The notes beneath the pieces were generated by a model. The model was not told where the DNA came from and searched no databases. It saw only the letters and a program-made list of their open reading frames with translations. The position numbers and the translations under genes were made by a program. This document shows positions 1 through 44,839 of a stretch of 44,839 nt of DNA, piece after piece (positions within the stretch are counted from its first letter, which is position 1; every line of letters starts with the position of its first letter). Source of the DNA: an uncultured bacterium (GTDB taxonomy: Bacteria; Abyssobacteria; SURF-5); contig CAZSKP010000034.1 of NCBI GenBank assembly GCA_964607485.1, positions 1 through 44,839 on the forward strand. The letters are read 5' to 3'.

Positions 1-2
1 AT

Positions 3-962
3 ATCAGGCAGGAGTCGATCATCCGCGCCGCGATAGAGAAGGAGGCGGGCGTTCCCGTTGTGGGCTCCATCCCGAGAATCAAAGACCTGCCCTTCTCGGA
101 GCGCCATCTCGGCCTGTTGCCGCCCGAGGAGCATCCGCGCGCGCAGGTTGCTCTGGAGCGATTATTCAGAGCCGTGATGGACAATGTCGATGTCGATTCG
201 GTCTGGAGGCTGGCGGCATCTTCGCCGCCGTTGTCTCCGTGTCGGGATGCGCTGAGCCCCGCCGTCGGCACGCCGGGCGCTTCGCCCCGGATCGGTGTGC
301 TGCGGGATTCCGCTTTTACCTTCTATTATCCGGAGAACTTGGAGGCGCTCGAGCGGTTGGGCGCGCGGCTTGTCGATGTAAGCGGCCTGCGCGACAAGGA
401 GCTGCCGCCGGTGGATGCCCTGTACATCGGTGGAGGCTTTCCCGAAACCCATGCCCGAGAATTGGCTGATAACGAGAGCTTCCGCACGTCTGTGCGTCGG
501 GAGGTGGAGGACGGCCTCCCGGTGTATGCGGAGTGCGGCGGCCTGATATTCCTCGGAGAGGCCGTGGAGTTCGGCGGCAAGATTTATCCGATGGCCGGCG
601 TGTTTCCGGTCACGTTTTCCGTGGGAGAGAAACCGCAGGGACACGGCTACGTCGTCGTCGAGGTGGACAGGCCGAATCCGTTTTTCGCGCCGGGCACGGT
701 GTTGCGCGGGCACGAGTTTCATTACGCCGGCGTGCTCGAGTACAGGCGCGAGGAAGTGAAGCCGGTGTTCAACGTGAAGCGTGGATACGGGTTTGACTGC
801 GGAAGAGACGGCTTGGTGCACAAGAACGTTCTCGCCTCTTTCTGCCATGTTCATGCCTTGGGCGAAAAGGCGTGGGCCAAGGCGCTGGTGGAATTGGCAT
901 CGCGGAGGATGTGCAGCGTGAGCGGCGCATCCACCGGTAAAACCGCCGCGAAGATGCGATGA
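3..962 (+). CDS. dsrN: Cobyrinate a,c-diamide synthase family / siroheme amide synthase DsrN (5'-truncated by window edge)
   Basis: Frame is open from position 3 (IRQESIIRAAIEKEAGVPVVGSIPR). CbiA/CobB motifs ERHLGL, DSAFTFYYPENL, LYIGGGFPE, YAECGG (glutaminase Cys) and GHEFHY. The dsr context favours DsrN over CbiA. Confidence 0.85.
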   Translation: MRQESIIRAAIEKEAGVPVVGSIPRIKDLPFSERHLGLLPPEEHPRAQVALERLFRAVMDNVDVDSVWRLAASSPPLSPCRDALSPAVGTPGASPRIGVLRDSAFTFYYPENLEALERLGARLVDVSGLRDKELPPVDALYIGGGFPETHARELADNESFRTSVRREVEDGLPVYAECGGLIFLGEAVEFGGKIYPMAGVFPVTFSVGEKPQGHGYVVVEVDRPNPFFAPGTVLRGHEFHYAGVLEYRREEVKPVFNVKRGYGFDCGRDGLVHKNVLASFCHVHALGEKAWAKALVELASRRMCSVSGASTGKTAAKMR

Positions 963-992
963 GCATGCGGCGTAAAGGGTGGTTTTTCGAGA

Positions 993-1916
993 ATGAATGA
1001 CTTGCGTGTGGCGGCAGTCGTCATGAGGTCGGGTTTCGGTGAGACCGAGGCGAACCTGGCCAAGATGGAGCGCTTTGTCCGCCAGGCGGCAAGAAGTGGT
1101 GCAGAGGTCGTCTGCTTTCCCGAGATGAGCGTTACGGGGTATGCCTTGAAAGAGGAGATTCGGGGATTCGCCGAGCCGGTGCCGGGACCGAGCACGTGGG
1201 AAGTGAGCCGGATGGCCGCTGAGAACGATGTCACGATACTTGCCGGCTTGTTGGAACAGACAGAGAGCGACGGAGTGGCCATCACACAAATAATCGTCTC
1301 GCCATCGGGTGAGATCGGCACGTACCGCAAGCTTCACCTGTCTCCGGGCGAGCAGGAGTTCTTCCAGGCCGGGGGTGAGACTCCCATCTTCAGCGCGGGC
1401 GGGACCACGTTCGGGGTGCAGTTGTGTTACGACGCCCACTTTCCTGAGCTCAGCACGCTTCTGGCACTCAAGGGGGCGGAGGTGTTGTTCATGCCCCATG
1501 CCTCGCCGCCTCCGGAGTCTGCCGACGAGAAGAGGGACCGATGGCTGCGGTATCTGTCGGCGAGGGCGTACGACAACGGCGCGTTCGTCGTGGCCTGCAA
1601 TCAGACGGGAGATGGGGGAGCGGGAATTCGTTTTGCCGGGGTGGCCTTGATTCTTGACCCAAGGGGAGAGGTCATCGCCGAGACCTCGGGCGATGAAGAG
1701 AGCATGATAGTTGCCGAGCTGAAGGCCGAGGCATTGACGAGAACGCGGAGCGCGCGAATGGGATTTTTCCTGGCGCACCGGCGACCGGAGCTTTATGGGG
1801 CGCTGACTGTGCCGACGGCCGACATGAGCCTCGAACGGCATCGAGGACGGGTCGGCTCTTGTGAGGATGAGGTACCTGAAGGAGCAGGAAACGCTCAGGC
1901 AGGTTTAAGCTCATAA
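993..1916 (+). CDS. Nitrilase-superfamily carbon-nitrogen hydrolase
   Basis: E-K-C triad motifs CFPEM, YRKLHL and LCYDAHFPE; ARAYDN; C-terminal RRPELY. Confidence 0.9.
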   Translation: MNDLRVAAVVMRSGFGETEANLAKMERFVRQAARSGAEVVCFPEMSVTGYALKEEIRGFAEPVPGPSTWEVSRMAAENDVTILAGLLEQTESDGVAITQIIVSPSGEIGTYRKLHLSPGEQEFFQAGGETPIFSAGGTTFGVQLCYDAHFPELSTLLALKGAEVLFMPHASPPPESADEKRDRWLRYLSARAYDNGAFVVACNQTGDGGAGIRFAGVALILDPRGEVIAETSGDEESMIVAELKAEALTRTRSARMGFFLAHRRPELYGALTVPTADMSLERHRGRVGSCEDEVPEGAGNAQAGLSS

Positions 1917-1986
1917 ATAGTACTTTGTGGGGCTGTTGCCCATCGGGTAAGTCAGGGGCATTCAGGTGTAGAAAGGAACAGAAAGA

Positions 1987-2304
1987 ATGGAAACGATCGA
2001 ACTAGCAGGTAAGACCTTCGAAGTCGACGAGGATGGGTTCCTCCAGAATCCCGAGCTTTGGGACGATGAGGTCGCGACGGCGTTTGCGCCCACAGAAGGA
2101 ATTACGGAGATGACCGAGGAGCATTGGAATGTGGTCCATTACATTCGGGACTACTATTTGAAATTCGGCGTCGCTCCGATGATTCGTAAGCTCTGCAAAG
2201 AGACCGGCTGCAACCTTAAGAAGATATACGAGCTGTTCCCGTCGGGTCCGGCAAAGGGCGCCTGCAAGATCGCAGGTCTCCCGAAGCCGACCGGCTGCGT
2301 TTAA
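1987..2304 (+). CDS. dsrC: DsrC sulfur-relay protein (TusE/DsrC family)
   Basis: VDEDGFL start, EEHWNVV, and C-terminal GPAKGACKIAGLPKPTGCV with both cysteines (C-X10-C). AAGGA RBS upstream. Confidence 0.97.
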   Translation: METIELAGKTFEVDEDGFLQNPELWDDEVATAFAPTEGITEMTEEHWNVVHYIRDYYLKFGVAPMIRKLCKETGCNLKKIYELFPSGPAKGACKIAGLPKPTGCV

Positions 2305-2611
2305 TTCAAGCAAGCGGCTTGCGCATAGGCGCCGCGGAATAGAGATAATCCCCGCCGAGGGCTTCCGCGTGCGGATGCCGAGGAGGGGGAAGGTGAGCAT
2401 ACGCTTTCTTTCCGCGCGACTATTATTGCGCGCGCTGGCCCGCTTGGTCGATCAAACGGCGCCGGGAGTTATGTGGCATGGCCTCGACCAGAGGGTGCTA
2501 CGCCCGAAGGAGTGTCGCAAAGTCCTTCTGGAGGGTGTCGCGGCATATTGGGCGGACGCGCAATCCCGGCCAGACTATGTATCGTGGATTACGGTGTTGG
2601 AGACAGCAATT

Positions 2612-2623
2612 TGGTACTATGAT
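2612..2623 (+). promoter_or_regulatory. Candidate -10 region upstream of dsrTMKJOP
   Basis: TGGTACTATGAT contains an extended -10 (TG-n-TACTAT) and an overlapping TATGAT. No convincing -35. Confidence 0.35.
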
Positions 2624-2897
2624 TCCGGGTTTTGATGAAGGAACCGGTTGGGAGAGTTCCCCAAGAAACTCGAAGATCTCGAAGAGCAAATTCTGAGAGA
2701 TGCACCCCGATTCATCAGGAAGAGCGTTTTTAGGTATTCCCCCCATGAGTAGTTGAGTTCTGAACACTCGAGTGCCGGATGTGCCCGTGTCCCGGGGATT
2801 TGTTGAATTCTCGGGGCATGGAAGAGACGGCGGTTCCGAACCGGCCGTGTAGTGCGGAGATACGACAGATTTGAAACGATAGGGAGTTGCCCGGAGC

Positions 2898-3449
2898 ATG
2901 AAGCTGGAGAGCCTCCTGTCCCAAAAAAAATCAGCGATATTGGAGAAGTGGTTCCAGTTGATAGTGGAGACGTATCCCGCCGATACTTCGCGGTTTCTGA
3001 AGAGGGAGAAGGACCGGTTCGCAAATCCGGTGGGACAGACGATCTTGCAGGGAATAGAGGCCCTGTACGAAGGACTTCTGCGAGGGGCCGATCCTAAGGA
3101 GGCTTCTCCTTTTCTGGACCAAATCGTCAGGATCAGGGCGATTCAGAATTTTTCCCCCTCCGAGGCCGTTGCCTTCATCTTCGATCTGAAGAAGGTTATC
3201 AGGAAGGAACTGGATGCCGAGATTCGGGGAAAGCGCATCAGCACGGAGGAGATGTTGTCATTCGAGTCGAGGGTCGATGCCTTGGCTAATCTGTCGTTTG
3301 ACATATTCATGGAGTGCCGGGAGAAGGTTTACGAACTCACGGCGAACCAGTTGAAGAACAGGACGTTCAGGTTGCTGGAAAGATCGAACCTGATAAGCGA
3401 GATACCGGAACGGGAACCGGATCTCAAAGACGGCGACAATGTGACATGA
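2898..3449 (+). CDS. dsrT: DsrT (RsbRD N-terminal-domain protein)
   Basis: ETYP..TSRFLKREKDRFANPVG and IVRIRAIQNFSPSEAVAFIF motifs; canonical position directly upstream of dsrM. Confidence 0.92.
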   Translation: MKLESLLSQKKSAILEKWFQLIVETYPADTSRFLKREKDRFANPVGQTILQGIEALYEGLLRGADPKEASPFLDQIVRIRAIQNFSPSEAVAFIFDLKKVIRKELDAEIRGKRISTEEMLSFESRVDALANLSFDIFMECREKVYELTANQLKNRTFRLLERSNLISEIPEREPDLKDGDNVT

Positions 3450-3465
3450 AACGAGGTGCTCGTAC

Positions 3466-4458
3466 ATGGGAGCCTTATTTTCGTTCTTCGCAGTTCTAGT
3501 GCTGGTGGCGATTGCGCTTGTCGGGGTCGGGGCGGCAGGCTTGCATAGCCTGTTCGGGGTCGTCATCCCGTATCTGGCGCTTGTCATATTCATCTGCGGA
3601 GTCGTTTACCGCGTCGTGAAATGGGCGCGTGCGCCGGTCCCGTTCCGCATCACCACGACGTGTGGACCACAGAAGTCTCACCCGTGGCTTAAGTCAAGTA
3701 ATCTCGAGAGCCCCTCCAACACGGCGGGCGTCATAGGGAGAATGGCGCTCGAGGTGCTCCTTTTTCGCTCCCTTTTCAGGAACACGAGACTCGAACTGAG
3801 GGATGGGCCGAGGCTGGCCTATGAGTGGGAAAAGTGGCTGTGGCTGGCGGGGCTGACGTTTCATTGGTCTTTTCTCATCATCTTTGTCAGGCACCTCAGA
3901 TTTTTTGTCGAGCCTGTCCCGTACCTTGTGACGATGCTTGAGGGATTGGACGGCTTCTTCCAGGTAGGCGTTCCGGCGCTGTTCATAACCGATGTGGCTA
4001 TTTTGCTGGCCGTGACGTACCTCTTCATTAGGAGGGTTGCCATCCCGGAGATACGCTACATTTCTCTTGCTGCCGACTATTTCCCTCTGTTTCTGATTAT
4101 GGGTTTGGCTGTTTCCGGTGTGCTGATGCGGTATTTCATCAGGGTGGACGTTGTGGGTGTGAAGGAGCTGGCCATGGGATTGGCAAGTTTCCATCCGGCC
4201 GTGCCCGATGGAATCGGCGCGATCTTCTATGTCCACCTGTTTCTTGTCAGCGTTCTGTTCGCGTACTTCCCCTTCAGCAAGCTGATGCACATGGGAGGAG
4301 TTTTCCTCAGTCCCACGAGAAATCTGGCGAATACCAACCGCATGCGCAGGCACGTGAACCCATGGGATTACCCCGTCAAAGTTCACACATATGAAGAGTA
4401 CGAGGACGAATTCAGGGAGAAGATGAAGGCTGCCGGACTACCGTTGGAGAAGGAGTAA
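3466..4458 (+). CDS. dsrM: DsrM, NarI-like membrane cytochrome b
   Basis: PVPFRITTTCG, EVLLFRSLFRN, FHWSF..RHLR, HLFLV..YFPFSKLMH; several TM helices. Confidence 0.96.
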   Translation: MGALFSFFAVLVLVAIALVGVGAAGLHSLFGVVIPYLALVIFICGVVYRVVKWARAPVPFRITTTCGPQKSHPWLKSSNLESPSNTAGVIGRMALEVLLFRSLFRNTRLELRDGPRLAYEWEKWLWLAGLTFHWSFLIIFVRHLRFFVEPVPYLVTMLEGLDGFFQVGVPALFITDVAILLAVTYLFIRRVAIPEIRYISLAADYFPLFLIMGLAVSGVLMRYFIRVDVVGVKELAMGLASFHPAVPDGIGAIFYVHLFLVSVLFAYFPFSKLMHMGGVFLSPTRNLANTNRMRRHVNPWDYPVKVHTYEEYEDEFREKMKAAGLPLEKE

Positions 4459-4460
4459 AT

Positions 4461-6089
4461 ATGTCGGACATTCCAGAAGGCACCCCGAAACCTGAAAAAC
4501 TAGCAAACGTGGATTACAAGCCGTCCCGAAAGGGATGGATGGACACCCCCGTTAAGTTCAGAAAGGGCACCTATTCATACAGCGCCAAGTCGAAGTTCAT
4601 GAAATATCTCGACCTTCCTAACCCGAGGGACTGGACGCCGCCCGATGAAGACTGGAAACTGCCCGAAAATTGGAAAGAGATAATCCTCGAAGGCTTCAGG
4701 GACCGGCTCAATAAGTTTCGCTCCCTGAGGTTGTTCATGGACATCTGCGTCAGATGCGGCGCATGCGCCGACAAGTGCCACTTCTTCATCGGGTCGGGAG
4801 ACCCGAAGAATATGCCGGTGCTCAGGGCGGAGCTTCTCAGGTCGGTGTACAGGAACGATTTCACGGCGGCGGGAAAAGTCCTCGGGAGGCTCGGCGGGGC
4901 GAGAGAGCTTACCGTCGATGTGCTGAAGGAATGGTTCTACTACTTCTTCCAGTGCACCGAATGTCGCCGCTGCTCGGTTTACTGCCCATACGGGATTGAC
5001 ACGGCGGAAATCACGATGCTGGCGAGGGAACTGCTCAACCTCGTGGGCTTGAACATCGGCTGGGCCATCGAGCCCGTTGCCAATTGCTTCAGAACGGGCA
5101 ACCACCTCGGCGTTCAGCCGCACGGCTTCAAGGACAGCATAGACTTTGCGGTGGACGAGCTGGAGGAGATAACCGGCGTCAGGGTGGAGGCTCCCATCAA
5201 CAAGAAGGGCGCCGAGATATTGTTTATCACTCCTTCGGCCGACTACTTCGCTTCCCCGCATTATTACACCCTGCTAGGTTATCTGGCGCTCTTTCACGAG
5301 ATCGGACTGGACTACACATGGAGCACATACGCCTCCGAGGGCGGAAACTTCGGCCTGTTCACCTCTCACGAGATGATCAAGCGGCTCAACGCCAAGATGT
5401 ATGCCGAGGCAAAGAGACTGGGCGTGAAATGGATACTCGGGGGAGAATGCGGCCACATGTGGAGGGTCGTCCATCAATACATGAACACCATGAACGGCCC
5501 CGCCGATTTCCTCGAGGAGCCGGTCTCGCCGATAACCGGCACAAAATTCGAGAATGCAAAATCCACGAAGATGGTCCATATCATGGAGTTCACATCCGAC
5601 CTTATCAGGAATAACAAATTGAAGCTCGACCCGAGCCGAAACGACCACTGGCGGGCGACGTTCCATGACTCGTGCAACCCTTCCAGGGCAATGGGCCTCA
5701 TAGAGGAGCCGAGATATGTGATCAGGAACGTGGCCAACCACTTCTACGAGATGCCCGACAATACCATAAAGGAGCACACTTTCTGCTGCGGGAGCGGGGC
5801 CGGCCTGGGCAATGACGAAAATATCGAGATGAGGCTCAGAGGCGGTCTGCCCAGGGCAAACGCCGTGAAGTACGTTCATGAGAAAAACGGGGTCAACCTG
5901 CTTCTTTGCATTTGCGCGATCGATAAAGCCTCGCTGCCACCGTTGCTGCAATACTGGGTGCCGGGAGTGGAGGTCGGAGGCATCCACGAGCTGGTTGCGA
6001 ATGCGCTGATAATGACGGGTGAAAGGGAAAGAACAACCGATGTGCGGGGTGAACCCTTCAAGCAGGAGGAGGGCGAAGAGGATGTATGA
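4461..6089 (+). CDS. dsrK: DsrK, HdrD-like Fe-S catalytic subunit
   Basis: CVRCGACADKC and CTECRRCSVYCP [4Fe-4S] motifs; GECGH, HDSCN and CCGSG CCG-domain motifs. Confidence 0.97.
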   Translation: MSDIPEGTPKPEKLANVDYKPSRKGWMDTPVKFRKGTYSYSAKSKFMKYLDLPNPRDWTPPDEDWKLPENWKEIILEGFRDRLNKFRSLRLFMDICVRCGACADKCHFFIGSGDPKNMPVLRAELLRSVYRNDFTAAGKVLGRLGGARELTVDVLKEWFYYFFQCTECRRCSVYCPYGIDTAEITMLARELLNLVGLNIGWAIEPVANCFRTGNHLGVQPHGFKDSIDFAVDELEEITGVRVEAPINKKGAEILFITPSADYFASPHYYTLLGYLALFHEIGLDYTWSTYASEGGNFGLFTSHEMIKRLNAKMYAEAKRLGVKWILGGECGHMWRVVHQYMNTMNGPADFLEEPVSPITGTKFENAKSTKMVHIMEFTSDLIRNNKLKLDPSRNDHWRATFHDSCNPSRAMGLIEEPRYVIRNVANHFYEMPDNTIKEHTFCCGSGAGLGNDENIEMRLRGGLPRANAVKYVHEKNGVNLLLCICAIDKASLPPLLQYWVPGVEVGGIHELVANALIMTGERERTTDVRGEPFKQEEGEEDV

Positions 6090-6465
6090 TGCCGGAAAAA
6101 TCATTACCGGGCTGATCGTGTTCCTTGTCTTGATAACCTTCCCCATATGGTACAACCAGGCGAGCGGGGCCGCACTGACCAAGCCCGAGCCAAAAATCGT
6201 CACCGAGGCGAAGGAGTGCGTGGCGCCGACGGAATACATGAGGGAGTTTCATCCGCAAATGTTGAATGAGTGGAGAAACCTGGTTGTGCGCAGCGGCGAC
6301 AGAATCTATATCGGATTCAACGGGGTAAGGCATGAGATGAGCCTTTCCAAGGGATGCATGAAGTGTCATCCGAATAAGACCCAGTTCTGCGACCAGTGTC
6401 ACAACTACGTGGGAGTGACGCCCTACTGCTGGGATTGCCATATCGAGCCTAAGGAGAATAATTGA
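6082..6465 (+). CDS. dsrJ: DsrJ triheme cytochrome c
   Basis: Start reassigned to ATG 6082 (MYDAGKIITG), which overlaps the dsrK end. N-terminal TM helix and three CxxCH motifs (CMKCH, CDQCH, CWDCH). Confidence 0.95.
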   Translation: MYDAGKIITGLIVFLVLITFPIWYNQASGAALTKPEPKIVTEAKECVAPTEYMREFHPQMLNEWRNLVVRSGDRIYIGFNGVRHEMSLSKGCMKCHPNKTQFCDQCHNYVGVTPYCWDCHIEPKENN

Positions 6466-7232
6466 TGGACAGGAGCAGAAGAAATTTCCTGAAGATATCC
6501 GGAATATGTTTGCTGGGGCTCGGAATAAAACCGGTCGTCGATGCGCTTGCAGCAGGCGAGGAGCCGCAGTTCCTGCCCGACCCGAACGCCCTCGTGGGGA
6601 AACGGTGGGCCATGGTCGTCGATATCGAGAGGTGCAAGGATGATTGCACAGACTGCATAGCCGCCTGTCATCACGTCCACAACGTTCCCGACTTCGGCAA
6701 TTCGAAGGATGAGATAAAGTGGATCTGGCACGATGAGTATGAGCACGCATTCCCCGGCCGGGAGCATGAGTACGTCGAAGAGAGTCTGAAACACAAACCC
6801 TTCATGCTGCTCTGCAACCACTGCGACAATCCGCCATGCTGCAGGGTATGTCCCGTGCAGGCCACATGGAAAAGGGAAGACGGAATCGTCATGATGGATT
6901 TTCATCGGTGCATCGGCTGCAGGTGCTGCATGGCCGCATGTCCCTACGGGTCGAGAAGCTTCAACTGGAGAGACCCTCGCCCCTTCATAAAGGATGAGAA
7001 TCCGGATTTTCCGACGAGGATGAAAGGTGTCGCCGAAAAATGCAATTTCTGTGCTGAGAGGCTGGCCGTCGGCCTCATGCCTGCATGCGTGGAGGCGTGC
7101 AAGCATCAGGCGCTCGTCTTCGGCGACCTCCAAGATCCCGACTCGATGGTGAGACGGCTTCTGCGTCGGAATTTCACCATTCAACGGAAACCAGAGCTTG
7201 GCACAAGGCCGCAGGTTTATTACATCGTGTGA
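6465..7232 (+). CDS. dsrO: DsrO periplasmic ferredoxin-like subunit
   Basis: Tat signal SRRNFLK; Cys clusters [39 protein letters not shown] and KCNFC. TGATG coupling to dsrJ. Confidence 0.96.
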
Positions 7233-7239
7233 GGTGGCT

Positions 7240-8397
7240 ATGTTAGAGAAGGCGCTGACTGGAAACAAGAGATACTGGGCGTGGATAACACTGCTGCTTG
7301 CCGTCATCGGTGTGGGAACCGGATGCTACCTGTATCAATTAAGGGTAGGTTTGGGAATAACGGGAATGGGCAGGGACATCTCGTGGGGGCTGTATATAGG
7401 CCAGCTCACATTCCTCGTGGGAGTGGCCGCCTCGGCGGTCATGGTGGTTCTGCCGTACTATCTGCACAACTACAAGGCATTCGGCAAGATTACCGTCTTG
7501 GGAGAGTTTCTCGCCGTATCCGCGGTGACAATGTGTGGCCTGTTCGTCCTCGTCGACCTTGGCAATCCTGCCCGGATGTTAAACCTGGTACTGTATCCGA
7601 CACCCAGGTCGATCCTGTTTTGGGACTTTGTCGTTCTGAACGGATACCTTTTGCTTAATATCCTGATCTCGTGGAACGTGCTGGCGGCAGAGCGCAAATC
7701 GGTGCCTCCCCCAACGTGGGTAAAGCCTTTGATATATATTTCGATCCCCTGGGCCGTCAGCATACACACGGTCACAGCCTTCCTGTACGCAGGTCTGCCG
7801 GGGCGTCACCTCTGGCTCACCGCCATCATGGCGGCCCGGTTCCTCGCGTCGGCCTTTGCCGCCGGCCCGGCGCTGCTCATCATTCTGTGCCTCATCATCA
7901 GGAGGATCAGCAAGTTCGACCCCGGCAGGGAAGCCATTCAGAGTTTGGCGAAGATTGTCACGTACGCTTTGCTCATAAGCATCTTCTTCGTGCTGCTCGA
8001 ATTCTTCACCGCCTTCTACAGTCAGGTGCCGGGACACATGGAGGGTCTCCGGTACCTCTTCTTCGGCCTGGAAGGGTACCATAAATTCGTTCCCTGGATG
8101 CGTACCGCCTCCGTGCTCGCGATAGTTGGGGCCCTGCTCTTGGTAAACCCGCGGACGCGAAAAAACGAGGGCACCTTGGCCCTCGCCTGCGTGATGGCTT
8201 TTGTCTCGCTGTGGATCGAGAAGGGGCTGACGCTGGTCATAACCGGGTTCATTCCCTCGCCCCTGGAAAGAATAACCGAGTACACGGTCACGGTGCCCGA
8301 GCTGCTGATCACGCTCGGCATCTGGGCGATCGGGTTTTTGGTGCTTACCATCCTCTACAAAATAGCCGTCTCGGTGAAGGAAGAATTGGCGGTCTAA
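7240..8397 (+). CDS. dsrP: DsrP, NrfD/PsrC-family membrane subunit
   Basis: Start at ATG 7240 after [32 protein letters not shown] and [11 protein letters not shown] motifs; polytopic. Confidence 0.96.
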
Positions 8398-8515
8398 GCC
8401 TTCTTGTCGGGCCGTGCGTGCAAGACCATGCCCGGCGACCACACTGCTCGCCGGCTCGGTTGTCTCTTCCATCAAGCCTTCCTCCCGTCCTGTTTCGTTT
8501 CACCGCACGAAATTA

Positions 8516-8524
8516 TGCTATAAT
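8516..8524 (+). promoter_or_regulatory. Extended -10 promoter element for the kinase-HK-RR module
   Basis: Perfect TG-n-TATAAT (TGCTATAAT) in the dsrP-kinase intergenic region. An identical 9-mer at 8601-8609 overlaps the kinase ATG. Confidence 0.55.
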
Positions 8525-8607
8525 CCAGACTTGGAGGCTGAGCGGCCTGAGAGCCGCCACCCGTCCTTTTGGCAGGAAGGGAGGCTTTCTCTTGTTGGGA
8601 TGCTATA

Positions 8608-9576
8608 ATGAATGAGCGAAGTCAATCCTGGCTCAGCGAGCGCATCGCGCAGGTCTCGAGCATAGCCGTTCCGGAGCGGCTCGAAATCATCACCGACACG
8701 ACCGAATTCATGAGCATCCACCGTGGTCATGTGCTCAAGCTCGACGGCCGACATTTTCTCGTCACGGGGAATATCTATGAATCTCGTTTCGGATTGAGCG
8801 ACGAGCCGAAATACTGGGTGAAGAAAGCGGTGGACCTGGAGACCGGAGCCCAGCAAATCATAAAGTTGGTCTATTATGAGGAATTTGTAGTGCGCATCGG
8901 CCGGCTCAGGATACGATGCTACAGGAAGCCCCGCAAGGAGACCCAGGTGCTCGAGCTCGTCCGAGGCAATTCGCACTTCATGCAGGGAGGTGCACTGTTC
9001 GACAAGAATCGCAATGAGGTGCGGACCATCGACTTCATTCGGGGCAAATCCCTGTATAACCTGATTTTTGATTTGAATCTGTCGCACGAAGAATACTTTT
9101 ACACGGTTCTTCCCCGTATTCTGAGGAAGCTCAGGGATTGCTTTGCAGCCATCCAGGTTCTACATGATTCCGGCCTGTGTCACGGCGATATCCGCAACGA
9201 CCACATCCTCGTCGAGAAGGATACGGATGATTATCGCTGGATCGATTTCGACCTCACGCAGGATTTCTCCGACTACGATATCTGGAGTCTTGGCAATGTG
9301 CTGCAATTCTGTATCGGGATGGGAATGAGGACCTTTTATGAAGTGTTTGAGTCCGGCAGTTTCCCCGAGGCGGTCAGGCGCCGGCTCGGCTCGGACGACG
9401 CCTCCGCGTTCTACGAGCACCGGATCATGAACCTGCAGAAACTTTTTCCCTACATACCCGACCGGCTCAACAACATCCTGCTTCATTTTGGTGTGAACAC
9501 CACGCGCTTTTACGAGTCGGTAACACAAATCGTCTCCGATATAGATGAGGTGTTGGAAGAGCTTCAGACGGCCTGA
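8608..9576 (+). CDS. Atypical Ser/Thr protein kinase-like protein
   Basis: IIKLV (ATP-binding Lys), HGDIRNDH catalytic-loop variant, WIDFD (DFG-like) and DIWSLG (subdomain IX). Start taken at ATG 8608. Confidence 0.8.
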   Translation: MNERSQSWLSERIAQVSSIAVPERLEIITDTTEFMSIHRGHVLKLDGRHFLVTGNIYESRFGLSDEPKYWVKKAVDLETGAQQIIKLVYYEEFVVRIGRLRIRCYRKPRKETQVLELVRGNSHFMQGGALFDKNRNEVRTIDFIRGKSLYNLIFDLNLSHEEYFYTVLPRILRKLRDCFAAIQVLHDSGLCHGDIRNDHILVEKDTDDYRWIDFDLTQDFSDYDIWSLGNVLQFCIGMGMRTFYEVFESGSFPEAVRRRLGSDDASAFYEHRIMNLQKLFPYIPDRLNNILLHFGVNTTRFYESVTQIVSDIDEVLEELQTA

Positions 9577-9578
9577 CC

Positions 9579-11114
9579 ATGGATAGACCCGTGAAAATTC
9601 TGCGAGCCAAGAAACGCGTCGGCATAGGGGTGAGGCTGGCCATCATGATGGCCGTGCTGATGGTTCTCTCGACTGGCTTTTTTGCAATACTCAGTCTGCT
9701 CAGCCAGCGCCACGAATCGATAGATATGTTCGTCCAAGGCTCTCTCAATATGTGCAGCTCGCTCGAGCGCATACTGCGCTTCAGTATGCTGGAGAACCGG
9801 CGCGACGAGATCAAATCGGCAATCAAGCAGATAGCCGTCGAAAATGTGATAGAAGAGGCTACGTTGGTGACTCACACCGGCGAGCCCGTTTACAGCAGCA
9901 ACCCCGGTTTGAGCGAGCGCGTTTCCATCGATGACATGCGATGCTCCGGATGTCATGCGGGGAGGGGGACGAGGCCCCTGCAGCGGTTGCCCGCGGCTGA
10001 GAACTTTCATCTTCTCAAGGAGCCGAAGGTGGCCAAGGTCTGGCTGCCGATCTATAACGCGCCCGAATGCTACAATAGCGCCTGTCACGCCCACTCTCCG
10101 GAGGAGAAGGTGCTTGGAGTGATGCAGTTGGACGTCTCCTACGCCGGCATCGACAAGCTGCTGGGCAGGTCATTCATGCGGCTCATGCCCCTTTCGATAC
10201 TCATAGCTCTGGTGACGTCGTTGATTGTTCTGGGACTGATTCGGCGCTGGGTTTCAAATCCCGTGAAGGACCTCCTGGACGGCACGCGCCGCGTAGCCGA
10301 CGGCGAACTGGGCCACGTCATTCCCGTCGGCGAAGCTGAGCTGGGCGCGCTGGCGCGGGCATTCAACAAGATGCAGGAGAAGCTTCTTTCCAGCCAGAGG
10401 CAGCTCATAATGATCGAGAAGCTTGCCTCCATCGGCAAGCTGTCGGCCTCGGTCGCGCACGAGATTAATAACCCGTTGACCGGCATCCTCACGTTTGCCG
10501 AGGACCTCGTCGATAGTTCCGAGCCGGAGGATCCTCGTCTTTCCGATTACAAGGTCATTCATCGGCAAGCCATTCGCTGCCGGCAGATTGTTCGGCAGTT
10601 GCTCGATTTTTCGCGCCAGGATAAGCCGAACCTGCAGCCGGTAGACATGAACGAAGTTCTTTTGCACACACTCGATTTTGTTTCCAGACAGGCTATCTTC
10701 CGCAACATCGTGATTGAGACAGACCTCCGGGAACATCTGCCGCCTGTGACCGCCGACCCGATACAACTCGAACAGGTGATACTGGACCTGTTGGTCAATG
10801 CTGCCGAAGCCATGCCCGACGGCGGCCGAATCTTCATCGCGTCCACTGCGCCGCCGACGAAAAAAGAAGTCGAGGTGTCCATACGCGACACGGGGCCGGG
10901 AATTCCCGAGGAGAATCTTCAACGAATATTCGAGCCTTTCTTTTCAACCAAGGGCGGCAAGTCGATGGGCATCGGCTTAGCCGTGAGCTGGAACATCATC
11001 AACCAGCACGGCGGTCGTCTGGAAGCCGAGTCGAAGCTTGGCGAAGGCACGACGTTCCGCATCACTATGCCGTGGGCCAAGCCCGCTCCGGCCGCCGTCG
11101 ACGCGCCAACGTAA
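9579..11114 (+). CDS. Membrane sensor histidine kinase with putative heme-c periplasmic domain, HAMP, HisKA and HATPase
   Basis: Two TM helices flanking CSGCH and CYNSACH; H-box VAHEINNPL; DTGPGI, FEPFFSTK and GIGL boxes. Confidence 0.93.
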   Translation: MDRPVKILRAKKRVGIGVRLAIMMAVLMVLSTGFFAILSLLSQRHESIDMFVQGSLNMCSSLERILRFSMLENRRDEIKSAIKQIAVENVIEEATLVTHTGEPVYSSNPGLSERVSIDDMRCSGCHAGRGTRPLQRLPAAENFHLLKEPKVAKVWLPIYNAPECYNSACHAHSPEEKVLGVMQLDVSYAGIDKLLGRSFMRLMPLSILIALVTSLIVLGLIRRWVSNPVKDLLDGTRRVADGELGHVIPVGEAELGALARAFNKMQEKLLSSQRQLIMIEKLASIGKLSASVAHEINNPLTGILTFAEDLVDSSEPEDPRLSDYKVIHRQAIRCRQIVRQLLDFSRQDKPNLQPVDMNEVLLHTLDFVSRQAIFRNIVIETDLREHLPPVTADPIQLEQVILDLLVNAAEAMPDGGRIFIASTAPPTKKEVEVSIRDTGPGIPEENLQRIFEPFFSTKGGKSMGIGLAVSWNIINQHGGRLEAESKLGEGTTFRITMPWAKPAPAAVDAPT

Positions 11115-11129
11115 ATCGGAGGGTCGCGA

Positions 11130-11912
11130 ATGTCAGAGCAAGTGAGAGTGCTCGTCGTGGACGACGAGGAAATCGTTCTGCAGAGCGTGCGCAAAGTGCT
11201 CAAACCCGACGAGGAACACCACTTCCTCATTGATACCGCACTGTCGGCGGCCGACGGGCTCGATCTCATGAGTCGAACGAAATACGACATAGTAGTGACC
11301 GATCTGATGATGCCGAACGTGGACGGGTTGGAGTTCACCGACCGCGTCCGTCAGCTCGAACCGGAGGCACGCGTCATCATGATCACCGGCTATGCGACCA
11401 TGCGAACCGCCTTGCAGGCTCTGCGCAGAGGGGCGTTCGACTACATCGCCAAGCCCTTCACAAAGGAAGAGCTGCGGGGCGTCGTCAAGAACGCTGCCCG
11501 GCTGCGAGGGGTTCCCGAAGCAAAAGGGGAAAAAGCGGCCGTCGAGCGAGGGGGCCTCAAGCCGGGGGAATGTCGCAGCTTTTTCAACCAAACGTATGCG
11601 TGCATGCAAGCGGATGGAACGATGTGTTTCGGAGTTGAGGCCGCCTTCCTTGCCAGTATCGGCGAACCGCTCAGTATCGAGGTCTCAAAGGTCGGCGAAA
11701 GCGTTTCTCAGGGGTTCCCGTTCGGCGCGATCACGAACTCGAACATGAGGGTCTTCAACCTGCGCTCGCCCTTCAGCGGACGCGTCCTGAAAGTGAACCA
11801 GGACGCGCTCGATGACATGAAAGTCGTGCGGGAAGACCCAAGGGGCAAAGGCTGGCTTGTCCAGGTTGCTCCCACCGATTTTGAGTCAGAGCTCGACAAC
11901 CTCGCGGGCTGA
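11130..11912 (+). CDS. Response regulator: receiver domain fused to a glycine-cleavage-H-like domain
   Basis: Receiver motifs VVDDEE, VTDLMMP, ITGY and YIAKPF. C-terminal VGESVSQGFPFG..SPFSGRVLKVN..EDPRGKGWLVQV matches the GcvH fold signature. Confidence 0.85.
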   Translation: MSEQVRVLVVDDEEIVLQSVRKVLKPDEEHHFLIDTALSAADGLDLMSRTKYDIVVTDLMMPNVDGLEFTDRVRQLEPEARVIMITGYATMRTALQALRRGAFDYIAKPFTKEELRGVVKNAARLRGVPEAKGEKAAVERGGLKPGECRSFFNQTYACMQADGTMCFGVEAAFLASIGEPLSIEVSKVGESVSQGFPFGAITNSNMRVFNLRSPFSGRVLKVNQDALDDMKVVREDPRGKGWLVQVAPTDFESELDNLAG

Positions 11913-11962
11913 GAAAATCTCTTCAAACCCCACATATCGAACCTGTGGGGACTGTCTTTCCC

Positions 11963-12018
11963 GTCATTCCCGCGGAAGCAGGAATCCATAGATTCCCCGG
12001 TCACGCTGGGGAACGACA
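11963..12018. repeat. REP-like palindromic doublet between convergent genes
   Basis: GTCATTCCCGCGGAAGCAGGAATCCA followed by the oppositely oriented unit TAGATTCCCCGGTCACGCTGGGGAACGAC. Each unit is an imperfect ATTCCC...GGGAA hairpin. Confidence 0.7.
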
Positions 12019-12071
12019 ATTATTCTAATCAAGGCGTAAGGGTGGTATTAAATTTCCGTCTTTGGGGAGTT

Positions 12072-14453
12072 TTAGTAGGTTGTGCCGATCAGGGAGGTCC
12101 GCATCAGCTCGCTTTGCGGGTTGGTGCGGAACAGAGGAAATTCGATCAGAGGCAGGTCGTCGCTCATGACCGGAGCGGCCTGGACGTAGCGCCTGACACC
12201 GTTTTCATCGAGCAGGAGCCGGGGTAGCACGCTTCTCCTGTCGGTGATGTCCTTGGTATAGAGCGAAAGGTCCTTCCTGACCGATGGAGCGTCGAAGTAT
12301 TCGTCGAAGGACTTCCTGTCGAACTGGAGCGGTTCGGGCGTGCCTATCAGGAATGTCCCCAGGTTGTAGCTCGAAGTCCAGACCGAGGTGTGAGGGAAGA
12401 CCTCTGCAAAAGTCCTGAGCAGCATCATGAACTGCTCCTCAGTGGATGAGTACATGGGGATCCACTGGCAGATGACCCCCTCCGGCGTCAAGCGCCTTTT
12501 GCACAGTTCATAGAATTCCTTCGTGTACAGGTTCACCGTTCCGGCGCTGTAGGGGGGAGGCGGCGGGTCTATCGTGATTACATCGTAGGTCTTGTTCGAG
12601 AGAAGAAGATAGTTTCTGCCGTCGGCTATTATCTTTCCCGCTTTCGGTCCTGTCAGGAGGGACGGGTCCTTTTGAAAATACTTGAACGCTTCGACGACAT
12701 AGGGGCAAAGCTCGACGAAATCGACGTCCATTCCCGCGCTCCTGGCTGAGACGAAGGTAGTTCCCATCCCGAAGCACACGACCAGAACGTTCCGGGGGTC
12801 GCTCGCCAAAGCGAGGGGAAGGTGCGCCATCAACTGCGGTTCCACGTGAAGGTATGTCATCGATATGCCGTTCACGGTGAGAACGCGCGTGCCCGTGGCG
12901 TTTTCGGCGACGGCAACGGCGGCCGTGGCGTCTTCGTCGAAAGCTATGACCTTCCACTCTTCGTTGGTCCGACCTTCAAGGAGCTTGACGGAGAGCTCCT
13001 TCATGAGATTGTTGCCAAAAGGCAGCCCCGCCACAGGCAGCACGAAGAGCGCGGCCGCAACCCAGTTGAAAGCGGCCACTCTTTCTTCCTTCATCGCCAC
13101 CGACAGGAGTGCGAAACCGCAGGACATGCTCACAAGAACGAGCAGCAGCACGCTGTTCTTGGAGCCAACGAGCGAAATTAGGACGAACCCGGCCACGAAC
13201 GACCCTACAATCGCGCCGACGGTGTTGACCGCATAGACCGTTCCCGTCTGCCTGCCTATCGCGCCCAGGCTGCGGGCGTATATCCTCACCGCCGTCGGGA
13301 AGGTGGCCCCCATGAGCAGCGTGGGCGGCAACACCACGACAACGGTGCTGGAGAGATTCTTCGCGAGATAGCCCCATGCGTTCGTCTTGAGCGAATAGGG
13401 CGTGAAGGGCAGCCGGCTGAAGAGAACCAATCCGCCGAGGACGCTCAGGCCGATGAGTATTTCCAACCAGGCAAAGGCATAGAGCGGTCGTCTCAGCTTG
13501 TCCACGATGCGGGCGAACAGCAGGCTCCCGGCCGTCAGCCCGAGCAGGTACACCGCCAGTATCATCGAAAATGAATATATCGAGCTGCCGAGCAGGAACA
13601 CGAGTATCCGCGACCAGAGAACCTCGTATGCCAGCGCCGCCATGCCGGAGAGTCCGAATATGAGGAGCACGACCCTCAGCGTGCCGGCGGAGTATCTCTC
13701 TTCCCCCTCTTCGCCCTTCGGTTCGGAGGTGTCACTTTCCGCCGGCAAAGCGTCTCCAAGCCGGCGATGCAGCCCGAACGCAATCACCCCGATGAGGAAA
13801 TTGACCGAGGCCGCCACGTGTTCGGACCTGCTTATCCCGATCCATCCAAGCAGCACAAAGCCCGCCAGGAAGCAGCCGGCCATCGCTCCAAGCGTGTTTA
13901 TCGCATACAGAGAACCGATGTTGGCCCCCCTCTGGTCCACTCTTCTGACCACGAACTTGGACAGAACGGGCAGCGTCGCGCCCATCAGCGTCGTGGGAAC
14001 TATCAGCACGCCCGCCGACATAAGGAACTTGACCAGGCTCATCGCATAGTTGGAGGCGCCGGTCTTGTTGTATAGGAACCGATATGCGGGAGTGAGCGCG
14101 GCGAGCGCAAACGGAATCAGGATCGCCGAAACGCCGATTCCTATCTCGAGCAGGGCGTAAACTCGAATGGGGTCTTTCCTCTTGTCGATGAAATTCCCAA
14201 ACCATATGCTTCCGCATGCAAGCCCTCCCATGAACGCCACCAGGACGGTGCTGATGGAATACACCGTGATTCCGAAAATGAGCGTGAGCCTGCGTGTCCA
14301 TACAATCTCATAAATGAGCGCGCACATGCCTGACAGGAAGAAAAGCAGGAGGAAGACGCCGAAACTGCCTGCGGGGAGTTCTCGCGGGCCAGCTGGCTTT
14401 TCGGTTTCTTCGACGCGCGGGCTCTGAAGCCTGGTGGATGAACTGCTTTGCAT
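12072..14453 (-). CDS. Fused MFS-like membrane domain / spermidine-synthase-like SAM-fold protein
   Basis: Duplicated membrane halves (LSGMCALIYEIVWTR and LSGMAALAYEVLWSR). C-terminal VLVVCFGMGTT, VELCP, ADGRNYL, DVITIDPP, NLYTKEFY and GVICQW. Confidence 0.88.
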   Translation of the reverse strand: MQSSSSTRLQSPRVEETEKPAGPRELPAGSFGVFLLLFFLSGMCALIYEIVWTRRLTLIFGITVYSISTVLVAFMGGLACGSIWFGNFIDKRKDPIRVYALLEIGIGVSAILIPFALAALTPAYRFLYNKTGASNYAMSLVKFLMSAGVLIVPTTLMGATLPVLSKFVVRRVDQRGANIGSLYAINTLGAMAGCFLAGFVLLGWIGISRSEHVAASVNFLIGVIAFGLHRRLGDALPAESDTSEPKGEEGEERYSAGTLRVVLLIFGLSGMAALAYEVLWSRILVFLLGSSIYSFSMILAVYLLGLTAGSLLFARIVDKLRRPLYAFAWLEILIGLSVLGGLVLFSRLPFTPYSLKTNAWGYLAKNLSSTVVVVLPPTLLMGATFPTAVRIYARSLGAIGRQTGTVYAVNTVGAIVGSFVAGFVLISLVGSKNSVLLLVLVSMSCGFALLSVAMKEERVAAFNWVAAALFVLPVAGLPFGNNLMKELSVKLLEGRTNEEWKVIAFDEDATAAVAVAENATGTRVLTVNGISMTYLHVEPQLMAHLPLALASDPRNVLVVCFGMGTTFVSARSAGMDVDFVELCPYVVEAFKYFQKDPSLLTGPKAGKIIADGRNYLLLSNKTYDVITIDPPPPPYSAGTVNLYTKEFYELCKRRLTPEGVICQWIPMYSSTEEQFMMLLRTFAEVFPHTSVWTSSYNLGTFLIGTPEPLQFDRKSFDEYFDAPSVRKDLSLYTKDITDRRSVLPRLLLDENGVRRYVQAAPVMSDDLPLIEFPLFRTNPQSELMRTSLIGTTY

Positions 14454-14520
14454 GATATTCTGTAAAAATAGCGTGCGGGGGTTGGAAACTGCCCTTCTTC
14501 CCTCCTGACGAGGGTAATCC

Positions 14521-14550
14521 TTGCTGCCTGGGTCGGGAGCATGCTATAAT
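14521..14550 (+). promoter_or_regulatory. sigma70 promoter for the YfhO-like gene
   Basis: TTGCTG-18 nt-TATAAT with extended TG. Confidence 0.65.
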
Positions 14551-14558
14551 TTCATTTC

Positions 14559-14587
14559 ATTGTATGTGATAACCGGGGCAAAGTCAA
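14559..14587 (-). promoter_or_regulatory. sigma70 promoter for the MFS/spermidine-synthase-like gene
   Basis: Minus strand TTGACT-17 nt-TACAAT. Confidence 0.7.
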
Positions 14588-14645
14588 CAAAATTAGCGGG
14601 TTGCAGCGCGTCGGAGAATCCCCAGCCCGGTTGCAAGGAATGGTC

Positions 14646-17063
14646 ATGGAGCGTGTTCGCAAATCGATTCCGCTCTGGCTGCTGGTTGGCCTGCTCTTCA
14701 TCTTCTGGCTCTTCAGCTACGGCCCGCTGCAACCGGTACCCAAGCCCGTGGAGGAATACGGGCTCTGGGCGCACAACATGTACAATGAATTTCTGCCCGA
14801 TTACGACTACGCGTTTCGCAGGCTGAAGTCCGGCCAATTGCCCTTATGGAATCCCTTTCAAACCTCCGGCTTACCTTCATTGGCCGCTCTGCAGGCCGGG
14901 GTCTTCTATCCGCCGAATGTGCTGTTTCTGGTGACATCCACCGAGGCCGCCATCGGCTATTCCACGCTCTTCCACCTGTGTTTTGCCGCCCTTTTCACCT
15001 ACCTCTTTTTCCGAAGCATCTTCCCTGAAGCGCATGTTCTCGGGGCCTGCGTGGCGGCGCTCGGGTTTGTGTTCAATCCGAGGATGTATGAGTTCGTGCT
15101 GTTTCCGGGAAACTTCATGACCGCCTGTTGGCTTCCCGCCGTGGCGTTCTTTGCCCAACGGATGGTCGTCAAGCGAACCCGGAGAAGTTGCGTGTTGCTG
15201 GGATTGAGCGTTGGGATGCCGTTTCTGGCGGGATTCGCTCCGGCAGCTGTGTACATATACCAGTTTCTCGTCCTGTTCCTCCTCTACCGGATAGGGTGGA
15301 TGGCGTTCGTCGAGCGCCAACGGCATGAAGCCGTCAGGGTCTTCGGCCTCTGCCTGTTGGCCGCAGCCGCGGCGCTGTTGCTGTTCAGCCCGCAGGTTCT
15401 GCCGACATATGAACTGACGCGCCTGAGCGCGAGGTCGCTCGGCACGATGACACCCGAGATGTCGCAGGTATATGGCCCCGAGCCCTACTCTTTTTCGACG
15501 TGGCTCTCGGGCGTTCTGTTTTATCCAAAGGCGATGGAGCTGGTTGACGGGCGCCACCCGATTCCGCCCTGGACGATATTCATGCTGCTTGCAACGCTGG
15601 GCGCTGTTCGCAAGAAGAACATCTCCTCTTCGGCTTTTCTCCTAGCGGTCGCGGCCGGATTCTTCGTCGTGTCGCTTGGAACGAATACCCCCATCTACCG
15701 CCTGTACTGGGACCATGTTCCCACGGGAAACTGGTTCACGACGCCGATACGGCTGCGGGTCGTTTCGTATTTTTGTCTCGCCGTCGTCGCAGGATACGGG
15801 ATGGACCTGCTCGCCGACAGAGATGCGCCGGAATGGCGAGCGCGAGCGGGTCTCCTGCTGCGCCTGGGAATCATTGTCGTCGCGTCGGCGGCGATGGTCG
15901 GGGCATGCCTGATTCTTCTCCGGGGCCCGGCGCTCCTCACCTACTCGGCCATGGGAATTCACCTCGTGCTTCTTATCGGATTGTGTATCACGGCATGGGG
16001 CGGCCAGAAATTCCTGCAGAGGCTTTTCCTCACAATGGTGATCGGCCTGATCGTCCTGGAAAGCTTCGTATGGTATGCAAACAAGGTGCCCTTTCCGGCC
16101 AAAGTGAATCCTAAGCAGACATTGTACAGCCAGGCGGTCGCCCAGGCGCTCAAATCCCTCGACGGCGGCTGGCGGACGCACATAGAGAACGGATGGGGGC
16201 TGACTTTTTTTGGATTGCCCACGGTGCCGGAAAAGTTCGGCTCGCTGTTCCTGATTCCCGTTACGACCAATTGGGAGCCTCTGACTCCCCGGATATATCA
16301 GGAATACTGCAACAACCTGACCGGCCGGCGCTTTTACTATGGCCGCTTCCAGATTGCGGGACGACCTTTTGATAAGAAGATGTTCGACATGCTCTCGGCG
16401 AGGTACATCGTGTTTTCGGACGCGGGGAAAGATTGGATATCCGCGCGCCTCCGAACCGAGCAGGGGAAGGAGCGGTACCGCCTTGTGAAGGACCTCGGCC
16501 CACAGAAGATATACGAAAACACTCAGGCGCTGGAGCGGGTGAATTTCGCCAGTAAGTGGGAGGTAATGAACAGCCCGGATGAGCTTTTCCGGAGGATGCA
16601 TGAGCAGTCGTTTGACCCGAGGACAACGGTGCTCTTGCTGGAGGCGCCGCCCGGCCCGGCTCTCACAGAAGGGGCCGTGGACGCAAGCGCCCCGGCGAAA
16701 GATGCGATACTGTCCTTCGACGCAGGGTTTGAGAACGTCGAGATCGAGGTTGATGCGCCCAGTCCGGGCATCGTGTGGATATCCGATTGTTATTATCCCG
16801 GCTGGAAGGTGTTTGTGGATGGCGTAGAAAGAGAAGTGCTGCGTGTGAATTATACCTTCAGGGGTGTACAGGTGGATAGCGGACGGCACAAGATAGAAAT
16901 GATGTTCCAGCCGGGTTCGTTCCGCCTGGGTCGCTTATTCGGCGGCCTGGGGCTCTTGCTCGCGATTTTCCTCGTTGTCTGGCCGGAGAGACGACCCGAT
17001 CCCGGCAAGTTGAAACGATACCAGCGTGACACCGAGCGGCAGAATGTGCAGGAGCAGCCTTGA
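14646..17063 (+). CDS. YfhO-family polytopic membrane protein (GT-C-like)
   Basis: GQLPLWNPFQTSGLP..GVFYPPN, QVLPTYEL..S.R and C-terminal SDCYYPGWKVFVDG..VNYTFRGV..G.H. Start taken at ATG 14646 after AAGGA (14640 is also possible). Confidence 0.85.
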   Translation: MERVRKSIPLWLLVGLLFIFWLFSYGPLQPVPKPVEEYGLWAHNMYNEFLPDYDYAFRRLKSGQLPLWNPFQTSGLPSLAALQAGVFYPPNVLFLVTSTEAAIGYSTLFHLCFAALFTYLFFRSIFPEAHVLGACVAALGFVFNPRMYEFVLFPGNFMTACWLPAVAFFAQRMVVKRTRRSCVLLGLSVGMPFLAGFAPAAVYIYQFLVLFLLYRIGWMAFVERQRHEAVRVFGLCLLAAAAALLLFSPQVLPTYELTRLSARSLGTMTPEMSQVYGPEPYSFSTWLSGVLFYPKAMELVDGRHPIPPWTIFMLLATLGAVRKKNISSSAFLLAVAAGFFVVSLGTNTPIYRLYWDHVPTGNWFTTPIRLRVVSYFCLAVVAGYGMDLLADRDAPEWRARAGLLLRLGIIVVASAAMVGACLILLRGPALLTYSAMGIHLVLLIGLCITAWGGQKFLQRLFLTMVIGLIVLESFVWYANKVPFPAKVNPKQTLYSQAVAQALKSLDGGWRTHIENGWGLTFFGLPTVPEKFGSLFLIPVTTNWEPLTPRIYQEYCNNLTGRRFYYGRFQIAGRPFDKKMFDMLSARYIVFSDAGKDWISARLRTEQGKERYRLVKDLGPQKIYENTQALERVNFASKWEVMNSPDELFRRMHEQSFDPRTTVLLLEAPPGPALTEGAVDASAPAKDAILSFDAGFENVEIEVDAPSPGIVWISDCYYPGWKVFVDGVEREVLRVNYTFRGVQVDSGRHKIEMMFQPGSFRLGRLFGGLGLLLAIFLVVWPERRPDPGKLKRYQRDTERQNVQEQP

Positions 17064-18455
17064 AAGAGCGCTGCTTAGTTGACCGGCCAGTTCATTCGGG
17101 GTGATGATGAATACCGCGAGATACGAAGCAAGCTGCAGCGCCATTAACGTGAGAATGAAGTAAGCTTCCCGCCTCCACGTTCTCCCAATCCCGCACAACG
17201 AGGCGGCGATCAAGACCCAGATGACGCCCCAGATCCTGACATTCAATAAGTTGACGACGAGCGTCTTCAATATCTGCGGCAGCCTGTGCAGGCCGGAGGC
17301 GATATCTCTGTAGTTCAGATACTGCGCATAGTTCTCGTCGAGAAGTCTCGGAAGCCCCGACCTGACGTAGAACCACGGAAGAAGCATGATGGCGACTACG
17401 AGGACGTACGAGATAAGGCAGTAAAGCCTCGCAGAGTTGTCCCTGAGCCACGCGGAAGGATTCGACCTCGCCGGGTTTCCAAGCTCGCGTCTTCCTTTGC
17501 CCACCAGAGAAAAAACGGCGGTCGTCAGGAAGAGATTGACCGCAAAGACCAAGCCCTCGTTCTTCGTCAGCGCGACGCAGGCGGCAAGGATGGCGCCGAC
17601 CAACGCGAAAGCCATGTTTCCTTCCTTCATCCACAGAATCATCGCAAGCGCGCTGGTAGTGATATAGAAGGATACGACTACGTCGGCGTAGCCCGACGAG
17701 GCTCCTCCCTCGGTGGTGCCGCTGTAAAGAAAAGGCGTCACAAGAAGCGCGCACACACACCAGATGGCGGCCACTTTTCCGGCAAAACGCCGCTGGAGCT
17801 GATACGTGGACAGAATCAGTCCGATGAAAAAACACAGAAAGAGGAGCCGAACCAAACGGTCGTCGGCTTGTCCCATGTTCTCGAAGACCCAGCTTTCCGC
17901 AATGGGCAGGAGAAGCGGATACCGCGGATGAGGATGATTGCTCGATGCGTTTAACACAGCCTCCGAGAATATGGTCCGCTCATGGAACAGTATCTTCGCT
18001 TTCATCCCCCATATCGCGCGCGCGTCGAATTCGTACATGGGCCTTGCCAGCAGATTGAACGACACGACAATCACTATGACGGCGATGATGCTTATTCCGG
18101 CCCCCGCCATCAGTTGCTCTGATGCCGGCCTGCCGGATTTCCCGCGCCCCGGGAGAAGTTCGCGGAGAGGAGGAAGATGAAGGAAGCGCGAAAATCCCGC
18201 CCGTTTCTTCTCATAAAGTATCCCAGCTATGCCGAGGACAAGCGCGACGTACATGAGCTTGAAATCTATGCGTCCCGCCAGCGCGAGGCATATCAGGCAG
18301 AATTCGGCGAGAAATCCAAATCCGAGGCCGAGGCTCAGCGCGAAATTCAGGCCGGCGCTGCGAATCGGTTTTGCCCGGAACATTAACAGCACGAGAGCAT
18401 AACCGATGATGGTTACGACAACAATCGAAGCGAGCGCTCTAATCAGATGGACCAT
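16935..18455 (-). CDS. ArnT/PMT-like (GT39/GT83-type) polytopic membrane glycosyltransferase
   Basis: Many TM helices; loop FDARAIWGMKAK..HPRYPLLLP; SGYADV; ALTKNEG. Confidence 0.7.
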   Translation of the reverse strand: MVHLIRALASIVVVTIIGYALVLLMFRAKPIRSAGLNFALSLGLGFGFLAEFCLICLALAGRIDFKLMYVALVLGIAGILYEKKRAGFSRFLHLPPLRELLPGRGKSGRPASEQLMAGAGISIIAVIVIVVSFNLLARPMYEFDARAIWGMKAKILFHERTIFSEAVLNASSNHPHPRYPLLLPIAESWVFENMGQADDRLVRLLFLCFFIGLILSTYQLQRRFAGKVAAIWCVCALLVTPFLYSGTTEGGASSGYADVVVSFYITTSALAMILWMKEGNMAFALVGAILAACVALTKNEGLVFAVNLFLTTAVFSLVGKGRRELGNPARSNPSAWLRDNSARLYCLISYVLVVAIMLLPWFYVRSGLPRLLDENYAQYLNYRDIASGLHRLPQILKTLVVNLLNVRIWGVIWVLIAASLCGIGRTWRREAYFILTLMALQLASYLAVFIITPNELAGQLSSALSRLLLHILPLGVTLVSFQLAGIGSSLRPDNEENREQEPQAAE

Positions 18456-18470
18456 TTCGCTGAGGTTTCT

Positions 18471-18824
18471 CTATTCTGTTTGGCCCAAGCGGCTTTGGAG
18501 GGAAGTAGTACACGGTCCAATGATGGTCTCCCAGGGATAGAGGTAGTAATTCAGAATGAACACCTTTGTGAGCGAATCCGTCACGATGAGCACATCCGCA
18601 TCGGGCGGAATCTCTCTCCGGCACCGGTCTCTGAACTCCGAATCCTCACTGGACGCCATACCACCCCAGTGCATGAGGGCGCGCCTTTGTTCGTTCGTCT
18701 TTCCCCAGAGGAGCGGCAATTCCCGCAGCATGAGGCGCACTTCCGCTACCAGGGGAGTGAAAGCGACGGCGAAGTGGATGAGAATCCCGGCCAGCAGAAC
18801 CCTCTTCAATAAACGCTCCATCAT
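18471..18824 (-). CDS. Hypothetical protein with N-terminal hydrophobic anchor
   Basis: Fills the gap between co-oriented genes with 39-nt and 15-nt spacing. N-terminal hydrophobic helix; IPPDADVLIV..LNYYLYP. Confidence 0.65.
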   Translation of the reverse strand: MMERLLKRVLLAGILIHFAVAFTPLVAEVRLMLRELPLLWGKTNEQRRALMHWGGMASSEDSEFRDRCRREIPPDADVLIVTDSLTKVFILNYYLYPWETIIGPCTTSLQSRLGQTE

Positions 18825-18863
18825 TACAGTCTTCCCGAATCTCTTGGCGTCATTATGGCACGG

Positions 18864-21365
18864 CTAATTTGGGCTGCGGCGAAACCGTCTTTCGAGGAAT
18901 AATCCCGCGAGAATGAGCGACAAGCTGCCGAGCGAGACAGCGATTCCCCAGCGAACGCTGGCGGGCTGAAATTTGAAGACGACCGTGTGATTGCCCGGTG
19001 CGACCTCCACGGCCTTGAACAAAGAGTTTGCGCGCCAGACGGGTTTCTCTGCACCGTCCACAAAGGCGGTCCAGCCCGGATAGTAGCTGTCGGTCAAGAC
19101 GACGAGAGAGGGTTCGTCCGCTTCGACATCGAGCTCGACCTCATTGATTTCGTATCTGCTGACCTGCGCCCGGCCCGCTTTGCCGGGAGTGCTTGCAGTG
19201 TGAAAGGAGGGTTCGCCGTTTTCGAGCACCACCGAATCTGACAGGACGGAGATGTTCTGCTTGATCGCCTGCAAGCTCTCCTCCTCGTTGTGCGCTGATG
19301 CGTACCTATCGACCACGTAGGCCCGTGGCAGAGCGAATTCATTTTCATAGACGCAGAAATTTGGCTCGGCATCGCCGCTTTCATATTTTAGTTTCCAGCC
19401 GCCCCCATATGCGTCGATGTATTCATGAAGTTCTCTCATTTCGTCTTCGCTGACATTCCTGAGCATGAGGTAGCGCAGAGAGGTCAGCCCCGCCATTCGC
19501 GGCTCTTGGAGAAATTTCTTCCAAATATGTTCGTCGACGACACCATAGAATACCCTTCCCCCATAAATCCTGTCGAACTCTTCGAACCCCACCATCAGCC
19601 GGAGGAAGTTTTGCCATCTCGCCAGGGTAAATGAATCGTAGCTGTTGATATTGGAGAACCTGAACATGTTTCCCGCGTTTGGAATGAACATCGACATCGG
19701 ACGGATAAGCAACACGCGGCTGTATCCCGCGTGATCTTTCACCCACGCTATCCGCCGGTCGGACGAGGCGCGACTGGCGAGTTCGGCCCTCGTGGTGGCG
19801 GGAACCGTGCGCTCGATATGCACCCGGTTTGCGACAACGTCGAGCAGAACGACCAGCAACACGACCCACGCGGCCAGCCTCTTCGCCCGGTGGGAGAGGG
19901 CGGAGGCGTTGGCGAGGGACATGAAAAAAATCAGGACGCATGGCAGGAGAATCACAAGATATGCGACCGGGTAGAGCATGTGTGCGCGAATGACGACGCC
20001 AACGAGAGCCACGAAGGCCACGAGCGCGATTCCCGCCCATTTCGCCCAAGCAGGATACTTGGAGGAGTAAAGCAGATAACCGATAACGAGCGCTCCGGAT
20101 GGCAGAAATATTATGAAATAGAGAGCCGAAGACCTCACCAATTCGACGACATCTGCGTAGGCCGCAAACAGAATCGCCAGAGTACAAACGATTGCCAGGA
20201 GCCAGAACCAATCGAGATTCCCGAACTGCGGACGACGAAGCTTTAGAGGCGCCCTTTCCCAGAGCGAGGAAAGCCCCACACCCACCAGCGCCGCTAGTAT
20301 GAAAAGGGTCAACGGCAGCATTCTTTCGGGAAAGCGAAAGGTGTCCGCGAAAGGTATCTTCCCGAAAAGGGCCAGGGCCGGAGTTTGCTTTGACAGAACG
20401 AAGAGTATCGCATATGCGAAGGTCCCCAACAGACCGATTGCGACCGTTCTCTGCTTCTTAGACCCAAACGCAAAGGGAATAAAGAGAAGGGAAGCGCCGA
20501 AATAATATCGGCTCGTGTTTCTGCTCAGGAAATCTTTGAACCACTCGACTGAGAGAGGGCCGGTTTTGCTGACCACCCTCGGAGTCAGCTTTTCGGCCAG
20601 GCTGCGCACAGAAGACAAAGACAGTTGCATCGTGGGGAGAAGCTGAACGGAGACCAAGCCCAGCGTCAAGACGAAGGCGAGTCCGATGAGCCCCAATCTG
20701 ACCGAGACGGCCTTGTAACCATAGCGTGGCCAGGACAAAATCAGTATGAAGACAGAGTAGATGAACGTAATGATGCATATATAGTAAAAGAACTGGGAGA
20801 ATCCTCCCAGGAAGGAGAGGGCGAGCGATGCCGACAGCGCCGCGCAGGCCCCGAAGCCCGGCCTGTCGAGAAGCCGCTGCGTCAGCCAGAAGATGACCGG
20901 CAGCCAGCAGTAGGTCGAACCCAGGCAGTGCGAAAAGCTCTGTTCCAGCACGGCATACCCGAAGAGCACGGAGGCCAATATGATGCCCGGCCATTCGAGT
21001 TTCAGATATCGCAGAAAAATCATCATCCCCGCCATACCGATAACGACGTCCAGAAACTGGATGGCCAGCATCGCGCGGGGCACGTCCATCAGAAATATTA
21101 TCCAGTTGACGGGGTACAAGAGTCCCAATCCCATGTGTGCAAAAAAGGGACGGCCAACCGCCTGGTAGGGAGTCCACAGTGGAAACGACCCTGCCAGGAT
21201 GCTCTCTCTTGCAAAAATAAAGTGGGGCAGATATTGGGAATATTGATCGATGTTCCCCATCATCTCGATGGGGGAATCGCCCGCTTTCTTTATATGATAG
21301 AACGCGTTTGCCAGAAAGACGAGAATAACGATTGCGAGCATGCAGGATGTGAGCGCCCGCTTCAA
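18864..21365 (-). CDS. YfhO-family polytopic membrane protein (paralog of the upstream gene)
   Basis: Start reassigned to TTG 21365: GAGGAG RBS, TTGA overlap with the upstream stop, and the N-terminus aligns with the paralog. GSFPLWTPYQAVG..LLYPVNW, YENEFALPRAY, LTDSYYPGW. Confidence 0.85.
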   Translation of the reverse strand: MKRALTSCMLAIVILVFLANAFYHIKKAGDSPIEMMGNIDQYSQYLPHFIFARESILAGSFPLWTPYQAVGRPFFAHMGLGLLYPVNWIIFLMDVPRAMLAIQFLDVVIGMAGMMIFLRYLKLEWPGIILASVLFGYAVLEQSFSHCLGSTYCWLPVIFWLTQRLLDRPGFGACAALSASLALSFLGGFSQFFYYICIITFIYSVFILILSWPRYGYKAVSVRLGLIGLAFVLTLGLVSVQLLPTMQLSLSSVRSLAEKLTPRVVSKTGPLSVEWFKDFLSRNTSRYYFGASLLFIPFAFGSKKQRTVAIGLLGTFAYAILFVLSKQTPALALFGKIPFADTFRFPERMLPLTLFILAALVGVGLSSLWERAPLKLRRPQFGNLDWFWLLAIVCTLAILFAAYADVVELVRSSALYFIIFLPSGALVIGYLLYSSKYPAWAKWAGIALVAFVALVGVVIRAHMLYPVAYLVILLPCVLIFFMSLANASALSHRAKRLAAWVVLLVVLLDVVANRVHIERTVPATTRAELASRASSDRRIAWVKDHAGYSRVLLIRPMSMFIPNAGNMFRFSNINSYDSFTLARWQNFLRLMVGFEEFDRIYGGRVFYGVVDEHIWKKFLQEPRMAGLTSLRYLMLRNVSEDEMRELHEYIDAYGGGWKLKYESGDAEPNFCVYENEFALPRAYVVDRYASAHNEEESLQAIKQNISVLSDSVVLENGEPSFHTASTPGKAGRAQVSRYEINEVELDVEADEPSLVVLTDSYYPGWTAFVDGAEKPVWRANSLFKAVEVAPGNHTVVFKFQPASVRWGIAVSLGSLSLILAGLFLERRFRRSPN

Positions 21366-23680
21366 CTCTTTGCTCCTCTTCTCAACACTCCGGTCAGAGA
21401 AAGAGAAAGAATAAGCAAAAGGCTGCACACAGAGACGGCGATTCCCCAACGCAGGCTGGCAGGCTGATATCGGAAGACGACCGTGTGGTTACCCGGCTCA
21501 ACCTCCACCGCTCTGAAAAGAGAGTTTGCTCGCCAGATGGGCTTCCGCACGCCGTCCACCGAGGCGGTCCAGCCCGGATAGTAGCTGTCGGTAAGGACGA
21601 CGAGGGCCGGGTCTTCGGCCTCGACGTGCAGTTCAACCTCGTTGAGCCCGTACTTTTCAATTCGCGCCAGGCCAGGGTTGGAGGGCAGGGCCGTTGGAGG
21701 AAAGGATGGCGCGCCGCCTTCGAGCACAACTGACGAATCCAGCTTAGAGATGTTCCACTTGATTGCCTGCAGGCTCTCTTCCTCGCTGTGGGTGGTTATG
21801 TAATTGTTGACCAGGTATGCGCGGGGCAGAGCGAATTTGTTCTCGTATACGTAAAACTCCGATCCTGCATCATCACCGCCATGAATCGATTTCCAGGCAT
21901 ACTGGTTCTCGTCGATAATTTCATTCATGTCGGACTCATAGGTGATAAAGTAGCGCAGGGAAGTCAACCCGATCATCCGTGCCTGCCGCAGGAACAACTC
22001 AATGAAGGGGCTGGCGATGACGCCATGAAATGTGGACACACGCGTGACCTGGTCGAACTCTTTGGGACCCATCATGAACCGGACATAGTTGTGCCACCTG
22101 CTCAACGTGAACGTTTCGTAACTGTTGATACTGTAAAATTGAAACATGCTTCCCACATCGGGATTGTAGAAGCCGAAGCCGTGGGGAATGAGGAGCACGC
22201 GACTGTACCCTTCGTGTTCTTTCGTCCAACTCAGTTGCTTGTCGAATAGGCCTGTGGTGCCGGTCGCGCTCGTGGCGGGGACCGTCGCCACGATGTTCCT
22301 GTAAGGAACTACATCCAGCAGGATCAGCGCGGCGACGGCCCACACACCGACCTTTTTCACCTGAGGAGTCAGTCTAGAGGCGTAGAATAGCAGGATAAAG
22401 ACGCCCAGGACGCACAACGAGAGAATAAGAGGATACAGAAGGGACTGAGCCGACAGCTCGTAAGAGATGAAATATATGGAACACACAACGAAAAGCGCAT
22501 AGACAACCGACAGCGACCAAAACCGATCCAAGCGATTCGTTTCCGGGTCCCGCAGCCTCAGAGGCGCCCGCTCCCAGAGAGAGGAAAGGCCGATACCTGC
22601 GAGAGCGGCAATCATGAACTGACCCACATCTATCATCCGCACGTTCCAGCGGAACGAATCTGCGAGGGGTACCTTGCGGAATATGGCAAGCGCCGCCACC
22701 TGCTTCGACAAAACAAAAAGAATCGTATAACATAAAGCCGCCGTTAAGCAGATCACGGCCGGCCTGTGCTTTCGCGACCCCAGCGCGAGGGGGATGAGCA
22801 GGAGCGAGCTGCCGAAATAGTAAAGGTTTTCCGACCTGTCCAGATAGCTCCTCAACATCCCAATGACGGAAAATTCGCGGATGAAAGGGTCTCCCCCGGC
22901 CAGCTTCTCGGACAGGCTGCGGATGGAGGACAGGGACAGCTCCAGCGTCGGGAAAAGCTGTATAGAGGCCAGGCCCACCGTCAGTAAGATGGCAAGAGCA
23001 AACAGGCCCGACCTGAGCAGGCCGGCCTTGATATCGTTCCGAACCGGCGGACAAAGCATCATGAAAAGGTAATAGATGAGCGCGACAATCACGATATAGT
23101 AAAAATGCTGAGTGTTTCCGCCCAGGAAACAGAGCGTCAGAGCACCCGCCAAAATCCCGCAGGCCCCGAAGCTCGACCTGTCGAAAAGCCGATGTGTCAG
23201 GTATATGACGAACGGCAGCCAGCAATAGGTGGAACCGGTGGAAAGATGGAAAGTCTTCCACAACACTGAGTAGCCGAAAAGTGCAGCGGCCGGGACGACC
23301 GCCGCCCAGTCAACTTTCAGGTATCGGAGATATATCAGCGTTCCCACTATGCCGATGGTCACATTCAGAAACTGGATTACCAACATCGCGCGTGGCACGT
23401 CCATGATGAATATCACCCAGTTGACAGGGTAAAGCAGCCCGGATTGTATCGCGGCAAAGAAAGGTGTGCCCAGCGCCTGATAGGGGGTCCACAGCGGCAA
23501 CGACCCCGCAAGGACGCTGTGCCTGGCAAAGGTCAGGTAGGGGAGAAAATAGTCGTACAAGTCAACGTTCAGGTGGGTAGGGACAGGAACCGGTCCCGCT
23601 ATTTTTATGTGATACAGCGCATTTGCCAAAAAGCAGAAGATTCCGGCCAGAACGAGAACGAACGTGAGAAGACGTTTCAT
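21362..23680 (-). CDS. YfhO-family polytopic membrane protein
   Basis: GSLPLWTPYQALGTPF..LLYPVNW, QLFPTLEL..S.R, YENKFALPRAY, LTDSYYPGW..ANSLFRAV. Confidence 0.87.
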   Translation of the reverse strand: MKRLLTFVLVLAGIFCFLANALYHIKIAGPVPVPTHLNVDLYDYFLPYLTFARHSVLAGSLPLWTPYQALGTPFFAAIQSGLLYPVNWVIFIMDVPRAMLVIQFLNVTIGIVGTLIYLRYLKVDWAAVVPAAALFGYSVLWKTFHLSTGSTYCWLPFVIYLTHRLFDRSSFGACGILAGALTLCFLGGNTQHFYYIVIVALIYYLFMMLCPPVRNDIKAGLLRSGLFALAILLTVGLASIQLFPTLELSLSSIRSLSEKLAGGDPFIREFSVIGMLRSYLDRSENLYYFGSSLLLIPLALGSRKHRPAVICLTAALCYTILFVLSKQVAALAIFRKVPLADSFRWNVRMIDVGQFMIAALAGIGLSSLWERAPLRLRDPETNRLDRFWSLSVVYALFVVCSIYFISYELSAQSLLYPLILSLCVLGVFILLFYASRLTPQVKKVGVWAVAALILLDVVPYRNIVATVPATSATGTTGLFDKQLSWTKEHEGYSRVLLIPHGFGFYNPDVGSMFQFYSINSYETFTLSRWHNYVRFMMGPKEFDQVTRVSTFHGVIASPFIELFLRQARMIGLTSLRYFITYESDMNEIIDENQYAWKSIHGGDDAGSEFYVYENKFALPRAYLVNNYITTHSEEESLQAIKWNISKLDSSVVLEGGAPSFPPTALPSNPGLARIEKYGLNEVELHVEAEDPALVVLTDSYYPGWTASVDGVRKPIWRANSLFRAVEVEPGNHTVVFRYQPASLRWGIAVSVCSLLLILSLSLTGVLRRGAKS

Positions 23681-23853
23681 CTTTCTACCAGCACCGGAAT
23701 GAAAGAGTGAGGTTCGTGGGGCTCCGAAGCAAAATCGAGACTCGGAAAAGAGTCGGTCTTTTATTCTTCTTCGATACGATTGGGATTTCGTCTCTTCTTC
23801 AGCGATTCATCAAAAGAAAACGGCTGACTGCCTGCTATGCATAATTACGCCCA

Positions 23854-23883
23854 AGTATATCCGGTACGTTTCCTCCAAGTCAA
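23854..23883 (-). promoter_or_regulatory. sigma70 promoter for the YfhO-YfhO-hypothetical-GT-C operon
   Basis: Minus strand TTGACT-18 nt-TATACT. Confidence 0.7.
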
Positions 23884-23936
23884 GATGAGTGCGGAGTCGG
23901 ACCCGAAAAACCGTACCATCTTTGCGTCGGAGCAGG

Positions 23937-23966
23937 TTGCTTTTGGAATCTTTCCTGTGCTATGAT
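23937..23966 (+). promoter_or_regulatory. sigma70 promoter for the GT2-methyltransferase operon
   Basis: TTGCTT-18 nt-TATGAT with extended TG. Confidence 0.65.
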
Positions 23967-24016
23967 TCTCGCGAATTCGCGCTTTTCTGCCGCAAACATA
24001 TCTGGAAAGAGCCCAA

Positions 24017-25300
24017 ATGAATCATGGCCACACCGACCTATCCATAGTCATACCAACCCGAAACGATGAGGGCCTGATCGGCGGCGTGCTCGACCGCGTC
24101 CGGAAAGCGGCGGGGAGCCTGGGATGTTCATTCGAAATAATTGTCGTCGACGCGGGCTCCAGCGACGGAACCAGACAGGTTGCCGAGAACAGGGGCGCAA
24201 AGGTGCTGCACCTCCCCTTTCGTCCGCCTTACGGAGACATCCTGAAAAAGGCCCTGCAAGAGGCCCGGGGAACCTATGTCATCTCGCTGGACGCCGACCT
24301 GCTGGCCGATTATCGCATCATCACGCAATTCTGGGAGCAGAGAAACCGGAGCGAACTCGTCATCGGCTCTCGTTACATCGCCGGAGGGTCCGCTCGAATG
24401 CCGTTCCTCCGGAAGCTGTTGAGTCCCATGCTGAACAATTTCTACCGGGTCTTCTTTTCGCTTCCGATAAGAGACATTTCCTCCGGGTTCCGGATGTACC
24501 ACACAAAAATCTTCGAAGACGTTCGACTCGACTCGAGCGATTACAGCATCCTCATCGAATCTATTCTCAAGGCCTATGCCAACGGATGGATTATCGAGGA
24601 GGTTCCGCTGCGCTTCGAGCCTGAGAGGTTCGGCAATTCCACCAAGCGGGCCTTCACGTTTTTGCTGACGTATCTGAGATCCCTTTTTCGAATGTGGCAG
24701 CTTCGCAACAGCGTCTTCTCGGCCGATTATGACGAGCGGGCCTACAACAGCATCATCCCCCTGCAACGTTACTGGCAGCGAACTCGCTATCGCATCATCA
24801 TGTCGTTCGTCGAACGGGGAAGCGGAATTCTCGACATCGGCTGCGGGTCGAGCCGTATCATCCAGCAACTGCACGGAGCGGTGGGTCTCGATATCTCGCT
24901 TAAGAAACTTCGTTACCTTCGAGGGAAGGGCATTCGTCTGGCCAAGGCCGATATCAACCAGCTTCCTTTCAAGCGGAGCAGTTTTTCCCTGGTTATCTGT
25001 TCGCAGGTGATCGAACACGTCCCGCCCGTGCCGGAAATCTACAGTGAGATCAACCGCGTCATGCAATCCGGCGGCAAGCTCGTGATCGGAACGCCCGATT
25101 ATGGCCGCGTTAGCTGGCGGGTGATCGAGTATTTTTACGGGAAATTGCTGCCCGGAGCCTATGCGGAGCAGCACATCACTCACTATACCCGGGAATCCCT
25201 GGAGCAAATTCTTCGTGAAAACGGATTCAAGATCTTGGAGCGACGCTACGTCGGAGGGTCGGAGCTCATCATCAAGGCGGAGAAGGTGAAGGATGTGTAG
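24017..25300 (+). CDS. GT2 polyprenol-phosphate glycosyltransferase (DPM1-like) fused to a class I SAM methyltransferase
   Basis: LSIVIPTRND, IIVVDAGSSDGT, LDADL, VIGSRY and DISSGFRMY; then ILDIGCGS, DINQLPF and CSQVIEHV. Confidence 0.9.
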   Translation: MNHGHTDLSIVIPTRNDEGLIGGVLDRVRKAAGSLGCSFEIIVVDAGSSDGTRQVAENRGAKVLHLPFRPPYGDILKKALQEARGTYVISLDADLLADYRIITQFWEQRNRSELVIGSRYIAGGSARMPFLRKLLSPMLNNFYRVFFSLPIRDISSGFRMYHTKIFEDVRLDSSDYSILIESILKAYANGWIIEEVPLRFEPERFGNSTKRAFTFLLTYLRSLFRMWQLRNSVFSADYDERAYNSIIPLQRYWQRTRYRIIMSFVERGSGILDIGCGSSRIIQQLHGAVGLDISLKKLRYLRGKGIRLAKADINQLPFKRSSFSLVICSQVIEHVPPVPEIYSEINRVMQSGGKLVIGTPDYGRVSWRVIEYFYGKLLPGAYAEQHITHYTRESLEQILRENGFKILERRYVGGSELIIKAEKVKDV

Positions 25301-26987
25301 CGCGCTTGCCCCCGAATCCAACGCGCGCGCTTATCGTGCTGACATCCTGATAGCGCTCATCCTGGCGGCCGCGAACCTGTTGATGCTCACCGTCTGCTGG
25401 AAGATCCAGGGCGTTCAGGCCGACGAGTCCACGTATATTTACGGCGCTCTGGAGATGCTCAAGGGTAGGTTGATCTATCGGGATTTCTGGGTCTTCTATC
25501 CTCCCGGCATCTTCTTCCTCGCCATCGGCGCCTTTACACTGCTGGGGAAGAGCCTCTTCGCCGTGCGGCTGGTTCTCATAGCGGGCGCCTGCGTGACAAC
25601 GGGGGTGCTCTATTTGTTGGGGCGTCGTTTCATGCCGAGACTGCCGTCGGCGGTCGCGTCCATCCTTTTCATAGTAGCGGGCGTCAACCTCTGGCCGGTG
25701 TTCGGTCACCACTGGAACAGCACGTTTGCCCTCGTTTGCAGCGCTTACTTCATGGTGCTTTTCCTCGAACGGCCCCGCAACGGCTTTCTCGTCCTGAGCG
25801 GATTGTTCGCCGGAGCCACCCTCTTGCTCCAGTTGCACAAGGGGGTTCCGCTGGTGGCCGCGAGCTTAGCGATATTGCTTGCAAGAAACCTGGCCGATAG
25901 AAGCTCGGCCCCTCAGCCGTCCAAACCCTTTGTAAAAGCCGCCATGGTGTTCTTACTCTGCTCCTTGATTCCGGTTGGCATGGCTGCGGTGTACCTGTTG
26001 AGTAACGGAGTGTTGCAACAGGCGGTGGCCGCGGTCATCATTTTCCCTTACAGGCATCTTGCGGGAGTGGGCAACCCGGATTATGGGGTTCCCTACGGCG
26101 CCTTCTCCCTAGATCTGCTGAGCTCTCTCATGAAATTTCTGAAAGTCCCGGGAATCACGCCGGTATCCGTTCGAGTCGTGGCTGCTGTAATTACGCTGAT
26201 AGCTCCTCTTTCCGCTTTGCTCGTCCCCGGGATTTTACTGATACGGAGAAAGCGGTTCACTCAGGGAACATTCGAAGTCCCGCTCTTCGTGTGCTTCGCT
26301 TCGCTCGCCTGTCTGGCCGCTTCCGTCTCGAGGCCGGATTTTCATCACCTCCTGACCGCCGTGCCGATGGGGTACTTGACTCTCGCCTTCGTTGTGTACT
26401 CGATTGCCTTGCCTCGAACCGGCGGCGCACGCTCCCGACTGGCAAGCGCCGTCGTCGCCGCTGTTTTCGCTGCGCTATTGGCGCCGACGTTGTGGGTGGG
26501 CGCCGGAACATTTCTCTACGGCATGCATGTCGAGAAGCTCTCCCTGGATTCGCCGCTCGGCTTCATGGCCTCGACGTCGGAAGGGGGATCGGGACCCTTG
26601 CTGCTTTCCCCTTATGAATCGCTGATAGCTTTCATCAAGATGAATACGGAGCCGGGCGAGCGAATTTTCGTGATGCCGTCATCACCGTTTCTGTATTATC
26701 TGACGGATAGAGAGAGCGCGGCGCGGTTTCCGATGCTCATGTCCAGCATGAACGACGCGGAGCAGATGGCGGAAATCATCGCGGACCTCGAGCGGGACCG
26801 GACGCGTTGGGTGATCCTCGACCCGGCCGCATCGTGGAGACAGTTCAAGGTGGCGCTTCCCTATGCCGACGAGAGAGAGTTTCGCGAGAATCCGCTTTTG
26901 CGATACATCCACGAACATTACAGGAAAGTCGCGGATTACGGCGGGTTTGAGGTGATGGAGCGGTTCGAGGACAACCCCGCACGCTGA
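25293..26987 (+). CDS. ArnT/PMT_2-like polytopic membrane glycosyltransferase
   Basis: ADESTYIYGA..G.LIYRDFWVFYPPG first-loop signature, many TM helices, C-terminal soluble domain (TEPGERIFV..LYYLTDR). Overlaps the GT2 stop. Confidence 0.8.
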   Translation: MCSALAPESNARAYRADILIALILAAANLLMLTVCWKIQGVQADESTYIYGALEMLKGRLIYRDFWVFYPPGIFFLAIGAFTLLGKSLFAVRLVLIAGACVTTGVLYLLGRRFMPRLPSAVASILFIVAGVNLWPVFGHHWNSTFALVCSAYFMVLFLERPRNGFLVLSGLFAGATLLLQLHKGVPLVAASLAILLARNLADRSSAPQPSKPFVKAAMVFLLCSLIPVGMAAVYLLSNGVLQQAVAAVIIFPYRHLAGVGNPDYGVPYGAFSLDLLSSLMKFLKVPGITPVSVRVVAAVITLIAPLSALLVPGILLIRRKRFTQGTFEVPLFVCFASLACLAASVSRPDFHHLLTAVPMGYLTLAFVVYSIALPRTGGARSRLASAVVAAVFAALLAPTLWVGAGTFLYGMHVEKLSLDSPLGFMASTSEGGSGPLLLSPYESLIAFIKMNTEPGERIFVMPSSPFLYYLTDRESAARFPMLMSSMNDAEQMAEIIADLERDRTRWVILDPAASWRQFKVALPYADEREFRENPLLRYIHEHYRKVADYGGFEVMERFEDNPAR

Positions 26988-27712
26988 CGAACCGACTCGT
27001 AAAGGAGAACGGCGGCGGCCACGCTGGCGTTGAGCGAAGAGATTTTTCCCCCCATGGGGATGCGCGCCGTCAGCTCGCACTTGCGCCGAACGAGCGACCT
27101 GAGACCCGTCCCTTCGCTCCCTATGACGAGCGCCGTTGGCAGCTTGAAGTCGATCTCGTACATCGTCGTATCGGCGTCGCCCGCCGCGCCCACCGTTTGG
27201 ATGCCGTTTTCCTTGAGCCTGTCAACAGTCGTCGCGATGTTGGCCACTCTCGCCACCGGAACGTATTGCGCGGCGCCGGCTGACTGTTTGGCGACGACAG
27301 GGGTCAGGCCGACCGACCTGTGGCGCGGGATTATCACCCCGCTGACGCCCACCGCCTCGGAGGTCCTCAGTATCGCGCCGAAGTTCTGCGGGTCGGTGAT
27401 GCCGTCGAGCACGAGTATCAGCGCGGGCTTCCCTTTGGGGTAGAGCTCGATGAGTTCGTCTGCGTCGGCGTAGCTCACGGGAGCCACCGAGGCGACCACT
27501 CCCTGGTGTGCGGCCTCGGGGGCGTATCTCTCGAGCGCTCGTCTGGGCAAGGTCTTCGTGACGACCCTGTGGCGTCGGGCCAACTCGCGGATTTCATTCG
27601 TCGTTCGCCCTCGGCTGCCTTCCGCGATGAAAAGCTTGCTCACGCGGTCCGGCGACGAACGCAGCACCTCCAGGACCGCGCGCCGCCCGTAGATGTGTCC
27701 CGATTCCTCCAT
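26936..27712 (-). CDS. rlmB: 23S rRNA (guanosine-2'-O)-methyltransferase RlmB
   Basis: IYGRRAVLE, HQGVVA, LDGITDPQNFGAILR, GSEGTGL and SLNASVAA SPOUT motifs. Confidence 0.95.
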   Translation of the reverse strand: MEESGHIYGRRAVLEVLRSSPDRVSKLFIAEGSRGRTTNEIRELARRHRVVTKTLPRRALERYAPEAAHQGVVASVAPVSYADADELIELYPKGKPALILVLDGITDPQNFGAILRTSEAVGVSGVIIPRHRSVGLTPVVAKQSAGAAQYVPVARVANIATTVDRLKENGIQTVGAAGDADTTMYEIDFKLPTALVIGSEGTGLRSLVRRKCELTARIPMGGKISSLNASVAAAVLLYESVRQRAGLSSNRSITSNPP

Positions 27713-27778
27713 GCATTCGCTTTCTATGTTGCCGGATCTGCCTTTTCCGACAACTCTACCCTTTCGTGGCGCAAAAAA

Positions 27779-29986
27779 TCAAGAAGCGGGGCGGGGAGGT
27801 CTCCGTTGCGTGCCGATTTCGCCTCTGAGGCGAGCGGAGAGGTGGGAGTGGCGGTGTTGGATTCGAGCGTTCTTGATCGCCGTCGACAGAGCGTTCAAGG
27901 AACCGACCAACACGACCAGTTCCTTCGCACGGGTGACCGCGGTGTAGATGAGGTTGCGTTGAAGGAGCACATAGTGTTGCGTGATGACCGGCACGACCAC
28001 GGCTCGATACTCCGACCCCTGAGACTTGTGAACTGAGATGGCGTAGGCAAGCTCGAGTTCGTCGAGCTCCGAAAATTCGTACACGACGACCCGACCGTCG
28101 AAATCGACGGTCACCTGTTGCGAGTCATTGTCTATCGAATGAATCAGCCCGAGGTCGCCATTGAAAACCTCCTTTTCGTAGTTGTTTCTTATCTGCATCA
28201 CCTTGTCCCGCAGCCTGAATTTCCGGGAACCGAGCGCGAGTTCCCGGCCCGAAGGATTGAGCAGCCGCTGGAGCCTCGAATTCAGGTCGGAAACCCCTGC
28301 GGGTCCCTTGTGCATCGGGCTCAGAACCTGCACGTCGAGCACCGGGTCCATCTTGAACGCGCTCGGGATGCGGCTCGTGACGAGCGTTTCAATAGTGGAG
28401 GCGACCTCTTCCGGACTTAGCCTCTCGATGAAGTGAAAATCGCTCTTGCGGGTTTCCTCTCCCCGTGAGGTGAGCGGTTCCTGCCCCCGGTTAATCCTGT
28501 GGGCGTTGCGGATGATGAGGCTGCCCTCGGCCTGTCGAAAGATCTCGGTGAGCCTCACCACGTCGGCGAATCCGGATTCGAGCAAGTCTCTGAGCACATT
28601 GCCCGGACCGACCGAGGGGAGCTGGTCGGCGTCGCCAACGAAGATGATGCTCGCCTCCGGCGGCATCGCCTTGAGCAGGTGGTACAGGAGAACGATGTCG
28701 AGCATGGAGGTCTCGTCTATGATGAGAAGGTCGCAATCAAGCGGGTGGTTCTGATCTCGCTGGAAATTCATCTTGGCCGGACTGAATTCGAGCAGTCGGT
28801 GAATGGTGCTGGCCCGGATGCCGGCGGTTTCCTCCATTCTTTTCGCCGCCCTGCCCGTGGGAGCGGCAAGCTGCACCCGCTGTTTCTTCGCGCCGAATAT
28901 CTCGACCAGCGCCCGTATCAGAGTCGTCTTGCCCGTGCCCGGCCCTCCCGTGATGACGAGCAGCTTGCTGTCAACCGCCTTGTGTATCGCTTCGCGCTGA
29001 CCTTGATTGAGCGTAATGCCCCGTCGTTTTTCAAACCATTTCGATGCCTTTTCGGCGCTGATTGACGGCAGCAGTTTGAGCGAACTGCGCAGGCTTCTGA
29101 GCAAGTCGGCCGCGCCAATCTCAGCCGTGTAGAGGTGGGCAAGATAAACGAATTCATCGCCGTTCGCTTTCTCGAGCGTGATCTTTCTTTCGTTCGCAAG
29201 TGCCACTACGGCGTCGTCGATGATGGAGCGGGGAAGCTCCAACATTTCCTCACACTTCTCGATGAGCGAGTCCATGGGGAAGCACACATTGCCCTCGCCG
29301 GCTCTCTCTCCCAGTACGTGAAGCGCCGCCGCCGCGGCACGCGCGGGCGAGTCGTGCGGGATGCCCATCCGCCGCGCGATCGAGTCGGCCTGTTTAAAGC
29401 CGATGCCGTGAATGTCGTACGTCAGGCGGTACGGGTCTTCGCGGACGAGGCGGCTCGCATCAGCACCGTATTGCTTGATTATCTTGGTCGCGTAAGCAGG
29501 GGTGATGCCGTGTGCCTGGAGCGAAATCATCGTCTCGCGCAGGTCTTTGTGCTGTCCCCAGCCGGAAACGATTTTCTCCAGCGTTTTCCGGCCTATGCCC
29601 TGAACCTCCCGAAGGCGTTTCGGCTCCTCGTCGATCACGCGGAGCGTGTCCGCGCCGAAGCGTGCGACAATCCGCTCGGCCGTCACGGGCCCTATTCCCT
29701 TTATCATGCCGGAGGCAAGGTATTTTTCGATGCCCTCGGCCGAGGAAGGCGGGATTATATCGCACTGCGCTACCCTGAACTGCGGGCCGAACTTGGGGTT
29801 TTCCTCCCATGTTCCGTGCGCGCGTACATGTTCGCCCTCGCGGGCGTCGGCCAGATGTCCGACAACCGTCACCGGCTGGGCACCGTGTCCGGGAATCAAG
29901 CGGGCGACCGTGTAGCCGTTTTCTTCGTTAAAGAAGACGATCTTCTCGATCGTGCCTTCGACGATGTGGCTGCTTTCCGTTGTCAT
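27779..29986 (-). CDS. recD2: ATP-dependent RecD-like helicase RecD2
   Basis: NEENGYTV, YLASGMIKGIGP, GIGFKQAD, TGGPGTGKT, APTGRAAKR, DETSM and YAISVHKSQGSE. Start taken at ATG 29986, downstream of its promoter. Confidence 0.95.
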   Translation of the reverse strand: MTTESSHIVEGTIEKIVFFNEENGYTVARLIPGHGAQPVTVVGHLADAREGEHVRAHGTWEENPKFGPQFRVAQCDIIPPSSAEGIEKYLASGMIKGIGPVTAERIVARFGADTLRVIDEEPKRLREVQGIGRKTLEKIVSGWGQHKDLRETMISLQAHGITPAYATKIIKQYGADASRLVREDPYRLTYDIHGIGFKQADSIARRMGIPHDSPARAAAAALHVLGERAGEGNVCFPMDSLIEKCEEMLELPRSIIDDAVVALANERKITLEKANGDEFVYLAHLYTAEIGAADLLRSLRSSLKLLPSISAEKASKWFEKRRGITLNQGQREAIHKAVDSKLLVITGGPGTGKTTLIRALVEIFGAKKQRVQLAAPTGRAAKRMEETAGIRASTIHRLLEFSPAKMNFQRDQNHPLDCDLLIIDETSMLDIVLLYHLLKAMPPEASIIFVGDADQLPSVGPGNVLRDLLESGFADVVRLTEIFRQAEGSLIIRNAHRINRGQEPLTSRGEETRKSDFHFIERLSPEEVASTIETLVTSRIPSAFKMDPVLDVQVLSPMHKGPAGVSDLNSRLQRLLNPSGRELALGSRKFRLRDKVMQIRNNYEKEVFNGDLGLIHSIDNDSQQVTVDFDGRVVVYEFSELDELELAYAISVHKSQGSEYRAVVVPVITQHYVLLQRNLIYTAVTRAKELVVLVGSLNALSTAIKNARIQHRHSHLSARLRGEIGTQRRPPRPAS

Positions 29987-30046
29987 CGATTTGTTGTTGA
30001 TTGTGCCGGGCCTCGGTTTGTCTAATTCGGCCGTCCAGGTCGGTTC

Positions 30047-30075
30047 ATTATATGACAAGAGCAACGGGCGTTCAA
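30047..30075 (-). promoter_or_regulatory. sigma70 promoter for recD2-rlmB
   Basis: Minus strand TTGAAC-17 nt-TATAAT. Confidence 0.7.
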
Positions 30076-30099
30076 ATTAGGCCCGGCCCGGCGTAGTTT

Positions 30100-30129
30100 T
30101 TGACTTTGGCCGGGGCTATCGAATATCAT
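30100..30129 (+). promoter_or_regulatory. sigma70 promoter for the fourth YfhO-like gene
   Basis: TTGACT-18 nt-TATCAT. Confidence 0.6.
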
Positions 30130-30187
30130 GGGGCGCGGTCGCCGTGCGGCGAAGCGGTAGGAAGAGCTTCGAAGAGATAGCGAAGAT

Positions 30188-32383
30188 ATGAACGAACCTG
30201 GCGAGAGCAGGTCTAGACTATTTGACCGGCGCGACGCGATTGTGGTCGCCGTGCTTGTGGCAGTGATTCTTCTGTATTTCCGGTCACTCCTGTGGACGGA
30301 CAGTTTTATTTACGGGGAGTTGGACATACGCCGCCATTTCTATCTCTTCAAGAAGGTCTCTTACGAACTCATGCGGGGGGGCGAACTGCCGCTTTGGATA
30401 CCGTACCTGTATTGCGGCATGCCGCTGCTTGCCGCCCTGCAGGTGACGCCGTTTTACCCGCCCGATCTCGCGTTCATGCTTGCGAGGGTTCCTCTGAATA
30501 TGGCGTTCAACTGGGACCTGCTGGCGCATCTCGTTGCCGCTCAAGTGTTTTCGTTTCTCTTCTTCAGGCGGCTGCTTCGCCGGCGTGTGGCGGCGGTGTT
30601 CTGTTCCATGTGGTTTTGGAACGCGTTTTTCCTGGGCTCGGTCATCATCGGGGATGCGCTGAACATAAGGGCGATGCTTCTCGTGCCGGCCGTTTTCTAT
30701 TTCACCGAGGCGGGCCTGGGGGAGGGAGGCCGCCCGCGTCATTTTCTGTTTGGGGCATTAGCCCTATCCATGCAAATGCTGTGTGGCGGGCTGCAGTTCA
30801 CGTTTTACACGATGGTGGCCATAACGGCCTATGCCGCGTTCCTGCTCGTGGCTCGCGCGCGCCGGGGAGATGAAGTCGCAAGGCCCCTCGTCTGGTTTGG
30901 GGTGCTCATCATAGTTGCGCTTGCGATGGCGTCCGTGCAGTTGCTTCCCCAATGGGAATACAGTCGTCTGAGCGTGAGGGCCACCGGGATTCCGTGGTTT
31001 AAGGTGTGGGCGCTGAAACCTTACCAACTGGTTGACTACATCGTGCCCATGTTCGAGGGCGAGGGCACGGCGCACGGCTACTTCGGGATTGTGGCCATCG
31101 TTCTGGCCGCATACTCTCTTCCGTTTTGGAAGGACTCCCGAAAATATTTCTTCCTGGCCTTGGGAGCGGTCTCCATAATCTACTCGCTTGGAGGGAACAC
31201 GGTCATATCATCCTACCTGGCCGGTCTCCCTCTTGTGAGAGGTTTCAGGGGTCCGTTCAGGGCCGCGATACTGTTCAATCTGTCCGTGTTCGTATTGGCT
31301 GGGGGCGCCTTGGTCAGCGTTTCGGATTCCGATGGCGGCCGCCCGAGGGGGCGACGTCTAATCAGTTTCGGCATAGTGAGCATCCTGCTCGTAGGTGGAT
31401 TCATTGCGGCGGCATTATTTTCGCGCAGCTATTCTGATGCGGCCAGGAAGGGCATTGTGAGTTCCGCCGTGTTTCTGGCGCTGTCCATTCCGGCCGCATT
31501 CGTCCTTTTCTTCTCCAGCCGGCTCAGGACTGTCGGTTCACTGGCGCTTATCGCATTGCTTGCGGGCGACATTGTCGTTAACTATGGGAACTCCTACTCT
31601 CCCACGTCTCTGTCCACAGTGACCGAGAAGGACTGGGTCGTCGACCGTTTGAAGGAAGACAACTCCACGTCGAGAATCGCCGTTTACAATACGCCGCATG
31701 CGAACTATTTCGGGCTGTTCGGGATAGAATCAGCCAACGGGCATCATCCCTTTCCGACGGCACGCTGCGCGCGGTTTCTTCCGCTGCTGAAGAAACCCGC
31801 GATAGCCTCTCTCGCCGGGGTGAAGCACAACGTGATCTATGCGCTTGACGAGCGAGGCGTCCCCTATAATCCGCCCGTCAAACGCCCCGACCAGGCGTTT
31901 ATCCAGACGTTGCCGCTTGCGCCGCTGCCCCGGGCGTTTCTTGTGGGCAAGTACAGAGTCTTGCCGCCGGAGCAGGTTCTGAGTGTGATGCAGGAGCGCG
32001 AATTTGACCCGAGCAGGGAGGTGCTCCTTGAAGAAGCGCCCGTCGGTCTCGGGCCACCCGTCGAGCTTCCGACAGAGGGTGTGGTGACCATCAGGTCGCG
32101 CACAGGAAATGAGATTATTCTCGATACGGCGTGTGAACATGAGGCGGTGCTGGTGTTGTGTGAGTCCTACTATCCCGGATGGCGGGCGGAAGTTGACGGA
32201 AAAGCGGCGCAGTTGCTGACGGCGGACTACGTGTTTCGCGCCGTACCTCTTGCAGAAGGCAGGCATGAGGTGGTCTTCAGGCTCAGGCCGATGAGCTTCA
32301 TTGTTGGTACAGTGATCTCGTGTATGGGGATCGCCGCCTGGCTAGTGTGGGCGTTCCTCTTGTGCATAAGGAGAAGCTGCTGA
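30188..32383 (+). CDS. YfhO-family polytopic membrane protein
   Basis: GELPLWIPYLYCGMP..PFYPP, QLLPQWEYSRLSVR, PLPRAFLV, ESYYPGWRAEVDG..DYVFRAV..GRHEV. Confidence 0.87.
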   Translation: MNEPGESRSRLFDRRDAIVVAVLVAVILLYFRSLLWTDSFIYGELDIRRHFYLFKKVSYELMRGGELPLWIPYLYCGMPLLAALQVTPFYPPDLAFMLARVPLNMAFNWDLLAHLVAAQVFSFLFFRRLLRRRVAAVFCSMWFWNAFFLGSVIIGDALNIRAMLLVPAVFYFTEAGLGEGGRPRHFLFGALALSMQMLCGGLQFTFYTMVAITAYAAFLLVARARRGDEVARPLVWFGVLIIVALAMASVQLLPQWEYSRLSVRATGIPWFKVWALKPYQLVDYIVPMFEGEGTAHGYFGIVAIVLAAYSLPFWKDSRKYFFLALGAVSIIYSLGGNTVISSYLAGLPLVRGFRGPFRAAILFNLSVFVLAGGALVSVSDSDGGRPRGRRLISFGIVSILLVGGFIAAALFSRSYSDAARKGIVSSAVFLALSIPAAFVLFFSSRLRTVGSLALIALLAGDIVVNYGNSYSPTSLSTVTEKDWVVDRLKEDNSTSRIAVYNTPHANYFGLFGIESANGHHPFPTARCARFLPLLKKPAIASLAGVKHNVIYALDERGVPYNPPVKRPDQAFIQTLPLAPLPRAFLVGKYRVLPPEQVLSVMQEREFDPSREVLLEEAPVGLGPPVELPTEGVVTIRSRTGNEIILDTACEHEAVLVLCESYYPGWRAEVDGKAAQLLTADYVFRAVPLAEGRHEVVFRLRPMSFIVGTVISCMGIAAWLVWAFLLCIRRSC

Positions 32384-34204
32384 AACCTGAGCGAGGAAAT
32401 CCCCCAGGTCAGACGCCAGTGAAGTCTCGGGAGGGGATTGATAGCGCAGGTAGACCTCACATGTCTTGCAATCGGGCCTCCGCGTGTTTGAACTAGATGG
32501 GCCTTCAAAGTGGGATACCCAGCACGGGGCAGCCGGCTGCCAGGCTGACTCATCAGTGTGTTTCGAGCATCTGCTGAACGCCTCGGTGGGCAGTATTATG
32601 GAGAAAACGGTTCCCTTGGACTCCTCGCTGTACACGGCCGTAAATCCGTGATGCTGCTCTATTATTGAGTAGTTGATGGACAATCCCAGGCCGGTTCCCT
32701 TGCCCGGGGCTTTGGTTGTGAAGAAGGGATTGAAAATGTTGTCCATAATATCGGCCGGTATCCCTCGGCCGGTGTCCATCACCAGAATCTGCACATAGCG
32801 TCCGTCGGCCGCCGGGGCCGCCCTTATCTTGACCCAGCCTCCGCCCTTTTCATCCATGGCGTCTTTGGCATTTGTGAGAAAGTTGAGGAACACCTGATGA
32901 AGCTGGTTGGCATCCCCGTACACGCGGGGCAGGTCATCCTCGCTTTCGGCGATGATTTCGATCCGGTGCTGTCGGAATTGTTCGCTGATGAGGATGAACG
33001 AATCGCGGATAGGCTGGCGGATGTCCAGGAAGCCGTATTCGAACTTCGATTGTCGCGCGAGGTTCCACATCGTTTCCGTAATTTCCTTCATGCGCGATGC
33101 TTGTCTATCGATTTGAAGCAGGCGGGGTCTGAGAATGCTGTCCTCGGGGACCATGCTGAGAAGGAGCTGGGCGTAGCCCTTGATTCCGGCGAGCGGTTGG
33201 TTGAGCTCGTGCGCCACGCCGGCGCCGAACTCGCCCATCGCCGCCATCTTGCCGGCCTGAATCAGCTGAGCCTGAGCCTTTCGGAGCTCTGCGTTGGCGA
33301 GTTCGAGCTCTTCGTTTGCGCGTTTGAGCTCGTGCGTCCTTTCGCGCACCCGTTCCTCGAGCGTGTGACTGTGTTCCTTCAATTCCGCGTGGTATTTTTG
33401 CAGGTCCACCGCCATCTGGTTGAAACTGGCCGCGAGTTCTCCTATTTCATCGGTTGTGGTCGCGACGACACGCTGCGATAGGTCGCCCGCAGCAATCTTT
33501 TTGGTGCCCTCGGCGAGTTGTCGGATGGGTTTCACCGTGAGCCTCACCAGTGGAACGGTTATCAGGATGCCTGCAAGTGCGACCGCCATGGCGATAGCGA
33601 TGATTATCTGTTGAATTCTCTGGAGCTCGCGGAACGGCCTGGCGCTTGAGAGTATGGCTCTGACTGTCCCTATTTGAACGTTTTCGCCCCTGTCCTCGGC
33701 CGAGGCGTCGCCGCCAAACATGAGACCTACTTCCTCTCTGTCGCGGTCGACGCGACGAGTGGTTATGGGAACGGAAAAGTCAAAAAGCTGAACGTCGTTT
33801 CCCCGGAGCCGGTACTGTGTCATGTGCATGCCGTCCGGTTCCGAGACCTCTCTGATGGGCTCCGCAAATCGGCTCTGCGCCGGGTCGGCAAATTTCGGAT
33901 CGGTAGCCATATGGGCGAGCACCCTGCCTTCATTGGATTTTATCTCAGCGCTGACGACATCCGAATCTTCGGCCAGCAGCTTGACGAGCAGGTTTAAGTG
34001 TTGAGTGTCGGAGAAGAGAACGCCCGATTCGCTGTTGTGCGCAAGATTGATCGTCATGGAGCGTCCCCTTGTCTCGAGTTCAGCGGCTTCCTGCGCTTTG
34101 ATTGCGTTATAATAGTATGCGCTCAGAATTATGGTTGTGCAGGATACGACGGCGGCTATGAGGGTGATGTACTTGACCTGCAGCGTAACACGCGGTTTCT
34201 TCAT
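32342..34204 (-). CDS. Membrane sensor histidine kinase (HAMP, HisKA, HATPase) with Cys-rich C-terminal tail
   Basis: Two TM helices, [41 protein letters not shown] and [15 protein letters not shown]. Confidence 0.93.
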
Positions 34205-34227
34205 CGCTCTACCTGTCTACCGTCTCG

Positions 34228-35205
34228 CTATTCGAAAATCTGCGAAGCCTCGTCAATCACGTTCTGGGGGATTTTGAGCCTGATGTGGTTTGCAACACGC
34301 AAGTTTAGTGCCATTTCCACCTCTCGCGGTGTTGCGACGGCAATATTTCCTGGCTCTGCGCTGTCGAGTATTTGGAGGGATATTTCGCCCGCGAGTCGGC
34401 CATTGTCGCGGTAATCGGCGGTCAGCGCGACAAGGGCTCCGGCCCTGACAAACCCGTTATGGGGACCCATGAAGGGTATTCCCCTGTGAACCACCTGTTC
34501 GATGATGTATCTTGTGGAAGGTCGTGTGAAGACTTTGCCATCGGCGACCGACCAGAGCGCGTCAATCTTCTGCTTTTCAAGCCTGCTGAGCGCATCCGGC
34601 ACGTCGCTCTCGGAGGTCACCGGTTCGGCGAGCAACTGTATGTTCATCGATTTGGCCACTCGCTTTGCTTCCTCGATTACGGGAAGCGTTTCCTCGGGGC
34701 TGTAGAGGACTCCCACTCGCTTCAAGTTGGGCACGATCTTCGACAGCGTGCGCAACTGGCGTTCGATGGGCACATCCATGGCGGCACCCGTCATGTTGTG
34801 GCCCGGCTTCTCCATGCTGGACACGAACGCGCTCGCCACGGGGTATAGCACCATCGAGAACACGATGGGAGTGTCCTTGAATTTTTCGGACATCACGCTC
34901 GTCGCACGCGAGCCGACGGTGAGAATCAGGTCGGGCTTGAACTTTCTCGTTTCCTCTATTATTTTCTCTGAATCGTCCACATGTCCTTTGAGGTTGTAGG
35001 TGACAATCTTGCATTTGACGCGATGTTTGGACAATACCTCGAAGAATCCATCGAGCGCGACATTGTATTCGGGAAGGTCCCAACTCTTGACGATGGCGAC
35101 CCTGCATTCGTGTTCCGCGGCCAGGGCGGGCGTGCACAAAGATATCGCCATGGCCAAAGCAAGCACACAGAATGCGGTCATCAACCTAAAGTTTCTTTGG
35201 GGCAT
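34228..35205 (-). CDS. Periplasmic ABC-type substrate-binding-like protein
   Basis: Signal peptide ending ALA-A; PDLILTVGSRA, PIVFSMV, NMTGA, KRVGVLYSP, VRAGAL and LNLRVA..L.IP. Confidence 0.88.
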   Translation of the reverse strand: MPQRNFRLMTAFCVLALAMAISLCTPALAAEHECRVAIVKSWDLPEYNVALDGFFEVLSKHRVKCKIVTYNLKGHVDDSEKIIEETRKFKPDLILTVGSRATSVMSEKFKDTPIVFSMVLYPVASAFVSSMEKPGHNMTGAAMDVPIERQLRTLSKIVPNLKRVGVLYSPEETLPVIEEAKRVAKSMNIQLLAEPVTSESDVPDALSRLEKQKIDALWSVADGKVFTRPSTRYIIEQVVHRGIPFMGPHNGFVRAGALVALTADYRDNGRLAGEISLQILDSAEPGNIAVATPREVEMALNLRVANHIRLKIPQNVIDEASQIFE

Positions 35206-35226
35206 ATCTGCCGTTTCCCCGGTCTC

Positions 35227-37221
35227 TTAAAAGCGGGCCTTTACCTGAAAAAGCACCAGCCGCTGGAAACGCTCGCCGGTGGGGAACTCCCGGTGCGAAT
35301 CGTCTAACGCATTCTGGAAAATCAGCGATGCCTCTACGTCTCGTTTTGGGCATTTATAACCAATACGCACGTCCACGCGAGTGTAGTCGTCCAATTCGAC
35401 CTCTGTCGGGACGGTAGTGGCAGGGTCGAAAAAGCCGAATTCCACATCGTCCACAAAGTTCAAGTCTACCGAGCCGTTTAGGCCGTTTTCCATCTCCGCA
35501 TAAACCCCAGCGTTGATCTTATGCCGGGGCGATGACTCGATAACATCGCCCTTTTCGTTCAGCTGGAACTGAACGCCGTCGCTCTTAGCCTTGAGTTCCT
35601 GATAGGAGTAGTTGAGATATCCCGACAGCCGGTCGGAGACGTGATACTCCAGACTGATCTCCCCTCCGTACGCAACGGCCCTTCCCTCGTTCTCATAATC
35701 GAAAACGAAAGGAGGAAAAGGAGAGATTGGCGGCAGGAAGTTGACGTTCCGAAATTCTATGATCTCATCCACGATGTTGTAAAAGGTATCCACTTTGAAC
35801 TGAAGCTTGTTTTCAAGAAAGCGCGTCTGGTAGCCGAGCTCGAACGAGGTTATCTCTTCCGCATTCAGGTCTCGGTTGCCTGAGGCCATGACGGCTCCCC
35901 CGATGTTCAGGTCCAGAAAGGATTCGACAAACGAAGGGTTCCGAAACGCGCGTGCAACCGATGCTCTAAAGACATGGTCGGGCCACGGCTGATAGACGAG
36001 GCTGGCGCGGGGCGAGAAATGGACTCCCGTGAGCGGATGCGAATCGACGCGGAACCCCGCCGTGAGCGTCATGTCTTCCAACATCCTGTATTGGTCCTGA
36101 ACGAATATGGAGAAGAGGTCTTCCTGCTCGTCATCGCCGATGATCTCGTGGGACGTCACACGATTGTGTCTGTAGTTGGCCCCCCAAGTGACCGTGTGTT
36201 TTTCCCACGGCTCGAACGTATTCTGCATCTCGACGTCGAATACGTTGTTGATGATCGATCGCTCTTCATTATCCGGGGCGACAACGTCGATATCGACAAG
36301 ATTGTAAAAAGCTTGAAATTTCCAGTTCTCATAATCGTAGTTCAGCTTGGCGTATCCGAATGTCCCCTCGCGATCGAATCGTGAAACCCGCGTCAGCGTG
36401 TTTCCGTCGCCTTCATTCACACCGGTCGAAAAGTAAATACGGCTCTCCGGGTCGAATTCGTACTTAATCAGAGCGTTGCCTTTGAACATTTCATGGTCGT
36501 TATCGTCCCTGTCATCGAAGGAGTTTGCTTCGTCCCAACTTGCGACAACTTTGTAGCTCCACTGATTGATTACATCGGCATGCATAAATGTCCAGATGTA
36601 AGTATCGAACTCCCCGCCGGTCGCAGACAGGGTTGTTCCCTTCGCCTCCTCGGGCGTTTTAGTGATTATGTTGATCACACCCGAGAATGCGTTGGCTCCG
36701 TACAGAGCCGAGCCGGGACCGCGGATGATCTCGATGCGGTCGATCTCCTCAAGGACGATCGGCAAGTCATCCCATACGACGATCCCAAAGAAATCCACGT
36801 AGGCCGAACGCCCGTCAATGAGAAGCAGTATGTCATTGTTATTGGATTCGTTGAAGCCTCGCGCGGAGATCTGAGCGTCGGATGGAGTGATCCTCAAAAC
36901 ATCCAGCCCGGGGACCCTTCTCAAGATGTCGGCTATGTTGGTGGCCCCGGCGCGCCGAATGTCTTCTGCCGTGATGATGCTGATGGATGATGGCGATTCG
37001 GTGATCGGCTGCTCGCGCTTGGCCGCGCTGATGACTATGGGAACTTCTTCAAAAAGGAGCAGTTCCCTCTTGGGATAGGCTTCCTCGGTCGATTCGGACG
37101 TTTGAGCTTCGGGTTGGTCGCCGTGAAGAGTCGCTGCATATGTCAGTGAGCTGCAGATTGTCGCTGCGATTGCTAACGCAAGAAAGAAAACTGTAGTGTT
37201 TGGTCCGCCTGTCGCCCTCAC
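35227..37221 (-). CDS. TonB-dependent outer-membrane receptor
   Basis: Signal peptide; plug motifs VISAAKREQ..SPSSISII, LLLIDGR and RIEIIRGPGSALYGANA; terminal Phe (VKARF). Confidence 0.93.
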   Translation of the reverse strand: MRATGGPNTTVFFLALAIAATICSSLTYAATLHGDQPEAQTSESTEEAYPKRELLLFEEVPIVISAAKREQPITESPSSISIITAEDIRRAGATNIADILRRVPGLDVLRITPSDAQISARGFNESNNNDILLLIDGRSAYVDFFGIVVWDDLPIVLEEIDRIEIIRGPGSALYGANAFSGVINIITKTPEEAKGTTLSATGGEFDTYIWTFMHADVINQWSYKVVASWDEANSFDDRDDNDHEMFKGNALIKYEFDPESRIYFSTGVNEGDGNTLTRVSRFDREGTFGYAKLNYDYENWKFQAFYNLVDIDVVAPDNEERSIINNVFDVEMQNTFEPWEKHTVTWGANYRHNRVTSHEIIGDDEQEDLFSIFVQDQYRMLEDMTLTAGFRVDSHPLTGVHFSPRASLVYQPWPDHVFRASVARAFRNPSFVESFLDLNIGGAVMASGNRDLNAEEITSFELGYQTRFLENKLQFKVDTFYNIVDEIIEFRNVNFLPPISPFPPFVFDYENEGRAVAYGGEISLEYHVSDRLSGYLNYSYQELKAKSDGVQFQLNEKGDVIESSPRHKINAGVYAEMENGLNGSVDLNFVDDVEFGFFDPATTVPTEVELDDYTRVDVRIGYKCPKRDVEASLIFQNALDDSHREFPTGERFQRLVLFQVKARF

Positions 37222-37321
37222 CCGCCTCCTCCTTGTTTGTCGTCGCCTCTGCGCTCCGAGGCAAAGAATCTCTCACCCCTGCACCGAACCCGCCACCTGC
37301 TTGGATATCAAGACCTTACAC

Positions 37322-37351
37322 ATTTTATAATAGATTGGTTCCACCTGTCAA
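37322..37351 (-). promoter_or_regulatory. sigma70 promoter for the TonB receptor operon
   Basis: Minus strand TTGACA-18 nt-TAAAAT. Confidence 0.7.
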
Positions 37352-37439
37352 TTTCGTTCTTGCGATGTGAGCAAAGAGGCGTTTTCGTGGCTGAATATCT
37401 CTTGCAGGAATCATGAAATGGGGGTGAGCGAGGGAATGC

Positions 37440-38501
37440 TTACTCGGGCTTGGGCATATCGATGGTGAACTCATGCTTGGTGTAAATCTGCAGCAGTTTG
37501 ACGGTTCTCGCCTCGGCGTCTATGTCCACAACCTTGAAATTCTTGACCGTGTCTCCCTCTTTCACATACACGGGCTGATTGGTCTGGGGCAACTGGATTA
37601 TAGCATATAGCGTATGGCCCAGCATATTGATGCCGCGAAGCTTCAGGGTAGGCGTTTCAATGTACAGCGATATCTGGTTAAGCAGACGACGCGCCCGGGC
37701 GTTGGTCGGGTCTATTCGCAGAGAAAGGCGAACGTTCTCGAGAGCATCATAGTAGCGCTTGCTGATAAAAAGCTCGTCGGCACGGGCCAGGAGCTCGTTA
37801 TTCGTTCGCATAAGAAGATTCGACGCCCTCGTGTCGGACGGGTTTATCTTGATGACTTCCTTGGCTTTTGTTATCAGCTGTGAATATTCCTTTTTTCTGA
37901 AATGAACCTGCGCCTCGGCCAAGAGACGCTCTCCGATGCGCAATAAGAGTTCCTGGGCATCTTTGTGTTCGGGCCTGTGTTTGAGCACAAGCCTGGCATC
38001 GGCCAGAGCGGCCTCGATTTCACCTGCATCGAACTCCCTGTTCGCCCTCTGGGTGGTGGCGTCCGTGGCAAGATCAATGAGGCTGCGTGCGCGTTCGTCT
38101 TCCGGATCCATCTGCGAGACCGCCACGGCTGTGGCCAGCGCCGCCTTGTAGTCTCCGACCAGAAACTGCGCGTGCCCCTCGTCCAACATGTCTGCCTTTT
38201 CCTTTTGGGCTTTCACGGAACTCCAGAGCCTGTGAAACGGAGAGCCTCGACCGGAGGAAAAGACTGCACGGAAATCTATCTTGTACAGCCGATAGTCAGC
38301 GATAAAATAGCCGGCCACTGCCACGGCCACGCACACAAACAGAACTTTCGTCAGGAGTCTCGTAAGCCCGGACGTGCGCGCGGCGAACCATAGCGCCTTG
38401 AGCCTCCCGGATATAGGCTTGGCTTTCTCTTCTTCTTTCGCCGCAGGGGCCTCGACGTTCAGCTCTGCAAGTCGCCTTTTTTGGTCGGGTGTGAGCACCA
38501 T
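37440..38501 (-). CDS. Membrane-anchored TPR-repeat protein with C-terminal beta domain
   Basis: One TM helix; repeated helices ending DPEDERA, RPEHKDA, NPSDTRA and DPTNARA; C-terminal LKLRGI..YAII..VKEGDTV..FKVVDI. Confidence 0.75.
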   Translation of the reverse strand: MVLTPDQKRRLAELNVEAPAAKEEEKAKPISGRLKALWFAARTSGLTRLLTKVLFVCVAVAVAGYFIADYRLYKIDFRAVFSSGRGSPFHRLWSSVKAQKEKADMLDEGHAQFLVGDYKAALATAVAVSQMDPEDERARSLIDLATDATTQRANREFDAGEIEAALADARLVLKHRPEHKDAQELLLRIGERLLAEAQVHFRKKEYSQLITKAKEVIKINPSDTRASNLLMRTNNELLARADELFISKRYYDALENVRLSLRIDPTNARARRLLNQISLYIETPTLKLRGINMLGHTLYAIIQLPQTNQPVYVKEGDTVKNFKVVDIDAEARTVKLLQIYTKHEFTIDMPKPE

Positions 38502-38509
38502 AACGCCTT

Positions 38510-38539
38510 AGAATAACAAATTTTGGCGAAGATAGTCAA
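38510..38539 (-). promoter_or_regulatory. sigma70 promoter immediately before the TPR gene start
   Basis: Minus strand TTGACT-18 nt-TATTCT with extended TG; 8 nt from the ATG. Confidence 0.6.
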
Positions 38540-38593
38540 ATTCTTTACATCCGAGCACGTTCCTTTAAGACGAGAAACAGGAAGAGGCGAGAG

Positions 38594-38623
38594 TTGGATG
38601 AAGTCCCTCCGAAGTTGTATAAT
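38594..38623 (+). promoter_or_regulatory. sigma70 promoter for GH116-MFS
   Basis: TTGGAT-18 nt-TATAAT. Confidence 0.5.
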
Positions 38624-38685
38624 CGGAGGCCGGACGCGTCATCTGTCGTTCCGGATTTGGCGCGTGAGATTGAAGAACGAGCCGT

Positions 38686-41301
38686 GTGACACGGGAGGCT
38701 AGAGTGGTCTATGAGAGCGGGAGGCTGAGGGCTATTTCGTTTCCCCTGGGAGGGATCGGTGCCGGGCAGGTGGCACTATGCGGCGATGGCGGGCTCAGGC
38801 AATGGCAGATTTTCAACAACATCAATCATAATGCGCATGTGCCATTTTCATTCTTTGGAATTTATGCCAGGCAGGCGGGCTCACGGTCTGTGTCGAGGGT
38901 GCTTCAATCAATGGCCAGATACGACGACGCATTCGAGCCGGCGCCTTCGGTGACCGATCATGAGGTGCCGCGTTCGTCCCGGCTCCTGCTCGAAAAACTC
39001 CCCGGCACAGAGAGCATCACGTTTGTTGGGAAATACCCGATTGCCGAGATCGCATACTCGCTCCCCGAGTTGCCGGTCCGTGTATCGCTCGTGGCATATT
39101 CTCCTTTTGTGCCACTCGACCCGGACGACTCCGGTTTGCCGGTGGTCATTTTCCATTTCAGGATCGTCAATCCGACTGACAAGGAATTAACCGCGTCGGT
39201 CCTCATGAGTCAACAGAATGCCGTCGGCTGGGACGACTCCATCGAGATAGACAGCATCTGCCATCCCAGCTACGGCGGCAACCGCAACAGGGTCGTTCGC
39301 CGCTCCGAGCTCACTGCAATCGAGTTGACAAATCCCAGCCTGCCCGACGAGCATCCGCGTCACGGCCAGATGCTCATCGCGGCGCTCGAGGAATCGGCGT
39401 CGGCGCAGGCTCAGTGGACCAACCTGGAGCGCCTGTGGGCGGACTTTTGCGCCGACGGACGTCTCGACGCTTCGGGCAACGCCAGGCCGAGCCCCCGCGG
39501 ACGTACCGTCAACGCGGCAATAGCGTGTCCGGTGAGGCTTGCCCCCGGAGCCGAGAAAAGGGTCACGTTCCTCCTTGCATGGTACTTTCCCAACAGATAC
39601 GTCGATTGGGAGCAGCCGACCCTCGAGCGCGAGGAACACATTCGAAAGAGCCGGCTGTGGCTGGGCAACTTCTACGCATCTCGCTTCGGGTCCGCACTGG
39701 AGGTGGCCGAGTATGTCCGTGACAACCTCGGCCGGTTCGACGACATTGCGGAGCGATTCCGAAAGGCGATGCATGATTCCTCGCTGCCCGACTGTCTCAT
39801 CGACGCCGTTTCCTCCCAGATTTCGGTGGTGCGTTCGCCCACGTGCTTCCGCGCCGGCGACGGACGCTTCTATGGATTCGAGGGATGTCACGGCGCGAGC
39901 ACCGAGTATCTGGGCACGGCGGGCGGATGCTGTCCGCTCAATTGCACCCACGTGTGGAACTATGCGGCGACCGTCTCGCGCCTGTTCCCCCAGCTTGAAC
40001 GCTCAATGAGAGAGACGGAATGGCTGTGCCAGCAGCACGAGAGCGGATACCTGCCTCACCGTGTGGTGGTTCCCCTCTATCTCCGGCGGCCGTGGGACCG
40101 ATGGATAGGAGGGCCGCCCTATCCCGCGCTCGACGGCCTCCTCGGAGCGATCCTCAAGAGCTATAGGGAATTCCGCGCCGGCGGCGATCTGGAATGGCTT
40201 GGGTCGTTGTGGAATCACGTTCGTCTGGCGCTCGATCACGTGATGAGCAGGTACGACCGCGGCGACGGGATAATTCAGGGACCCCAGCCCTGCACCTACG
40301 ACGTCGAGATAGAGGGACCGAACAGTTTTATCGAATCGCTCTACCTCGCCTCGCTGTGTGCCGGAGAGGAAATGGCAAAGGCGGTCGGCGACAAGGAATC
40401 TGCAAAGAGGTACCGCGACCGTTTCCGCGAGGGACGCAACATCGCCGACAAATTGCTGTGGGAAGGGGGGTACTACGTTCACAGGTACGACCCCGAGACC
40501 GAATCGATTCAGGCCTACGGCCGGGGCTGCCACGCCGACCAATTGTTCGGACAGTGGTGGGCGCATTCGCTGAACCTCGGATATGTTTTTCCTGCCGGTC
40601 GAGTGCGCCGCGCGCTTGCGTCGATCGTGAAATACAATTGCCGGAAAGATTTCACCGAACACCAGCAGTTTCCCCGAAAGTATGTCCGCGATGACGAAGC
40701 GGGGATGCTCAACTGTACGTGGCCGAAAGGCGGGCGGCCGGAAACGCCGCTGCTTTACTCCGATGAGGTGTGGACGGGCATCGAATATGAGGTCGCGGCC
40801 GCGCTTCTTTTCGAAGGCATGGTGGATGACGCCCTTGCGCTCGTCGCCGAGGTGCGCAAGCGTCATGACGGCCGTCTGCGCAGTCCCTGGAACGAGGTCG
40901 AGTGCGGCGACCATTACGTGCGCGCGATGAGCAGTTGGATGCTGCTCGAGGCCGCCGCGGGATATGTGCATGACGCTTCGAGAAATCTTATCGGTTTTGG
41001 CCCGCGCATATCCCCGGAAGATTTTAGGTGCTTCTTCGCGACCGCGAGCGGGTGGGGCCGCTATTCGCAGCAGGTGAGATGCGACAAGATGACCGCGGCG
41101 CTTTCAGTTTCTTGGGGCAAAGTTCTCGTGCGCGAATTGTGGCTAGCATGCGAAGATAAGCGATCGGGCAGGATCAGCGCGAAGCTCGGAACAAAGAGCA
41201 TTGCCTTCTCCGGAAGAATAAAAGGCGGGCGAGCAACCATTAGGTTCGGGGAAGCGTTCGTGATAGAAAAAGACCAGAGCCTCCGGATAGGTATTGGCTG
41301 A
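38686..41301 (+). CDS. Glycoside hydrolase family 116 (GBA2-like)
   Basis: FPLGGIGAG, YSPFVPLDPDDSGLP, FYGFEG..NCTHVWNY, TYDVE, DQLFGQWW, EVWTGIEY and ECGDHYVRAMSSW. No signal peptide. Confidence 0.88.
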   Translation: MTREARVVYESGRLRAISFPLGGIGAGQVALCGDGGLRQWQIFNNINHNAHVPFSFFGIYARQAGSRSVSRVLQSMARYDDAFEPAPSVTDHEVPRSSRLLLEKLPGTESITFVGKYPIAEIAYSLPELPVRVSLVAYSPFVPLDPDDSGLPVVIFHFRIVNPTDKELTASVLMSQQNAVGWDDSIEIDSICHPSYGGNRNRVVRRSELTAIELTNPSLPDEHPRHGQMLIAALEESASAQAQWTNLERLWADFCADGRLDASGNARPSPRGRTVNAAIACPVRLAPGAEKRVTFLLAWYFPNRYVDWEQPTLEREEHIRKSRLWLGNFYASRFGSALEVAEYVRDNLGRFDDIAERFRKAMHDSSLPDCLIDAVSSQISVVRSPTCFRAGDGRFYGFEGCHGASTEYLGTAGGCCPLNCTHVWNYAATVSRLFPQLERSMRETEWLCQQHESGYLPHRVVVPLYLRRPWDRWIGGPPYPALDGLLGAILKSYREFRAGGDLEWLGSLWNHVRLALDHVMSRYDRGDGIIQGPQPCTYDVEIEGPNSFIESLYLASLCAGEEMAKAVGDKESAKRYRDRFREGRNIADKLLWEGGYYVHRYDPETESIQAYGRGCHADQLFGQWWAHSLNLGYVFPAGRVRRALASIVKYNCRKDFTEHQQFPRKYVRDDEAGMLNCTWPKGGRPETPLLYSDEVWTGIEYEVAAALLFEGMVDDALALVAEVRKRHDGRLRSPWNEVECGDHYVRAMSSWMLLEAAAGYVHDASRNLIGFGPRISPEDFRCFFATASGWGRYSQQVRCDKMTAALSVSWGKVLVRELWLACEDKRSGRISAKLGTKSIAFSGRIKGGRATIRFGEAFVIEKDQSLRIGIG

Positions 41302-42517
41302 CATACGGGTCGAAACCGTGGCCGTGAAACTGAGCCGAAACGTCAAAGCGCTCGGATGGGTGAGCTTCCTGACCGATGTCCACAGCGAGGCCATCCTCCC
41401 TCTGCTTCCATTGTTCATCACGCAGGTGCTCGGGCTGAACCGAGCCTTCCTCGGATTGATCGAAGGTGTCGCCGACAGCACGGCCAGCCTGCTCAAGGTT
41501 GCGTCGGGCTGGTACTCGGACAAGGTGAGCCATCGCAAGAGGCCTGTCGCGGCCGGATACATCCTTTCGACCGCCGCCAAGCCGCTGCTCGCTTTCAGCG
41601 GGACGGGCGCACACGTGCTGGGCATCAGGCTTCTCGACAGGACGGGTAAGGGGATTCGCACGGCGCCGCGCGACGCGCTGATCGCCGATTCCGTTTCACC
41701 GATTTGGCTGGGGCGCGCATTCGGCTTTCATCGGATGATGGATACCTTTGGCGCCGTGGTGGGAACGCTTCTCGCCTACATCATGCTCAACACCCTCAGT
41801 GGGAGCGAGGGCCATCGCATCCGCGTCATCTTTCTGCTGTCAACCGTGTTCGGGGTCATGGCGGTCGCAATCCTTTTCGCGTTCGTCCGCGAGCCCGGGC
41901 CGGCAGCGCACGCAGCGTTTTCCGAAACAGATGTCTCACGGCGCAGCGCACAACGCAGCCGGCTGGCGGCCTTTGTCGGCGTCAACACGGTTTTTTATCT
42001 GGGCATGTTCAGTTACGCGTTCTTTCTCCTCAGAGCCCAGAGCCTTGGCATCGGCACGCCGACCATTCCGCTGATATATCTTTTCTACAATGTCATCTAC
42101 GCCCTGGCTTCATCGCCGATGGGAAGGCTGTCCGACTCCATCGGGCGCAAGCCGGTGATTCTGCTGGCGTATTTCTCCTACGCGGCGCTCTGTCTGGGGT
42201 TCGCTTTCGCGTGGAGAGCGTGGCAGGCCTGGGCGCTGTTCGCACTTTATGGCATTCATTCCGCGACGGTGAATCCGGCCTCGCGCGCGCTGGTCGCTGG
42301 ACTTTCCGAGGCTCGCTCGCGCGCCACGGCGCTGGGGATATACCACACCTCGGTCGGGCTGGCGGTGCTGCCGGCGAGCCTGATTGCGGGAATCCTGTGG
42401 GACAGATACGGCGCGGCCGTCCCCTTTCTCGTCGCCGGGCTTCTCGCGCTGCTCGCGTCCGGTGCGATGCTCTCGCTGTCGCTCGATGACCATGAGGAGA
42501 CGCATGGGGGATCGTGA
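41294..42517 (+). CDS. Major facilitator superfamily transporter
   Basis: About 12 TM helices; VSFLTDVHSE, DRTGKGIRTAPRDALIA, AFGFHRMMDT and GRLSDSIGRK. The exact start is uncertain. Confidence 0.9.
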   Translation: MADIRVETVAVKLSRNVKALGWVSFLTDVHSEAILPLLPLFITQVLGLNRAFLGLIEGVADSTASLLKVASGWYSDKVSHRKRPVAAGYILSTAAKPLLAFSGTGAHVLGIRLLDRTGKGIRTAPRDALIADSVSPIWLGRAFGFHRMMDTFGAVVGTLLAYIMLNTLSGSEGHRIRVIFLLSTVFGVMAVAILFAFVREPGPAAHAAFSETDVSRRSAQRSRLAAFVGVNTVFYLGMFSYAFFLLRAQSLGIGTPTIPLIYLFYNVIYALASSPMGRLSDSIGRKPVILLAYFSYAALCLGFAFAWRAWQAWALFALYGIHSATVNPASRALVAGLSEARSRATALGIYHTSVGLAVLPASLIAGILWDRYGAAVPFLVAGLLALLASGAMLSLSLDDHEETHGGS

Positions 42518-42580
42518 CGATTGCGCTACCGCTTACGTTGCCGGGCGCCGTCTCGGAGTCGCCTCGCCTCCCAAGCGGTC

Positions 42581-43081
42581 CTATGTGACCTCGAAAAACC
42601 TGTCTTTGGGAGAATTGCAGACAGGACAGCGGTCGGGAGGCACGCCCACAACCGTATTTCCGCACACGTTACACACAAAGATCGACGCAGCCGCCAGGTC
42701 CTTGTCGGAATTCAGCGTCTCGAGAGCCTCATTGTAGAGGTTGTGATGTATTCTCTCGACTGCGAGCGCATTGCTGAACGAAGTGGCCGCTCCCTGATTC
42801 TTCTCCTTCTCCGCCTCGGCGAGGAATTTCGGATACATCTCCTGGAACTCGAAACCCTCTCCTTCAATGGCGGCCCGAAGGTTGTCCGCCGTTTCCCTAA
42901 CGCCCTTCATGACGCGCAGGTGCGCATGCGCGTGAACCGTCTCGGCTGCGGCTGCGGCACGAAACAGCTTCGCGATCTGAGGATAGCCGTCGGACTCCGC
43001 TTTTTTTGCGAATGCCAGATACTTCCTGTTCGCTTGGCTCTCTCCGGCGAACGCTTCCTGCAAGTTCTCCGCAGTTGCCAT
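42581..43081 (-). CDS. rbr: Rubrerythrin
   Basis: Start at ATG 43081 after AAGGAG. NLQEAFAGESQANRKY, AETVHA, EMYP and VERIH diiron motifs; C-terminal CNVC..CPVC rubredoxin site. Confidence 0.95.
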   Translation of the reverse strand: MATAENLQEAFAGESQANRKYLAFAKKAESDGYPQIAKLFRAAAAAETVHAHAHLRVMKGVRETADNLRAAIEGEGFEFQEMYPKFLAEAEKEKNQGAATSFSNALAVERIHHNLYNEALETLNSDKDLAAASIFVCNVCGNTVVGVPPDRCPVCNSPKDRFFEVT

Positions 43082-43148
43082 ATGACACGCTCCTTTCCAA
43101 TGCCTGACAAATCGAGGAGACACCTCTCGAACAATCCCCGAGCGAAAA

Positions 43149-43370
43149 TCAATCCCTCTGGGGCCACTCGATATCGTCTCTCTCCTCGACGAAATAGCAA
43201 AAACGATCCCATTCAACCTCGCGGTTAGAGATGGGACAGCGCAGCCGGATCTTCCGCTCGGTGACTCCGACTACTTCCCAATCGCCGCCCCGCGGGCCGC
43301 CCTCGATGCGTATCTTCTGCCCGGCCTGCAACGCATGAGGCCGAAAGATCGTTACCTTACCTGTCGCCAT
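43149..43370 (-). CDS. Small hypothetical protein (73 aa)
   Basis: GGAGGG upstream; co-oriented inside the Fur/PerR-rubrerythrin cluster; beta-rich pattern GQKIRIEGGPRGGDWEVVGV..LRCP. Confidence 0.7.
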   Translation of the reverse strand: MATGKVTIFRPHALQAGQKIRIEGGPRGGDWEVVGVTERKIRLRCPISNREVEWDRFCYFVEERDDIEWPQRD

Positions 43371-43412
43371 CGCGCCCGCCCTCCATCCCCGAAATCGTTG
43401 CGAGAGGGCCGC

Positions 43413-43529
43413 TCAATCGACAAGCACCATATCCTCGTTGCAGCACACGAGCGTCCCGGCTCCTTCTTTGGTGACCTTCACTTCCTGACCACAGATTTCA
43501 CACCGATACGTTTTTCCTTGCTCTGCCAT
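43413..43529 (-). CDS. Stand-alone desulforedoxin (38 aa, FeS4 site), below the ORF-track size cut-off
   Basis: My translation: MAEQGKTYRCEICGQEVKVTKEGAGTLVCCNEDMVLVD. CxxC plus vicinal CC is the desulforedoxin signature. GAGGAG RBS upstream. Confidence 0.93.
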   Translation of the reverse strand: MAEQGKTYRCEICGQEVKVTKEGAGTLVCCNEDMVLVD

Positions 43530-43590
43530 TTTTCTCTCCTCTCAGTTTCAGACAATTCACCTCAAAGACATGTTGCCAATAACGTTGCGG

Positions 43591-44049
43591 TTACTTCCGC
43601 TTTTTTCTCAGGCACTTGCCGCACAACCCCCTCAGCTCGGCATGTTTGCTCTCGACTCGGCCCCATCCTTTGCTTTCAGGCGGCAGCCCCAATTTCGCGA
43701 AGGCGGGCCAGTGGATATCCTGCACCTTCTTACACCGAACGCAAACCAGGTGGTTGTGGGGAGAAGGATTCGGGTCGAACCGAGCCTTCTCTCCAAGCGC
43801 CTGAAGCCTGGAAATCACCCCGCGACGCTCGAACGTCGCGAGCGTGCGATACACGGTATCGAGGGAAATCGTGGGCATCCTCGTCCGTATCCGCCTGTAG
43901 ATATCCTCCGCCGACGGATGGTCATCGGCCGCCGCTATCTCACGGAACAGCTCCAGACGCTGATGGGTAAGCCGGATGCCCGATTCCTTGCATACCCGCT
44001 TGAACGCCTTGAGCTTAGACTCTGCCGCTTTTCCTCGGCTTCCTCGCAT
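43591..44049 (-). CDS. perR: Fur-family regulator, PerR-like by context
   Basis: GIRLTHQR, HPSAEDIY, ISLDTVYRTL, HNHLVCVRC and GLCGKC. Heads an operon with rubrerythrin. Confidence 0.8.
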   Translation of the reverse strand: MRGSRGKAAESKLKAFKRVCKESGIRLTHQRLELFREIAAADDHPSAEDIYRRIRTRMPTISLDTVYRTLATFERRGVISRLQALGEKARFDPNPSPHNHLVCVRCKKVQDIHWPAFAKLGLPPESKGWGRVESKHAELRGLCGKCLRKKRK

Positions 44050-44077
44050 CGCTTTCCGTGTTTGCAGGATATTCAGA

Positions 44078-44128
44078 TATAGACTAATTACTAAGTAAGA
44101 CTATAACGCAGGTGTCATGGGGTGGCAA
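44078..44128 (-). promoter_or_regulatory. sigma70 promoter with candidate Fur/PerR operator
   Basis: Minus strand TTGCCA(44128-44123)-17 nt-TATAGT(44105-44100), followed by an AT-rich tract containing the TTACT-A-AGTAA palindrome (44088-44098) over the predicted start site. Confidence 0.55.
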
Positions 44129-44205
44129 GCCCCCGGTTCAGAAAAATACCTCGGACGGCTGTTTTCGATGACTGACGATTTAGACCATTGCCAGGGGTGC
44201 TGCGG

Positions 44206-44838
44206 CTACAGCGGGCGGTAAATGACGAGTACGTCGAGCGCGAGCGCGCAGAGCCAGTGGAGGATGATGCCGTACCATACCGAGCCGGTGCGGGCGGCCA
44301 GATGCCCGAGCGCGATACCTGCCGGAATCGCTGCCAGTGCTTCTGCCTGCGACCCTCCCAAATACATGGCGGCATAGGGAACAACCTGCAGGTATATCGC
44401 GGCGTCGCCTACTTTCTTCTTGAGCCCGAACAGGAGGAATCCACGGAAGAAAAATTCCCACCCAGCTATGTACAGGAAAAGGCAGGCCTCATAGGCGATG
44501 AGCGCGTTTTGGTGTCTTGCGGCCAGAGCGCTTAGCGGATGCACCGCCGAGACGGAGGGGAGCCTGCTGGCATAGACCAGTACGGGAAGGAGCGCGACGA
44601 ACAGCGCGAGAGAAACAGCGGAGCCCGCCAGCTTTTGACGTCCGAGCGTCAGCCCCCACGCGGAGGGACGTTCATCCCACAGCACACAGCCGAGCACCGC
44701 AGGCAGGAGCCCGAGAAGCACAAACGTCGAACCAAAAGAATAGAGGTATCGGTACAGCTCGTTCACGGGGCTCAGCGTGAAGCGACGGGCCAGATAGGCG
44801 TCAAAGAAGGCGGGTTGAGCCTGATACTGCTGGATTAT
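44206..44838 (-). CDS. CPBP (CAAX/Abi) family intramembrane protease-like protein (5'-truncated by window edge)
   Basis: GWEFFFRGFLLFGL and RTGSVWYGIILHW. The frame stays open upstream of 44766 to the window end. Confidence 0.82.
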   Translation of the reverse strand: MIQQYQAQPAFFDAYLARRFTLSPVNELYRYLYSFGSTFVLLGLLPAVLGCVLWDERPSAWGLTLGRQKLAGSAVSLALFVALLPVLVYASRLPSVSAVHPLSALAARHQNALIAYEACLFLYIAGWEFFFRGFLLFGLKKKVGDAAIYLQVVPYAAMYLGGSQAEALAAIPAGIALGHLAARTGSVWYGIILHWLCALALDVLVIYRPL

Positions 44839-44839
44839 G

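What the first reader, a model, noticed from the sequence alone, without database searches (positions are those of the whole stretch)
8608..11912. Candidate undescribed signalling system next to dsrP: atypical kinase + heme-motif histidine kinase + receiver-GcvH-like protein
Seen: three tightly coupled genes (gaps of 2 and 15 nt) with their own extended -10, directly downstream of dsrP, and no DNA-binding domain in any of them. Inference: a periplasmic redox or sulfur-ligand signal is read by heme, relayed His-to-Asp, and output through a lipoyl-domain-like protein-interaction module, with the kinase as partner or second input. That would be post-translational control of an electron-transfer complex such as DsrMKJOP or of DsrC. 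I know of no characterised pathway with this composition.
Basis: partly seen in the sequence, partly recalled or inferred. Interest (0 to 1): 0.8.

Follow-up and report, generated by a model that had tools for sequence, protein, structure and literature searches.

The report
Sulfite-reduction-linked kinase and two-component signalling cassette
Three genes at the end of a sulfite-respiration (dsr) gene cluster form a conserved signalling cassette, built around an undescribed protein-kinase-like family found almost only in microbes that carry the sulfite reductase, so it may be a regulator of sulfur respiration.

Summary
Genes at 8608-9576, 9579-11114 and 11130-11912 lie 2 and 15 nt apart, 210 nt after dsrP, behind a conserved TGCTATAAT. 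They encode a divergent Hanks-fold kinase-like protein (aPK), a membrane histidine kinase with two conserved haem-c motifs in its outer loop, and a receiver fused to a GcvH-like domain that lacks the lipoyl lysine. None has a DNA-binding domain.

Of 79 aPK loci, 60 show aPK-HK-RR in this order, in at least eight phyla by record title. The sensor varies: di-haem/HAMP in 11 loci, a cytoplasmic NAD(P)-Rossmann plus PAS sensor in 49.

The cassette tracks dissimilatory sulfite reductase. dsrA is over its cut-off in 61 of 73 carrier genomes. In three phylum samples, 32 of 32, 5 of 5 and 29 of 31 aPK-positive genomes carry dsrA, against 0 of 94, 0 of 189 and 2 of 100 dsrA-negative genomes carrying aPK. 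It adjoins dsrMK(JOP) in two phyla. One sister genome has dsrABD-N-C-T-MKJOP-aPK-HK-RR on one strand. In Desulfobacterota a paralogue pairs with a Usp gene instead (76 of 79 loci).

How it acts is inferred, not shown. Best reading: a redox-sensing, non-transcriptional module with aPK as effector. I found no description in the literature searched.

The parts
3..962 (+). 3' part of dsrN (CobB-like a,c-diamide synthase). The contig starts inside this gene.
   Evidence: NCBIfam cobB, profile positions 156-420 and 158-447. 72% identical to residues 234-549 of the full-length gene next to dsrABD in sister genome G024.
993..1916 (+). Carbon-nitrogen hydrolase, syntenic within the dsr cluster of this clade.
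   Evidence: Pfam CN_hydrolase, 170.9 bits. Same position in L001, L002 and L203.
1987..2304 (+). dsrC, with the full C-terminal arm ending ...GLPKPTGCV.
   Evidence: Pfam DsrC, 136.5 bits; alignment.
2898..3449 (+). dsrT-like protein (RsbRD_N domain).
   Evidence: Pfam RsbRD_N, 76.7 bits. The name dsrT is recalled.
3466..8397 (+). dsrM (3466-4458), dsrK (4461-6089), dsrJ (6019-6465), dsrO (6462-7232), dsrP (7198-8397).
   Evidence: Pfam Nitrate_red_gam; Fer4_8 plus CCG; weak NapC/NirT-like match; Fer4_11; NrfD. 64-87% identical, in the same order, in L001, L002 and L203.
8516..8524 (+). Extended -10-like TGCTATAAT, the candidate promoter of the cassette.
   Evidence: ATGCTATAAT 4 times against 0.02 expected. 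Conserved in L001 and L002. No -35 found; activity not shown.
8601..8609 (+). Second TGCTATAAT copy, overlapping the ATG at 8608. Role unclear.
   Evidence: L002 has TGTTATAATG at the same place; L001 does not.
8608..9576 (+). aPK: 322-aa atypical Hanks-fold kinase-like protein. The catalytic loop HGDIRNDH is residues 192-199 (nt 9181-9204); DFD is residues 213-215.
   Evidence: invariant K86, E111, H192, G193, D194, R196, D198, H199, D213, D215; pLDDT 90.4; PknB Z 17.6.
9579..11114 (+). Sensor histidine kinase: TM1 residues 12-43; outer loop with CSGCH (nt 9942-9956) and CYNSACH (nt 10068-10088); TM2 residues 198-226; HAMP 220-269; HisKA 286-348 (H294); HATPase_c 393-499.
11130..11912 (+). 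Response regulator: receiver residues 7-119 (nt 11148-11486, D58) fused to a GcvH-like domain, residues 156-255 (nt 11595-11894). M206 sits where GcvH has the lipoyl lysine.

Best explanation
The three genes form one conserved, portable signalling cassette that accompanies the dissimilatory sulfite-reduction (Dsr) system. It does not act through DNA binding.

Input. A sensor histidine kinase reads redox state. In this lineage it uses two c-type haems in a periplasmic loop. In most other lineages it uses a cytoplasmic NAD(P)-type Rossmann domain plus PAS domains.

Relay. The kinase phosphorylates D58 of the cognate receiver.

Output. The receiver carries a GcvH-like domain that cannot be lipoylated. 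I take this domain to be a protein-contact module.

Effector. I take the atypical Hanks-fold kinase-like protein (aPK) to be the common effector of the family. It is switched either by the phosphorylated REC-GcvH protein (this cassette) or by a Usp protein (the paralogue in Desulfobacterota). It would then phosphorylate a protein of the Dsr pathway or its electron supply.

Shown here: gene structure, domain content, conservation of catalytic and phospho-acceptor residues, conservation of the cassette, and its restriction to dsrA-bearing genomes.

Inferred: haem binding, phosphotransfer, the contact between the GcvH-like domain and aPK, aPK activity, and its target.
For: Cassette.
- Of 79 aPK loci, 60 have aPK-HK-RR in the same order. 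Another 7 are cut after the HK by a contig end and 4 are cut right after aPK.
- 17 of 23 loci found through the RR also hold aPK.
- No other neighbour is conserved beyond close relatives.

Intact parts.
- RR: D11, D12, D58, T86 and K108 are invariant in 19 of 19 sequences.
- HK: HisKA with H294, plus HATPase_c.
- aPK: K86, E111, D194 and D213 are invariant in 19 of 19 sequences, including the own-genome paralogue. It has a kinase fold (Z 17.6 to PknB). Subdomain IX DxWSxG is kept.

Redox-type inputs in both variants.
- The two haem motifs are present in 11 of 11 haem-type kinases.
- The N-terminal domain of the cytoplasmic kinases matches NAD-binding domains, with DmpF 1nvm_B at E 5.8e-5.

Link to dsr.
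- dsrA is over its cut-off in 17 of 23 and 44 of 50 carrier genomes.
- Phylum of G008 (record titled Zixiibacteriota), 151 genomes: 32 aPK+, 57 dsrA+, all 32 within the 57, p 1.7e-17.
- Phylum of G029 (Myxococcota), 201 genomes: 5, 12, 5 of 5, p 3e-7.
- Phylum of G407 (Desulfobacterales record), 201 genomes: 31, 101, 29 of 31, p 5.9e-8.

Physical linkage.
- dsrMKJOP lies directly upstream in the window and in L001/L090, L002/L093, L091/L203 and L092.
- dsrM-like and dsrK-like genes lie upstream in a Bryobacterales locus.
- Two DsrC-like genes and a DsrK-like gene lie downstream in a Pirellulaceae locus.

aPK as the common element.
- It occurs without the HK and RR in 6 evaluable loci.
- As a separate clade (SH-aLRT 99) it pairs with Usp: 6 of 12 loci and 76 of 79 loci. 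The own genome also has this pair.
Against: - No experiment or expression data exist for any member. No RNA run holds the stretch.
- The aPK catalytic loop has His where kinases have the Mg-binding Asn, and Arg for the loop Lys. The activation segment is very short and Pfam Pkinase is below its cut-off. It could therefore be a pseudokinase or act on a small molecule.
- In most phyla the cassette is not next to dsr genes. In G064 aPK and dsrA lie about 820 kb apart on one contig.
- 25 of 57, 7 of 12 and 72 of 101 dsrA+ genomes in the samples lack aPK, so it is not needed for Dsr function.
- Genomes within a phylum are related, so the Fisher values overstate independence.
- RR-GcvH occurs without a nearby aPK in 5 loci (L005, L014, L020, L021, L023).
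- dsrA was not found in the window's own bin or in three close relatives. I attribute this to an assembly break at a repeat, but that is not proven.
Confidence: 0.55

Rival explanations
1. The GcvH-like domain is itself the output. When the receiver is phosphorylated, the domain docks on the cytoplasmic face of DsrMK(JOP), for example on the CCG domain of DsrK as a mimic of a lipoyl-carrier protein, or on DsrC. This gates electron flow. aPK is a second input that phosphorylates the regulator.
For: - The cassette adjoins DsrK-type genes in three phyla.
- In this genome the only other GCV_H domains are three membrane-anchored GcvH-like proteins encoded beside NrfC-like and NrfD-like genes and a paralogue of the same haem kinase. 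That arrangement is kept in three relatives and partly in a Krumholzibacteriia genome. DsrO and DsrP are NrfC and NrfD types.
- The hairpin where the lipoyl lysine would sit is rich in Ser and Thr across the family, so it could be a kinase site.
- Lipoate-binding GcvH-like proteins work with Hdr-like CCG proteins in sulfur oxidisers (recalled, not checked here).
Against: - Most cassettes are far from any dsr or NrfD gene.
- aPK, not the GcvH domain, is the element shared by all family contexts.
- No contact was tested between the regulator and DsrK, DsrC or DsrP.
Confidence: 0.2
2. A general redox or energy-stress signalling module of certain anaerobes with no specific Dsr target. The tie to dsrA would reflect shared lifestyle, shared descent, or transfer on the same islands.
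For: - The sensors read general redox signals (haem c, a NAD(P) fold, PAS).
- The paralogue's partner is a universal stress protein.
- The cassette usually lies away from dsr genes.
- Many dsrA+ genomes lack it.
Against: Within three phyla made up largely of anaerobes, aPK was found in 0 of 94, 0 of 189 and 2 of 100 dsrA-negative genomes. The association recurs in at least eight phyla by record title. Physical linkage to dsrMK arose in separate phyla.
Confidence: 0.17
3. aPK is not a protein kinase. It is either a small-molecule kinase or nucleotidyl-transferase acting on a metabolite or cofactor of sulfur respiration, or a catalytically dead scaffold. The two-component pair or Usp regulates it.
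For: - The catalytic loop is unusual: HGDIRNDH against HRDLKPEN.
- DFD replaces DFG.
- Few residues separate DFD from subdomain IX, so the usual peptide-binding platform is missing.
- The family stands apart from ordinary kinases: the profile finds only 743 representatives at E 1e-3 among 1.84 billion.
Against: The best structural matches are bacterial Ser/Thr protein kinases, not aminoglycoside or choline kinase types. The β3 Lys, αC Glu, catalytic Asp and metal-binding Asp are invariant. The DxWSxG motif typical of protein kinases is kept.
Confidence: 0.08

Closest known systems
Cache_haem-HAMP (CHH) receptor with an operon-linked Ser/Thr kinase (Deshpande et al. 2026, bioRxiv 10.64898/2026.05.25.727664; abstract and outline read)
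   Same: A periplasmic haem-c sensor, a membrane span, a cytoplasmic HAMP domain, and a Hanks-type kinase encoded in the same operon. The output is non-transcriptional.
   Different: - That receptor has no enzymatic output. This one is a full HisKA/HATPase_c kinase with its own receiver.
- That sensor is a Cache_haem domain with one CXXCH. This one has CXXCH plus CX4CH and no Pfam match in its outer loop at E 0.01.
- That kinase is PknB-like and has C-terminal helical repeats that bind HAMP. aPK is 322 aa with an N-terminal extension and an altered catalytic loop.
- Most cassettes of this family have no HAMP and no haem.
Glycine-cleavage H protein and lipoate-binding GcvH-like proteins (LbpA of sHdr systems; recalled)
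   Same: Same domain family: PF01597 at 50.3 bits, and PDB GcvH 3tzu at E 1.1e-12. The structural Gly, Pro and Trp positions are conserved.
   Different: The lipoyl lysine is Met206 here, and 0 of 19 family members have Lys at that column. The hairpin is one residue longer. The domain is fused to a receiver. It therefore cannot be a lipoyl carrier.
Two-component regulators with non-DNA-binding outputs, and Hanks kinases that phosphorylate response regulators (recalled general knowledge)
   Same: A HisKA kinase paired with an NtrC-like receiver; the best NCBIfam rows are NosR-, AtoC-, FixJ- and NtrC-type receivers, all below cut-off. A Ser/Thr kinase is associated with them.
   Different: The searches found no paper describing a GcvH-like output domain. 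Here the kinase is a dedicated, co-inherited operon partner rather than a global kinase.
Accessory genes of the dsr cluster (dsrC, dsrD, dsrN, dsrT, dsrMKJOP)
   Same: In this clade the cassette is the last part of a single-strand dsrABD-N-C-T-MKJOP cluster. Its genome distribution follows dsrA.
   Different: It is signalling rather than catalytic, sits outside the dsr cluster in most phyla, and is present in only about 30-55% of dsrA+ genomes sampled. The main text of a 950-genome dsrAB survey (PMC10591310) contains no 'kinase', 'two-component' or 'response regulator'; its supplements were not seen.

Membership tests
HisKA-type sensor histidine kinase | HisKA dimerisation domain with the phospho-acceptor His, plus an HATPase_c catalytic domain | tested here: met
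   HisKA 52 bits and HATPase_c 91.6 bits, both over cut-off. H294 lies in SVAHEINNPL.
HisKA-type sensor histidine kinase | Autophosphorylation and transfer to the cognate receiver | not testable with these tools
   Needs an in vitro assay.
Response regulator receiver (CheY-like) | Acidic pocket, phospho-acceptor Asp, and conserved Thr/Ser and Lys | tested here: met
   D11, D12, D58, T86 and K108 are invariant in 19 of 19 sequences. Response_reg 99.9 bits.
Glycine cleavage H protein (lipoyl carrier) | GCV_H fold and sequence family | tested here: met
   PF01597 at 50.3 bits against a 22.2 cut-off. 13 PDB GcvH sequences at E 1.1e-12 to 4.4e-4.
Glycine cleavage H protein (lipoyl carrier) | Lipoyl-lysine at the hairpin tip | tested here: not met
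   The lysine of 3tzu aligns with M206. 0 of 19 family members have Lys at that column; one (L014) has Lys one position later.
Hanks-type (ePK) Ser/Thr protein kinase | Bilobal kinase fold | tested here: met
   AF2 model with pLDDT 90.4. VIA Z 17.6, rmsd 3.5 over 223 residues to PknB 1mru_A. Foldseek probability 1.00, TM about 0.5.
Hanks-type (ePK) Ser/Thr protein kinase | β3 Lys, αC Glu, catalytic Asp (HRD) and metal-binding Asp (DFG) | tested here: met
   K86, E111, D194 and D213 are invariant. D194 and D213 align to the HRD and DFG Asp of MSK1. The assignments of K86 and E111 rest on position in the model, not on a printed alignment.
Hanks-type (ePK) Ser/Thr protein kinase | Catalytic-loop Lys and Asn (HRDLKxxN), and a full activation segment with APE | tested here: not met
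   HGDIRNDH has Arg for Lys and His for Asn. Only about 8 residues separate DFD from DIWSLG. Pfam Pkinase scores 22.2 bits, below its 31.7 cut-off.
Cache_haem-HAMP receptor / STPK system | Periplasmic CXXCH haem-c sensor followed by HAMP | tested here: met
   CSGCH at 122 lies between the TM segments, with HAMP at 220-269. Haem attachment itself is not shown.
Cache_haem-HAMP receptor / STPK system | Cache_haem (DUF3365/Tll0287) sensor fold; receptor without enzymatic output; kinase with C-terminal HAMP-binding repeats | tested here: not met
   No Pfam family matched residues 44-197 at E 0.01. HisKA and HATPase_c are present. aPK ends at residue 322 with the kinase C-lobe. The sensor fold was not modelled, so that part is inconclusive.
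dsr gene-cluster accessory | Co-occurrence with dsrAB in genomes | tested here: met
   61 of 73 carrier genomes. 32 of 32, 5 of 5 and 29 of 31 in the phylum samples.
dsr gene-cluster accessory | Physical linkage to dsr genes across lineages | tested here: inconclusive
   Linked in the window's clade (5 genomes), in one Bryobacterales locus, and partly in one Pirellulaceae locus. Unlinked in the other loci.

The most novel reading that the evidence does not exclude
The aPK family is a dedicated post-translational regulator of dissimilatory sulfite reduction, shared by sulfate and sulfite reducers of many phyla. Redox state is read by a di-haem or NAD(P)/PAS histidine kinase, or energy charge is read by Usp. 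Either signal switches an atypical kinase that phosphorylates a core Dsr component (DsrC, DsrMK, or the Sat/Apr/Qmo supply line). The lysine-less GcvH-like domain acts as a lipoyl-arm mimic: it engages the CCG site of DsrK, or NrfD-type complexes, at the membrane.
Probability: 0.15. Interest if true: 0.9.

Novelty: new variant of a known kind. Interest (0 to 1): 0.74.

Why it matters
To my knowledge (recalled), how Dsr-based sulfur respiration is controlled after transcription is largely unknown. My searches found no description of this cassette or of a dsr-linked kinase family.

This work defines a compact protein family: 105 representatives at E 1e-30 among 1.84 billion. In three phylum samples it occurs almost only in dsrA-bearing genomes. 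It has two fixed partner sets: HK plus REC-GcvH, or Usp.

That gives a concrete, testable candidate for redox or energy control of sulfite reduction. The Usp-paired form is present in records of cultured strains, for example those titled Desulfofustis glycolicus DSM 9705, Solidesulfovibrio alcoholivorans DSM 5433 and Desulfovibrio caledoniensis. Genetic tests may therefore be possible there.

The family may also serve as an extra genomic marker for Dsr-type metabolism in metagenome bins where dsrAB was lost at an assembly break, as seems to have happened here.

Tried and rejected
- Complex prediction of aPK (alignment A4) with the whole RR (A3): no verdict, scores 0.06 and 0.07 against a mark of 0.32. 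This counts neither for nor against binding.
- The look-up of sequencing runs: no RNA holder listed.
- The sigma-70 scan found no -35/-10 pair on the + strand before the cassette and no terminator after dsrP.
- NCBIfam gave no family over its cut-off for any of the three proteins.
- Pfam gave nothing for the HK outer loop or for the first ~120 residues of the cytoplasmic HK. The latter was resolved by a model and Foldseek.
- The search of earlier findings by place and by sequence returned nothing.
- Literature searches found no paper on REC-GcvH regulators or on a dsr-linked kinase.
- A single-protein scan for the membrane GcvH-like protein found one locus only. The genome search was used instead.
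- I first read the lack of dsrA in the own genome as real absence and as evidence for a DsrMK-specific link. I dropped this after finding that the contig starts inside dsrN, and that the sister genome carries dsrABD directly upstream within a 2.6-kb 99.9% repeat.
- I considered that adjacency to dsrP was chance. The genome-level counts reject that.
- The careful tree search did not finish; the quick tree is reported. Four loci (L098, L102, L147, L152) are missing from the tree because my ORF caller did not place them in the aPK cluster.

Full report
**1. What is in the window**

The + strand from 3 to 11912 carries one run of genes:
- the 3' part of a CobB-like a,c-diamide synthase, which I call dsrN by position (the name is recalled)
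- a carbon-nitrogen hydrolase
- dsrC, with the complete C-terminal arm
- an RsbRD_N-domain protein (dsrT-like)
- dsrM, dsrK, dsrJ, dsrO and dsrP

After a 210-nt spacer come three genes: 8608-9576, 9579-11114 and 11130-11912. They are separated by 2 and 15 nt.

The spacer holds TGCTATAAT at 8516-8524. A second copy at 8601-8609 overlaps the start codon. The 10-mer ATGCTATAAT occurs four times in the window against 0.02 expected. The upstream copy is kept in the two relatives aligned. A -35/-10 scan found nothing there and no terminator after dsrP. A separate promoter is therefore plausible but not shown, and read-through from dsrP is not excluded.

The genes beyond 12 kb are unrelated: MFS/spermidine-synthase fusions, YfhO-like membrane proteins, glycosyltransferases, a RecD2-like helicase and a TonB receptor.

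**2. The three proteins**

*(a) aPK, 322 aa.*
- Pfam Pkinase scores only 22.2 bits, under its cut-off.
- An AlphaFold model built on 19 sequences is confident (pLDDT 90.4).
- Its best structural matches are bacterial Ser/Thr kinases: PknB 1mru_A with Z 17.6, then S. aureus PknB, YabT and PknG (Foldseek).
- K86, E111, H192-G-D194, R196, D198, H199, D213 and D215 are invariant across 19 sequences.
- A profile-to-PDB alignment places HGDIRNDH on HRDLKPEN, DFD on DFG, and DIWSLG on DLWSLG.
- So the catalytic Asp and the metal-binding Asp are kept. The loop Lys is Arg, the loop Asn is His, and the activation segment is almost absent.
- The family is sharply bounded. The profile finds 743 representatives at E 1e-3 and 105 at E 1e-30 among 1.84 billion.
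- Public names are 'hypothetical protein', 'serine/threonine protein kinase' or 'Bud32'.

*(b) HK, 511 aa.*
- It has two hydrophobic segments, residues 12-43 and 198-226.
- They bracket a loop that carries CSGCH (122) and CYNSACH (164).
- HAMP, HisKA (H294) and HATPase_c follow.
- Both motifs are present in 11 of 11 haem-type orthologues from at least four phyla by record title.
- CX4CH as a haem-c site is recalled from cytochromes c3.

*(c) RR, 260 aa.*
- The receiver has D11, D12, D58, T86 and K108 invariant in 19 of 19 sequences.
- It is fused to a GCV_H domain (50.3 bits).
- Against solved GcvH proteins the lipoyl lysine aligns with M206, and the hairpin has one extra residue.
- None of the 19 family members has Lys in that column.
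- The domain therefore has the H-protein fold but cannot carry lipoate.
- No DNA-binding family matched any of the three proteins.

**3. The cassette is conserved, with a variable sensor**

Starting from the RR, 22 loci encode full-length or contig-cut REC-GcvH proteins. Of the 23 loci examined, 17 also encode aPK.

Starting from aPK, at least 561 stretches in the species-genome collection encode relatives. I analysed the best 79 new loci:

| Category | Loci |
|---|---|
| aPK-HK-RR in this order | 60 |
| aPK-HK, then contig end | 7 |
| aPK near a contig end | 4 |
| aPK-RR without HK | 1 |
| RR upstream instead of downstream | 1 |
| aPK alone | 6 |

No other neighbour recurs outside close relatives.

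Record titles name Abyssobacteria and relatives, Zixiibacteriota, Kapabacteria, Ignavibacteria, Fibrobacteria, Pirellulaceae, Myxococcota, KSB1, Bryobacterales and Chloroflexi. Some titles, such as 'Hyphomicrobiales', are probably mislabelled bins.

The histidine kinase comes in two forms:
- Eleven cassettes have the di-haem/HAMP form.
- Forty-nine have a soluble form with no membrane segment and no haem motif. It carries two PAS domains and an N-terminal domain of about 120 residues. That domain models as a Rossmann fold (pLDDT 89.6) and best matches the NAD-binding domain of acylating acetaldehyde dehydrogenase, 1nvm_B at E 5.8e-5 and 26-29% identity.

Both forms therefore carry redox-type input domains. 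The haem is not a defining feature of the system.

On a quick tree with midpoint root:
- The haem-type cassettes form a basal grade.
- The soluble type forms one large clade of 57 rows (support 99), with Pirellulaceae branching separately.

**4. Association with dissimilatory sulfite reductase**

dsrA (TIGR02064) scores over its curated cut-off in 17 of 23 genomes holding RR-GcvH loci. It does so in 44 of 50 further genomes holding aPK loci. Those 50 are part of 68 candidates, because a call takes at most 50 handles.

Among the misses:
- Two carry contig-end dsrA fragments.
- One is a single-cell genome with a 49%-identical DsrK.
- Several lack a complete cassette.

Samples drawn evenly within phyla give these counts:

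| Phylum of (record title) | Genomes | aPK+ | dsrA+ | aPK+ that are dsrA+ | Fisher p |
|---|---|---|---|---|---|
| G008 (Zixiibacteriota) | 151 | 32 | 57 | 32 (one only as a contig-end fragment) | 1.7e-17 |
| G029 (Myxococcota) | 201 | 5 | 12 | 5 | 3e-7 |
| G407 (Desulfobacterales) | 201 | 31 | 101 | 29 (two only as fragments) | 5.9e-8 |

Among dsrA-negative genomes, aPK was found in 0 of 94, 0 of 189 and 2 of 100.

Relatedness within a phylum inflates these p values. Recurrence across phyla is the stronger argument. Conversely, 25 of 57, 7 of 12 and 72 of 101 dsrA+ genomes lack aPK, so it is an accessory and not a core part.

**5. Physical linkage**

dsrMKJOP lies directly upstream in the window and in four relatives: L001/L090, L002/L093, L091 and L092.

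In the sister genome G024 one strand reads: qmoC-like, CoA-disulfide-reductase-like, dsrA (564.6 bits), dsrB (536.5 bits), a 103-aa dsrD-like ORF, dsrN, hydrolase, dsrC, dsrT, dsrMKJOP, aPK, HK, RR.

A Bryobacterales locus has TauE (opposite strand), dsrM-like, dsrK-like, a cytidylate-kinase-like gene, DUF202, and then the haem-type cassette.

A Pirellulaceae locus continues after the RR with two DsrC-family genes and a convergent DsrK-like gene. In the stretches I translated, the two DsrC-family genes lack the C-terminal arm.

Elsewhere the cassette is not near dsr genes. In G064, aPK and dsrA are about 820 kb apart on one contig.

**6. The 'missing' dsrAB of this genome**

No dsrA was found in the window's bin, which is 97.5% complete, nor in G001, G002 or G025. 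This agrees with Momper et al. 2018 (PMC6121073; passages read), who reported sat and aprAB but no dsrAB or dsrD in Abyssubacteria bins.

However, the window's contig starts inside dsrN. By my arithmetic, the contigs of L001 and L002 start at about the beginning of dsrN. In G024, dsrA-dsrB-dsrD lies directly upstream of dsrN, inside a 2,622-bp repeat that is 99.92% identical to a second copy 14 kb away. An assembly break at such a repeat, with the short repeat contig left unbinned, is the simplest account. It is not proven.

**7. A second context for the kinase family**

In Desulfobacterota and Nitrospirota records, aPK relatives (41-46% identical) are not next to an HK or an RR-GcvH.
- They form one side of a branch with support 99.
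- They are followed by a Usp gene of about 150 aa in 6 of 12 loci.
- In the best 79 loci of a profile scan, Usp lies directly downstream in 76, directly upstream in 2, and 1 is cut by a contig end.
- The window's own genome also has this paralogue (41% identical) followed by a Usp-domain protein.
- Titles include cultured strains of sulfate reducers.

aPK is thus the shared element. REC-GcvH with its HK, or Usp, are alternative partners.

**8. GcvH-like proteins beside NrfCD genes**

The genome has only four GCV_H matches. Three are tandem genes on contig C41. Each has one N-terminal hydrophobic segment. They are followed by:
- an NrfC-like gene
- an NrfD-like gene
- a paralogue of the haem HK (31% identical, with CYACH and CYTAPCH in the same places)
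- multihaem cytochromes
- a molybdopterin oxidoreductase set

The order is kept in G001, G002 and G025. In a Krumholzibacteriia genome, GcvH-like genes again flank NrfC- and NrfD-like genes, and one abuts a haem HK.

This is the main support for the rival reading, in which GcvH-like domains work at NrfD-type complexes. DsrO and DsrP are of that type.

**9. How it most likely works**

Shown:
- the parts are intact
- they are co-inherited
- the inputs are of redox type
- there is no DNA-binding output
- the family is restricted to dsrA-bearing genomes

Inferred:
- The HK phosphorylates D58.
- The phosphorylated receiver changes what the GcvH-like domain binds.
- aPK is the effector, controlled by REC-GcvH here or by Usp elsewhere, and acts on a Dsr-pathway protein.

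I give this about 0.55. A general redox-stress module without a Dsr target gets about 0.17. A non-protein-kinase role for aPK gets about 0.08. A complex prediction of aPK with the RR gave no verdict.

**10. Comparison with known systems and novelty**

The nearest described system is the Cache_haem-HAMP receptor with an operon-linked PknB-like kinase (bioRxiv 10.64898/2026.05.25.727664; abstract read). It shares haem-c sensing, HAMP and a Hanks kinase. It lacks the HisKA/HATPase_c core, the receiver, the GcvH-like domain and the dsr link. Its kinase also binds through C-terminal repeats that are not present here.

Searches for REC-GcvH regulators, haem histidine kinases linked to dsr, or kinase genes specific to sulfate reducers found nothing relevant. 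The main text of a survey of 950 dsrAB genomes does not contain 'kinase', 'two-component' or 'response regulator'; its supplements were not seen.

The components are of known kinds. The following appear to be new: the receiver-GcvH output, the dedicated atypical kinase family with its two fixed partner sets, and their restriction to Dsr organisms. I rate this a new variant of a known kind, of high interest to the sulfur-metabolism field, with the mechanism still open.

Noticed in passing
Own genome, contig C41 = L084:3230-16314 (minus strand): Three tandem single-span GcvH-like proteins (272, 244 and 293 aa) are followed by NrfC-like, NrfD-like, a di-haem HK paralogue, two multihaem cytochromes and a PsrABC-like molybdopterin set. 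The order is kept in three relatives. In a Krumholzibacteriia genome, GcvH-like genes again flank NrfC- and NrfD-like genes. This may be an undescribed membrane complex with GcvH-like subunits.
   Followed up: partly
Window 1-962, and L203:13532-16153 with L204:8938-11559: The contig starts inside dsrN. In sister genome G024, dsrA-dsrB-dsrD-like lies just upstream of dsrN within a 2,622-bp repeat that is 99.92% identical to a copy 14 kb away. The lack of dsrAB in this bin and in three related bins is probably an assembly or binning gap. This bears on the published view that Abyssubacteria lack dsrAB.
   Followed up: partly
Own genome C14 = L085:6674-8778 (minus strand); L175-L186; L205-L283: A paralogous aPK clade is paired with a universal-stress-protein gene: 76 of 79 best loci have Usp directly downstream. 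It occurs in Desulfobacterota and Nitrospirota records, including cultured sulfate reducers, and the window's own genome has the pair.
   Followed up: yes
Window 14541-14550 (+) and 37597-37606 (-): Two further exact copies of ATGCTATAAT. One lies 51 nt before the YfhO-like gene start. The other lies 376 nt before the TonB-receptor gene and inside the preceding ORF. Together with the two copies before the cassette, this may be the organism's strong extended -10 consensus.
   Followed up: no
L112 compared with L105, L113, L117, L121, L127 and L141: In one genome of the Kapabacteria-type synteny group (its own record is titled Hyphomicrobiales, probably a mislabelled bin) the flanking genes are the same, but the HK and RR genes are missing between aPK and the downstream neighbour. 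This looks like a natural loss of the two-component pair that left aPK in place.
   Followed up: no
L012:10836-11465 (+) and L012:11517-13064 (-): In a Pirellulaceae record the cassette is followed by two DsrC-family genes and a convergent DsrK-like CCG protein. In the stretches I translated, the two DsrC-family genes lack the C-terminal Cys arm; their ORF ends were not checked further.
   Followed up: partly
L021:10001-11793: An Opitutaceae record has a di-haem HK followed by two tandem REC-GcvH genes and no aPK nearby. Its genome has a dsrA-like gene below the family cut-off, at 328.7 bits.
   Followed up: no
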